NCBI RefSeq assembly: GCF_039654945.1
Contig: NW_027361731.1
Coordinates: 25,420,001 to 25,484,000 of the forward strand
Length of the DNA stretch: 64,000 nt
Source: Dendrobates tinctorius
Lineage: Eukaryota
Direction: 5' to 3'
The notes under the pieces were generated by a model. The model was not told the origin of the DNA. It saw nothing but the letters and a program-made list of their open reading frames with translations, and did no database searches. The translations under genes were made by a program, and so were the position numbers. Positions 1 to 64,000 of this stretch are shown here, one piece after another (within the stretch, counting starts at the first letter, position 1; the number at the start of each line of letters is the position of its first letter).

Positions 1-686
1 TAGTTATATTCTTGTACATAGGGGGCAGTATTATAGTAGTTATATTCTTGTACATAGGGGGCAGTATTATAGTAGTTATATTCTTGTACATAGGGGGCAG
101 TATTATAGTAGTTATATTCTTGTACATAGGGGGCAGTATTATAGTAGTTATATTCTTGTACATAGGAGCAGTATTATAGTAGTTATATTCTTGTACATAG
201 GGGCAGTATTATAGTAGTTATATTCTTGTACATTGGGGCAGTATTATAGTGGTTATATTCTTGTACATAGGAGCAGTATTATAGTAGTTATATTCTTGTA
301 CATAGGAGCTGTATTATAGTAGTTATATTCTTGTACATAGGAGGCAGTATTATAGTAGCTATATTCTTGTATTATAGTAGTTATATTCTTGTACATTGGG
401 GCAGTATTATAGTAGTTATATTCTTGTACATAGGAGCAGTATTATAGTAGTTATATTCTTGTACATAGGAGCAGTATCATAGTAGTTATATTCTTGTACA
501 TAGGGGGCAGTATTATAGTAGTTATATTCTTGTATTACAGTAGTTATATTCTTGTACATAGGTGCCGTATTATAGTAGTTATATTCCTGTACATAGGGGC
601 AGTATTATAGTAGTTATATTCTTGCACATAGGACCAGTATTATAGTAGCTATATTCTTGTACATGGCGCAGTATTATAGTAGTTAT
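1..686. repeat. 35/36-bp minisatellite (GCAGTATTATAGTAGTTATATTCTTGTACATAGG[A/G/GG])
   Basis: Direct tandem copies; runs off the window start. Confidence 0.97.
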
Positions 687-2920
687 TATTATTATTATTT
701 ATTTATATAGCACCATTGATTCCATGGTGCTGTACATGAGAAGGGGTTACATACAAATTACAGATATCACTTACAGTAAACAAACTAACAATGACAGACT
801 GATATAGAGGGGAGAGAGGATCCTGCCCTTTCGGGCTTACATGCTACAGGATGGTGGGGAAGGAGACAGTAGGTTGGTGGGTTGCAGCAGTTCCGGTGTT
901 GGTTGAGGTGATATCACCAGTAGTGGTGAGAGAGAAGGAGGTAGCGGGGTCATTTCAGGCTGTAGGCTTTCTTGAAGAGGTGGTTTTTCAGGTTCCGTCT
1001 GAAGGATGCAAATGTGGTTGATAGTTGGACTTGTTGGGGCAAAGAATTCCAGAGAATAGGGGCTATTCGGAAGAAGTCTTGGAGGAGGTTGGGTGAGGAG
1101 CGATTAGTTCGGGCAGCACGGTGGCTCAGTGGTTAGCGCTGCAGCCTTGCAGCGCTGGGGTCCTGGGTTCGAATCCGACCAAGGACAACATCTGCAAGGA
1201 GTTTGTATGTTCTCCCCGTGTTTGCGTGGGTTTCCTCCGGGTACTCCGGTTTCCTCCCACACTCCAAAGACATACTGATAGGGAATTTAGATTGTGAGCC
1301 CTATTGGGGACAGCGATGAAAATGTGTGTAAAGCGCTGCGGAATATGTTAGCGCTATATAAAAATAAAGATTATTATTATTAGTTCAGAGACATATGGGG
1401 GAGACAGGTTATAGATGGCCTTGTAGGTCAGAATTAGTAATCTGAACTGGATACGCTGAGGGAATGGGAGCCAGTGAAGAGATTTGCAGAGGGGAGAAGC
1501 GGAGGAGTAGCGAGGAGAGAGATGAATTAGTCGGGCGGCAGAGTTAAGGATGGACTGGAGAGGTGCGAGGGTGTTAGCAGGGAGACCACAGAAAAGGATG
1601 TTGCAGTAGTCGAGGCGGGAGATGATGAGGGCATGCACAAGCATTTTAGTAGATTGAGGGTTGAGGAAAGGACAGATTCTGGAAATATTTTTGAGCTGGA
1701 GGCGACAGGAGGTAGAAAGAGTTTGGATGTGCGGTTTGAAGGACAGGGCAGAGTCAAAGGTTACTCCGAGGCAGCGGACTTCTGGTACTGGGGAAAGTGT
1801 GATGTCATTAATTGTTATAGCTAGGTCGGGTAAAGATGATCTGTGAGATGGAGGAAAGATGATGAGTTCAGATTTGTCTACATTGAGTTTGAGGAAGCGA
1901 GAGGAGAAGAAGGAGGATATGGCTGATAGACACTCTGGGATTCTGGACAGCAGAGAGGTGACATCTGGGCCAGAGAGGTAGATCTGAGTGTCATCAGCAT
2001 AAAGGTGGTAGTGGAATCCGTGGGACTTTATGAGTTGCCCCAGACCAAGTGTATAGATTGAGAAGAGTAGGGGTCCTAAAACAGAGCCTTGGGGGACTCC
2101 GACAGAGAGAGGGTGGGATGAGGAGGTGGTGTGGGAGTGGGAGACGCTGAATGTGCGGTTGGAAAGGTATGAGGAGATCCAGGATAGGGCAAGGCCTTTG
2201 ATGCCGAAGGAAGAGAGGATCTGTAGTAGGAGGCAGTGGTCAACTGTGTCAAATGCAGCGGACAGGTCTAGAAGCAGGAGTATAGAGTATTGTCCATTTG
2301 ATTTGGCTGTAAGTAGGTCGTTAGTAATTTTGGTCAGGGCTGTCTCAGTGGAGTGATGGGGGCGGAAACCAGATTGTAGATTGTCAAAGAGCAAGTTAGA
2401 TGATAGGTGGGAGGAAAGTTCAGCGTGGACGTGCTGCTCCAGGAGTTTGGAAGCGAATGGAAGCAATGATATTGGGCGATAGCTGGACATAGCGGTTGGG
2501 TCGAGGGTTGGCTTTTTAAGGATAGGTGTGATTGTGGCATGCTTGAAAGCAGAAGGGAAGGTACTGGATGTTAGTGATAGGTTGAAGAGGTGGGTTAGGG
2601 ATGGGATAAGTGTGGTGGTGAGGTTGGGGAGGAGGTGCGATGGGATGGGATCAAGTGCACAGGTTGTAAGGTGCGATTTGGAGAAGAGGCCACTAAGCTC
2701 CCCTTCAGTGATGTTGGAGAGTGAGGTTATGGGGTTTGGGCATTGGTCTGGTATACAAAGGGGTTGTGGTGGTTGAGTGATGAAGACTTGCCATGTTTGG
2801 TCAATCTTGTTTTTAAAGTGTGTGGCAAAGTCCTCGGCAGAGATGAGGGAGGTTGGAGGAGGCAGTGGTGGGCGGAGGAGGGAGTTAAAAGTTTTGAATA
2901 ACTGTTTTGGGTTGTAAGAT
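687..2920 (-). mobile_element. 5'-truncated L2-clade LINE (RT region plus 3'UTR, (TAA)n tail)
   Basis: ORF 1354..2985 has RT motifs [14 protein letters not shown] and [15 protein letters not shown]; C-terminus ...LKNHLFKKAYSLK* ends at 950; tail at ~687-705; AGTATTATAGTAGTTAT on both sides (670-686, 2921-2937) fits a TSD within the satellite. Confidence 0.9.
1111..1378 (+). mobile_element. tRNA-derived SINE (V-SINE-like) inserted in the L2
   Basis: A box TGGCTCAGTGG, B box GGTTCGAATCC, core GTTTGTATGTTCTCCCCGTG...CCTCCCACACTCCAAAGACAT, (ATT)n tail, TSD ATTAGTTC at 1103-1110 and 1379-1386. Confidence 0.9.
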
Positions 2921-3315
2921 AGTATTATAGTAGTTATATTCTTGTACATAGGGGGCAGTATTATAGTAGTTATATTCTTGTACATAGGGGCAGTATTATA
3001 GTAGTTATATTCTTGTACATAGGGGCAGTATTATAGTAGTTATATTCTTGTACATAGGGGCAGTATTATAGTAGTTATATTCTTGTACATAGGGGGCAGT
3101 ATTATAGTAGTTATATTCTTGTACATAGGGAGCAGTATTATAGTAGTTATATTCTTGTACATAGGGGGCAGTATTATAGTAGTTATATTCTTATACATAG
3201 GAGCAGTATTATAGTAGTTATATTCTTGTACATAGGGGCAGTATTATAGTAGTTATATTCTTGTACATAGGGGCAGTATTATAGTAGTTATATTCTTGTA
3301 CATAGGGGCAGTACT
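2921..3315. repeat. 35/36-bp minisatellite (continuation)
   Basis: Same unit; ends ~27 nt from an exon donor. Confidence 0.97.
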
Positions 3316-3342
3316 AAAAGAATACCTTTCTATAGAACTTAC

Positions 3343-3768
3343 TGCAATTTTGGCTTTGATGGTGGACAGTTTCTCCTCTGCGGCTGCCAATTCGGCATTT
3401 GCTTTGTTCAGAGCTTGGCGTTTGGGCTCCACCTCACAGAAAACCTCGTAGAACTTGACGATATTGATAACCCAGGAGCACAGTCCAGCAGCGGCGAGGG
3501 ATTTGGAGGCAATGAATTCTGGGTTGAATTCTGTGTCTTTCAGGTAAGGCTGAATGGCTTTTATGCAGTTTTCATGTATATTTTCCTTATTAAAGTTTAT
3601 TAAGCAGTCTAAGAAGCCGTCGACTTTGCCCATGACCACTCTGGCGGCTTTCCAGCTCCTGTCCTTGGGGACTTTGCCACCAGGGGCAGTGAGGACCATG
3701 ACAGCTGCCGTGACATTGGTGACAGCGGAAGGTGGGGAACCGAAAGACTTCAACTCTGTCAAATTGTT
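3343..3768 (-). CDS. dnah9: Dynein heavy chain exon (426 nt): NNLTELKSF...GLCSWVINI...KAKIA (microtubule-binding domain / coiled coil 2)
   Basis: AG acceptor at 3770-3769, donor GTAAGT at 3342; phase 0 to 0. Confidence 0.95.
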
Positions 3769-3852
3769 CTGTCAAGACAAATAAATAGATTAGTGCAGAA
3801 TCAGAGAGACCTCTGGCGACACAGACGCAGCCCCCCATACTTTTGGCAGTAC

Positions 3853-4113
3853 CTTGTTGAGGGTGTTCAGGGCTTCCTGAGCTGCCACTAAAGCCGGTTC
3901 AGCTTTAGCCAAATCCGTCTCGCAGTCCCTCTGCTTCTTCCCGACCTCCTCTGCTATGACGGCCACCTTCTTTTCCTCTTCATCAGCCATGGCTTTCTCT
4001 TTTCCCACCTTCTCGGCCTCTACCCCAACAACCTGGATCAGTTTATCTGCATCCTCGTTCTTCTGTTTTAGCTCCACCTCTTGTGCTGCGAGTTTGGCTT
4101 TCAGATCATCGAC
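3853..4113 (-). CDS. dnah9: Dynein heavy chain exon (261 nt): VDDLKAKL...AEPAL...LNTLNK (stalk coiled coil 1)
   Basis: AG/GT boundaries; phase 0 to 0. Confidence 0.95.
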
Positions 4114-4324
4114 CTGTCACGGGAGACATTGGTATCATTTCATAGGTAACTCGGACCCCGTTGACACATGTCTTCCCGACTTGGGACCCACGCAGTTTTA
4201 AATGTATTTTTCAGTTGTCTCTGAGCTAGTGGGTGAAGAGTAGCTGCTATGATGTCTCCCATACACAGCACACACAGACATGAGGGACACCTGCTCGCCT
4301 GTCTCTATGTAGCACAAGTTCAGA

Positions 4325-5945
4325 TGCAGCAGCATGGAGGACATTATACAGGAGTACTGAGCAGTGTAACTGTGAATCCAACTCTGAGTCAAGATAAAAC
4401 ACTAAAAAGTGTTAGCAAGGAGTGTATTACACAACAGTATTGAGCAGTGTAGCTGTGATTTTAGCACTAAGGTGAAATTAAATGTCTACTAGAAAACAGC
4501 ATCAGCTTAATTGAGGACATTATATTGTAATAATGAGCTGCGTAGCTGGGAATCCAGCTTGGGAGAGAGATGAAACATTTATTAAGAAACAGAAGCAACA
4601 TGGAGGGCATTATAGCAAAGTACTGAGCAGCTTTGTTGGACTGAGCTGACAGGGCACCACTAGTGAAGAACGAGTATACTCGTTATTCGAGATTAAAGAA
4701 TAGTAAAATAGATCCTTTGTGGGATACTGATGCTAAGGCCAGCACCCCAGAGACACTTGGAGAAACCCGGATTACCCGGAAAAATACTGCTGGAGTAGCC
4801 AATACGGAGAAGTATCTGAAGCCATATCAATCTCTAAGCGGAGGATTGTGACTCATCTCCGGGGCATTTATCCCGTTAATGGACAGTATCCGCATTCCAG
4901 GACTACTTCATCCTCTGTGTGGTGGATTGTTTTATGGATCTTTCAGTTTACATGTAATAAAGGTTCTTGGGACTGTTCACTCTGTTGATTGAGTGATACC
5001 GGAGTAGGACCCCGTGACATTCACTGTTTTACTATATGCAAATATTATATTAACCTCATTCAGAAATTTATTTCTGCTTCTATACAATAAAGAACTAAAT
5101 TTGGTAAATAAATGATTAGATGCTGCCACTGTCTGTACATGGTGAACCAAGATTATTGTGCCAACTACTGTTCATATAGTGAGGTTGAATGACCCTTCCT
5201 GCACAGGGGCCCGCCAGGCTATATCCCTGTTCCCTCTGTGAGCCAATTTCCACTGTTCTTTCTGTGAGGGAATCTGAGCCTGGTAAGTAGTGTCGCTGTG
5301 AATACAGCACTTACTGGGATAAAATTCTTATTAGAAAGCACCAGAATAGAATATGTTATACAACAACAGAGAGCAGTGTAGATGTGAATCCAGCTCTGGG
5401 GTGACATAAAACACTTGCCCGAAATAAGCAGCATAAAAAACATTGTACAGCTGTACTGAGCAGTGTAGAGGTGAATCCTGTATTAGGATGAAATAAAGCA
5501 CCTACTAGAAATAAGCAGCATGAAGGACATCATATAGCAGTACTTAGCAGAGTCGAATTGAATCCTGTACTGGATTACAATTAAACACCTGCTAGATTGA
5601 CGCAATATGGAGGACATTATACAGCAGTAGTCAGCAGGCTGGCTGTGAATCCAGCATAGGGTAGAGATAAAATGCTTATTAGAAACCATAGGCATTATAC
5701 AACAGCAATGAGCAGTGTACATGTGAATCCAGCTCTAGAGTGAGATAAAACACTTATTTGTGGAAAAATCTGCAGTATAGAGTACATTAAAGATCTGTAG
5801 TGAGCAGGTAAGGGGTCAATCCAGTTCTGGGTAAGAAACAACACTTTCTAGAAAGTAGCAGTATGGGGGACATTATAGATCTGTACTGAGCAGAGTAACT
5901 GAGATTCCAGCACTAGGTTGAGATAAAACACTTGTTGGAAAGCAG
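4325..5945. repeat. Degenerate ~80-bp tandem repeat, interrupted at ~4640-5300
   Basis: Recurring ACTGAGCAGTGTAG..GTGAATCCAGC...GAGATAAAACACTT...AGCAGCATGGAGGACATTATA motifs. Confidence 0.7.
4860..5019 (+). mobile_element. LTR 3' fragment related to the element at 31054-31536
   Basis: Shares AATAAAGGT...TGTTCACTCT...GTTGATTG.GTGATACC.GAG.AGGACCC.GTGACA with the end of that element; left boundary approximate. Confidence 0.55.
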
Positions 5946-6800
5946 GGATCTCTTTTTCTCTGCTTCTTTCCCCTCCCTGCTACATAAACTTCAGTAAGCA
6001 GCTATAATCTGATTTCTCAGTGATCTTGACTTCGGTAGGACCAAATGAAGCAGTTTCTTATCAGCGTGAATGATGAAAGCAGTGAGATGAGAAGTGGCTC
6101 ATGAATGGAGAAAGACAAATAATTACCTGCTGAGGTATATTTTCTTATATTGTTCCATAGTACTATTAATATATTTAAAGTTTGTGGAAACGATAATGAC
6201 TATTTAATGGTTGTCGATAAGACCTCATCATGTTTCTCCATTTTTTGTTGGCGAGATAAAGCGCGGGTGTAAGCGGAATGTGCTGCAATTCTCACAATTG
6301 CTGGGGAAACAATCTTTTAAGTCTATGGAGAGAACTTAGGAATTGAAATGTTGGTTGTGGAGATATGAGGCGCGAGGTGCGTCATGACCGGCTGTGGTGG
6401 CAGCGAGGCGGTCTGATATCATGTAGAAGTCTGAGATTAAAAGGGTAGAGAGTCATATGGGATTAACCTTACGGCGGTACAGAATTGTTGGAGCAATTAC
6501 TGAGAGGAGACGTCGGCAGCACAGAGGCTCGGGAGATTATATAGGTTCTGGAACAGAATATATTACTCGTACTCATATGGTCAGGTGTCGTGTCAGACTG
6601 AATAACACTGTGCCCACCGAGGATTTGATTCTGAGGGCCCACCTTTCTCCCCAACTCAAGCCCCATAGCAGATGCAAGGTTTGCACTATAACCTATCCTG
6701 AAGGAGGAGAAGTCACGGCCTACCGGAGGATTCTCCAGTTCTCCGATGGGCCAGTCCAGTCCTGGCCAGATGCTCTGCCGTGTACAGTGCTGGGTCATAC

Positions 6801-7034
6801 CTGGGCGGAGGTACTGTTCAGCTTCTCCAAGCCGTTCTCCAGACGCTCCATCTTGGCAGAGAGCTCCTTGCGCTTCTTGCTCAGTAGGTTCTGGTAGAGC
6901 TTGATCTGCTCCAGGAAAGACTTGGGGGTGGTGTAATTGTAGCGCCGCTCGTTGCCCAGGTAAGATTTGGACATCTCGTTCACACTGGTGTGCACGTACG
7001 CCATGAACTTACTGATGGAGTCCTTCACAGGAGC
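6801..7034 (-). CDS. dnah9: Dynein heavy chain exon (234 nt): APVKDS...YTTPKSFLE...[11 protein letters not shown]
   Basis: AG/GT boundaries; phase 0 to 0; start of the stalk. Confidence 0.95.
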
Positions 7035-7129
7035 CTGAGGGGGGAGCAAATAAAAACAGAAATGCAGAAAAAAAAAAAATACCACCTGTGCCAAATCACA
7101 AAAAGCTGCAGGAGGGATTGGAACCTCAC

Positions 7130-7291
7130 CTCAATGTACTCAGTTTCCTGGAGGAAGCGCAAGCTGACGGACTCCAGCGCCTCCTGTGGCCACTCATGGA
7201 ACCAGTTAATCGCGGTGCAGTTTACCACGGAAGGAAATTTTCTACTACGAACCCGTAACTTATTACCAACCGGAGAGAAACAGAGAGCAAC
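7130..7291 (-). CDS. dnah9: Dynein heavy chain exon (162 nt): VALCFSPVG...[10 protein letters not shown]...EYIE
   Basis: AG/GT boundaries; phase 0 to 0; preceded by a 21,080-nt intron. Confidence 0.95.
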
Positions 7292-7399
7292 CTACAAGGG
7301 AGAAAGAGAAACAGGTGAGTACGAGAAATGGGAAATATTCCTCATATATCAGAGGTCTATATGCAAAGATATTACAGGTCATAACAACTATCTATAGTG

Positions 7400-10300
7400 G
7401 ACAGTATTATAAAAGTTATATTCTTGTACACAGGGGAGTAGTATTATAAAAGTTATATTCTTGTACACAGGGGAGCAGTATTATACGAAGGTATATTCTT
7501 GTACATAGGAGCAGTATTATAGTAGTTATATTCTTGTACATAGTGGGCAGTATTATAGTAGATATATTCTTGTACATAGGGACAGTATTATAGTAGTTAT
7601 ATTCTTGTACATAATAATAATAATAATAATAATATTTATTTTTTTTATATAGTGCTAACATATTCCGCAGCGCTTTACAGTTTGCACACATTATCATCAC
7701 TGTCCCCGATGAGGCTCACAATCTAAATTCCCTATCAGTATGTCTTTAGAGTGTGGGAGGAAACCGGAGCACCCGGAGGAAACCCACGCAGACACGGGGA
7801 GAACATACAAACTCCTTGCAGATGTTGTCCTTGGTGGGATTCGAACCCAGGACCCCAGCGCTGCAAGGCTGCAGTGGTAACCACTGAGCCACCGTGCTGC
7901 CCCGTAGGGGGCAGTATTATAGTAGTTATATTCTTGTACATAGGGGGAGTATTATAGTAGTTATATTCTTGTACATAGGAGCAGTATTATAGTAGTTATA
8001 TTCTTGTACATAGGGGGCAGTATTATAGTAGATATATTCTTGTACATATGGGCAGTATTATAGTAGTTATATTCTTGTACATAGGAGCAGTATTATAGTA
8101 GTTATATTCTTGTACATAGGGGCAGTATTATAGTAGTTATATTCTTGTATATAGGAGCAGTATTATAGTAGTTATATTCTTGTACATAGGGACAGTATTA
8201 TAGTAGTTATATTCTTGTACATAGGGGCAGTATTATAGTAGTTATATTCTTGTACATAGGAGCAGTATTATAGTAGTTATATTCTTGTACATAGGGGGCA
8301 GTATTATAGTAGATATATTCTTGTACATATGGGCAGTATTATAGTAGTTATATTCTTGTACATAGGAGCAGTATTATAGTAGTTATATTCTTGTACATAG
8401 GGGCAGTATTATAGTAGTTATATTCTTCTATATAGGAGCAGTATTATAGTAGTTATATTCTTGTACATTGGGACAGTATTATAGTAGTTATATTCTTGTA
8501 CATAGGGGCAGTATTATAGTAGTTATATTCTTGTACATAGGAGCAGTATTATAGTAGTTATATTCTTGTACATAGGGGGCAGTATTATAGTAGATATATT
8601 CTTGTACATATGGGCAGTATTATAGTAGTTATATTCTTGTACATAGGAGCAGTATTATAGTAGTTATATTCTTGTACATAGGGGCAGTATTATAGTAGTT
8701 ATATTCTTGTATATAGGAGCAGTATTATAGTAGTTATATTCTTGTACATAGGGACAGTATTATAGTAGTTATATTCTTGTACATAGGAGCAGTATTATAG
8801 TAGTTATATTCTTGTACATAGGGGGCAGTATTATAGTAGATATATTCTTGTACATAGGGACAGTATTATAGTAGTTATATTCTTGTACATAGGAGCAGTA
8901 TTATAGTAGTTATATTCTTGTACATAGGGGCAGTATTATAGTAGTTATATTCTTGTATATAGGAGCAGTATTATAGTAGTTATATTCTTGTACATAGGGA
9001 CAGTATTATAGTAGTTATATTCTTGTACATAGGAGCAGTATTATAGTAGTTATATTCTTGTACATAGGGGGCAGTATTATATTCTTGTACATATGGGCAG
9101 TATTATAGTAGTTATATTCTTGTACATAGGAGCAGTATTATAGTAGTTATATTCTTGTACATAGGGGCAGTATTATAGTAGTTATATTCTTGTATATAGG
9201 AGCAGTATTATAGTAGTTATATTCTTGTACATAGGGACAGTATTATAGTAGTTATATTCTTGTACATAGGGGCAGTATTATAGTAGTTATATTCTTGTAC
9301 ATAGGAGCAGTATTATAGTAGTTATATTCTTGTACATAGGGGGCAGTATTATAGTAGATATATTCTTGTACATATGGGCAGTATTATAGTAGTTATATTC
9401 TTGTACATAGGAGCAGTATTATAGTAGTTATATTCTTGTACATAGGGGCAGTATTATAGTAGTTATATTCTTGTATATAGGAGCAGTATTATAGTAGTTA
9501 TATTCTTGTACATAGGGACAGTATTATAGTAGTTATATTCTTGTACATAGGAGCAGTATTATAGTAGTTATATTCTTGTACATAGGGGGCAGTATTATAG
9601 TAGATATATTCATGTACATAGGGACAGTATTATAGTAGTTATATTCTTGTACATAGGAGCAGTATTATAGTAGTTATATTCTTGTACATAGGGGCAGTAT
9701 TATAGTAGTTATATTCTTGTATATAGGAGCAGTATTATAGTAGTTATATTCTTGTACATAGGGACAGTATTATAGTAGTTATATTCTTGTACATAGGAGC
9801 AGTATTATAGTAGTTATATTCTTGTACATAGGGGGCAGTATTATAGTAGATATATTCTTGTACATATGGGCAGTATTATAGTAGTTATATTCTTGTACAT
9901 AGGAGCAGTATTATAGTAGTTATATTCTTGTACATAGGGGCAGTATTATAGTAGTTATATTCTTGTATATAGGAGCAGTATTATAGTAGTTATATTCTTG
10001 TACATAGGGACAGTATTATAGTAGTTATATTCTTGTACATAGGGGCAGTATTATAGTAGTTATATTCTTGTACATAGGAGCAGTATTATAGTAGTTATAT
10101 TCTTGTACATAGGGGGCAGTATTATAGTAGATATATTCTTGTACATATGGGCAGTATTATAGTAGTTATATTCTTGTACATAGGAGCAGTATTATAGTAG
10201 TTATATTCTTGTACATAGGGGCAGTATTATAGTAGTTATATTCTTGTATATAGGAGCAGTATTATAGTAGTTATATTCTTGTACATTGGGACAGTATTAT

Positions 10301-13300
10301 AGTAGTTATATTCTTGTACATAGGGGCAGTATTATAGTAGTTATATTCTTGTACATAGGAGCAGTATTATAGTAGTTATATTCTTGTACATAGGGGGCAG
10401 TATTATAGTAGATATATTCTTGTACATATGGGCAGTATTATAGTAGTTATATTCTTGTACATAGGAGCAGTATTATAGTAGTTATATTCTTGTACATAGG
10501 GGCAGTATTATAGTAGTTATATTCTTGTATATAGGAGCAGTATTATAGTAGTTATATTCTTGTACATAGGGACAGTATTATAGTAGTTATATTCTTGTAC
10601 ATAGGAGCAGTATTATAGTAGTTATATTCTTGTACATAGGGGGCAGTATTATAGTAGATATATTCTTGTACATAGGGACAGTATTATAGTAGTTATATTC
10701 TTGTACATAGGAGCAGTATTATAGTAGTTATATTCTTGTACATAGGGGCAGTATTATAGTAGTTATATTCTTGTATATAGGAGCAGTATTATAGTAGTTA
10801 TATTCTTGTACATAGGGACAGTATTATAGTAGTTATATTCTTGTACATAGGAGCAGTATTATAGTAGTTATATTCTTGTACATAGGGGGCAGTATTATAT
10901 TCTTGTACATATGGGCAGTATTATAGTAGTTATATTCTTGTACATAGGAGCAGTATTATAGTAGTTATATTCTTGTACATAGGGGCAGTATTATAGTAGT
11001 TATATTCTTGTATATAGGAGCAGTATTATAGTAGTTATATTCTTGTACATAGGGACAGTATTATAGTAGTTATATTCTTGTACATAGGGGCAGTATTATA
11101 GTAGTTATATTCTTGTACATAGGAGCAGTATTATAGTAGTTATATTCTTGTACATAGGGGGCAGTATTATAGTAGATATATTCTTGTACATATGGGCAGT
11201 ATTATAGTAGTTATATTCTTGTACATAGGAGCAGTATTATAGTAGTTATATTCTTGTACATAGGGGCAGTATTATAGTAGTTATATTCTTGTATATAGGA
11301 GCAGTATTATAGTAGTTATATTCTTGTACATAGGGACAGTATTATAGTAGTTATATTCTTGTACATAGGAGCAGTATTATAGTAGTTATATTCTTGTACA
11401 TAGGGGGCAGTATTATAGTAGATATATTCATGTACATAGGGACAGTATTATAGTAGTTATATTCTTGTACATAGGAGCAGTATTATAGTAGTTATATTCT
11501 TGTACATAGGGGCAGTATTATAGTAGTTATATTCTTGTATATAGGAGCAGTATTATAGTAGTTATATTCTTGTACATAGGGACAGTATTATAGTAGTTAT
11601 ATTCTTGTACATAGGAGCAGTATTATAGTAGTTATATTCTTGTACATAGGGGGCAGTATTATAGTAGATATATTCTTGTACATAGGGACAGTATTATAGT
11701 AGTTATATTCTTGTACATAGGGAGCAGTATTATAGTAGTTATATACTTGTACATAGGAGCAGTATTATAGTAGTTATATTCTTGTACATAGGGGCAGTAT
11801 TATAGTAGTTATATTCTTGTATATAGGAGCAGTATTATAGTAGTTATATTCTTGTACATTGGGACAGTATTATAGTAGTTATATTCTTGTACATAGGGGC
11901 AGTATTATAGTAGTTATATTCTTGTACATAGGAGCAGTATTATAGTAGTTATATTCTTGTACATAGGGGCAGTATTATAGTAGTTATATTCTTGTATATA
12001 GGAGCAGTATTATAGTAGTTATATTCTTGTACATAGGAGCAGTATTATAGTAGTTATATTCTTGTACATATGGGCAGTATTATAGTAGTTATATTCTTGT
12101 ACATAGGAGCAGTATTATAGTAGTTATATTCTTGTACATAGGGGCAGTATTATAGTAGTTATATTCTTGTATATAGGAGCAGTATTATAGTAGTTATATT
12201 CTTGTACATAGGGACAGTATTATAGTAGTTATATTCTTGTACATAGGAGCAGTATTATAGTAGTTATATTCTTGTACATAGGGGGCAGTATTATAGTAGA
12301 TATATTCTTGTACATAGGGACAGTATTATAGTAGTTATATTCTTGTACATAGGAGCAGTATTATAGTAGTTATATTCTTGTACATAGGGGCAGTATTATA
12401 GTAGTTATATTCTTGTATATAGGAGCAGTATTATAGTAGTTATATTCTTGTACATAGGGACAGTATTATAGTAGTTATATTCTTGTACATAGGAGCAGTA
12501 TTATAGTAGTTATATTCTTGTACATAGGGGGCAGTATTATATTCTTGTACATATGGGCAGTATTATAGTAGTTATATTCTTGTACATAGGAGCAGTATTA
12601 TAGTAGTTATATTCTTGTACATAGGGGCAGTATTATAGTAGTTATATTCTTGTATATAGGAGCAGTATTATAGTAGTTATATTCTTGTACATAGGGACAG
12701 TATTATAGTAGTTATATTCTTGTACATAGGGGCAGTATTATAGTAGTTATATTCTTGTACATAGGAGCAGTATTATAGTAGTTATATTCTTGTACATAGG
12801 GGGCAGTATTATAGTAGATATATTCTTGTACATATGGGCAGTATTATAGTAGTTATATTCTTGTACATAGGAGCAGTATTATAGTAGTTATATTCTTGTA
12901 CATAGGGGCAGTATTATAGTAGTTATATTCTTGTATATAGGAGCAGTATTATAGCAGTTATATTCTTGTACATAGGGACAGTATTATAGTAGTTATATTC
13001 TTGTACATAGGAGCAGTATTATAGTAGTTATATTCTTGTACATAGGGGGCAGTATTATAGTAGATATATTCATGTACATAGGGACAGTATTATAGTAGTT
13101 ATATTCTTGTACATAGGAGCAGTATTATAGTAGTTATATTCTTGTACATAGGGGCAGTATTATAGTAGTTATATTCTTGTATATAGGAGCAGTATTATAG
13201 TAGTTATATTCTTGTACATAGGGACAGTATTATAGTAGTTATATTCTTGTACATAGGAGCAGTATTATAGTAGTTATATTCTTGTACATAGGGGGCAGTA

Positions 13301-15921
13301 TTATAGTAGATATATTCTTGTACATAGGGACAGTATTATAGTAGTTATATTCTTGTACATAGGGAGCAGTATTATAGTAGTTATATACTTGTACATAGGA
13401 GCAGTATTATAGTAGTTATATTCTTGTACATAGGGGGCAGTATTATATTCTTGTACATATGGGCAGTATTATAGTAGTTATATTCTTGTACATAGGAGCA
13501 GTATTATAGTAGTTATATTCTTGTACATAGGGGGCAGTATTATAGTAGATATATTCTTGTACATAGGGACAGTATTATAGTAGTTATATTCTTGTACATA
13601 GGGAGCAGTATTATAGTAGTTATATACTTGTACATAGGAGCAGTATTATAGTAGTTATATTCTTGTACATAGGGGCAGTATTATAGTAGTTATATTCTTG
13701 TATATAGGAGCAGTATTATAGTAGTTATATTCTTGTACATTGGGACAGTATTATAGTAGTTATATTCTTGTACATAGGGGCAGTATTATAGTAGTTATAT
13801 TCTTGTACATAGGAGCAGTATTATAGTAGTTATATTCTTGTACATAGGGGGCAGTATTATAGTAGATATATTCTTGTACATATGGGCAGTATTATAGTAG
13901 TTATATTCTTGTACATAGGAGCAGTATTATAGTAGTTATATTCTTGTACATAGGGGCAGTATTATAGTAGTTATATTCTTGTATATAGGAGCAGTATTAT
14001 AGTAGTTATATTCTTGTACATAGGGACAGTATTATAGTAGTTATATTCTTGTACATAGGAGCAGTATTATAGTAGTTATATTCTTGTACATAGGGGGCAG
14101 TATTATAGTAGATATATTCTTGTACATAGGGACAGTATTATAGTAGTTATATTCTTGTACATAGGAGCAGTATTATAGTAGTTATATTCTTGTACATAGG
14201 GGCAGTATTATAGTAGTTATATTCTTGTATATAGGAGCAGTATTATAGTAGTTATATTCTTGTACATAGGGACAGTATTATAGTAGTTATATTCTTGTAC
14301 ATAGGAGCAGTATTATAGTAGTTATATTCTTGTACATAGGGGGCAGTATTATATTCTTGTACATATGGGCAGTATTATAGTAGTTATATTCTTGTACATA
14401 GGAGCAGTATTATAGTAGTTATATTCTTGTACATAGGGGCAGTATTATAGTAGTTATATTCTTGTATATAGGAGCAGTATTATAGTAGTTATATTCTTGT
14501 ACATAGGGACAGTATTATAGTAGTTATATTCTTGTACATAGGGGCAGTATTATAGTAGTTATATTCTTGTACATAGGAGCAGTATTATAGTAGTTATATT
14601 CTTGTACATAGGGGGCAGTATTATAGTAGATATATTCTTGTACATATGGGCAGTATTATAGTAGTTATATTCTTGTACATAGGAGCAGTATTATAGTAGT
14701 TATATTCTTGTACATAGGGGCAGTATTATAGTAGTTATATTCTTGTATATAGGAGCAGTATTATAGTAGTTATATTCTTGTACATAGGGACAGTATTATA
14801 GTAGTTATATTCTTGTACATAGGAGCAGTATTATAGTAGTTATATTCTTGTACATAGGGGGCAGTATTATAGTAGATATATTCATGTACATAGGGACAGT
14901 ATTATAGTAGTTATATTCTTGTACATAGGAGCAGTATTATAGTAGTTATATTCTTGTACATAGGGGCAGTATTATAGTAGTTATATTCTTGTATATAGGA
15001 GCAGTATTATAGTAGTTATATTCTTGTACATAGGGACAGTATTATAGTAGTTATATTCTTGTACATAGGAGCAGTATTATAGTAGTTATATTCTTGTACA
15101 TAGGGGGCAGTATTATAGTAGATATATTCTTGTACATAGGGACAGTATTATAGTAGTTATATTCTTGTACATAGGGAGCAGTATTATAGTAGTTATATAC
15201 TTGTACATAGGAGCAGTATTATAGTAGTTATATTCTTGTACATAGGGGGCAGTATTATAGTAGTTATATTCTTGTACATAGGGGCAGTATTATAGTAGTT
15301 ATATTCTTGTACATAGGGACAGTATTATAGTAGTTATATTCTTGTACATAGGGGGCAGTATTATAGTAGTTATATTCTTGTACATAGGGGGCAGTATTAT
15401 AGTAGTTATATTCTTGTACATAGGGGGCAGTATTATAGTAGTTATATTCTTGTACATAGGGACAGTATTATAGTAGTTATATTCTTGTACATAGGGGGCA
15501 GTATTATAGTAGTTATACTCTTGTACATAGGGGCAGTATTATAGTAGTTATATTCTTGTACATAAGGGGCAGTATTATAGTAGTTATATTCTTGTACATA
15601 GGAGCAGTATTATAGTAGTTATATTCTTGTACATAGGGGACAGTATTATAGTAGTTATATTCTTGTACATAGGGGCAGTATTATAGTAGTTTCTTGTACA
15701 TAGGGAGCAGTATTATAGTAGTTATATTCTTGTACATAGGGGGCAGTATTATAGTAGTTATATTCTTGTACATAGGGGCAGTATTATAGTAGTTATATTC
15801 TTGTACATAGGGGCAGTACTATAGCAGTTATATTCTTGTACATAGGGAGCAGTATTATAGTAGTTATATTCTTGTACATAGGGGCAGTATTATAGTAGTT
15901 ATATTCTTGTACATAGGGGCA
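7400..15921. repeat. ~8.5-kb array of the 35/36-bp minisatellite with higher-order structure
   Basis: More than 200 tandem units; a SINE interrupts at 7614-7902. Confidence 0.97.
7614..7902 (-). mobile_element. tRNA-derived SINE, same family as 1111-1378
   Basis: Reverse complement closely matches the first copy; A/B boxes; (ATT)n tail; inserted at the CATA position of a satellite unit. Confidence 0.9.
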
Positions 15922-16110
15922 ATTTTTATTATAAACCAAACATAAATACAATTATAGTTAAACAAAAATCATCCAGTATTACAAAACACAAACCACTTAG
16001 GTAATATATACGCAGCACTACATAATCAGATCATATTCATAAATAAATTAAAGTATCCACACCTGGCGATGGAAAAAGTTAGAGAAAAAAAAAAAAAATA
16101 TCATATTTTT

Positions 16111-19100
16111 CTAACTTAATTTTACATTTCTCCATAACGTTATGTTTCTTGGACTCCTTCCAACTTCCAGTGATTTTATCCACCGGAGTTCTGACATAAC
16201 CTGATTGGCGGCAGCGGTGTGATCGAACAGCTCATTGTGCAGTGATACCCGGGTTCTCATGTGCCAGTGATAGTATTTGATGACACTGATTATAATGTAC
16301 ATCGTCTCTCTGTTGATGTTACTAACAGTGGAGGGGACACCATAGATTATGTCAGGATACTTTAGGGTCCGCAGTCTGGGGATTTTTAGATTATCTGACA
16401 CTTCCTCCCAGATCTTCCTCCCTCCCCAGCAATCACATATGAAGTGCTCCATAGTTTCCTCCTGCTGACAACCAAGGGGACAATTCCGATCAGAGACACA
16501 TAGATGTTTCAGGTTCCCTCTGACAAAGAGCCGACTATGCAGTGAAAGCCAAGTGACATCAAACAGTTTAGGAGGTAGCCGTTTCCCGTTTAGGAACCTA
16601 AGGCTTTCCTGCAGGGTGGTGGTGACACAATCTCTCAGGGCCAGTGGAGAGTAGAAGAAAGTCCTACATACACGAGCATACAGGTCTCTTCTCGTACTGC
16701 TCTCAATGTAAGACTTCTCCAGTCCCCACCTCCTAACACACTTCAGACCATAGTCCAGATACTGGGGGAGGTGGTCACCTGTCCATCTCCTCCTCTTGAG
16801 ACTGCCGCCTCGCACCCAAGATTCTGCAAAAGGCAATATCCAGTACCTGATACTATTTACCCATAGGCAGCTACTGTTTGAGTCCATGTTCCCAAAATTC
16901 ACCTTTAGAAACAAGGAGTCAAAGAAAACCCTTGGATTCAACATATCTAGCCCACCCTCTCTCCGCCGTAGGTACGTTATTCCCCTCTTTATTAGGTTCA
17001 ACCTATTCCCCCACAAGAGCTGGAAGAACAGGCTGAAGAGCCTCGCTGAGAAAGATTCTGGCAAAGGGAAAGCGACAGAGACATACAAGAAAACGGGGAC
17101 CAGGTAAGTCTTCAACATTGTGACCCTTTCTCTGTAGGTCAGCCTCCAGTTCTTCCATCGCTGAACCTTTGCATTTCCGGTTTCCAATTTCTCCTCCCAA
17201 TTTAGCGTGGCATTATCATCCCTCCCAAATTTAACCCCTAGGATCTTAATATGGGTGGAGGCTTTGGAAAACTGCGGCAGATCAAAGCTGGGCTCAGTAT
17301 CTAATGTCCACAGAGCTTGGCTCTTTTCAAGGTTAACCAGAGACCCGGAGGCCTCTGAGTAGCTTCTGATGGACGCAGATAACATCTGCACCTCACGAGG
17401 ATTGGAGGTCACCAGCGTCACATCATCCGCATAGGCAACAACATTCAGAGGCGGGCAGTGGGGGACCGGCACCCCCTGAAAATTGCACTCCTGCAGTGAC
17501 CTCAGAAACGGGTCTAGGGCAAAAACATACAGGAGCGGACTCATTGGGCAGCCCTGTCTCACCCCCGCCCCAACTCCAAAAGTGCCACCCTGCCAACCAT
17601 TAATCAGAGGAAAGCTCACCGCCTCTCTGTACAACGTCTTCAGCCAATCCACAAATTGTCCCGGAATACCGTACTTTGACAAAGTGGCCCACAGATAGTC
17701 ATGATCAACCCTGTCAAAGGCTTTAGCCTGGTCCAGACTGACAACATATCTCCCACACCGCAGAGCTTTACATCTTTCAAACATCTCTCGTATCGAGATG
17801 ACCGCTCCAGAGATGTTCCGCCCTTTTACTGTGCCAAACTGAGAGCCTGCCAACAGTGCCGGGGACAAACAGACTAATCTAGAAAATAGGATCTTTGCTA
17901 GAATCTTCCTGTCCATATTCAAGAGGGCAATCGGCCTCCAGTTCTTGATGTCGCTCGGCTCTTTACCTTTAGACAGCAGAATTAACGAGGACACTCTCAT
18001 GGATGGAGGCATCAGGTGATTTTCTAGACAATTTCTATACACATCCACGAGAATTGGAGCCAGGAGGTCTCTGAATTTCTTATAAAATTCTGCCGTTATA
18101 CCATCTGGACCTGGTGCCTTCTTCAGATATAACTTATCAATAGCCTCCTTAACTTCCTCCACCGTTAATTCTGCCGTCAAAGGAGAAAAGTCCAGATCAT
18201 TAGTATCAGGCACTGGAGTTGCCTCCAAGAATTGAGCCATCTTATCTTTATCCAAAACTTTCCTCTGAAACAAGTCAGCATAGTAAGATCTCACCACCTC
18301 CAGGATACCCTCCCGTGAATCCTGCATTACACCCTGGGAGTCGGTGAGACCCGTGACCATTTTTTTGGCCACCCTCTCCCTGCAATTCTCAAAGGGATCA
18401 GGGGCCCTAAGGACCCATAATCCCGTTCAAGAACCAGGGAGGTATACCTGCTATACTGATACTGCTTTATCTCAGATTTCAGCCGGTCGATCTTCACTTT
18501 GTCATCCCCGCCCGCCGAATACAGTGACTCCAATTCTTTGCGCAGCTTTAGGTACTGGCTGTACTTATTCCTCCCTTTATTAACTGACAGTCTCTTTAAG
18601 AGGGATCTGATATCCTCCTTGACGTCCTTCCACCAGTCAGTCATGTTGTCATAGAAGTCAACCCTGTCTAGATGAAGCTGGATAAGGGAGTGAACACGAC
18701 TCTGAACATAGGCATCATCCAGGAGACTGGAATTGAGCTTCCACAACCCTCTACCAATGTCCGGACGGTTAGAGGAACCCAAAGAGAAGCACAAGGCGAG
18801 GTGATCAGAGTAAGGGACGACCTTCTCACTCAGGGTGCCGACAGCCTCAGTAGGACTGACAAAAGCAAAATCTATCCTACTGCTCCTGTTGGAACATGAA
18901 TATGTGAATTTTGGCTGTCGCCCACCCTGTGTGAAAACGTCAGTCAGTCCTGCCTGCATTATGATGCTATGTAGGACCTTACCGTCCCTGGTCACTGCCC
19001 TGCCCGAGGAGCTGTCACCTGATGTCATTATGGCATTAAAGTCCCCCGCCATCACCACTGGAAGAGAAGTGAAGAGGTAAGGCTTGACGTCATTAAACAG

Positions 19101-19514
19101 CTGGATCCTGTCAGTCACTGTCTGTGGCCCATAGATGTTAATAACCCGGAGTCGCCTCCCATGGATAGTGACTTCTAGGACCAGACATGTTCCCATGACC
19201 ACCTCCGTCATCCTATGCACAGTCACATCATTGGTGTTAAACAGGACAGCGACCCCGGGATAAGGCTCCACAGCCAGTGACCAGAAAGAAGGACCGGACC
19301 GCCATTCCCTCTCAGCCTCTCTCATAAGCCCCAGAGATGTCAGTCGTGTCTCCTGCAGGAAGATGACATCGGTGTCCAGATATTTGAGATGTTCATACAC
19401 CGCGTGTCTAGTTCTCCTCAGCTTAATGCTATTCACATTGCTCGAGGTCACTGTCAATGAGAACCCCGCCATCACAACACAATATAGTAGGAGCAAAGTA
19501 ACAGCCATCATCAT
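16111..19514 (-). pseudogene. Tx1 ORF2 (AP endonuclease plus reverse transcriptase) with one frameshift near 18405
   Basis: APE motifs NVN, LQET, GDFN, RIDF, SDH (18327..19514); RT motifs GVRQGCPMSP and YADD plus CPLGC..H..C (16111..18372); adding one G joins the frames as SLGAPDPFENCRERVAKKM. Confidence 0.88.
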
Positions 19515-21657
19515 GAGTCAGAGATGTTCTGTCCACCACTGGTGTCCATGTCAGACTCTACCTGAGGGTCCACAGATAAGGGCTTCCGCTTTGGCGGGGG
19601 ATGGTCCTCTATGTCCCTGTCACACTCAGCATCAACTTTCCTCAACTCTTCCTCATAATCGTCACCATTGGAGTCAGATAAAACTCCATACTTGTTGGAC
19701 ACGACCATCACTCCTGCAGAATTCTGAACCTTCTTACTAGCAATCTGACCAGTGTCATATTCTGCCTCAGGTTTACGGGAGGATGTGTTCTTTTTCTTCC
19801 TTTTATTATAATTAATGCTCCAGTCATCAGATACAGACAGTGATACTGAAGGGGGGGCTATCTGAGGCTGCTGGACCTGATGGACGACCTCCATGTTCCC
19901 CTCTGCACCCTGCTTCTCTGGTGCTGCCTGAGTGGACTCCTGGTGGGCATCTGAGTTGGTCAACATCTCTCCTGACATTAAATACTCCTCATGCGTCCCT
20001 GCCACATCTTCATCCTCCTGAGCCTCTGCCCCTGCCATCATTAACTCATCAGGGAAGACTCTGCAGATGTTGTGCCAGGCGTCTGGACAGTCCCTGTGAG
20101 GGTGGCCCATCCTACCACAGAGGTTGCACCTGACGTCCCGGCAGTCTGCAGCGACATGGCCGATTGCCCCACACAGACTGCACTTCACCACAGTACAGGC
20201 GTTAGCCAGATGACCTTTCCCACCACATCTGAAACACTTTCTGGGTTGCCCGGGATAATAACACCTTCCCTTCTCCCTCCCAATGAAGAAGGAGTTGGGT
20301 AAGTGGTCAGTGATGTTATCACATTGCCGCAATTTTACCAAGACCCGCCATCCCATTGTCCAGATACCATCCTCATCTCTGACCTTGGTGAGCCCAGAGA
20401 CGAGGTCACAGTGTCTCCGGAGCCACACCTCGATGTCCTGTGGAGGAACGGCCTCATTCCAGAAGGTGATGTTTACTGTGACAGTATCCAGCCTGGAGAT
20501 AGGAACCAACACAAACTTATTCCAGCCCTCAGCATCTCTGAACTTGGGGTAATTGGCCCAGAATCTATCCAGGTCAGACATGAGCTTGAAGCTGACCTCG
20601 TAGCCCTGTCTGTCCTGAAGATTAGACACTGCCAGTATCTCATTTGCCACAAACCCCATCTGGCCGCAGAGCAGCTCTCTCACCACATACCTGCGTTGTG
20701 GCAGATCCTCCTTGGCACCTATGTATTTAAACCGCACCACATTAATGCGTTTGAATGTCTGGCCAGTATACCTGGCACTGGAAGTGAAGGATGGGGCGCC
20801 GCGGCTCCAGGCATTCCTGGGGGGCACCTGCCGGGTCACACTGGGCTGACTGACAGGGAGAGGGCCTGCAGCAGGGGGGGCTGTCACACCTTGTGGACTA
20901 GATGGCAAAGGGGGATAATCACACATATCATGCACATTATCATGAGCAGCATCATTATTATCAGACAGTGCGACGTCCATTACAGAGTGTGAAACCCCTC
21001 CAACCCCCGACCCCATGGACACAGCATCACCAGCCACAGTCTGTGCTTCAGCCTCAGCCTCATCAGCACAAACAGTCTCACATATACTGTCCTGCTCCTG
21101 TGTGGGGCATTCTGGGACCTGTGGTGACTCTGCTGGAGTCTGCAGTGTATGCTCCTGTTCACACTCGACAGCCTCATCAGCACAAACAGTCTGACATATA
21201 CTGTCCTGCTCCTGTGTGGGGCATTCTGGGACCTGTGGTGCCTCTGCTGCAGTCTGAAGTGCATGCTCCTGTTCACACTGAGCTGCCTGCTGCTGCAGTT
21301 GTTTTCCCTCCTGGAAGCAGAAGCGGGCAGCCTGTAACACTGGCCGTGTCGGCTGCTGCGGGGTCCCGTCCTGAACATCAGGGGTCCTGGCCTCTACAGC
21401 ACAGTCCTGCTTATAGGAGGCGAACCGCTCGCGGTTCCTGTAGGTCTCTGCCAGGGGCCCCATGCTCTCCAGCACAGACTCAGTGTCCTGCACAACACTC
21501 GCCAGCTGTACACCCAGTGTGTTCAGTCTCAGGTCATACGCCTCATTACTGGCAGGATTAGTGGTCTTTAGGCTATAGATGAAGTCTACCTCCATTTGCA
21601 GCGCTTTTTTTTGCTGCTGTAACTCACCCAGTTTTCGGACAAGTCCCGGTATCTCAT
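19511..21657 (-). pseudogene. Tx1 ORF1, C-terminal part (gag-like zinc-knuckle protein)
   Basis: Knuckles CFRCGGKGHLANAC, CSLCGAIGHVAADC, CNLCGRMGHPHRDC; frame stays open upstream of the track ATG to the CR1 junction (EIPGLVRKLGELQQQKK); internal 114-bp (38-aa) duplication at ~21059-21290. Confidence 0.88.
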
Positions 21658-21740
21658 AGAATCATAGAATCATAGAATCGTAGAGTTGGAAGGGACCTCC
21701 TGGGCCATCTGGTCCAACCCCCTGCTCAAAGCAGGATTCG

Positions 21741-24510
21741 CTAAATCATCCCAGTCAGATGTCTGTCCAGCCTCTGTTTGAAGACTTCCATTGAAGGAGA
21801 ACTCACCACTTCTCGTGGCAGCCTGTTCCACTCATTGATCACTCTAACTGTCAAAAAGTTTTTTCTAATATCTAATCTGTGTCTCTTCCCATTCAGTTTC
21901 ATCCCATTGCTTCTAGTCTTTCCTTGTGCAAATGAGAATAAAGTTGATCCTTCTACAATGTGACAGCCCTTTAGATATTTGTAGACAGCTATTAAGTCTC
22001 CTCTCAGTCTTCTCTTTTGCAAACTAAACATTCCCAAATCCTGCAACCTTTCCTCATAAGACAGGGTTTGCAGACCGGTCACCATTCTGGTCGCTCTTTC
22101 TGAACTTGCTCCAGTTTGTTGATGTCTTTTTTAAAATGTGGTGCCCAAAACTGGACACAATATTCCAGATGAGGTCTGACCAAAGAGGAGTAGAGGGAAA
22201 TAATGACTTCACGTGATCTAGACTGTATGCTTCTGTTAATACATCCTAGAATTGCATTTGCCTTTTTTGCTGCTGCATCACACTGTTGACTCATATTCAG
22301 TCTGTGATCTATTAGTATACCCAAGTCTTTTTCACATGTGCTGTCACTTAGCCCTATTCCTCCCATTCTATATATGCTTTTTTCATTTTTATTGCCCAGA
22401 TGTAGTACTTTGCATTTCTCCCTGTTAAAAACCATTCTGTTAGTTGCTGCCCACTTCTCCAGTTTATTTAAATCTTTTTGAATCCTCTCTCTCTCCTCTC
22501 TAGTATTAGCTATCCCTCCTAGCTTTGTGTCATCAGCAAATTTAATCAGTTTACCCTCAATTCCTTCATCTAAATCGTTGATAAAGATGTTGAACAATAC
22601 AGGGCCCAGGACAGAGCCCTGTGGTACCCCACTTGAGACATTCTTCCAACTGGATGTGCAGCCATTTACGACCACTCTTTGGGTCCGATCACTAAGCCAG
22701 TTATGAATCCACCTAACAGTTGCCTTGTCCATTCCATACTTAGTCATTTTTTCAATAAGGATTGTATGAGAGACTTTGTCAAATGCTTTGCTGAAGTCAA
22801 GATATACTATATCTACAGCATTTCCTTGATCCACCCAATCAGTGATACCGTCATAGAAGGAAATTAAGTTAGTCTGACATGACTTATCAGTTACAAACCC
22901 ATGCTGACTCTGTTTAATCACTTCATTCTTATCCAGGTATTGACATACATGTTGTTTAATAATTTGTTCAAAGATCTTTCCTGGTATAGAAGTCAGACTC
23001 ACCGGCCTATAGTTGCCTGGGTCCACCTTCTTCCCCTTTTTGAAGATAGGAACAACATTTGCTCTTCTCCAGTCTTCTGGCACTTCTCCTGTTCTCCAAG
23101 AATTTTCAAAGATTATGGAGAGGGGTTCAAAAATTTCTTCTGCTATCTCCTTCAGTACTCTGGGGTGTAATTCATCTGGACCTGGAGACTTGAATTCATT
23201 TAGGTTAGCTAAGTGTTTCCTCACTATCTTTCTGTTTATAGATATCCTGGATTCTTCTATTCCCTTAATAGGACAGTGAATAACAGTTGATGTTGCATTT
23301 CCTTTCTGAGAGAAAACAGATGCAAAATAGGAATTTAAAAGTTCAGCCTTCTCAACATCCTGTCTTACCATTTCATCATTTTCATCCTGTAAAAATATTA
23401 TAGCATCTTTGACTTTTCTTTTACTTTTGACATATCCCCAAAATCCTTTATTATTGCTTTTGACATCTCTTGCAAGCCTCAGTTCATTTTCAGCTTTAGA
23501 TAATCTGATTTGTGCCCTGCAGGTTCTGCAGACAGCATTATATTCTTCTTTAGATATGCCTCCCTCTTTCCATTTTATAAACATTTTTTTCTTCCTTTTT
23601 AGCATGTGCTTAAGTTCTGTGTTCATCCATCCTGGTTTCCTTAAATGCTTCCTATTCTTCCCTCTTTTCGGAATTGTTAACAACTGTGCATTGAGAATTT
23701 CATTTTTCAAGATTTCCCATCCTTCCTGGACATTTTTGTCTTTAAGGATATCCAGCCATTGGATCCCTCTAATTCTCTTTCTGAATCCCTTAAAATCTGC
23801 CTCTCTGAAATCTAACCTTGACGTCTGAGTCTTCACAGGTCTTCCACCTCTAGTTATCCAAAATTCTAAAATAGCATGGTCGCTACCTCCTAGGGTCCCA
23901 GCCACTTTTACCTCCTCAACCATTTCCTCCCTGTTTATAAGGATTAGATCCAAGGTAGCAGTTCCCCTTGTTTTCTCCCTTACCTTTTGGAAGATAAAGT
24001 TGTCAGCAAGAGAGGATAAGAATTTCCTTGACCTGTTAGTTTTGCCTGAGAGAGATTCCCAACAAATGTCTGGATAGTTGAAATCTCCCATGACAACCAT
24101 GTCATATTTTTTGGAGAACTTGGCCATCTGATGCATAAAGAGTTCATCTATATCTTCGGCTTGCACAGGCGGCCTGTAGTAAATGCCTACAATGGTGTCC
24201 TTTCCATTGTTCTGTCCTTGTATTCTTACCCAAACAGTTTCCACAGAACTCCCAGTCTCTGAAGCTTCAATCTCTGTGCAGATATACGCGTTTCGAACAT
24301 ACAATGCGACACCCCCTCCTCGTTTATCAAGTCTGTTTCTTGCAAATAAGTTGTATCCTTCTAGTCTTGTATTCCAATCATGTGTATTGTCCCACCAAGT
24401 TTCAGTGATTCCAATGACATCATATTTCTTTTCCTGTGTTAGTAGTTCCAATTCTCCTTGTTTGTTGCCCATGCTTTGTGCATTAGTATAGAAACATTTT
24501 AGTTTGTGAT
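21741..24510 (-). pseudogene. CR1 ORF2 (endonuclease/RT) with one frameshift near 22098
   Basis: [36 protein letters not shown]; QKERPEW* becomes QRRATRMV with one added base, joining ORF 21741..22085; true start not determined. Confidence 0.88.
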
Positions 24511-24651
24511 TGGTTTCTCTTTCTCCAATATTTTTATTAATTAGATTCTTTCGTCTTTGTTCTTCCTTTCCACTTCTAATAGCAGAGTTCTCAATAGCAT
24601 TTGTCAGGTGTATGGCTTTTTCTGGTCTTTTGCTTCCCTTCCCATGTTGTT

Positions 24652-25614
24652 CTAGTTTAAAGCTCTCCTTACAAGTGTAGCAAGGCGACTTCCAAATACA
24701 TGCTTTCCAGTCTTCGTAAGGTGCACCCCATCTCTAGCAAGTAGTCCATCGTATAAGTAGTTCACTCCGTGAACCAGAAATCCAAATCGTTGCTGACGGC
24801 ACCGTCGACGTAGCCATTTGTTCACCTGCAGAATCTTATTCGACCTCCTTGTTCCATGGCCATCCACTGGGAGGATGGAAGAGAAGACCACCTGCGCTCC
24901 CAGTTCTTTCACTTTCTTGCCTAAGTCTTCAAAGTCTCTGCAGATGGTTTCCAGGTCGTTTCTTGCGGTGTCATTTGTCCCCACATGTAGTAGCAGGAAT
25001 GGGTAGTCATCTGTAGGTCTGAAGAGTCCTGATATCCTGTCAGACACATCTTTAATTTTTGCACCTGGAAGACAGCACATTTCTCTTGTAGTTATATCCG
25101 GTCTGCAGATAGCGGCCTCTGTTCCTCTCAGCAGGGAATCCCCCATGACCACCACTCTCCGTTTCTTCTTCACAACATTTTTCTTTCTCCATCCAGGAGG
25201 ACTCTGAGGGCGTACAAGGTTGCTGTTTGTTGGCAAAGTCTTATCCTGATGTATTTCTTCATCGTTTTCCTGCGTGAGAGCCTGGTACTGGTTTCTGAGC
25301 AGTATGGGTGCTGACTGCCTCCTGATCCTCCTGCTTCTCTGGGTCACATGTCTCCATTCCTCTGTTTCTTCAGGTGCACTTCGAATTTCTTCTCTTTCTG
25401 TAACATGAAGAGATAATTATGCTCTGTCCAAGAACTCTTCACCTTCCTTAATGATCTTCAACGTAGCTAACCTCTCTTCGAGATTTTGCAACTTTTCCTC
25501 CAACAGGGACACAAGCTTGCATTTGTGGCATGTGAAGTTTGGCTTTTCCACTGGTAAATCTGTGAACATGTAGCAAGAAATGCAGCTCACCAAATGGCTC
25601 CTGGCCTCTTCCAT
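24652..25614 (-). pseudogene. CR1 ORF1 (CxxC..CxxC finger, coiled coil, SGNH/GDSL esterase-like) with one in-frame stop at 25417-25419
   Basis: SCISC...CHKC; GDSLLR, HVGTND and DGVHL blocks; the two track ORFs share one frame. Confidence 0.85.
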
Positions 25615-25658
25615 CTTGAGATTTCTTAAAAACGATGAAAGATGAGCCAAATTTCGGT

Positions 25659-26036
25659 TTTTCCGATTTCCTCTTTTCAGCTGCAACGGCCAAAACCCAG
25701 TGATCGTTGAGCTCGCGGAGACTCTTCACTTATCCCAGAAGGCACTGGGAATATGCAAATGATCTCCTCAAGACTCTTCCCCTGGTTTTCCGATTTCCTC
25801 TTTTCAGCTGCAACGGCCAAAACCCAGTGATCGTTGAGCTCGCGGAGACTCTTCACTTATCCCAGAAGGCACTGGGAATATGCAAATGATCTCAAGACTC
25901 TTCCCCTGGTTTTCCGATTTCCTCTTTTCAGCTGCAACGGCCAAAACCCAGTGATCGTTGAGCTCGCGGAGACTCTTCACTTATCCCAGAAGGCACTGGG
26001 AATATGCAAATGATCTCCTCAAGACTCTTCCCCTGG
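25659..26036. promoter_or_regulatory. Three tandem 124-127-bp monomers at the CR1 5' end, each with a Staf/ZNF143-like site and an octamer
   Basis: Units 25659-25785, 25786-25909, 25910-26036; each has ATCCCAGAAGGCACTGGG then AAT then ATGCAAAT. The repeat is certain; the regulatory role is inferred. Confidence 0.6.
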
Positions 26037-26037
26037 T

Positions 26038-26665
26038 TCATCCGCTAGCTGCAGCTCGGGTGCACGCGCCGGCCCCACAGGCTTAGTCTTGACCACGGGT
26101 ACAGGGGTTTTGAAGACAGTCTTGTGCGGGTCCACCACGGATGGTTTTGTGGCCCCTTGGCTGGATGCAGGCTCCGCAGCAGGTTTATCGCTGCCACCTG
26201 TGACCGTGTGCGTCCTGACCGCGCCATACTGCCATGTTGCTGTATGTTCTCCTGCATTGTTTGTCTTTCCAAAGACGTCCGTCTCTGCCTGGAAGCAGCA
26301 GAGGTGATCTGCACAGCTGGGGCCGATCTCACCTGTGCACCTGGCAGGAGCTGCTTACTGACTGGGGAGCTACAAGACTTCACACTCTGCTGGATTCCAT
26401 CACTCACTGACACTTTTCCTTCTTGCTTCTTTGCTGGAACTGGAGAAGGTTTTCCTCCCAAAACTTTAGTCAAAGCTTTCTCCTCCTTCACCGAACTGCT
26501 GCAGCTTTGGCTCGCTGCATTCACTGGTCTCACAGTGGCTTTGGGATTAACATTCCCATTAGTAGAAGCCTGGGAGGCTAGTCCCAGTGTAGGCCGGGAA
26601 GCCTGGGCCTTGCCAGGGGAGCTTCCCCGCCCAGGGTGGCCCCTCCCTGGGCTTGCTCCAGACAT
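26038..26665 (-). pseudogene. Tx1 ORF1, N-terminal low-complexity part, with one frameshift between ~26050 and ~26350
   Basis: ATG at 26665 (MSGASPG...); an alternative frame ending ...PARAPELQLADE joins the downstream ORF1 across the CR1 insertion. Confidence 0.7.
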
Positions 26666-26696
26666 CAGGAGAACCACTGACACACAACCTCACAGC

Positions 26697-27833
26697 TAGG
26701 AGGCAGTATTATAGTAGTTATATTCTTGTACATAGGAGCAGTATTATAGTAGTTATATTCTTGCACATAGGAGCAGTATTATAGTAGTTATATTCTTGTA
26801 CATAGGGGGCAGTATTATAGTAGTTATATTCTTGTACATAGGGGGCAGTATTATAGTAGTTATATTCTTGTACATAGGGGCAGTATTATAGTAGTTATAT
26901 TCTTGTACATAGGGGGCAGTATTATAGTAGTTATATTCTTGTACATAGGAGCAGTATTATAGTAGTTATATTCTTGTACATAGGAGAGCAGTATTATAGT
27001 AGTTATATTCTTGTACATAGGGGGCAGTATTATAGTAGTTATATTCTTGTACATAGGAGCAGTATTATAGTAGTTATATTCTTGCACATAGGAGCAGTAT
27101 TATAGTAGTTATATTCCTGTACATAGGGGGCAGTATTATAGTAGTTATATTCTTGTACATAGGGGACAGTTTTATAGTAGTTATATTCTTGTACATAGGG
27201 AGCAGTATTATAGTAGTTATATTCTTGTACATAGGGGCAGTATTATAGTAGTTATATTCTTGTACATAGGGGGCAGTATTATAGTAGTTATATTCTTGTA
27301 CATAGGGGGCAGTATTATAGTAGTTATATTCTTGTACATAGGAGCAGTATTATAGTAGTTATATTCTTGTACATAGGGGACAGTTTTATAGTAGTTATAT
27401 TCTTGTACATAGGGAGCAGTATTATAGTAGTTATATTCTTGTACATAGGGGCAGTATTATAGTAGTTATATTCTTGTACATAGGGGGCAGTATTATAGTA
27501 GTTATATTCTTGTACATAGGAGCAGTATTATAGTAGTTATATTCTTGTACATAGGAGCAGTATTATAGTAGTTATATTCTTGTACATAGGGGCAGTATTA
27601 TAGTAGTTATATTCTTGTACATAGGGGACAGTTTTATAGTAGTTATATTCTTGTACATAGGGAGCAGTATTATAGTAGTTATATTCTTGTACATAGGGGC
27701 AGTATTATAGTAGTTATATTCTTGTACACAGGGGAGCAGTATTATACGAAGGTATATTCTTGTACATAGTAGCAGTATTATAGTAGTTATATTCTTGTAC
27801 ATAGGGGGCAGTATTATAGTAGTTATATTCTTG
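26697..27833. repeat. 35/36-bp minisatellite (far side of the Tx1)
   Basis: Same unit and orientation. Confidence 0.97.
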
Positions 27834-28371
27834 AATGATCTTTGGATTGCAGAGGTATAGAAGAAATGGGAAAGAATGAAAATATAAGAATAATTCTTTA
27901 TGGAATAAACTCTGCGGTTATCATTAGTTGGAGCTGCTACATTTGCCATCTATGGGGACTGCCTTTGGATGACTAGTTGAGAAGTTCATCTCTATTATTT
28001 GGGGCTCGGCATCTATCGCTGTATCTCAGGATTCCCTAGATAACATTTGAGGACATTCTTTATTCACAATGGTTCTTGTGATTGGAGGAGGCGGATTCCC
28101 TTCTACAATAATTATGGTTGTTTGTGGCGTCTGAATGGGCTCCTGATTGTTTCAGCCTTTTCTGAGAGATTGTTGTTGATGGGGAAACCACATTTCAGCA
28201 GGGTGGGTGGAGATTTGACATGTTTCAGCTGTCATCTGTCTCTCTCCTTCATTATGAACAGAGATGGCGCAAGGAAAAGAGAGGCCAACAGACGTCGCAA
28301 CAACGCCGATCCTCAGATCCTCTCTGGTCAGAACTACAGAACTACTCTCTGCTCCCTACCCAGGGACTCAC

Positions 28372-28514
28372 TTTCAGCTGTCTCCGGACTCGGTCAATGA
28401 AGAATTTCCAGCAGTTTTCTCTGGTGTCCAGCAGGCCTTGACCCTTCACTTCATTCCTGACGGCTCCGATGATATTTTCCACTTCGTCATCTGGGAACAG
28501 GTCAGGGATCTCAC
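28372..28514 (-). CDS. dnah9: Dynein heavy chain exon (143 nt): EIPDLFPDDE...RVRRQLK
   Basis: AG/GT boundaries; phase 1 to 0. Confidence 0.95.
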
Positions 28515-28729
28515 CTGGTGAGAAAAGGACATCTTCTCTAGTACATGTTGGGCGGGGGAGAAAGGTCAATGGGGAGAAAAACCATTAAGTGCTGTTCATA
28601 GAGGGGTGTTGGCTATCCCATCCCAGCTCTCACATAAATACGGGTTCACCCAAGCGTGCCCTTTTTCACAACACGGAGATGAATTGGTGAATTGGTAATA
28701 GACATTTCAGATTGAGGAGACATGCTCAC

Positions 28730-28853
28730 CAGATGCCAGTAAGTCATTGACTAGAACAAGGAACTTCTCATCGGCCACCTGAGCATCCGTCATGAGGAAA
28801 ACTGTCCCCACGTTCTTCACCCCGGCTTTAATGTACTGGTTCGCCAGATCAGC
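28730..28853 (-). CDS. dnah9: Dynein heavy chain exon (124 nt): [11 protein letters not shown]...VNDLLASG
   Basis: Translated by hand; AG/GT boundaries; phase 0 to 1. Confidence 0.95.
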
Positions 28854-28915
28854 CTGAAGATATGAAAAAAGTGCATATTTTCATGACAGACCATTAATAC
28901 CCGTTGTACACGTAC

Positions 28916-29800
28916 CACTACTAGAGGTATTCCCAGACTACAGGTGTAACTACCAGAGGTATTCCCAGACTACTGGTGTCACTATCAGAGGTATTTCAAG
29001 ACTACTGGTGTCACTACCAGAGATATTCCCCAGACTACAGGTGTCACTGCCAGAGGTATTCCCAGACTACAGGTGTCACTATAACAGGTATTCCCAAACT
29101 AAGGGTGCCACTACCAGAAGTATTCCCAGACTACATGTATCACTACCAGAGATATTCCCAGACTACAAGTGTCACTACCAGAGGTATTCCCAGGCTACTG
29201 GTGTCACTACCAGAGGTATTCCCAGACTACTGGTGTCACAACCAGAGATATTCCCAGACTACAGGTGTCACTGCCAGAGGTATTCCCAGACTACAGGTGT
29301 CACTACTAGAGGTATTCCAAGAATAATGGTGTCACTACCAGAGGTATTCCCAGAATAATGGTATCACTACCATAGATATCTCCAGACAACAGGTGTCACT
29401 ACCAGAGGTATTCCCAGACTACTGGTGTCACTACCAAAAGGTATTCCCAGACTACTGGTGTCATTACCAGTGGTATTCCAAGACTACTGGTGTCACTACT
29501 AGAGGTATTCCCAGACTACAGGTGTCACTACCAGAGTTATTCCCAGAATAATGGTGTCACTACCAGAGATATTCCTAGACTACAGGTGTCACTACCAGAA
29601 GTATTCCAAGACTACAGGTGCCACTACCAGAGGTATTCTCAGAATAATGGTGTCACTACCAGAGATATTCCCAGACTACAAGTGTCACTACAAGCAATAT
29701 TCACAGACTACCTGTGTCACTACCAGAGGTATTCCCAGAACAACGGTTTCACTACCAGAGACATTTCCAAACTACAGGTGTCACTACCAAAGACATTCCT

Positions 29801-29804
<4 letters not shown>
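28916..29804. repeat. 32-bp minisatellite (GGTGTCACTACCAGAGGTATTCCCAGACTACA)
   Basis: About 28 tandem copies. Confidence 0.95.

Positions 29805-29842
<38 letters not shown>
29805..29842. repeat. (TA)n microsatellite
   Basis: Perfect TA run. Confidence 0.97.
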
Positions 29843-29844
<2 letters not shown>

Positions 29845-30235
29845 GTATATATATGGTACCAAATGTGGATTCATGCTGTATTGATGTCATATAGGCCAGG
29901 AGGACAATTTTTGTCAAATTCTGGGTGCATGGCTCACAAGGACACATAATATATGTTGGGGAAAAAAAGGCAAAAGCCAATGTACACATTAGATAAAAGT
30001 CAGCCGAACCCACAATTTTTGGCCAGATCAGCCGACCAGGTTACATATAAGGAGCCCTCCTCACTGGGTGACTTGACTATTTACTCCATCCTTACTTTTT
30101 GCAGGCAGATGAGTCTGCCATCAGCTTACTCCACTTTCCCCACAGAGATCTCATCAACTCTTGGCAGAGCTGAGGGTTCATGTGTCTTTGGGGGTTAGGA
30201 AGGACACAACCACCATCATCTGCTGACCACTTCAC

Positions 30236-30398
30236 CTTGAGATCTGGGATGCCGTAGCCTTTCCTCAGAGTGATTTGGAAGACCTCCAAGGAGCTGATGT
30301 AAGCTGCCAGTCTGGTCAGACTCTGCTTTCCGCTCCCTCCGACCCCAACTAGCAGAGCATTTCCCCTTGGGGACTCCAGGATGCGGTTGATTCTGCAG
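30236..30398 (-). CDS. dnah9: Dynein heavy chain exon (163 nt): [26 protein letters not shown]...IPDLK (AAA4 P-loop)
   Basis: AG/GT boundaries; phase 2 to 0; Walker A. Confidence 0.95.
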
Positions 30399-31053
30399 CT
30401 TTGTAAAAAAATAACAAAAGAAAATCATAAAACTTGTCACAAATCACCTGAGACGTAGTGAGCTGAGCTGAGTGGGCAGTCCGTTAATTGGCCTGACATT
30501 AACAGCCGCCAAGAGCAACCGGCAACTGCTAGATGGCAGAGAATGCTGGAACTTGTAGTTTCACAACAGCAGAGGAGCCGCAGACACCTTGTATTGGATA
30601 GATAATGTGAAAAATCCAAGTGATGTAAAATGACGTAAATTTTTCTGAGACTGATAATTTTTTAAAATTTCCATTGAAAGAGTTGTGTGAGGGCCGTCTT
30701 ATTGTTGTGAGCGCCAAGCTGTAGTTTATATTGGCACCGTACATTGGCACTGCTCACAGCATGAGAACCTACTGCGCAGCATGAGAACTTACAGTAAGTT
30801 TTCATGCTGTGACGAGCGGTGATGTCAGTAAGGTCACCGTAGTTCAGAGGCTGTGAACTGTGATAACCTTACTGATGTCACCGCTCGTCACAATAGCCGG
30901 GTTCTCGCGCTGTGTAGCACGAGACCCGGGAATGGCTGTTGTTCCAGTCTATGGAGCTGCAATCTCTGAATGAGGCTCCATAGACAGGATGAAGAAGACA
31001 GGGATCGTCATGGGACCTCCATTTGGATTACGGCGGACCCTGTGGAATATTTT

Positions 31054-31536
31054 TGTTATGATAATTGTGATAGGCTATGTGGATATCATTTTGTGTATAT
31101 TTCTATTTCACTGATCTTCATAGTGTTTTTCTTGTTGCCTTGTATGTCTGCAGCCTGACTTTTATCTATGTCTCTTGATGACCGCCTGTAGTGTCATAAT
31201 CCCCCCAGGCACCTTTGTCAGGCATGGAAGGCCTGAAAGTTGTCCAAACCCGTCTGGCTACTCCTGGACATGGGGAGGGGGCTGGAAGGGACAAGAGGGG
31301 GGAAGTCAGTCCCTGTGTGGAGAGCATCGTGTGAAGACAGGAGTTCAGGGAGAAAGAAGAGTATATGGAACATGTTATCCTGTTACTAAACTGCATTCAG
31401 ATTCTGGACTATCTTATCCTTTGTGTGGTGGACTGAATATGGACCTTTCGTATTTTTGCCTAAATAAAGGTCTTGGAATTGTTCACTCTCCGCTTGCTCT
31501 GTTGATTGTGTGATACCAGAGAAGGACCCTGTGACA
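31054..31536 (+). mobile_element. Solo-LTR-like element
   Basis: TGT...GTGACA ends, AATAAA near 31462, related fragment at 4860-5019; no clear TSD, left end uncertain. Confidence 0.55.
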
Positions 31537-32844
31537 ATAATCAATGGGTTAAAGGGGGTAATTGACGGGAAGTGTTTTGTACAATTAAAGGATTTTTCTG
31601 TGTGTCTGTGTTTAGTTCTTTTGACTTTAGTAATGGGGGTGTCTGACAGACGCCTCTCCATTATTAACCCCTGGGCTTGATGTTAGCGGTCATTACACAA
31701 CTGACATCCACCGCAAAACCATTACCCCGATTACCACAGCTCCAGGACAATCGGAAAGAGCCAGATTTGGTGCATTTAATGGATGGGCCATTTCTGGGAC
31801 AGAAGAGGGCTGCTCTTATTAGTCTGAGAAGGGGCCAATATCCATGGCCCTGCCTAACCTATTAATATCAGTCTGCAACTGTCTGCTTAGCCCTTTGATG
31901 GTTATTAAAAATAGGAAGGACCGCACATAATTTTTTTTGTGTGGTCCCTCCTTTTTAATAACCAGTAAAGGCTAAGCAGACAGTTGTGAGTTGATATTAA
32001 TAAGCTGGGAAGCTCCATGGATATTGGCCCCTTCCCAAACTTACACATGTGGTCAAAGGTGGTGGTACCCCTCATATAATGACAGAAAAACCCACAGTGG
32101 TGACAGAAATAACTTGAATCTGATAAAAGTAGTAATAAATCAAAAAGCTATGAAAATGAACAAATGAAAGACAGACATTGCTTTTCAACCATGTTTCCAC
32201 AGAATTTAAAAAAAATAAATAAAACTCATGAAATAGGCCTGGATGGTTCCCTTAACTTAATATTTTGTTGCACAACCTTTTGAGGCAATCACCGCAATCA
32301 AACGATTCCTGTAACTGTCAATGACACTTCTGCACCTCTTGACAGGTATTTTGGTCCACACTCCTCAAGAGCGAACTGCTCCAGTTGTCTCGTGTTTGAA
32401 GGTTGCCTTTTCCAGATGGCAAGTTTCAGCTCTTTCCAAAGATGCTCAATAGGATTTAGGATTGCATGGTAAACTACTGCACTCGTGAGGATTATATCAT
32501 GCAATATAATTTATTTTATTCTTCTGCACAAGGTTCACCACAAAATTAAGTGACAAAATAATGGAGAAAAAAAGAATTCCTTTAAAGCGATTCTTTTTAA
32601 CATTTCCCGGGTCTTTCTCAAATTCGCTAAAAGTAAAAACAAAAAAACATCAGTGTAACATAACAGGGCCTCCTCCATGTTTCACAGTAGGGACAGTGTT
32701 CTTTTCTTGTTATGCTTCATTTATTCGTCTGTGAACATAGAGCTGATGTGCCTTGCCAAAAAGATCCATTCTTGTCTCATCTGTCCATAGGACATTCTCC
32801 CAGAAGCTTTGTGGTTTGTCAACATGTAGTTTGGCAAATTCCAT

Positions 32845-33416
32845 TGTCATGATCCAGGCCGGGTTTTGCATCCTGTCTCCCTTTCCCGGTCTGATCATGT
32901 TAAAGGTTAACTTTCTCTGCCTCGTTCCAGCGCCAGGTCGGATATTTCTCTTCTTTCTCTTCACCGCATCCTGGAGGCGGTGTCAGTTATAGTTTCTGCC
33001 TACGGCGTGAGTAGCTGACTCTATGTACACCCTGATTTGTCCTTTTGCTGTTGCTGACTTTGCCCGTGTCTGTTTTGCTTCCCTCTTCCCGTCCCGACTC
33101 TGTGTTCCCCTTTTCATGTTTTGGACTCTCTGGTATCTGACTTGGCTTGGACCCTGACCTGCTATTTGTCTTGTCTTTGGCATATCTGCTCCTGACTGGT
33201 ACTGACCCATTTGGCTTTGTTCTGACTTTGTGTTTGTTTATTCCATTGGTACTGCGCTAAAGACTAATATCTACCCAGCTTGTTTGACTATTCTGCTACC
33301 ACCTGCTGGTAGTCTCGCTGCTGCGCTGCAGGTCTGCTCTTGCTGTGTGCAGTCCTCCCTCCACTCTATTGCCATCTAGTGGAGCTTGCATCTACCTGCA
33401 TAGCAGCAGCGTGACA
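32845..33416. mobile_element. Solo-LTR-like element inside the Tc1 transposase
   Basis: TGTCATG...CGTGACA ends; 5-bp TSD TCCAT/TCCAG (one mismatch). Confidence 0.8.
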
Positions 33417-34152
33417 TCCAGTCTAGCTTTTTTATGATTTTTTTTTTCAACAATGGTGTCCTCCTTGGTCGTCTCCCATGAAGTCCACTTTGGCTCATAC
33501 AATGAATGAAGGATGGTGCGGTCTGACACTGATGTTCCTTGAGCTTGAAGTTCACCTTTAATCTCTTTAGAAGTTTTTCTGGGCTCTTTTGTTAACATTC
33601 GTATTATCCGTCTCTTTGATTTGTCATGAATTTTCCTCTTGTGGCCACATCCATGGAGGTCGGCTACAGTCCCATGGAGCTTAAATTTCTGAATAATATG
33701 CGCAACTGTAGTCACAGGAACATCAAGCTGCTTGGAGATGGTCGTATAACCTTTACCTTTAACATATTTGTCTATAATTTTCTTTCTTATCTCCTGAGAC
33801 AACTCTTTCCTTTGCTTCCTCTTGTCCATGTTGAGTGTGATACACACCATGTCACCAAACAGCACAGTGAGTATCTGTAGCCCTCTATACAGGCCACTCA
33901 CTGATTGCAAGATTGTAGACACCTGTGATGCTAATTAGTGGACACACCTCAATTTAACATGTCCCTTTTGTCACATTATTTTCAGGGGTACCATCATTTC
34001 TGTCCAGGCCTATTTCATGAGGTTTATTTTTTTTTAAATTCTGTGGAAGCATGGCTGAAAAGCAATGTCTGACTTTCATTTGTTCATTTTCATAGATTTT
34101 TGATTTATTATTACTTTTGCGAGATTCAAGTTATTTCTGTGACCATTGTGGG

Positions 34153-34955
34153 TGTCACAGACCCACCGCTGACACCGGTATGTCACGGACGAAGGGATGC
34201 GACGCACTGCCGACACACGGCTATCACATGCACAAGGGGGCTTATCTTAGTTATCCCACCGCTGGCATCATGTGATAAAAAGCAGCAAGCTAGTCTTGCC
34301 CTAACAATTTATCGCAGGGGGGTTATTTTGGTTGTCCCTCCACTGCCCACAATACTTCACGAAACTTCCAGCTCGAATTACTGATTTTTGGGAGGGAATA
34401 CCTTATAGCTTGGGTTTGTGACATCATAAAAGGGCGGTCGGGAGATGGTCCTCCCCCTGCTCTTGGAGTTACAATTCTGACTACAAAACTTATAAAGACT
34501 ATATCTCGCAGAGGGTATCTCGTATAAACACGCACATGGTATCATTTTCTTTAGCCTGTCGAAGACAATAGTTAAAGACCAAACATGCAGTAATTATGTC
34601 CCACCGTTTAGTAGGAATCCAGTTCTCGATTTCTGTGGGTGCTGGAACCGTGAAACTTATGGGCCAGAACGCTGGGTCGAAGCATTTTGCAGAAATGTAA
34701 TTTTCATTTTTCTGTCGTGAACGAGGTGCGCGCTATGGCTTTTTTTAATATTTCCCATACCTGGATTTGTCGCATGGCAAGGACAAAGACATTCTTTCCA
34801 CTTAGCTTAATTAACATTCCTTAGCTAGAGAGAGGGAGTGTTTGCACAGGAAGTGTCTGGTGTAGGGTTACCAGCAGGCACAGAGCTCATCTGTAGTGTA
34901 GAGAATGGGAGATTCTGGAATGTTGCAGAGAAGATATATCTTACTTATCATTACA
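34153..34955 (-). mobile_element. Solo-LTR-like element (internally deleted copy) in the Tc1 right TIR
   Basis: TG...CA ends; perfect TSD GTGGG at 34148-34152 and 34956-34960; homologous to 36034-37404 in the opposite orientation. Confidence 0.85.
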
Positions 34956-35403
34956 GTGGGTTTTTCTTAGATTAAATGAGGGGTACCAACAATTTTGACC
35001 ACGTGCGTATAAGACCAGTTCCACAGCTGTGTGCGTTCCCTTAGCTGGTTATTAAAAATAGGTTAAACACCCTTCAGTGTCATATTAAAGGTAATAAAGG
35101 GTGCTAGCTTATTATATGTAGGCAGCTTGTGACATTAAATATCTACAGGGCATTTATTCTATTTATTGATCTATCCTATATACTGTATCTATTCTATCTA
35201 TATCTGTATATGCTTTATTAGTTTGTAAACTAGCTGACACCACAAGTCACCTGCTGCATACATTCGATGTGTGACATAGATGTACATCACACATCGGGAA
35301 AGGGGCGAGTTAACTGTTTCTCCAAAACCCATCTGGCTAAACAGCAACCAATTAAGGTGTAGCTTCCCTTTAATCCTGGTCATTCCTGGTGCTTTGTACT
35401 TAC

Positions 35404-35600
35404 ACGTGACTCATGGCATCCTCGAACAGTACCAGGTTCATGGCTGCATTGACCTCGTTGTGGTTGTCCAGAGTGTCCACCAGGATTTTGTTCAGCGTCG
35501 GCCATGACTGGACCGGCATGTATTTAGGCTCTCCGACGCCATTGGCAAAATGGCAAAACATGTTCATGGACCTCGCTGCCTCCAGGGTTTCATCTATCTC
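35404..35600 (-). CDS. dnah9: Dynein heavy chain exon (197 nt): EIDETLE...[13 protein letters not shown]
   Basis: Translated by hand; follows an 80-nt intron; donor GTAAGT; phase 0 to 2. Confidence 0.93.
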
Positions 35601-35680
35601 CTAGGGGACAAGAAGGGAAGAGGAGCAATCAGGACATAAAAGAAAAAAACCCACACGGCGCAGAAGACAGCTCCACTCAC

Positions 35681-35842
35681 ATCAAAGAACTTCTTCGCCA
35701 TGTCGGTCTGTATCTTATCGAACACCTCAAAATCCTTCTCTTCCACCATTTTGTCACGGTAAACGCGGTTAGACTCGTGCAGATAAAGCTTCACTAAGTC
35801 CTGAGGGGTCTTCAGGCAGTCCGGGGTGGAGAACAAGATGCC
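35681..35842 (-). CDS. dnah9: Dynein heavy chain exon (162 nt): GILFSTPD...HESNRVYRDKM...KKFFD
   Basis: AG/GT boundaries; phase 0 to 0. Confidence 0.95.
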
Positions 35843-36033
35843 CTGAAACAAGAACAATTTCATTGTGAAGATATTCCAATGTTAAAGGGAAGTCGTCAAA
35901 ACTTTTATTGTCCAAGGAACCTGCCATTATTCTCATGTGCCCCAATAGCAGGAAGCCAATTGGTTAACAAAGCACCTGCCATGTCCCCCTTGTTGCCATC
36001 TTGGTCCCCCTATGAACCCCAGACATACAGGAC

Positions 36034-37404
36034 TGTAATGATACTTGTAATGATACTGTAAGCTCTGATCTAAGGTTCCCTGAGCATTACACTACAGATG
36101 AGACTTCTGCCTGTCACACAGAGTGACCCCCCCTTTTCACCCACAGCTCACACACACCGCTGCTCTGTGCCTGCATCTGTAACAGGACACCAGACACTTC
36201 CTGTGCCAACATTCTCCTCTCCCCAGCTAAGGAATGTTAATTAGCTAAGTGGAAAGGATGTTCTTTGTCCTCTACCATGCGGCGAATTCAAGTATGGGAG
36301 ATATTAGCGAAGCTATAGCTCGGACCCCGTTCGCGACATAAAAACGAAACGGACATTTCTGCGACGTGCTCCAATCCGGCTTCACTACCGTGGTTCTTGC
36401 TAAGGTCTAGCACCCACAGAATCGGAGAAATGGATTCCTCCTAAACGGTGTGACATAATTACTGCATGTTTGGTCTTGAATTATTGTTTTCGACAGGCTG
36501 AAGAAAATGATACCATGTGCCTGTTTATACGAGGTACTCTCTGCGAGATACAGTTATAATAAGTTTAGTAGTCAGATTTTAACTCCTAGAGCAGGGAGCG
36601 GACCATCACCTGACTGCCCTTTTATGATGTCAGGACCCAGGACTATAGAGTACACTCATTCAGTTGGGAGGTCATTCTTGCTGGAGATTACGTGCTGCCA
36701 GGATTCCAGAAGCAGGGAAACGTCTGGCCCCGCCTCCCCACATGGTTAGCCTAAATCCATCTAAGCAAATGTAAGTGTTAATCTCTGTTTTGTAAATCCC
36801 ATTTATTTTATATTTGCATTGTACATACCTAATGTCTCAACTTTGTAATATCTTTTATCTGTGTAATCACTGCCCTTTTGAGAATAAATTATAAAAATTA
36901 TTAGCTCTGTCTCCATGATCTAAAAATGAATTTACGTGCCTTTAAGATAATTACGCTACTGAATTGGATTGGCTTCGAACCCCTCTATTAAGTTTCTAAC
37001 TTAAGCAGAAAAATCGGGAGCTGGTGGCAGCGAAGTGTGGTCTGGGTCCTAGGCACTGCTGAGAGTGACGGAAGGGATTTCATAAGCTAATTGGGTAGCT
37101 GCGGCCAGAGCATCTGATAATTCCCTCACTGCAGCATGCTGGGTGGCCAGTCCTCATTGAAGCAGCCGGCCGGTGACCAATTATCCCAGGTGTAGTTCCC
37201 TGACTGACCTGAGGGTAAGGGGGGTGCCAAAACAACCCCCTGCAATAAATTGTTAGGGCAAGACTAGCTTGCTATTTTTTATCACATTGTGGCAGCAATG
37301 GGATAATTAAGATAAGCCCCCCTGTGCACGTGATAGCCGTGTGTCGGAAGTGTGTCACGTCCCTCCGTCTGTGACATACCGGAGTCAGCGGCGGGATCGT
37401 GACA
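36034..37404 (+). mobile_element. Solo-LTR-like element, 1371 bp
   Basis: TGTAATG...GTGACA ends; perfect TSD AGGAC at 36029-36033 and 37405-37409; internal AATAAA near 36883. Confidence 0.85.
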
Positions 37405-37878
37405 AGGACAGAACATGACAAAGCTCACTATAAACAGTGCAGGACATCAGTGATAAAAAAAAATGCAGGATTAAAAGAAAAAATGCAAAAAATGTACAAG
37501 GTCCCCCGACTCTGCTCCTGGGAAAGGTGACATTTTATTATTTCAGTATTTTACTCTGTTAATAAAACATGACTGTGGCAGCAGATTTCACCAACGCATT
37601 GGGTTATTATCAGAAGGTCAATGTGAAAGGTTCTATGAGGAGCTGACGAGTCTGTAATAATCATATAATGTTACTCTTTCTCCTGTCAACCGCTGTATGC
37701 GATCTTGCTGGAGGAGAGCAGCGGCCATCCAGAGGGGCCGGGACCTCACTGACAGTAGATCATCACATACCTACTTATCATACAGTAATCCTGAGCGACT
37801 GATCACTGACAGGTGTAATAATCAGTGCCTGAGAGGAGGAGAGACAGGCGGAATAATGTATGCAGGAGGCTCCGCAGA

Positions 37879-39892
37879 CAGAGCTGCACTCACTATTTTG
37901 CTGGTGCAGTCACTGTGTACTTTACATTACTGATCCTGAGTTACATCCTGTATTATATTCCAGAGCTGCACTCACTATTCTGCTAGTGCAGTCACTGTGT
38001 ACATACATTTCATTACTGATCCTGAGTTACATCCTGTATTATACCCCAGAGCTGCACTCACTATTCTGCTGGTGCAGTCACTGTGTACATACATTACATT
38101 ACTGATCCTGAGTTACATCCCGTATTATACCCCAGAGCAGCACTCACTATTCTGCTGGTGCAGTCACTGTGTACATACATTACATTACTGATCCTGAGTT
38201 ACATCCCGTATTATACCCCAGAGCTGCACTCACTATTCTGCTGGTGCAGTCACTGTGTACATACATTACATTACTGATCCTGAGTTACATCCTGTATTAT
38301 ACCCCAGAGCAGCACTCACTATTCTGCTGGTGCAGTCACTGTGTACATACATTACATTACTGATCCTGAGTTGCATCCTGTATTATACCCCAGAGCTGCA
38401 CTCACTATTCTGCTGGTGCAGTCACTGCGTACATACATTACATTACTGATCCTGAGTTACATCCTGTATTATACCACAGAGCTGCACTCACTATTCTGCT
38501 GGTGCAGTCACTTCGTACATACATTACATTACTGATCCTGAGTTACATCCTGTATTATACTCCAGAGCTGCACTCACTATTCTGCTGGTGCAGTCACTGT
38601 GTACATACATTACATTACTGATTCTCAGTTACATCCTGTATTATACTCCAGAGCTGCACTCACTATTCTGCTGGTGCAGTCACTGTGTACATACATTACA
38701 TTACTGATCCTGAGTTACATCCTGTATTATACCCCAGAACAGCACTCACTATTCTGCTGGTGCAGTCACTGTGTACATACATTACATTACTGATCCTGAG
38801 TTACATCCTGTATTATACTCCAGAGCTGCACTCACTATTCTGCTGGTGCAGTCACTGTGTACATACATTACATTACTGATCCTGAGTTGCATCCTGTATT
38901 ATACCCCAGAGCTGCACTCACTATTCTGCTGGTGCAGTCACTGCGTACATACATTACATTACTGATCCTGAGTTACATCCTGTATTATACTACAGAGCTG
39001 CACTCACTATTCTGCTGGTGCAGTCACTTCGTACATACATTATAATACTGATCCTGAGTTACATCCTGTATTATACTCCAGAGCTGTACTCACTATTCTG
39101 CTAGTGCAGTCACTGTATACATACATTACATTACTGATCCTGAGTTACATCCTGTATTATACCCCAGAGCTGCACTCACTATTCTGCTGGTGCAGTCACT
39201 GTGTACATAGATTACATTACTGATCCTGAGTTACCTCCTGTATTATACCCCAGAGCTGCACTCACTATTCTGCTGGTGCAGTCACTGTGTACATACATTA
39301 CTGATCCTGAGTTACATCCTGTATTATACCCCAGAGCTGCACTCACTATTCTGCTGGTGCAGTCACTGTGTACATACATTACATTACTGATCCTGAGTTA
39401 TATCCTGTATCATACTCCAGAGCTGCACTCACTATTCTGCTGGTGCAGTCACTGTGTACATACATTACATTACTGATCCTGTATTGATCCTGTATTATAC
39501 CCCAGAACTGCACTCACTATTCTGCTGGTGCAGTCACTGTGTACATACATTACTGATCCTGAGTTACATCCTGTATTATACCCCAGAGCTGCACTCACTA
39601 TTCTGCTGGTGCAGTCACTGTGTACATACATTACATTACTGATCCTGAGTTATATCCTGTATCATACTCCAGAGCTGCACTCACTATTCTGCTGGTGCAG
39701 TCACTGTGTACATACATTACATTACTGATCCTGTATTGATCCTGTATTATACCCCAGAGCTGCACTCACTATTCTGCTGGTGCAGTCACTGTGTACATAC
39801 ATTACTGATCCTGAGTTACATCCTGTATTATACCCCAGAGCTGCACTCACTATTCTGCTGGTGCAGTCACTGTGTACATACATTACTGATCC
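37879..39892. repeat. 86-bp tandem repeat (CAGAGCTGCACTCACTATTCTGCTGGTGCAGTCACTGTGTACATACATTAC...)
   Basis: About 23 copies; 86-bp spacing also visible in the ORF track. Confidence 0.97.
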
Positions 39893-39899
39893 GTACCCT

Positions 39900-40991
39900 C
39901 CGTAGTGCAGGCATCTCCTGTTCCTGCTCCTCCTCATAAATCACCCAATTCATGCTCAGGAGTTGAGATGAGGCTGGGCAGTATCACCCTGTGTACTTTC
40001 TTCCTCCAGCCCCACCTGATCCACATGCAAATCTTTCTCTTTAATTGTGAGCAGCGAGCTTTTGAGTGGACGCAGAAGCTGATTATGGTGACATCGCTGC
40101 TCACCATCTTGGTTGATGTATTCACGCTTCCGTCACGGACAAGGGTTATGGCAAGCACCTAGCACAAGGGAAAGGGGCAGTGGTGTCACTCGCTGACACT
40201 GATTGTGGACCAAGGCGTCCAGCCCACAGTCAGCTGTTTGATGACTTGGATGTGCAACCTGGTGGTGGTCAGGCTGGTGGTGGTCAGGCTGGTGGGGGTC
40301 AGGCCCCTACTGAGCTTGGTACAACAAAGGCTGCAAATGACTGTTCTTTTATCATCCACACTTTCTTTAAAAAAGCGGCAGAATGGGGGACATCTATCTC
40401 TCGGCCTGGGATCTTGCCGAACGTGGATGTACTGGGGAACAGTTGCTCGCCTTGTTTCTCTGGCCACCCCACTGCCTCTTCCTGCCTGTTGTGGTGCTGT
40501 GGATCCCTCCTCCTGAGCACTACTGTGCTTGCTCTGCATGGCACCTTCCCAGGTTGGGTCAGTGACTTCGTCATCCACCACCTCGTCTTCCACTTCTGCA
40601 CCCTGGTCCCCCTAACTTGTTGACTTAACAATATCACTTGTTGGTAACTGTGTCTCATCATCATGCACCTCTTGAGACACTAATTGCCATTCACCACAGT
40701 CTTCTACTGATTGTGGCTGTTTGATCATTACACACGAGCGCCTCACATCCCTCTTGTAACGTGCAGGGTGAGAGGCCAGAATCAATAATTGGAAATGTAA
40801 AGAGATCCTCGGAGAGTCCGATTGTGCGATCACTTGTCTCCTGGGACTCACCATGGTGGGAGGAAGGGTGATCAGGGCGAGGATTATGTGGTCCAGACTC
40901 TTGGCTAGTGAGACTGGACCGTATGGAAGACTGGGTGGTGCTGGGAAACATACTGGAAGCATTATGTACTATCAAACTGACCACCTGTTTG
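39900..40991 (-). mobile_element. hAT transposase remnant (BED zinc-finger region)
   Basis: ORF 40186..40593: DDEVTDPTW...FFKESVDDKRTVICSLCCTKLSRG...TTSL..H resembles the ZBED/hAT N-terminus; no TIRs seen. Confidence 0.6.
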
Positions 40992-42004
40992 TGTGGCGCC
41001 CCCAGGAGTATGGTCACCACAGTGGCTTTGCCTTCCTCCAGGGGAGGGTAGTGCCAGGCTTGGATGCAATGATGGGTCTCTCTCGCAGTCAATCCATGCA
41101 TGCAACACAGTTCCACTCCAGGCCAGCAGGGGGAACTCTGAACCAGGATTAAGGGGAGGAGTGCTCTCTGAGGGCCAAGAGGAAGGAGTGGTGAGTTAGC
41201 CTGCGGAGGGTGAAGTGTGCAGACGTGGAGAGGCTGGAGGTTGAGCTAGGAAAGGAGAGCTCCCTCACAGTGAGCACATGAACTGGAGCCTGGTCTCCAC
41301 AGTTGTACGAATACTAACGGTCCTACAACAGATACCAGAGGAGTAGGAGGCTGTAAATGCCCTACTCCCATCTAAGACTTGAGGGCACAACAGCAGCTTG
41401 GATAGAGAGCCGGGACTCAGGAGAAAAGAGCCCTCGAGATAGGCTACAGCTGCCTGCCGTGCAAGTAAGGTTCTTGAGAACATCTGACAGGAGGAACTTC
41501 AGTGTAACTCAGTACTAGGAGTACTTCATTCAATCAAGCGCTAGGAAGGAGACTGCACAGCCCGTCTGCTGAGAGAGAATCCCTGAGTTGCTTCCAGGCT
41601 AGCCTGCTCCGTTACCATCTGTAATCAGGACCCTACACTGCAGTTATCAAGTAAAGGTACAGAAATTGCACCCCGCTGTGTCTGGTCTGCTTCCTACCCT
41701 TACGGCACTGCTACATCCCCGTGCCAACCACCTCTACACTGCCCTGGGACTATAGCTTCACCTGTGGGGAGTTTTTACATCCTTGCTGCACCCTACCATC
41801 AGTCCCAGCGGATCTGCACGCAGCGTCGGCTTAACACCTCCCTTGCCGAGCACCACAGGTGGCGTCACAAACTATTCCATTCCATTAACTACATTCCCCC
41901 ATTACTTGGGGGCCCAGGGCCACGGACCGGGTCACCGCTGCTGTGACACATTCCCCTGACACCGGCCGGTACCGAGTACCCCACAGCCCTGGGAGGGCGA
42001 CCCA
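40992..42004 (+). mobile_element. Solo-LTR-like element (Gypsy-type 4-bp TSD)
   Basis: TGTGGCGCCC...GGGCGACCCA inverted ends; TSD TTTG at 40988-40991 and 42005-42008. Confidence 0.8.
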
Positions 42005-42196
42005 TTTGCACTCTGCGACTCCTGCAAAGTGAGCCAGGAAGCTAGGTCTCATGGATGAGCGTGTTTGTTGTGCTCCCGCAGCAGCTGCTGCTGATCTGGT
42101 GGTAGAGATTGGCTACAATGGTAGCAAACCACCAGCTGTGAGAGGTGAATGGGGGTCGCCATACATCCCTGGTCACACAGTAATCTGCCGACCCAC

Positions 42197-42436
42197 CTGG
42201 AATATGTTGGACAGGTCCCGCAGGTTGAAGATGTAGTGGAACTTGATGGCCGTGGGCAAAAAGGTGGCGGTGACCTTCTGGTGTAGGGACAGCGCCAGGC
42301 TGATCAGCTGTGGGGTGGTCTTCTGCAGAGCAGCAGGGAATCTGCCCATCTTCAGGTGCTGCGTCAGGATGGTGCTATAGATGGTGGAGAGAGCGTCCGT
42401 GCCCGGAAAGGAGAGGGCGAACACACTGAAATGTCT
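42197..42436 (-). CDS. dnah9: Dynein heavy chain exon (240 nt): RHFSVF...HYIFNLRDLSNIFQ
   Basis: AG/GT boundaries; phase 0 to 0. Confidence 0.95.
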
Positions 42437-42477
42437 CTGTGCGGGGAAGATAGAGGAAATTGTATACAAGGAGGTGA

Positions 42478-43023
42478 ATCTAATCCTCTCTTGTGTGATA
42501 CAGACTGCTGAGCTGTGTATCTAATCTTCTCCTGTGTGATACTGATTGCTGAGCTGTGTATCTAATCCTATCCTGTGTGATACTGTCTGCTGAGCCGTGT
42601 ATCTAATCCTATCGTGTGATACTGACTGCTGAGCCGTGTATCTAATCCTCTCCTGTGTGATACTGACTGCTGAGCCGTGTATCTAATCCTATCCTGTGTG
42701 ATACTGACTGCTGAGCCGGGTATCTAACCATATCCTGTGTGATACTGACTGCTGAGCCGTGTATCTAATCCTATCCTGTGTGATGACTGCTGAGCCGTGT
42801 ATTTAATCCTCTCATGTGTGATACTGACTGCTGAGCTGTGTATCTAATCCTCTCCTGTGTGATACTGACTGCTGAGCCGTGTATCTAATCCTCTCCTGTG
42901 TGATACTGACTGCTGAGCCATGTATCTAATCCTATCCTGTGTGACACTGACTGCTGAGCTGTGTATCTAATCCTCTCCGTGTGATACTAACTGCTGAGCC
43001 ATGTATCTAATCCTGTGTGATAC
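42478..43023. repeat. 41-bp minisatellite (TATCTAATCCTCTCCTGTGTGATACTGACTGCTGAGCCGTG)
   Basis: About 13 copies. Confidence 0.95.
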
Positions 43024-43099
43024 GTGTGTTCCCTAGGTGTTGCTTCCTGATGATGGGCAGTAGTACAGTATGGTGGTATTGCTCAGACACAGTATGTGA

Positions 43100-44200
43100 A
43101 GAGGGGTCTGGTCCTGGGGTCCCGTCTCCTCCCTGTGCTGTCGGTATGTGTATAGGGGTCCCGTCCCCTCCATGTGCTATTGGTACTAAACTCTCCCCCC
43201 TCCAATCTGTCTTGAATGCTTCAGCCAGGATCATATTCCTCGCCAATCGTTACACCGATGCCTCTACCTAGTGCCAGTCATTACACTGGCTACCCATCCA
43301 CTCCAGAATCCAGTATAAACATTACTCTCACCCAGAAAGCACCACCCTACATCTCCTCCCTCGTCTCAGTCTACCACCCTACTCGTGCCCTCCGTTTTTC
43401 TAATGACCTGTGAATAACATCCTCAATAATCAGAACCTCCCACTCCCGTCTGCAAGACTTCTCATGTGCTGTGCCAATTCTTTGGAAAGCACTACCTGAG
43501 ATAATTCGACTAATCCCCAGTACCCACAGTTTTAAGCGTGCCCTAAAAACGCTTTTGTTCAGACCGGCCTACCACCTCAACGCATTTAACTATCACTGTG
43601 TTGCCCATTCAAAACTTTCTTGATAACCAGGTTCCTCGTATCATGTCCTCACATGCTTTATGCATATAATAGCCCTCTGTGTCTGTACTGTTACAAATTG
43701 TGTCTGATAACTGGTTCATGCAGCATCACATGAACACCCGATTTCCTGCACTATGTCTGGTCAGAACAATGAAAGCAAATGTCACCATCCACCTCTTGGT
43801 ATCCTTTTATGTGATTATTGTTATGCTGTAATGTCTATTGCTTGTACAAGTCCCCTCCAAAATGTAAAGTGCTGCGGAATATGTAGAAATAAAAGTATTA
43901 TTATTATTATTATTATTATAGGGGTCCTGTCCCAACCCTGTGCTGTCCGTATGTGTATAGGGGTCTGGTCCTGGGGTCTCATCCCCTCCCTGTGCTGTTT
44001 GTATGTGTATAGGGGTCCAGTCCTGGTGTCTCGTCCCCTCCCTGTGCTATCGGTATGTGTATTGGGGTCCAATCCTGGGGTCCCGTCCCCTCCCTGTGTC
44101 ATTGGTTTGTGTATAGGGGTCCAATCCTGGGGTCCCGTCTCCTTCCTGTGTTGTCGGTATGTGTATAGCGGTCCAGTTCTGGGGTCCCGCCCCCTTTCTG
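43100..44200. repeat. 52-bp degenerate minisatellite interrupted by an L2 fragment
   Basis: GGTATGTGTATAGGGGTCC...CCTGGGGTCCCGTCCCCTCCCTGTG recurring at 44052, 44104, 44156 and ~43143. Confidence 0.85.
43186..43920 (+). mobile_element. 3' fragment of a second L2-clade LINE family
   Basis: LSPLQSVLNASARIIFL...SLHWLP... parallels the C-terminus of the first L2; (TTA)n tail at 43896-43920. Confidence 0.85.
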
Positions 44201-44212
44201 TGCAGTTCAGAC

Positions 44213-44315
44213 CTGCAGCCGGGGGTTGATGGTGAAGCTGCCGGAGGTGGGGTTCATGCAGGACACGTACTGGACGTTCATTATCTCCTTCAAGGTCAGC
44301 TTGGTGCGGTCGTAC
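44213..44315 (-). CDS. dnah9: Dynein heavy chain exon (103 nt): YDRTKLTLK...[16 protein letters not shown]
   Basis: AG/GT boundaries; phase 2 to 0. Confidence 0.95.
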
Positions 44316-44496
44316 CTGCAACGGAAGCCAAGGTGTTCAGCTCGAATAACAGTGAAGATTATCATCTGCTTTGTTGTTTGAAACAGTGTATCAGTGCAGG
44401 GATATGCAGTATTGGTTGCAGAGCCCAGGACCACTGCCCACACTGATACACTGTTACACCCCATCAGCTGTGAGCAGGCGGAGGTCAGCTCTCTAC

Positions 44497-44662
44497 CAGT
44501 GGCCGTAGTCCATGTGCTGCCGGATCAGCGTGTGCGGCTGTACGGTCCCGTACGTGTCCACCTCCGGCATGTTCATATCATCGATGAAGTAGATCAGCTT
44601 CTTGGTTCCTGGAGGTCCGAAGTTGCGACCAGATTTCTTCTCCAGAGGCTTCTCCAGAATGG
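44497..44662 (-). CDS. dnah9: Dynein heavy chain exon (166 nt): ILEKPLEKK...YFIDDMNMP...DYGHW
   Basis: AG/GT boundaries; phase 1 to 2; AAA3 Walker B region. Confidence 0.95.
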
Positions 44663-44780
44663 CTGACGACAGAGATATAAGGAGAGAGGTCAGAGGGGAG
44701 GACACAGAGACCATCTGGTATAATGTCAGAGTGGGGGGGATCCCCGGACCCCAAAGAGTGTGAATAAGAGGGGAATGAGA

Positions 44781-47512
44781 AGTATAGTAGTGATGTTACT
44801 GGACATAGGGGTCAGTATTACAGTAGTGATGTTACTGTACATAGGAGCAGTATTACAGTAGTTATATTCTTGTACATAGGGGCAGTATTATAGTAGTTAT
44901 ATTCTTGTACATAGGAGCAGTATTATAGTAGTTATATTCTTGTACATAGGAGCAGTATTATAGTAGTTATATTCTTGTACATAGGGGCAGTATTATAGTA
45001 CTTATATTCTTGTACATAGGAGCAGTATTATAGTAGTTATATTCTTGTACATAGGAGCAGTATTATAGTAGTTATATTCTTGTACATAGGAGCAGTATTA
45101 TAGTAGTTATATTCTTGTACATAGGGGCAGTATTATAGTACTTATATTCTTGTACATAGGAGCAGTATTATAGTAGTTATATTCTTGTACATAGGAGCAG
45201 TATTATAGTACTTATATTCTTGTACATAGGGGGCAGTATTATAGTAGTTATATTCTTGTACATAGGGGCAGTATTATAGTAGTTATATTCTTGTACATAG
45301 GGGGCAGTGTTATAGTAGTTATATTCTTGTACATAGGGGGCAGTATTATAGTAGTTATATTCTTGTACATAGGGGAAGTATTATAGTAGTTATATTCTTG
45401 TACATAGGGGGCAGTTTTATAGTAGTTATATTCTTGTACATAGGAGCAGTATTATAGTAGTTATATTCTTGTACATAGGAGCAGTATTATAGTAGTTATA
45501 TTCTTGTACATAGGAGCAGTATTATAGTAGTTATATTCTTGTACATAGGAGCAGTATTATAGTAGTTATATTCTTGTACATAGGAGCAGTATTATAGTAG
45601 TTATATTCTTGTACATAGGAGCAGTATTATAGTAGTTATATTCTTGTACATAGGGGCAGTATTATAGTAGTTATATTCTTGTACATAGGAGCAGTATTAT
45701 AGTAGTTATATTCTTGTACATAGGAGCAGTATTATAGTAGTTATATTCTTGTACATAGGGGCAGTATTATAGTAGTTATATTCTTGTACATAGGGGGCAG
45801 TATTATAGTAGTTATATTCTTGTACATAGGAGCAGTATTATAGTAGTTATATTCTTGTACATAGGAGCAGTATTATAGTAGTTATATTCTTGTACATAGG
45901 AGCAGTATTATAGTAGTTATACTCTTGTACATAGGGGCAGTATTATAGTAGTTATATTCTTGTACATAGGAGCAGTATTATAGTAGTTATACTCTTGTAC
46001 ATAGGGGCAGTATTATAGTAGTTATATTCTTGTACATAGGAGCAGTATTATAGTAGTTATATTCTTGTACATAGGGACAGTATTATAGTTGTTATATTCT
46101 TGTACATAGGGGGCAGTATTATAGTAGTTATATTCTTGTACATAGGGGCAGTATTATAGTAGTTATATTCTTGTACATAGGAGCAGTATTATAGTAGTTA
46201 TATTCTTGTACATAGTGGGCAGTATTATAGTAGTTATATTCTTGTACATAGGAGCAGTATTATAGTAGTTATATTCTTGTACATAGGGGGCAGTATTATA
46301 GTAGTTATATTCTTGTACATAGGGAGCAGCATTATAGTAGTTATATTCTTGTACATAGGGGCAGTATTATAGTAGTTATATTCTTGTACATAGGGGCAGT
46401 ATTATAGTAGTTATATTCTTGTACATAGGAGCAGTATTATAGTAGTTATATTCTTGTACATAGGGGGCAGTATTATAGTAGTTATATTCTTGTACATAGG
46501 AAGCAGCATTATAGTAGTTATATTCTTGTACATAGAGGCTGTATTATAGTAGTTATATTCTTGTACATAGGGGGTAGTATTATAGTAGTTATATTCTTGT
46601 ACATAGAGGCTGTATTATAGTAGTTATATTCTTGTACATAGAGGGCAGTATTATAGTAGTTATATTCTTGTACATAGGGAGCAGCATTATAGTAGTTATA
46701 TTCTTGTACATAGAGGCTGTATTATAGTAGTTATATTCTTGTACATAGGGGGTAGTATTATAGTAGTTATATTCTTGTACATAGAGGCTGCATTATAGTA
46801 GTTATATTCTTGTACATAGGGGGCAGTATTATAGTAGTTATATTCTTGTACATAGGGAGCAGCATTATAGGAGTTATATTCTTGTACATAGGGGCAGTAT
46901 TATTATAGTAGCTATATTCTTGTACATAGGGGCAGTATTATAGTAGTTATATTCTTGTACATAGGGGCAGTATTATAGTAGTTATATTCTTGTACATAGG
47001 AGCAGTATTATAGTAGTTATATTCCTGTACATAGGGGCAGTATTATAGTAGTTATATTCTTGTACATAGGGGGCAGTATTATAGTAGTTATATTCTTGTA
47101 CATAGGGGGCAGTATTATAGTAGTTATATTCTTGTACATAGGGGCAGTATTATAGTAGTTATATTCTTGTACATAGGGGCAGTATTATAGTAGTTATATT
47201 CTTGTACATAGGGGGCAGTATTATAGTAGTTATATTCTTGTACATAGGGGCAGTATTATAGTAGTTATATTCTTGTACATAGGGGGCAGTGTTATAGTAG
47301 TTATATTCTTGTACATAGGGGGCAGTATTATAGTAGTTATATTCTTGTACATAGGGGCAGTATTATAGTAGTTATATTCTTGTACATAGGGGGCAGTTTT
47401 ATAGTAGTTATATTCTTGTACATAGGGGGCAGTATTATAGTAGCTATATTCTTGTACATAGGGGCAGTATTACAGTAGTTATATTCTTGTACATAGGGGC
47501 AGTATTATAGTA
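44781..47512. repeat. 35/36-bp minisatellite array, ~2.7 kb
   Basis: Same unit and orientation as the other arrays; the first two units are diverged. Confidence 0.97.
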
Positions 47513-48202
47513 TGAACATAGAGCAGATTAATTGTACGGCACAATGTACATGTAGATTTGCCCTTTCTCAGAGCTCGGTATTAGGACGGGCGGTCAGTGA
47601 CTTCTTGGATGAGCCTGGTTTCTGATTTTCTGTCTGTTCAGCAATTTGCATGTAATTATGATTCACTCATGAAGTGCAGACATTCTGCGCCTCTTGTGTG
47701 CAATGTTTTTACAGTCAGTGGCTTGATCGCGCTGTGGATGAAGGCGGTTGTACGTCTGCCGGTGGGTAATAAAGAATTTGCCACTAATAGGTTGCGCTGG
47801 AGATGTGCAGTACAAGACAAGAAAGCCGATAACTGGGAACTTAACCTACATTTGTACATAGACTTAAAAATTCCGAAAAAAAGGGCCAAATATTTGAATC
47901 TCAGTGACACCACTGGTGTGGAAGAGGGAAGGCAGAGGGAATGGTATGAAAAAAAACAATGTACAGGAAAATGACACTGATACTAGGAGTACAGGATAAT
48001 GGCACTGACACTCAAGGTACTGACACTTGGGGTCTCATGTGGAAATGAATGTGAGAGCTGCTCTGTATATACAGTATGTTGGGTTCTGCAGGTATATAGA
48101 TGGCACTGATACTGCAGCCTGCTGCCTGGATGCAGGGCAGGAGAGCGCAGCAGATTCCGCAATTACTGCTCTCCAGCGCCTTGGATTCTACCTGATATTA
48201 CA

Positions 48203-48216
48203 CTGCCATCTGCTGG
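48203..48216 (-). promoter_or_regulatory. CTCF core-motif match CCAGCAGATGGCAG
   Basis: Matches consensus CCASYAGRKGGCRS; motif only, no binding data. Confidence 0.35.
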
Positions 48217-48269
48217 ATATTCTGGATATTGCACTCACAACCCACCACACATCACAGAACCAGCTTGTT

Positions 48270-49760
48270 GACACCCGGGGTCCAGGGCACAGACACCCGG
48301 GGTCCAGGGCACAGACACCCGGAGGTCCAGGGCACAGACACCCGGGGTCCAGGGCACAGACACCCGGGGTCCAGGGCACAGACACCCGGGGTTCAGAGCA
48401 CAGACACGCGGGGTACAGGGCACAGACACGCGGGGTACAGGGCACAGACACGTGGGGTCCATTGGCACAGACACGTGGGATCCATTGGCACAGACACCCG
48501 GGGTCCTTGACACAGACACCCGGGGTCCTTGACACAGACACCCGGGGTCCTTGGCACAGACACCCGGGGTCCTGGGCACAGACACCCGGGGTCCAGGGCA
48601 CAGACACGTGGGGTCCATTGGCACAGATACCCGGGATCCTGGGCACAGACACCCGGGGTCCAGGGCACAGACACGCGGGGTCCATTGGCACAGACATGCG
48701 GGGTCCATTGGCACAGACACGTGGGGTCCATTGGCACAGATACCCGGGGTCCTGGGCACAGACACCCGGGGTCCTGGGCACAGACACGCGGGGTCCAGGG
48801 CACAGATACCCGGGGTCCAGGGCACAGACACCCGGGGTCCAGGGCACAGACACGTGGGGTCCATTGGCACAAATACCCGGGGTCCTGGGCACAGACACCC
48901 GGGTCCTGGGCACAGACACCTGGGGTCCAGGGCACAGATACCCGGGGTCCAGGGCACAGACACCCGGGGTCCAGGGCACAGACACGTGGGGTCCATTGGC
49001 ACAGATACCCGGGGTCCTTGGCACAGACACCCGGGGTCCAGGGCACAGACACGCGGGGTACAGGGCACAGACACGTGGGGTCCATTGGCACAGACACCCG
49101 GGGTCCTTGACACAGACACCCGGGGTCCTTGACACAGACACCCGGGGTCCTTGGCACAGACACCCGGGGTCCTTGGCACAGACACCCGGGGTCCTTGGCA
49201 CAGACACCCGGGGTCCTTGGCACAGACACCCGGGGTCCTTGGCACAGACACCCGGGGTCCAGGGCACAGACACGTGGGGTCCATTGGCACAGATACCCGG
49301 GATCCTGGGCACAGACACCCGGGGTCCAGGGCACAGACACGCGGGGTCCATTGGCACAGACACGTGGGGTCCATTGGCACAGACACGTGGGGTCCATTGG
49401 CACAGATACCCGGGGTCCTGGGCACAGACACCCGGGGTCCTGGGCACAGACACGCGGGGTCCAGGGCACAGATACCCGGGGTCCAGGGCACAGACACCCG
49501 GGGTCCAGGGCACAGACATGTGGGGTCCATTGGCACAAATACCCGGGGTCCTGGGCACAGACACCCGGGGTCCTGGGCACAGACACCTGGGGTCCAGGGC
49601 ACAGATACCCGGGGTCCATTGGCACAGACACCCGGGGTCCTTGGCACAGACACGTAGGGTCCATTGGCACAGACACCCGGGGTCCTTGGCACAGACACCC
49701 GGGGTCCAGGGCACAGACACCCGGGGTCCAGGGCACAGACATGCAGGGTACCGGGCACAC
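48270..49760. repeat. 22-bp GC/CpG-rich minisatellite (GGGCACAGACACCCGGGGTCCA)
   Basis: About 67 copies; starts a few nt from the exon donor at 49765. Confidence 0.97.
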
Positions 49761-49765
49761 CTCAC

Positions 49766-49973
49766 CTTGCAGCATGGCGGAGGTGGTGTAGTAGTTGAAG
49801 GGCACGTTCTTGATCAGATACTCGTCAGGGTCCAGAGATGACAACTTGTCTCCCACCAGTACGGACTTCCCGGTGCCCGCGTTGCCCACCAGCATCACCG
49901 GCCTCTTATTCTCCAGCAGTTTGTCCATGAAATATCGGACTCGGATTGTTTCAGTCGTGTGAACCAAGCAAGC
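49766..49973 (-). CDS. dnah9: Dynein heavy chain exon (208 nt): ACLVHTTET...GNAGTGKS...TSAMLQ (AAA3 P-loop)
   Basis: AG/GT boundaries; phase 0 to 1; Walker A. Confidence 0.95.
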
Positions 49974-50400
49974 CTGAAAAACCCGGGGAGAAAGTCTAGA
50001 GCCGCCATTTCTGACTGCAGGTGAGGAAGCAGCGAGACGCTCCGTAACTTCTTCCATCCACAATGTTTATAGTCACAGGCAGGAAGCAGAGGTGCGGAGG
50101 AAAGGCCGTTACGCAGAGGACACGGTCATCAAACCGCTTATTTTTGTTAAGGCAAATGCCAGTCAGCCCAGCGATTGCAGCTTTGCATGTGACTGGAGTA
50201 AACATCGGTAATAGACCTGAGGTCACCTGATTCTTTATAAAGTGCATATCTCATACTGCAGTCACATCCAGAGCTGCACTTACACTTCACTCTCGGCCTG
50301 CGGACACTGCATTACAGTGACGGCTTAGTCCACACGTGTGAGCGCAGCTCTGGCTGTGAATGGAGAAATGTCATGTATGTACAATGTGAAGGGCACAGAC

Positions 50401-50574
50401 CTGGAGGGGCATGTCCGGATCAAACACGAACTTAGGAATGAGCTTAGACCAAAGCTCAAACTTCTTGGTCTCTTGATCGATATAATAGTCGAAGACGGTG
50501 CCCTGCGAGGGGAACTTGATGGTCTTGAATTCTGTGATCCACCATTTACTGAACTCCACTCTGTAGTCAATGAG
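50401..50574 (-). CDS. dnah9: Dynein heavy chain exon (174 nt): LIDYRVEFSKWW...DPDMPLQ
   Basis: AG/GT boundaries (donor GTCTGT); phase 0 to 0. Confidence 0.93.
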
Positions 50575-50644
50575 CTGAGGGAGAAAAGGGAAAGATCAGA
50601 TTGTAATCCGCGTACATGATGTGTCACCACAGACCGCACACCGT

Positions 50645-51038
50645 GGACCCACCGTATACCAGGAACAGCCCACAGGACCCGCGGTATACCAGAATCTCCC
50701 CACAGTAGCCGCCGAATACCGGGACCAGCCCACAGGACCAACCATATACCAGGACCAGCTCACAGGACCCGCCGTATACCAGGACCAGCCCACAAGTCCC
50801 ACCGTATACCGGGACCAGCCCACAGGACCCGCCGTACCCCGGGACCAGCCCACAGGACCCGCCGTATACCGGGACCAGCCCACAAGACCCGCCGTATACC
50901 AGGACCAGCCCACAAGACCCGCCGTACCCCGGGACCAGCCCATGGGACCCGCTGTATACCGGGACCAGCCCACAGGACCCGCTGTATACCTGGACCAGCC
51001 CACAGGACCAGCTGTATATTGGGACCAGCCCACAAGAC
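50645..51038. repeat. 30-bp minisatellite (GGACCAGCCCACAGGACCCGCCGTATACCG)
   Basis: About 13 copies. Confidence 0.95.
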
Positions 51039-51435
51039 TGGAGGCTCGATGCTATCGCATCGGGAGGGTGGTAATGTCACGATGGGGGCAGGCTTTGCAG
51101 TGTTGAGAATCTCTCCCCCCATGTGCTCACCACCCCTATCCACTCTCTCTTTCCCCATGTGCTGACTTCTCCCGTCTGTGCTCTCTTCTTTGACCTGTCT
51201 ACCCCATGTACTATCCCCCGTGTCTGCTGTCTCTCTCTCCTTCCTGTGCTGTGTTCTCTCTTCATGTGTTGTCCCGTTTGAGCTGTCTCCCCCCTGTGCT
51301 CTGTCTGTCTCACTCCTGTGTGCTTTCTCTCTCCCCCATCTGCTGTCTTCTCCTCTCATGTCATCTCTTGTTTGACCTGTGCACCCCATCACTAAATGGT
51401 CAGTGCACAGCATGTCAGGAGGAATTTCTATTTAA

Positions 51436-51766
51436 AGGGGTTTTCCCACGAACGAAAGTTCATTTTAAAAATTGTCTTTGTCTGACCATGTACAGAACAT
51501 ACCACAGCTCCTGGGCAGGGGAGGAAGCAAAAGACAATACTGACATTACAGCAGGAGATCGCAGAGGATACATTTTGTGAGGTAAAATATTGTTTAAAAA
51601 CAGTCAGTGAAATATTTTACCTCACAAAATGAATCCTCTGTGATCCCCTGCTGTAATGTCAGTATTGTCTTTTGCTTCCTCCCCTGCCCAGGAGATGTGG
51701 TATGCTCCGTACACGGTCACACACAGACAATGTTTAAAATGAACTTTCGTTTGTGGGAAAACCCCT
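51436..51766. mobile_element. Palindromic MITE with TTAA TSD (T2/Kolobok-type)
   Basis: TTAA|AGGGGTTTTCCCAC...GTGGGAAAACCCCT|TTAA; ~155-bp near-perfect inverted arms. Confidence 0.9.
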
Positions 51767-53454
51767 TTAATGTGACCGGCTTCCTCTGCCTGTAGACATG
51801 TCATGCATCTGCCACCGGGATCAGCCGAATGATTTACTACACCTGCGTGGAATTCGCGCAGGCGCACTAATTCAGAATGCCACCATCTTTGTGCAGACAG
51901 ATTGCAGCGGTCACATTAAAACTGCGCATTTGCTCCTCCTGGACAATGATGGCGGTGGTCAGTGAATCATTCGGCTGATCCCGGAGGTGGCGTGTTCGCG
52001 ACGGTGTTCAGCTGGTGGTACCATGCAAGAGGCTGCGTACGGCGTATACAGTGTATGTGTGTGTGGTGCGACGGTGTTCCACTGGTGGTACCGCGCAAGA
52101 GGCTGGTACCACCAGCAGTTTCCATATTGAGACACCCATCACTTGGGTGTCCCAATATGGAGGTCGGTGAACTTCCGCCGCTTGGAATTCTGGGATCAGA
52201 ACACATCTGGACGGAACAGGATGTGGAGACATTACAAGGTAAGTATATATTGAGATGTCCTGTAGCTACAGTAAAAGGGCTGTCCCGGGAGCCCTTTTAA
52301 ACCGGACCGGGTAAGACACAGATTTAGTAATGCACCTTCTGTTCTGATGCTTTATCCAGGTGTTATAGCGCCCCTGTTTTAGGATACATCCATGCATGAC
52401 ACAGACAGCAGCGAGGGTGCTGCCGGCCTGATAACGGGACTGATGTAGCTTTATTTGCAGAAGCTGCTTTCTTACTTGTTTTTTTCTTCACCCTTTTTAC
52501 AAAAAAAGCCCTGACATTTCCAAGCTTCTTAATATCGATTTAATTCTTTGGAGATTAAAACTTAACACACAGAATAGAAATGAGTGACCTTAGGCCAAAC
52601 CGCAGGGAGGACACGGAGCCGGGAAGAATCGTGTTCTCATTCAGTGAGTGATCCCAGGTGAGCGGGGGGAAAGGAAAAGTGCGGCTAAACTAGCGCCTCG
52701 TTCACACTGCACTCCCTGCTCTGATCTGTCCCTTTAAGAAGTTGCTAAAAGGAGAGCGGTGTAACTCCAATTACTGTCAGCCCGAATCACAGTGATGTCT
52801 TGTTCTCACATCTGCCTCCTCCATAATCACCCCCCCAGTAAACCCATTATCAGTATCGCCTCGACATCGTTATGGACGGCTGCTGGATTAACGTCGTGTT
52901 CGACGGCAAAATGGAAACACTGAACACCAGTTACTATAATCGCCATCATTCTTCTATATTGTGAGCAGCTGATGATCTCGCGTCCGGTCCAGCGCTCGAC
53001 GCCGCGCAGATCGGATTAGAGCAAGTCATAAAACGAGAGACAGAGGAGGAAGACAATGGGATTAGTGGCGGAAAACGAGCAAAGATGATGACGGAGAAGG
53101 CGGATTAATACCATACACGAGTCTACATATACACAGGGCAGGAGAAGTGGTACTGTACAGAGTGTATACAGTGCCTTGAATAAGACTTCACACCCGTGAA
53201 CGTTTCCGCCACACATAATGTAAATCTCTAAGTCCAAAAGTTCTACTTTATTGTCAGCTGACCAGAACCCCTTCTTCCACATGACGGGTAGGGGGCACCG
53301 CGAGCATGTGGAGGAAGGGGCTCTGGTCAGATAATAATATAGTAGAACTCTGGGACTAAATGCAAAATGCTATGACAGCACCAATGATCGAACACACAAT
53401 TCCTCACCGACCTCTCTTGTAATGTGAATTAATGAGGTTGAGTGCCCCCCATAC

Positions 53455-53629
53455 CTGATCCTGGAACATGGCTCCTCCGAAGGCCCAGACCGCGGCAAAT
53501 ACGAAGTACAGCTCATACAGCTCCTTGGGGCTGTCCGGGGGGGTGTTTTCCTTGGTCAGGAGACACTCCAAAAGGTAACACAACATCTGGACCATACTCT
53601 GCTCCGGGATCGGAATGATCATCTTGAAT
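53455..53629 (-). CDS. dnah9: Dynein heavy chain exon (175 nt): [10 protein letters not shown]...[11 protein letters not shown]
   Basis: AG/GT boundaries; phase 2 to 0. Confidence 0.95.
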
Positions 53630-53764
53630 CTAGTGGGAACAGAAAGATAAATAAATGAAAAAGAGTCCAATAACAACTCTGAGCTCAGCTCCAGCCCCAA
53701 ACACATTACCTCAAACCCAGCATAAGAAATGACCATTCACTATAGGAAACTATAGAATACCTCA

Positions 53765-54410
53765 TAGCCCAGCAGCGAGAGCCGACAGCCCACCCTCGCT
53801 AGCCCACAGCTCATCCTCGAGAGCCCACAGCTCATCCTCTAGAGCTCACGACCCATCCTCTAGAGCTCACAGCTCATCCTTGAGAGCCCACGGCTCATCC
53901 TCGTGAACCTCCGGGCCGGTCTCAAGAGCCTACAGCCCATCCTCGAGAGCACACAGCCCATCCTCGAGAGCCCACAGCCCCTCCCCAAGAGACCACAGTC
54001 AATCCTTGAGACCCCACAGCTGATCCTCAACAGCACACAGCCCAACCTCAAGAGCCAATAGCTCATCCTCGAGAGCACACAGTCCGGCCTTGAAAGACTA
54101 CGGCCTGGTCTTGGGAGCCCAAAGCTCATCCTCAAGAGCCCACAGCTCATCCTCAAGAGCCCACAGCTCATCCTCAAGATCCCACAGCTCATCCTCCAGA
54201 GCCCACATCCCATCCTCGAGAACAAACGGTCTGTTCTCGAGAGCCGATTGCTCATCCTCGAGAGCCCAGAGCCCACCCTCAAGAGCCCACATCCCATCCT
54301 TGAGGACCCACAGCCCAGCCTTAAGAGTCCACAGCCCATCCATGAGGACACACAGCCTATTTTCCAGAGCCCATAGCTAAGAATAAAGCATCCACAACAA
54401 AGCATTGAGC
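53765..54410. repeat. 21-bp degenerate minisatellite (GAGCCCACAGCTCATCCTCGA)
   Basis: About 30 copies. Confidence 0.9.
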
Positions 54411-55349
54411 TCACAACAAAGCCTTGCACGTCTAAAGCGCCCACAAGCGACCCCACGCCCCTTCAATCCCACATGCAGCACCTCATGTCAACAGCCTTGT
54501 GGCTTCTTGCATTGCTACACAACCAGGTTGCTCTGGGATAAGAGCGAGGTGACAAGTAAGGTGTGTGCTACACCGGAGACTGCACAGGTTGTCACTCAAC
54601 TTTCACAAAAACTGATTCAAGTAAAATAATTCAGAATTTTTACCGAAAATGGGTGACTGGAGGACATGTGGTCTGTGATTATTTGCAGATTTCCTCATTA
54701 TAGCATAAGGGACACAGACGAGGAGAGATCATCCCGGGCTCCTCGGCTGCATCCTCATCGGGGGAACGAATAAACAGATGCTCCGTCCTCGTCTGTACAG
54801 AAATGCATTGAAGCTAGAATCCGCATATGTCGCTGCCGCCTGAGAGCAGGTGTTCACAGATCTGATGTGTGGATATGATCGGCATGCACATGAAACACGG
54901 GAACGTGGCGGGGCCCGACCATTAGTTCTATGATGTGCGATCAATGGGGAAACATTGGATCCTAATTAAAACTGTCTGTAGCCGCTAAGTCGCCTCTACA
55001 TGGTGACTGGGTGTAAAGGGACTGTGTGATGGAAACAGGCAGAACCAGAGGTGCCTTTACCACCCATGGCAATAATTAATCAGCTGCCGGTAATCGTGTG
55101 GACGCAGAGCGATGGCTAAAAACAGTTCCACTCCATCAGCAAACTCCTCTCCTAAACTCTTCATCAGTGCAGATCCAATGGCTAAGTAAAAGAGGCGGAG
55201 GGGGCCCCCCTGGGACCTGTGTGACATATGGATCTATAGGGGGTATATGAGGAGAGCAGAGTCGGTCAGCTCCACAGGGGCCCCGTCTACAGCTATCGGC
55301 ACCCCCAGGTTATGGCTAGTTCCTTTGCCAGACCTCTCGGTGACATTAC

Positions 55350-55497
55350 CTTGTTCTCAGCGTGTCCAGGCACACAGGCAGATACTTGTCGAAGAGGATA
55401 GTCAGGTTGGCCCTCTCGGACTGGACCTCCCGCTTGTCTATCCAGCTGGTGACTGGAGGGTTCCAGCCCAGGTCGGCCGGGTTGATGTACAGGATCC
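55350..55497 (-). CDS. dnah9: Dynein heavy chain exon (148 nt): [11 protein letters not shown]...CLDTLRTR
   Basis: AG/GT boundaries; phase 1 to 2. Confidence 0.95.
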
Positions 55498-55983
55498 CTG
55501 TAGAGGCAGACAGATGGGTCACCGTGGACAAATACACAATACCAAGTGCACAGCACGGGGCAGGTGGCACATGATCAGATTGCCGGCTTTCACTACTTCC
55601 CTATTTTAGGACTGAGGTCCCCTCCGTCCTCTGACTTGTGGGGTCTGCACAAAAATCTCAGTGTGGAAAATTGACCTGCATCTGATGTGGATTTTATCCA
55701 ATGACTTCAATGGGGAGATCCAAATCTCTTTACTGCTGGCTTCCCCTGAAACGATGTCTCCTTCCATGTGACCACAGCAGCCAATCACGTGTTGCATCGG
55801 TCACTTCGGACCAGACGTCATCACGGAATGGTGCCGAATCTGCCCCAAATGCTGCATATTCTGGTGCGGATTTGCTGCTGTGTGCGGTAATATTTCCACT
55901 TTTTCCATAGATGTAAAACGCATAGTTTTTTCCATACCCATCGTCGTCCTCGTGGCCCCTTCAGGGGCCGGGTAAGACCTCAC

Positions 55984-56092
55984 CTGCTCTGGAAACTGTA
56001 GCCGGGGTGGCCGTCCTCAGGTGACTGATCTCAAACACCAGTCGCATGGTCGGATTTAGAGGGATTCGCTCATTACTGGCCAGAGTTAATAC
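55984..56092 (-). CDS. dnah9: Dynein heavy chain exon (109 nt): [12 protein letters not shown]...[10 protein letters not shown]
   Basis: Translated by hand (not in ORF track); AG/GT boundaries; phase 0 to 1. Confidence 0.95.
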
Positions 56093-56193
56093 CTGAGGAT
56101 GAAACAGGAGGACATTTGTTATAACAGGGCGACCGCACAGCCCTGGGGACCTTTATAAATTGCAGGGACAGGACTAGAGGACCCCCTCTGCTA

Positions 56194-56338
56194 GGCCGGG
56201 GTCAGACTTGCGAGAAACTCGGACGAGTCTTGCACGTCAATACCCGGCACTGCCGCCGGCACTCGGGACCGGAGCGTTCAGCTGCATAGAAATACATAGA
56301 AATACTCGTCCGAATTTCTCGCAAGTCTGACCCCGGCC
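56194..56338. mobile_element. Short MITE, probably PIF/Harbinger-type
   Basis: ~35-bp TIRs GGCCGGGGTCAGACTTGCGAGAAA.TCGGACGAGT; flanks CTA / TTA. Confidence 0.8.
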
Positions 56339-56603
56339 TTAGTACTGCAATCTACAATGATACTGGTGCATACCCGAGCGTTCTCTAGTTGTTAGTGCTG
56401 CAGGGTGGCTGTCAATCACAGCAGTGGGCACAGCTCTACCATCACGTACATGCAATTTCCCACAGAGGGTGTAAAATGCGGGGGGCACAACTTTGCTCTC
56501 AGATGTTGTGAGTCCGACCACGATCAGCGAAGACACCATGGGAGTTTGCGGTGCCACTGAAATTAATCTGCATTTGGCGTGCGCCCGTCTTCCCATCACA
56601 TAC

Positions 56604-56731
56604 CTTATTATCATCCATGACGGTGTTCAAGGACTCAATCCACATTGGATCGATATCTCCGTCCAGGACGATCCACTTGGGCCCGTCATGTGTGATGTTG
56701 GCCAGTTCACGCATGATTGAGGAGAACAGAC
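56604..56731 (-). CDS. dnah9: Dynein heavy chain exon (128 nt): LFSSIMRE...[24 protein letters not shown]
   Basis: AG/GT boundaries; phase 1 to 0. Confidence 0.95.
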
Positions 56732-57068
56732 CTGCGACAAACAGAGAATATTAATGGCGGCCTCCAGGGCCGGACTTCCCGGCCTCATCTGTTGGAGATC
56801 TCAGCTCCACAGTCCACCCTCTGCCCCCAATTGTCTCTGTGCTTCCATTACTGAGCCCATTGGTGACATATCTGGTTATGTAAAGGGATATTCTGTAATA
56901 CCTATCCTCCCCTCACCCACGCTGACACATAAATGTCCGAGGGTCTCCACACCCGGAGCTCAGGCAAGTTTATCTGTCAGGACAGCGGAGATCCTGGACC
57001 ACTGGGGGTCCTGGGACCCCTGCCCTACTAATCTGCTGCCCCAGTGATAGGATGCATGGTGATGTTAC

Positions 57069-57279
57069 CGTCTTTCCACTCGCGGGTGGCCGGATTGATG
57101 ATGCCGAACAGCTCATCGTTGGTGACAGCTTTGGGGTTGAGGTCGGTCCACACGGGCCGCCTCTTCATGATTTGGTAGGTCTTGTTCAGGGACTTCAGCA
57201 CCTGAGATTTCCCCGTCCCGGCATTGCCAACGATAAAGACAGAGTGACGGACGGCCAGCAGCTCCTCCAGCTGGACCAC
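57069..57279 (-). CDS. dnah9: Dynein heavy chain exon (211 nt): VVQLEELL...GNAGTGKS...WKDG (AAA2 P-loop)
   Basis: AG/GT boundaries; phase 0 to 1; Walker A. Confidence 0.95.
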
Positions 57280-57427
57280 CTAAAGGGAACACACAGAGGG
57301 TTACATCCGCCCAATGTGAGTTGTGCAGTTTCTACATTTCTAATTGGAGGTATTTGCTATAATATTATTAATGCTACACCTACTACATATAGGGATAGGA
57401 TCTCGGAGATGGGAATACCCCTTTAAT

Positions 57428-60400
57428 GTAGAAACACCCATCCACATTTCCTGTAGAAAGACACTTACACACTTCCTGTAGAAAAACGTGCCCACACGTC
57501 CTGTACATAGACGCGCCCACATTCCAGTATAAAGACAAGCCCATATTCCAGTATAAAGACACGCCCACATTCCAGTATAAAGACCTGCCCACATTCCAGT
57601 ATAAAGACGCCCACATTAAAGTATAAAGACCTGCCCACATTCCAGTATAAAGACACGCCCACATTCCAGTATAAAGACCTACCCACACTTCCTGTAGAAA
57701 GATAAAAATCCATCTACAGTTCATGTAGAGAAAAGACCCGCCCACACATCCTGTAGAGAAAATACCTACCCACCCTTCCTGAAGAGAATAGAACCGCCTA
57801 GACTTCTCGTGGAGAAAGTGCATGTCTACACTTCCCAAAGAGAAAAAACCCACCCACACTTCCTGGATAGAAAAGACTGGCCAATAATTCCTGTGGAAAA
57901 AAGACCTGCACTCACTTCTGTAGAGACAAAGATCTGCCAACACTTCCCATAGAAAAAAGACCTGCCCACACCGCCTATAAAAAGATAAAACCCTGCCCAC
58001 ACTTCCTGTAGAAAGATATAGACCAGCCCACACTTCCTGTAGAAAGATATAGACCAGCCCACGCTTACTGTAGAAAGATATAGATGTGTCCACACTTCTT
58101 GAAGAAAGATATAGACCCGCCTACACTTCTTGTAGAAAGATATAGACCAGCCCACACTTCCTGTAGAAAGCTATAGACCAGCCCACACTTCCTGTAGAAA
58201 GATATATACGAGCCCATGCTTCCTGTACAAAGATATAGATGTGCTCACACTTCTTGTAGAAAGACATAGACCCGCTCACACTTCCTGTAGAAAGATATAG
58301 ACCAACCCACACTTCCTGTAGAAAGATATAGACCAGCCCACACTTCCTGTAGAAAGATATAGACCAGCCCACACTTCCTGTAGAGAGATATAAACCAGCC
58401 CACGCTTCCTGTAGAAAGATATAGACCAGCCCACGCTTCCTGTAGAAAGATATAGATGTGCTCACACTTCTTGTAGAAAGATATAGACCAGCCTACACTT
58501 CCTGTAGAAAGATATAGACCAGCCCACACTGCTTGTAGAAAGATATAGACCAGCCCATGCTTCCTGTAGAAAGATATAGACCAGCCCACGCTTCCTGTAG
58601 AAAGATATAGACCCGCCCACATTTCCTGTAGAAAGATATAGACCGGCTCATGCTTCCTGTAGAAAGATATAGACCCGCCCACACTTCCTGTGGAAAGATA
58701 TAGACCAGCTCACACTTCTTGTAGAAAGATATAGACCAACCCACACTTCCTGTGGAAAGGTAGAAAGATATAGACCCGCCCACATTTCCTGTAGAAAGAT
58801 ATAGACCGGCCCATGCTTCCTGTAGAAAGATATAGACCCGCCCACACTTACTGTAGAAAGATATAGACCAGCCCACACTTCCTGCAGAAAGATATAGACC
58901 AGCCCACGCTTCCTGTAGAAAGATATAGACCAGCCCATACTTGCTGTAGAAATATATAGACCCGCCCACACTTACAATAGAAAGATATATACACCCGCCC
59001 ACACTTCCTGTAGAAAGATATAGACCAGCCCACACTTCCTGTAGAAAGATATAGACCAGCCCACACTTCCTGTAGAAAGATATAGACCCGCCCACGCTTC
59101 CTGTAGAAAGATATAGACCGGCCCATGCTTCCTGTAGAAAGATATAGACCCGCCCACACTTCCTGTAGAAAGATATAGACCAGCTCACACTTCTTGTAGA
59201 AAGATATAGACCAACCCACACTTCCTGTGGAAAGGTAGAAAGATATAGACCCGCCCACATTTCCTGTAGAAAGATATAGACCAGCCCACACTTCCTGTAG
59301 AAAGATATAGACCAGCCCATGCTTCCTGTAGAAAGATATAGACCCGCCCATGCTTCCTGTAGAAAGATATAGACCGGCCCACGCTTCCTGTAGAAAGATA
59401 TAGACCAGCCCACACTTCCTGTAGAAAGATATAGACCCGCCCACGCTTCCTGTAGAAAGATATAGACTGGCCCACGCTTCCTGTAGAAAGATATAGACCA
59501 GCCCACACTTCCTGTAGAAAGATATAGACCCGCCCACGCTTCCTGTAGAAAGATATAGACCGGCCCACGCTTCCTGTAGAAAGATATAGACCGGCTCATG
59601 CTTCCTGTAGAAAGATATAGACCCGCTCACACTTCCTGTAGAAAGATATAGACCAGCTCACACTTCTTGTAGAAAGATATAGACCAACCCACATTTCCTG
59701 TGGAAAGGTAGAAAGATATAGACCCGCCCACATTTCCTGTAGAAAGATATAGACCGGCCCATGCTTCCTGTAGAAAGATATAGACCCGCCCACACTTACT
59801 GTAGAAAGATATAGACCAGCCCACACTTCCTGCAGAAAGATATAGACCAGCCCACACTTCCTGCAGAAAGATATAGACCAGCCCACGCTTCCTGTAGAAA
59901 GATATAGACCAGCCCACACTTCCTGTAGAAAGATATAGACCCGCCCACACTTACTATAGAAAGATATAGACCCGCCCACACTTCCTGTAGAAAGATATAG
60001 ACCAGCCCACACTTCCTGTAGAAAGATATAGACCCGCCCACACTTCCTGTAGAAAGATATAGACCAGCCCACACTTCCTGTAGAAAGATATAGACCAGCC
60101 CACACTTCCTGTAGAAAGATATAGACCCGCCCACGCTTCCTGTAGAAAGATAGACCGGCCCATGCTTTCTGTAGAAAGATATAGACCAGCCCACACTTCC
60201 TGTAGAAAGATATAGACCCGCCCACACTTCCTGTAGAAAGATATAGACCGGCCCACGCTTCCTATAGAAAGATATAGACCGGCCCATGCTTCCTGTAGAA
60301 AGATATAGACCCGCCCACACTTCCTGTAGAAAGATATAGACCAGCTCACACTTCTTGTAGAAAGATATAGACCAACCCACACTTCCTGTGGAAAGGTAGA

Positions 60401-60646
60401 AAGATATAGACCCGCCCACATTTCCTGTAGAAAGATGTAGACCAGCCCACACTTCCTGTAGAAAGATATAGACCAGCCCATGCTTCCTGTAGAAAGATAT
60501 AGACCCGCCCACATTTCCAGTAGAAATATATAGACCGGCCCATGCTTCCTGTAGAAAGATATAGACCCGCCCACACTTACTGTAGAAAGATATAGACGGG
60601 CCCACGCTTCCTGTAGAAAGATATAGACCGGCCCATGCTTCCTGTA
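57428..60646. repeat. 31-bp minisatellite (GAAAGATATAGACCAGCCCACACTTCCTGTA), ~3.2 kb
   Basis: About 100 copies; diverged at 57428-58000, homogeneous afterwards. Confidence 0.97.
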
Positions 60647-60827
60647 ATCCTTCTCTGCTGCTACATATTACATTTGACAACACGCAGAGGACAGAAAATT
60701 ACACGGAGGGCAGTCGCCTAGTGGACGGCACCTTGGAGGACATTTTTGGGCATTATGCCTGATTTTGGGTAGTTTGGTCGTTCTGGTGATCTGGCATTGA
60801 TTACACACACAACTACAGGGCTTTTAC

Positions 60828-61115
60828 CTTAAGTATAAAGTTGTCCTCCGCCTGCAATTTCAGGTCCAGAACCGCCTGTTTCACAAATGTCTCAAAGTCC
60901 ATATCTCTCTTCCGGGGCACGTCCAGTGCGGGGAAGAGATCTCCAATGAGACCCATGAACACCGGCATGTCATCAGTGACAATCTTGGGAATGTTGAAGT
61001 CACGCAAAGCTCTCATGAGGACCTGGTCTTCAGGGCGGCCGGGGTCTCCTCTCTTCAGGGACCCCGCTACCACCAATACAGACTTGATAGCTCTCAGACC
61101 CCAGTCATAGTGGTC
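60828..61115 (-). CDS. dnah9: Dynein heavy chain exon (288 nt): [12 protein letters not shown]...AEDNFILK
   Basis: AG/GT boundaries; phase 0 to 0; HYDWGLR motif. Confidence 0.95.
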
Positions 61116-61892
61116 CTATGGGGGGAGATAATAGAAAATGCACCTAACAGATAGGATATACAGTACAAGGGAGGAAAACAACATTTTAAAGGGATTTCCC
61201 TAGTTTTATGGGGGTCTCTCCAATTTTATAATAGGGGGCAATTCAGCTCCGAGTTTCTGGAGTAGTATGCGCCTCCATAAGGAAAACAGGACAGGAAGAA
61301 GAATTCTAGAAATGAATGATGAATTGAGACGTAATATGTAAGGAGATGGCACCGGCAGGCGCATGGTTAAGCCGGCGGAACTGCGCTCATTATTTACTCC
61401 GTACTTTAGCTACAAGTGGAAACGTTTTCCACTTCAGACGACTATTCAGTGCCGACGTGCGAGTCGCTGCGTTACATCATTGGGACCTTTTATCATACAG
61501 GAATGTATGGTAGCTGGAGGACGGTCACTTCACTGACCCACGTAGAAAAGGTTGGATTGTTCTGCTCCGCTGCTAAATGACAATGTCGCTTGTCGGCACG
61601 ACACAACGGGAGTGACACCGTGACCTTTTACATAGCAGAGAAAAGATGAGCAAAGTTACCCAATTCAGCAGTAAAGTCCGGATGGACTGTCTGACCGAGA
61701 GCGCTGCTGGGTAATGACTGATATCCAGTGTGATCCAACAGGATCAGCATGACATGAAGGAGGCGGCGGAGAAGAGTGGGAGACTAAATAATCAGCAGCC
61801 GATATGTGTGGGATGGGGGGCACAACTAGGATGAGAAGTCCCAAACAGAGCCAGGAAAGTGAGTACAACGCAGGGCCCAAAATGAGTTACTG

Positions 61893-62402
61893 TACATCCT
61901 GTATTATACTCCAGAGCTGCACTCACTATTCTGCTGGTGCAGTCACTGTGTACATACATTACATTACTGATCCTGAGTTACATCCTGTATTATACCCCAG
62001 AGCCGCACTCACTATTCTGCTGGTGCAGTCACTGTGTACATACAATACATTACTGATCCTGAGTTACCTCCTGTATTATACCCCAGAGCTGCACTCACTA
62101 TTCTGCTGGTGCAGTCACTGTGTACATACATTACATTACTGATCCTGAGTTACATCCTGTATTATACTTCAGAGCTGCACTCACTATTCTGCTGGTGCAG
62201 TCACTGTGTACATAAATTACATTACTGATCCTGAGTTACATCCTGTATTATACTTCAGAGCTGCACTCACTATTCTGCTGGTGCAGTCACTGTGTACATA
62301 CATTACATTACTGATCCTGAGTTACATCCTGTATTATACTGCAGAACTGCACTCACTATTCTGCTGGTGCAGTCACTGAGTACATAAATTACATTACTGA
62401 TC
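61893..62402. repeat. 86-bp tandem repeat, second array
   Basis: About 6 copies; same unit and orientation as 37879-39892. Confidence 0.95.
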
Positions 62403-62737
62403 AAGCACTGATGCAAATCAACAAGCAAGAAATATCTGGAGATTTGCACTTTGACACTTGCGGAATTGAGATTTCTGCTCTGGAGTAAAGCAAATGATCC
62501 GTATTCGCCAGATTATACGGACAGAGGAACATTTGGTTCAGAAAGAGATTAAATGTGGAAACTTTTTCATTAGCCCCGTAAGAGCGATGACCGGGGGTCG
62601 TGCGGCAGAGACTGCAGGACCCTGATGCCCCTGGACACAGGACGAAGCTGCTATGCAGCGGGACAGTGAAGGGAAGCACTGAAGCTGCGAGTTCTTCTGT
62701 GACCCGCTGGCGCTGATCCGTGGAGTGGACCACGTAC

Positions 62738-62876
62738 CTGCTTGGACAGGAGCTCCTTGCACAGCTGGTACAGGGTGATAAACTTCCGGGCGAGCAGCCG
62801 GGCGTCAATGAATCCTTCTGCCACCAACATAATCTCACAGATCAGCTCAAAGTCCGGGACCACCATAGCGCAGGGC
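62738..62876 (-). CDS. dnah9: Dynein heavy chain exon (139 nt): [17 protein letters not shown]...CKELLSKQ
   Basis: AG/GT boundaries; phase 2 to 0; inside track ORF 62651..62956. Confidence 0.95.
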
Positions 62877-63035
62877 CTAAGGCGAAGAGGTAGAGGGTTT
62901 ATGGTCAATGAAGTCGCAGACTTTGCCGCCATGATGATAGAGGGCAGGACTACCACGTTTGATACTCATCGATACATCTGTGGCGGGAGCAGGATTTTAC
63001 TACACACCCTACTGAGACGTGAGAGAACCTGACAC

Positions 63036-63186
63036 AGGGGGGGATCTTCCTCAGGGGGAATCTTACTCTTGAGGTGGGGGATCTTCCTCAGGGGGAATCT
63101 TACTCTTGGGGGGGATCTTACTCAGGTAAGATCTTAGGGGGATCTTCCTCAGGTTGATCTTAGTCAAGGAGATCTCACTCAGGGGG
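63036..63186. repeat. Short degenerate repeat (GGGGGATCTT[A/C]CTCAG)
   Basis: Several imperfect copies. Confidence 0.7.
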
Positions 63187-63228
63187 TCATCGTGCGATTT
63201 CGGCGGTGTACGGAGGGAAGTTTCCTAC

Positions 63229-63386
63229 CTGAACAGCGCCTTTAGGTTCTCCGGCAGCTCAGTGCGGCCGGCGTAGCCCGGATTCATAGTGATGAAGATC
63301 CCCACTGAGGGGATCAGGTTGATCTCTTCTCCCAGGAAGTTGAACCTCTTCTTCTTGTCCCTGATGGCGTCTTGTATGCACTTCAC
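63229..63386 (-). CDS. dnah9: Dynein heavy chain exon (158 nt): [12 protein letters not shown]...[23 protein letters not shown] (AAA1)
   Basis: AG acceptor at 63388-63387, GT donor at 63228-63227; phase 0 to 2. Confidence 0.95.
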
Positions 63387-63714
63387 CTGTTGATGACAAT
63401 GTAGACGGCGAAACGTTGTGAGAATTGAAGCCAGACATGAATCCTGTCAGCAGGCTACACAGACATTACTAGTGCATCAGCTGACAGTAGTAGTCCTCAG
63501 GGGCTAAAGCACCAGAAATATGAGCCAGACTCCCATCCGCCGGCTGCTGACCCTGCTGTGTGCTAATGAGGGAAAATCGCCTGAAAAAGCTGTGGATGAC
63601 TGATGTTAGGTTCTATAGAAGGACGTAGATCTGGGGATTTATTCTGACGGAATAAAGGCTGAACTGGATGGACTAATGTCTTTTTTTTGGCCTTGCTATC
63701 TATGTTACTATGTT

Positions 63715-64000
63715 CCTGCACTGTGACCACCACAATGACAGGCGGTGATCCCTCCACTCACCTGACAGTAACCACCCACAATGACAGGCGGGTTACCCCT
63801 CCGCTCACCTGCACTGCGACCACCACAATGACAGGTGGGTTATCCCTCTGCTCACCTGCACAGTGACCACCCACAATGACAGGCGGATTTATCCCTCTGC
63901 TCAGCTGCAAGGCGACCACCCACAATAACAGGTGGGTTACCCCTCCACTCACCTGCACAGCGAACACCCACAATGACAGGTGGGTTACCCCTCCACTCAC
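63715..64000. repeat. ~48-bp minisatellite containing splice-donor consensus on the gene strand
   Basis: About 6 copies of CTCACCTGCAC.G.GACCACCCACAATGACAGG.GGGTTACCCCTCC; runs off the window end. Confidence 0.9.

Follow-up and report, generated by a model that had tools for sequence, protein, structure and literature searches.

The three tandem units located at 25659-26038 of the window (the whole stretch of Dendrobates tinctorius DNA that was analyzed, 64,000 nucleotides in length) probably form a 5′ UTR built of repeats, which would also be the internal promoter, in a young and very abundant dendrobatid CR1 subfamily. We assign this reading a probability of roughly 55%. Each 127-bp unit appears to begin at a transcription start, (A)ACCAGGGG, and would carry, between +28 and +56, a composite activator comprised of ATTTGCAT, 4 nt, and a reversed ZNF143/Staf-type site. 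The repetition would also place each of these modules ∼72-100 nt upstream of the start of the next unit, so that even transcripts initiated at an inner unit would pass on one or more complete modules to the new copy, as in the case of mouse L1 monomers. We infer the binding of a POU factor and of Znf143, the use of RNA polymerase II, the position of the start site, and the promoter activity itself. The 5′ UTRs of CR1 elements are known promoters, which differ between subfamilies (PMC2734521; bioRxiv 10.64898/2026.03.19.712899).

A CR1 element inserted into a Tx1-like LINE

The whole CR1 insertion occupies positions 21654..26037 of the minus strand (∼4.38 kb), and its limits were fixed by empty-site contigs and by the sequence at both ends. 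Contigs of four public runs, one of which (X17) comes from a second, related species, were aligned to the region 24400-26690. In contigs of X1, X9, and X17, the sequence from 26038 onward follows without interruption on the letters that end just left of 21654: contigs aligning rightward from 26038 are preceded by ...CAAGTCCCGGTATC, i.e. by the letters that lie left of the CR1 tail at 21653. These contigs fix the ends of the insertion and thereby show that the CR1 begins exactly with the unit array. TCAT stands at both edges of the insertion, at 21654-21657 and at 26038-26041, as either a microhomology or a target duplication of 4 bp. The summed contig depth, which is calculated from assembled contigs and is a measure of neither copy number nor expression, amounts to ∼5-8e5 over ORF1, 0.7-4.5e5 over the units, and 2-8e3 beyond 26038, with a ∼100-fold fall at the latter position. 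The subfamily is extremely abundant (8335 X1 contigs aligned); BLAST of the window against itself revealed no further copy of the CR1 or of the unit.

The element was placed in the CR1 clade on the basis of three features: (i) an ORF2 encoding an endonuclease and a reverse transcriptase, (ii) a zinc-finger/esterase ORF1, and (iii) an 8-bp repeat 3′ end. ORF1 (24652..25614, minus strand) is comprised of an N-terminal zinc-finger/coiled-coil part and an SGNH/GDSL esterase-like domain, the latter being detected in Pfam by weak matches to Lipase_GDSL_2 and OSK, both under the curated cutoffs. It is 97% identical to P0001, an SGNH-type protein of D. tinctorius, and is related to the CR1 ORF1 of turtle, lizard, and bird. 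Its only defect is a single in-frame TAA stop at 25417-25419 (minus strand); opposite 25419 the other copies carry G, so that essentially all other contigs read GAA (Glu). At the end of ORF1 (24661-24652, minus strand), a U UUA AAC slippery heptamer followed by UAG was noted. Look-ups of exact proteins returned no record for the N-terminal piece of ORF1 or for a 60-aa ORF within the array.

ORF2 (22079..24472, minus strand) codes for an endonuclease of the apurinic type and, after it, a reverse transcriptase (Pfam Exo_endo_phos, 7e-16; RVT_1, 1e-35). Its best relatives are the CR1 ORF2 proteins of reptiles and birds, and the protein search found no near-identical D. tinctorius copies (best match 75%). 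The C-terminal piece of ORF2 (21741..22085, minus strand) lies in another frame, which therefore places a frameshift near 22085 in the window copy. Judged by the ORF1 stop and the ORF2 frameshift, this copy is dead but young. The 3′ UTR (21654..21740, minus strand) ends in three 8-bp GATTCTAT repeats and has no poly(A) tail. A tail of 8-bp repeats (ATTCTRTG type) in place of poly(A) has been described for CR1 (PMC2734521).

The CR1 was inserted into the 5′ part of a Tx1-like LINE, which is not itself a CR1. This part of the host repeat lies at 26038..26696 (minus strand), as delimited by the depth drop and the empty-site contigs; the host is also found at 21595-21653 and continues to ∼15914. 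Its ORF1, encoding CCHC knuckles, is located at 19511-21595 and its ORF2 starts at 19514. Uninterrupted host sequence was present in contigs of three runs, the second species included. A 212-aa minus-strand ORF at 26045-26683 had no Pfam match. The host element abuts a 36-bp satellite (26697-27833), and a 32-bp tandem repeat is located at 28916-29806 (27.8 copies, 83% matches). The region between ∼8 and 16 kb (8000-16000) is a long low-GC (0.29) stretch with a strong GC skew, and is probably a satellite.

The tandem array at the 5′ end

Tandem Repeats Finder identified the array at 25659-26038, with a period of 127, 3.0 copies, and 97% matches. Alignment of the units revealed that they are 127, 124, and 127 bp in length and that their sole difference is one 3-bp indel, units 1 and 3 being 100% identical. 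Unit 1, which is the 5′-most (25912..26037, minus strand), contains the start of the element, (A)ACCAGGGG. Unit 2 (25788..25911, minus strand; 124 bp) carries the 3-bp deletion, placed between the unit start and the octamer described below. Unit 3 (25661..25787, minus strand), delimited by Tandem Repeats Finder and the unit alignment, adjoins a tether of ∼45 nt (25615..25660, minus strand), which links the array to the ATG of ORF1 (25614). Both structural claims of the sequence-only reading were thus confirmed, the three tandem monomers of 124-127 bp by Tandem Repeats Finder and the unit alignment, and their location at the 5′ end of the CR1 by the empty-site contigs from three runs.

A monomer-type LINE promoter has the same layout, with units in head-to-tail order at the extreme 5′ end and a tether leading to ORF1. 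The observed/expected ratio of CpG is 0.67 in the units vs 0.27 in the element body. A search of Rfam gave no matches in the array region, in the whole window, or in the fetched loci, and therefore no known structured RNA is the source of the unit.

An independent copy of the element, with an intact ORF1, was found at the P0001-encoding locus of D. tinctorius (GCA_039654945.1; designated L001). Its array contains 2.3 units of 128 bp which are 100% alike, and its last unit breaks off after 44 nt, so that the joint with the tether differs from that of the window copy. The number of units therefore varies among copies (3.0 in the window, 2.3 in L001). The tandem repetition was not unique to one locus: the array, which recurs in L001 with a different number of units, is a feature of the CR1 family.

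Other copies represented by contigs also have the tether joined to different unit positions, with joints at 25645-25656. At 25618, shortly before the ORF1 ATG, eleven X1 contigs switch to a different, AT-rich 5′ UTR. These variable joints and the contigs diverging near the ATG indicate that several CR1 subfamilies share their ORFs and differ in their 5′ UTRs. In addition, an X14 contig contains an 18-nt CpG-rich insert behind 25654.

The 5′ ends of the copies share a common register. In a census comprised of two full copies and two contig junctions, all four independent junctions (4/4) fell within 4 nt at the same point of the 127-nt unit: (i) the window copy starts at 26037, (ii) L001 starts with CAGGGG, 2 nt further in, (iii) an X14 contig is aligned to 25788, the boundary between units 2 and 3, and then continues into 232 nt of unrelated DNA, and (iv) an X17 contig is aligned to 26035 and is followed by 255 nt of unrelated DNA. 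If the ends were random within the unit, the chance of three further ends in one 4-nt window would be ∼3e-5. This common register fits a fixed transcription start, from which full-length copies would be made, and is indirect evidence for it.

The octamer and ZNF143/Staf-like module

Each unit contains one copy of the 29-mer ATCCCAGAAGGCACTGGGAATATGCAAAT, in which a short spacer separates a ZNF143/Staf-like site from a perfect octamer. This sequence occurs exactly three times in the window (plus strand, at 25732, 25859, and 25983), with 0 occurrences expected in shuffles. The ZNF143/Staf-like 17-mer ATCCCAGAAGGCACTGG, with the core CCCAGAAGGCA, is located at 25732..25748 in unit 3, and the matrix described below placed its counterparts at 25859..25875 in unit 2 and at 25983..25999 in unit 1 (all plus strand). 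The perfect octamer ATGCAAAT was found by motif matching at 25753..25760, 25880..25887, and 26004..26011 (plus strand) in units 3, 2, and 1, respectively. Since the CR1 lies on the minus strand, the motif as first written stands antisense to the element. In the CR1 sense, where the octamer is ATTTGCAT, the module reads ATTTGCAT-ATTC-CCAGTGCCTTCTGGGAT, and occupies +28 to +56 of its own unit.

The ZNF143/Staf-like site was scored against a matrix tallied by hand from 29 distinct ZNF143-occupied human non-U1-type sites (Figure S10 of PMC3499247). The window site reached 17.2 of a maximum of 24.1 bits, a score that is expected at ∼2e-6 per random position and that ranks at approximately the 69th percentile when sites are drawn from the matrix itself. 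Of the 128,000 positions in the window, just two others score this high. Minority bases occur at positions 1, 10, and 17 of the site; the G at position 10 is shared with the U4atac and U6-9 sites, which are occupied (PMC3499247). The variants found in L001 and in Ranitomeya (see below) scored 14.2 and 16.1 bits, respectively. Both elements of the module named by the sequence-only reading were upheld, the octamers at identical coordinates and the Staf/ZNF143-like site with a score on this hand-tallied human matrix like that of typical occupied sites. Two GTCCCAGAATGCCCCAC sites of 17.5 bits are located at 21102-21118 and 21216-21232 (minus strand), within a 114-bp coding repeat of the Tx1-like ORF1, and no octamer was noted alongside them.

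The conservation of the module was examined in copies of different origin. In L001 the 29-mer has a single change, CCCAG to CCAAG in the sense strand. A CR1 of Ranitomeya imitator (L002), with an ORF1 that is 64% identical, lacks any tandem repeat. Its single 5′ UTR keeps ACCAGGG, followed 18 nt on by ATTTGCATATTCC and then by GTGCTTTCTGGGAA. The octamer and its 3′ flank are kept at 13/13 positions compared to the window unit, and the ZNF143-type core TCCCAGAA-GCAC is also kept, while the remaining 5′ UTR is hardly alignable. The L002 site, TTCCCAGAAAGCAC, is the best-scoring one in its locus. The octamer and the site core are therefore conserved in a second genus. The homology of L002 begins at the same nucleotides as the 5′ ends of the window-type copies; homology upstream of ACCAGGG was rejected, as no match to the unit tail was obtained (shuffle P = 0.92).

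The presence of a single-copy module in this non-tandem Ranitomeya CR1 means that the module is older than the tandem array. The two were thus not acquired at the same time. The footprint of the module is thin, being deduced from three sequence versions from two frog genera; the variable site positions (1, 10, 15, and 16) have a lower information content (0.60 bits) than the constant ones (0.95 bits), which in these three versions is a non-significant trend (P = 0.18). A second Ranitomeya copy (L004) is truncated 72 nt before the ATG. A metagenome contig with a 69% identical ORF1 (L003) was rejected as a carrier of the module, since its 5′ UTR is unrelated and contains no octamer, and a scan of metagenomes for the module found nothing.

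A different function of the conserved block is rather unlikely, though the likeliest of the alternatives. The block might act as an RNA or DNA hairpin of the 5′ UTR (in translation, packaging, or ORF1 protein binding) or as an RBPJ/THAP11/STAT-type site, with the octamer read by germline POU5F3-type factors and not by Oct-1. A 6-bp palindrome, TCCCAG/CTGGGA, does overlap the site, and each of the three versions (window unit, L001, and Ranitomeya) is predicted to form a small local hairpin, the pairing register being shifted in Ranitomeya. However, whole units fold no better than shuffled sequences (z of -1.4, -0.9, and +0.1), and the left arm of the palindrome varies in L001 and Ranitomeya, whereas the arm belonging to the ZNF143 core and the GCAC are constant. 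The TTCCCAGAA of the Ranitomeya version fits TTCNNNGAA, a STAT-site pattern, which counts in favor of this alternative. The binding of RBPJ and THAP11 to the TTCCCA core of ZNF143 sites, which has been described (PMC3627581), also speaks for it. On the other side stand the strand preference of the site (4.5 bits in the sense-strand reading vs 17.2 in the antisense one) and the perfect, conserved octamer, for which there is no obvious role in RNA.

Comparison with snRNA-type genes and known LINE promoters

With a perfect octamer and a 17.2-bit site separated by a 4-nt spacer, the module has the composition of an snRNA-type enhancer. Two human genes provide the closest parallels: in RPPH1, ATTTGCAT (-97/-90) is followed after 3 nt by a reversed ZNF143 site (-86/-70), while in TRNAU1 the ZNF143 site is followed after 3 nt by ATGTAAAT (PMC3499247). 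In both of them the octamer lies directly beside the ZNF143 site, and the order, orientation, and spacing match those of the frog unit. Relative to the start of the next unit, the frog octamer is located at -100/-93 and the reversed site at -88/-72. In contrast to these genes, the frog module lies within a LINE 5′ UTR, is repeated, and would have a long coding RNA as its product.

The frog units also differ from snRNA-type genes in that no PSE or TATA box was found in them. The PSE consensus TCACCNTNASTNAAAAGK, which is mammalian and not that of frogs, had no match in the units at ≤3 mismatches, and the 40 nt preceding the unit start contain no TATA box. These results therefore lend no support to a true snRNA-type promoter, and the module would be at most a DSE-like activator. 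The proposal of the sequence-only reading that the CR1 carries an snRNA-like enhancer thus stands as far as the order, orientation, and spacing shared with RPPH1 and TRNAU1 are concerned, but does not extend to a promoter of the snRNA type. Since ordinary mRNA promoters used by RNA polymerase II are also activated by ZNF143 and Oct-1 (PMC3627581), it is economical to read the units as an internal promoter for RNA polymerase II that contains a DSE-like activator module.

It is improbable that the units are a true SNAPc-dependent promoter, captured from an H1, tRNA-Sec, or U-snRNA gene or convergent on one. Such an snRNA/H1-type unit would have its Oct and Staf sites at an RPPH1-like distance from the next start, which is indeed the distance observed, and possibly a frog-type PSE at -65 to -50; it might be a solution common to the CR1 and hammerhead retrozymes, and linked to the missing poly(A). 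The stretch GAGTCTCCGCGAGCTC is located at -65 to -50. Xenopus PSEs contain TCTCC, which would make this stretch a candidate frog-type PSE. Newt satellite 2, an amphibian repeat that is reported to be driven by an snRNA-type promoter (PMC2220036 citing Coats 1994), also speaks for an snRNA-type origin. However, this satellite and the amphibian hammerhead retrozymes are non-coding tandem repeats, whereas the element described here is an autonomous LINE, and the Rfam search revealed no snRNA or ribozyme repeat in the window or the fetched loci for comparison. Besides the missing PSE and TATA box (none near -30) and the use of ZNF143 and Oct-1 by ordinary mRNA promoters, a 4.4-kb coding RNA with T runs is unsuited to RNA polymerase III. 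If the units were nevertheless of this type, retroelements of both the autonomous and the non-autonomous kind would draw on one snRNA transcription system that is strong and active in the germline, and this might be related to the absence of a poly(A) tail from CR1 RNA.

Equally doubtful is the idea that the repetition arose as a neutral by-product, for example when the reverse transcriptase switched templates at the 5′ end of the RNA, or through slippage in replication or unequal exchange, its copy number being without effect and the promoter needing one unit or lying elsewhere: a single module suffices in Ranitomeya and the units within a copy are identical, but arrays are present in every full-length copy of the subfamily examined, the subfamily is extremely abundant, and monomer duplication in mouse L1 is reported to help maintain the promoter despite truncation-prone retrotransposition (PMC6454616).

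Returning to the putative repeat-built internal promoter, its closest known counterparts include the monomer promoters described for mouse and rat L1, smaller duplications being known from some other mammalian L1s (PMC5381506). As in these elements, the frog units are arranged head-to-tail at the very 5′ end and are separated from ORF1 by a non-repeated tether (PMC5381506), their number varies between copies, and their CpG content exceeds that of the element body. In the frog as in the rodents, the repetition could preserve a promoter through 5′ truncation (PMC6454616, PMC9022269). The differences concern the clade (L1 vs CR1), the unit length (127 bp in the frog vs ∼200 bp in the mouse and 650 bp in the rat), the unit sequences, which are unrelated, and the factors (YY1 vs, in the frog, a putative POU protein and putative ZNF143). 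Moreover, the frog copies examined start at one fixed point of the unit.

The chicken elements CR1-B, CR1-F, and CR1-H belong to the same LINE clade and have a 5′ UTR that is a promoter (PMC2734521); in chicken oocytes, the 5′ end of CR1-H is the start site (bioRxiv 10.64898/2026.03.19.712899). Their subfamilies have common ORFs and unrelated 5′ UTRs (PMC2734521), like the frog contigs that diverge above the ATG, and Oct-1 sites have been predicted in CR1-F (PMC2734521). In contrast to the frog element, neither tandem monomers nor a ZNF143-type site have been described for them (PMC2734521; bioRxiv 10.64898/2026.03.19.712899). A literature search conducted outside most subscription journals and Repbase reports found no tandem units in CR1 and no LINE promoter combining an octamer with a ZNF143 site, and both CR1 and monomers are absent from the text of the D. 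tinctorius genome paper. A promoter function of the frog units is plausible.

Monomer-built promoters are a textbook peculiarity of rodent L1. The same architecture in an amphibian CR1 would clearly exemplify convergent evolution, with 5′ truncation during retrotransposition as the shared constraint. The module would link this CR1 lineage to the activator pair of snRNA genes, and, since it is a short two-factor site conserved across genera, it makes the promoter grammar of a non-mammalian LINE directly testable. Finally, the array may help to explain the abundance of one CR1 lineage in the very large genomes of dendrobatid frogs.
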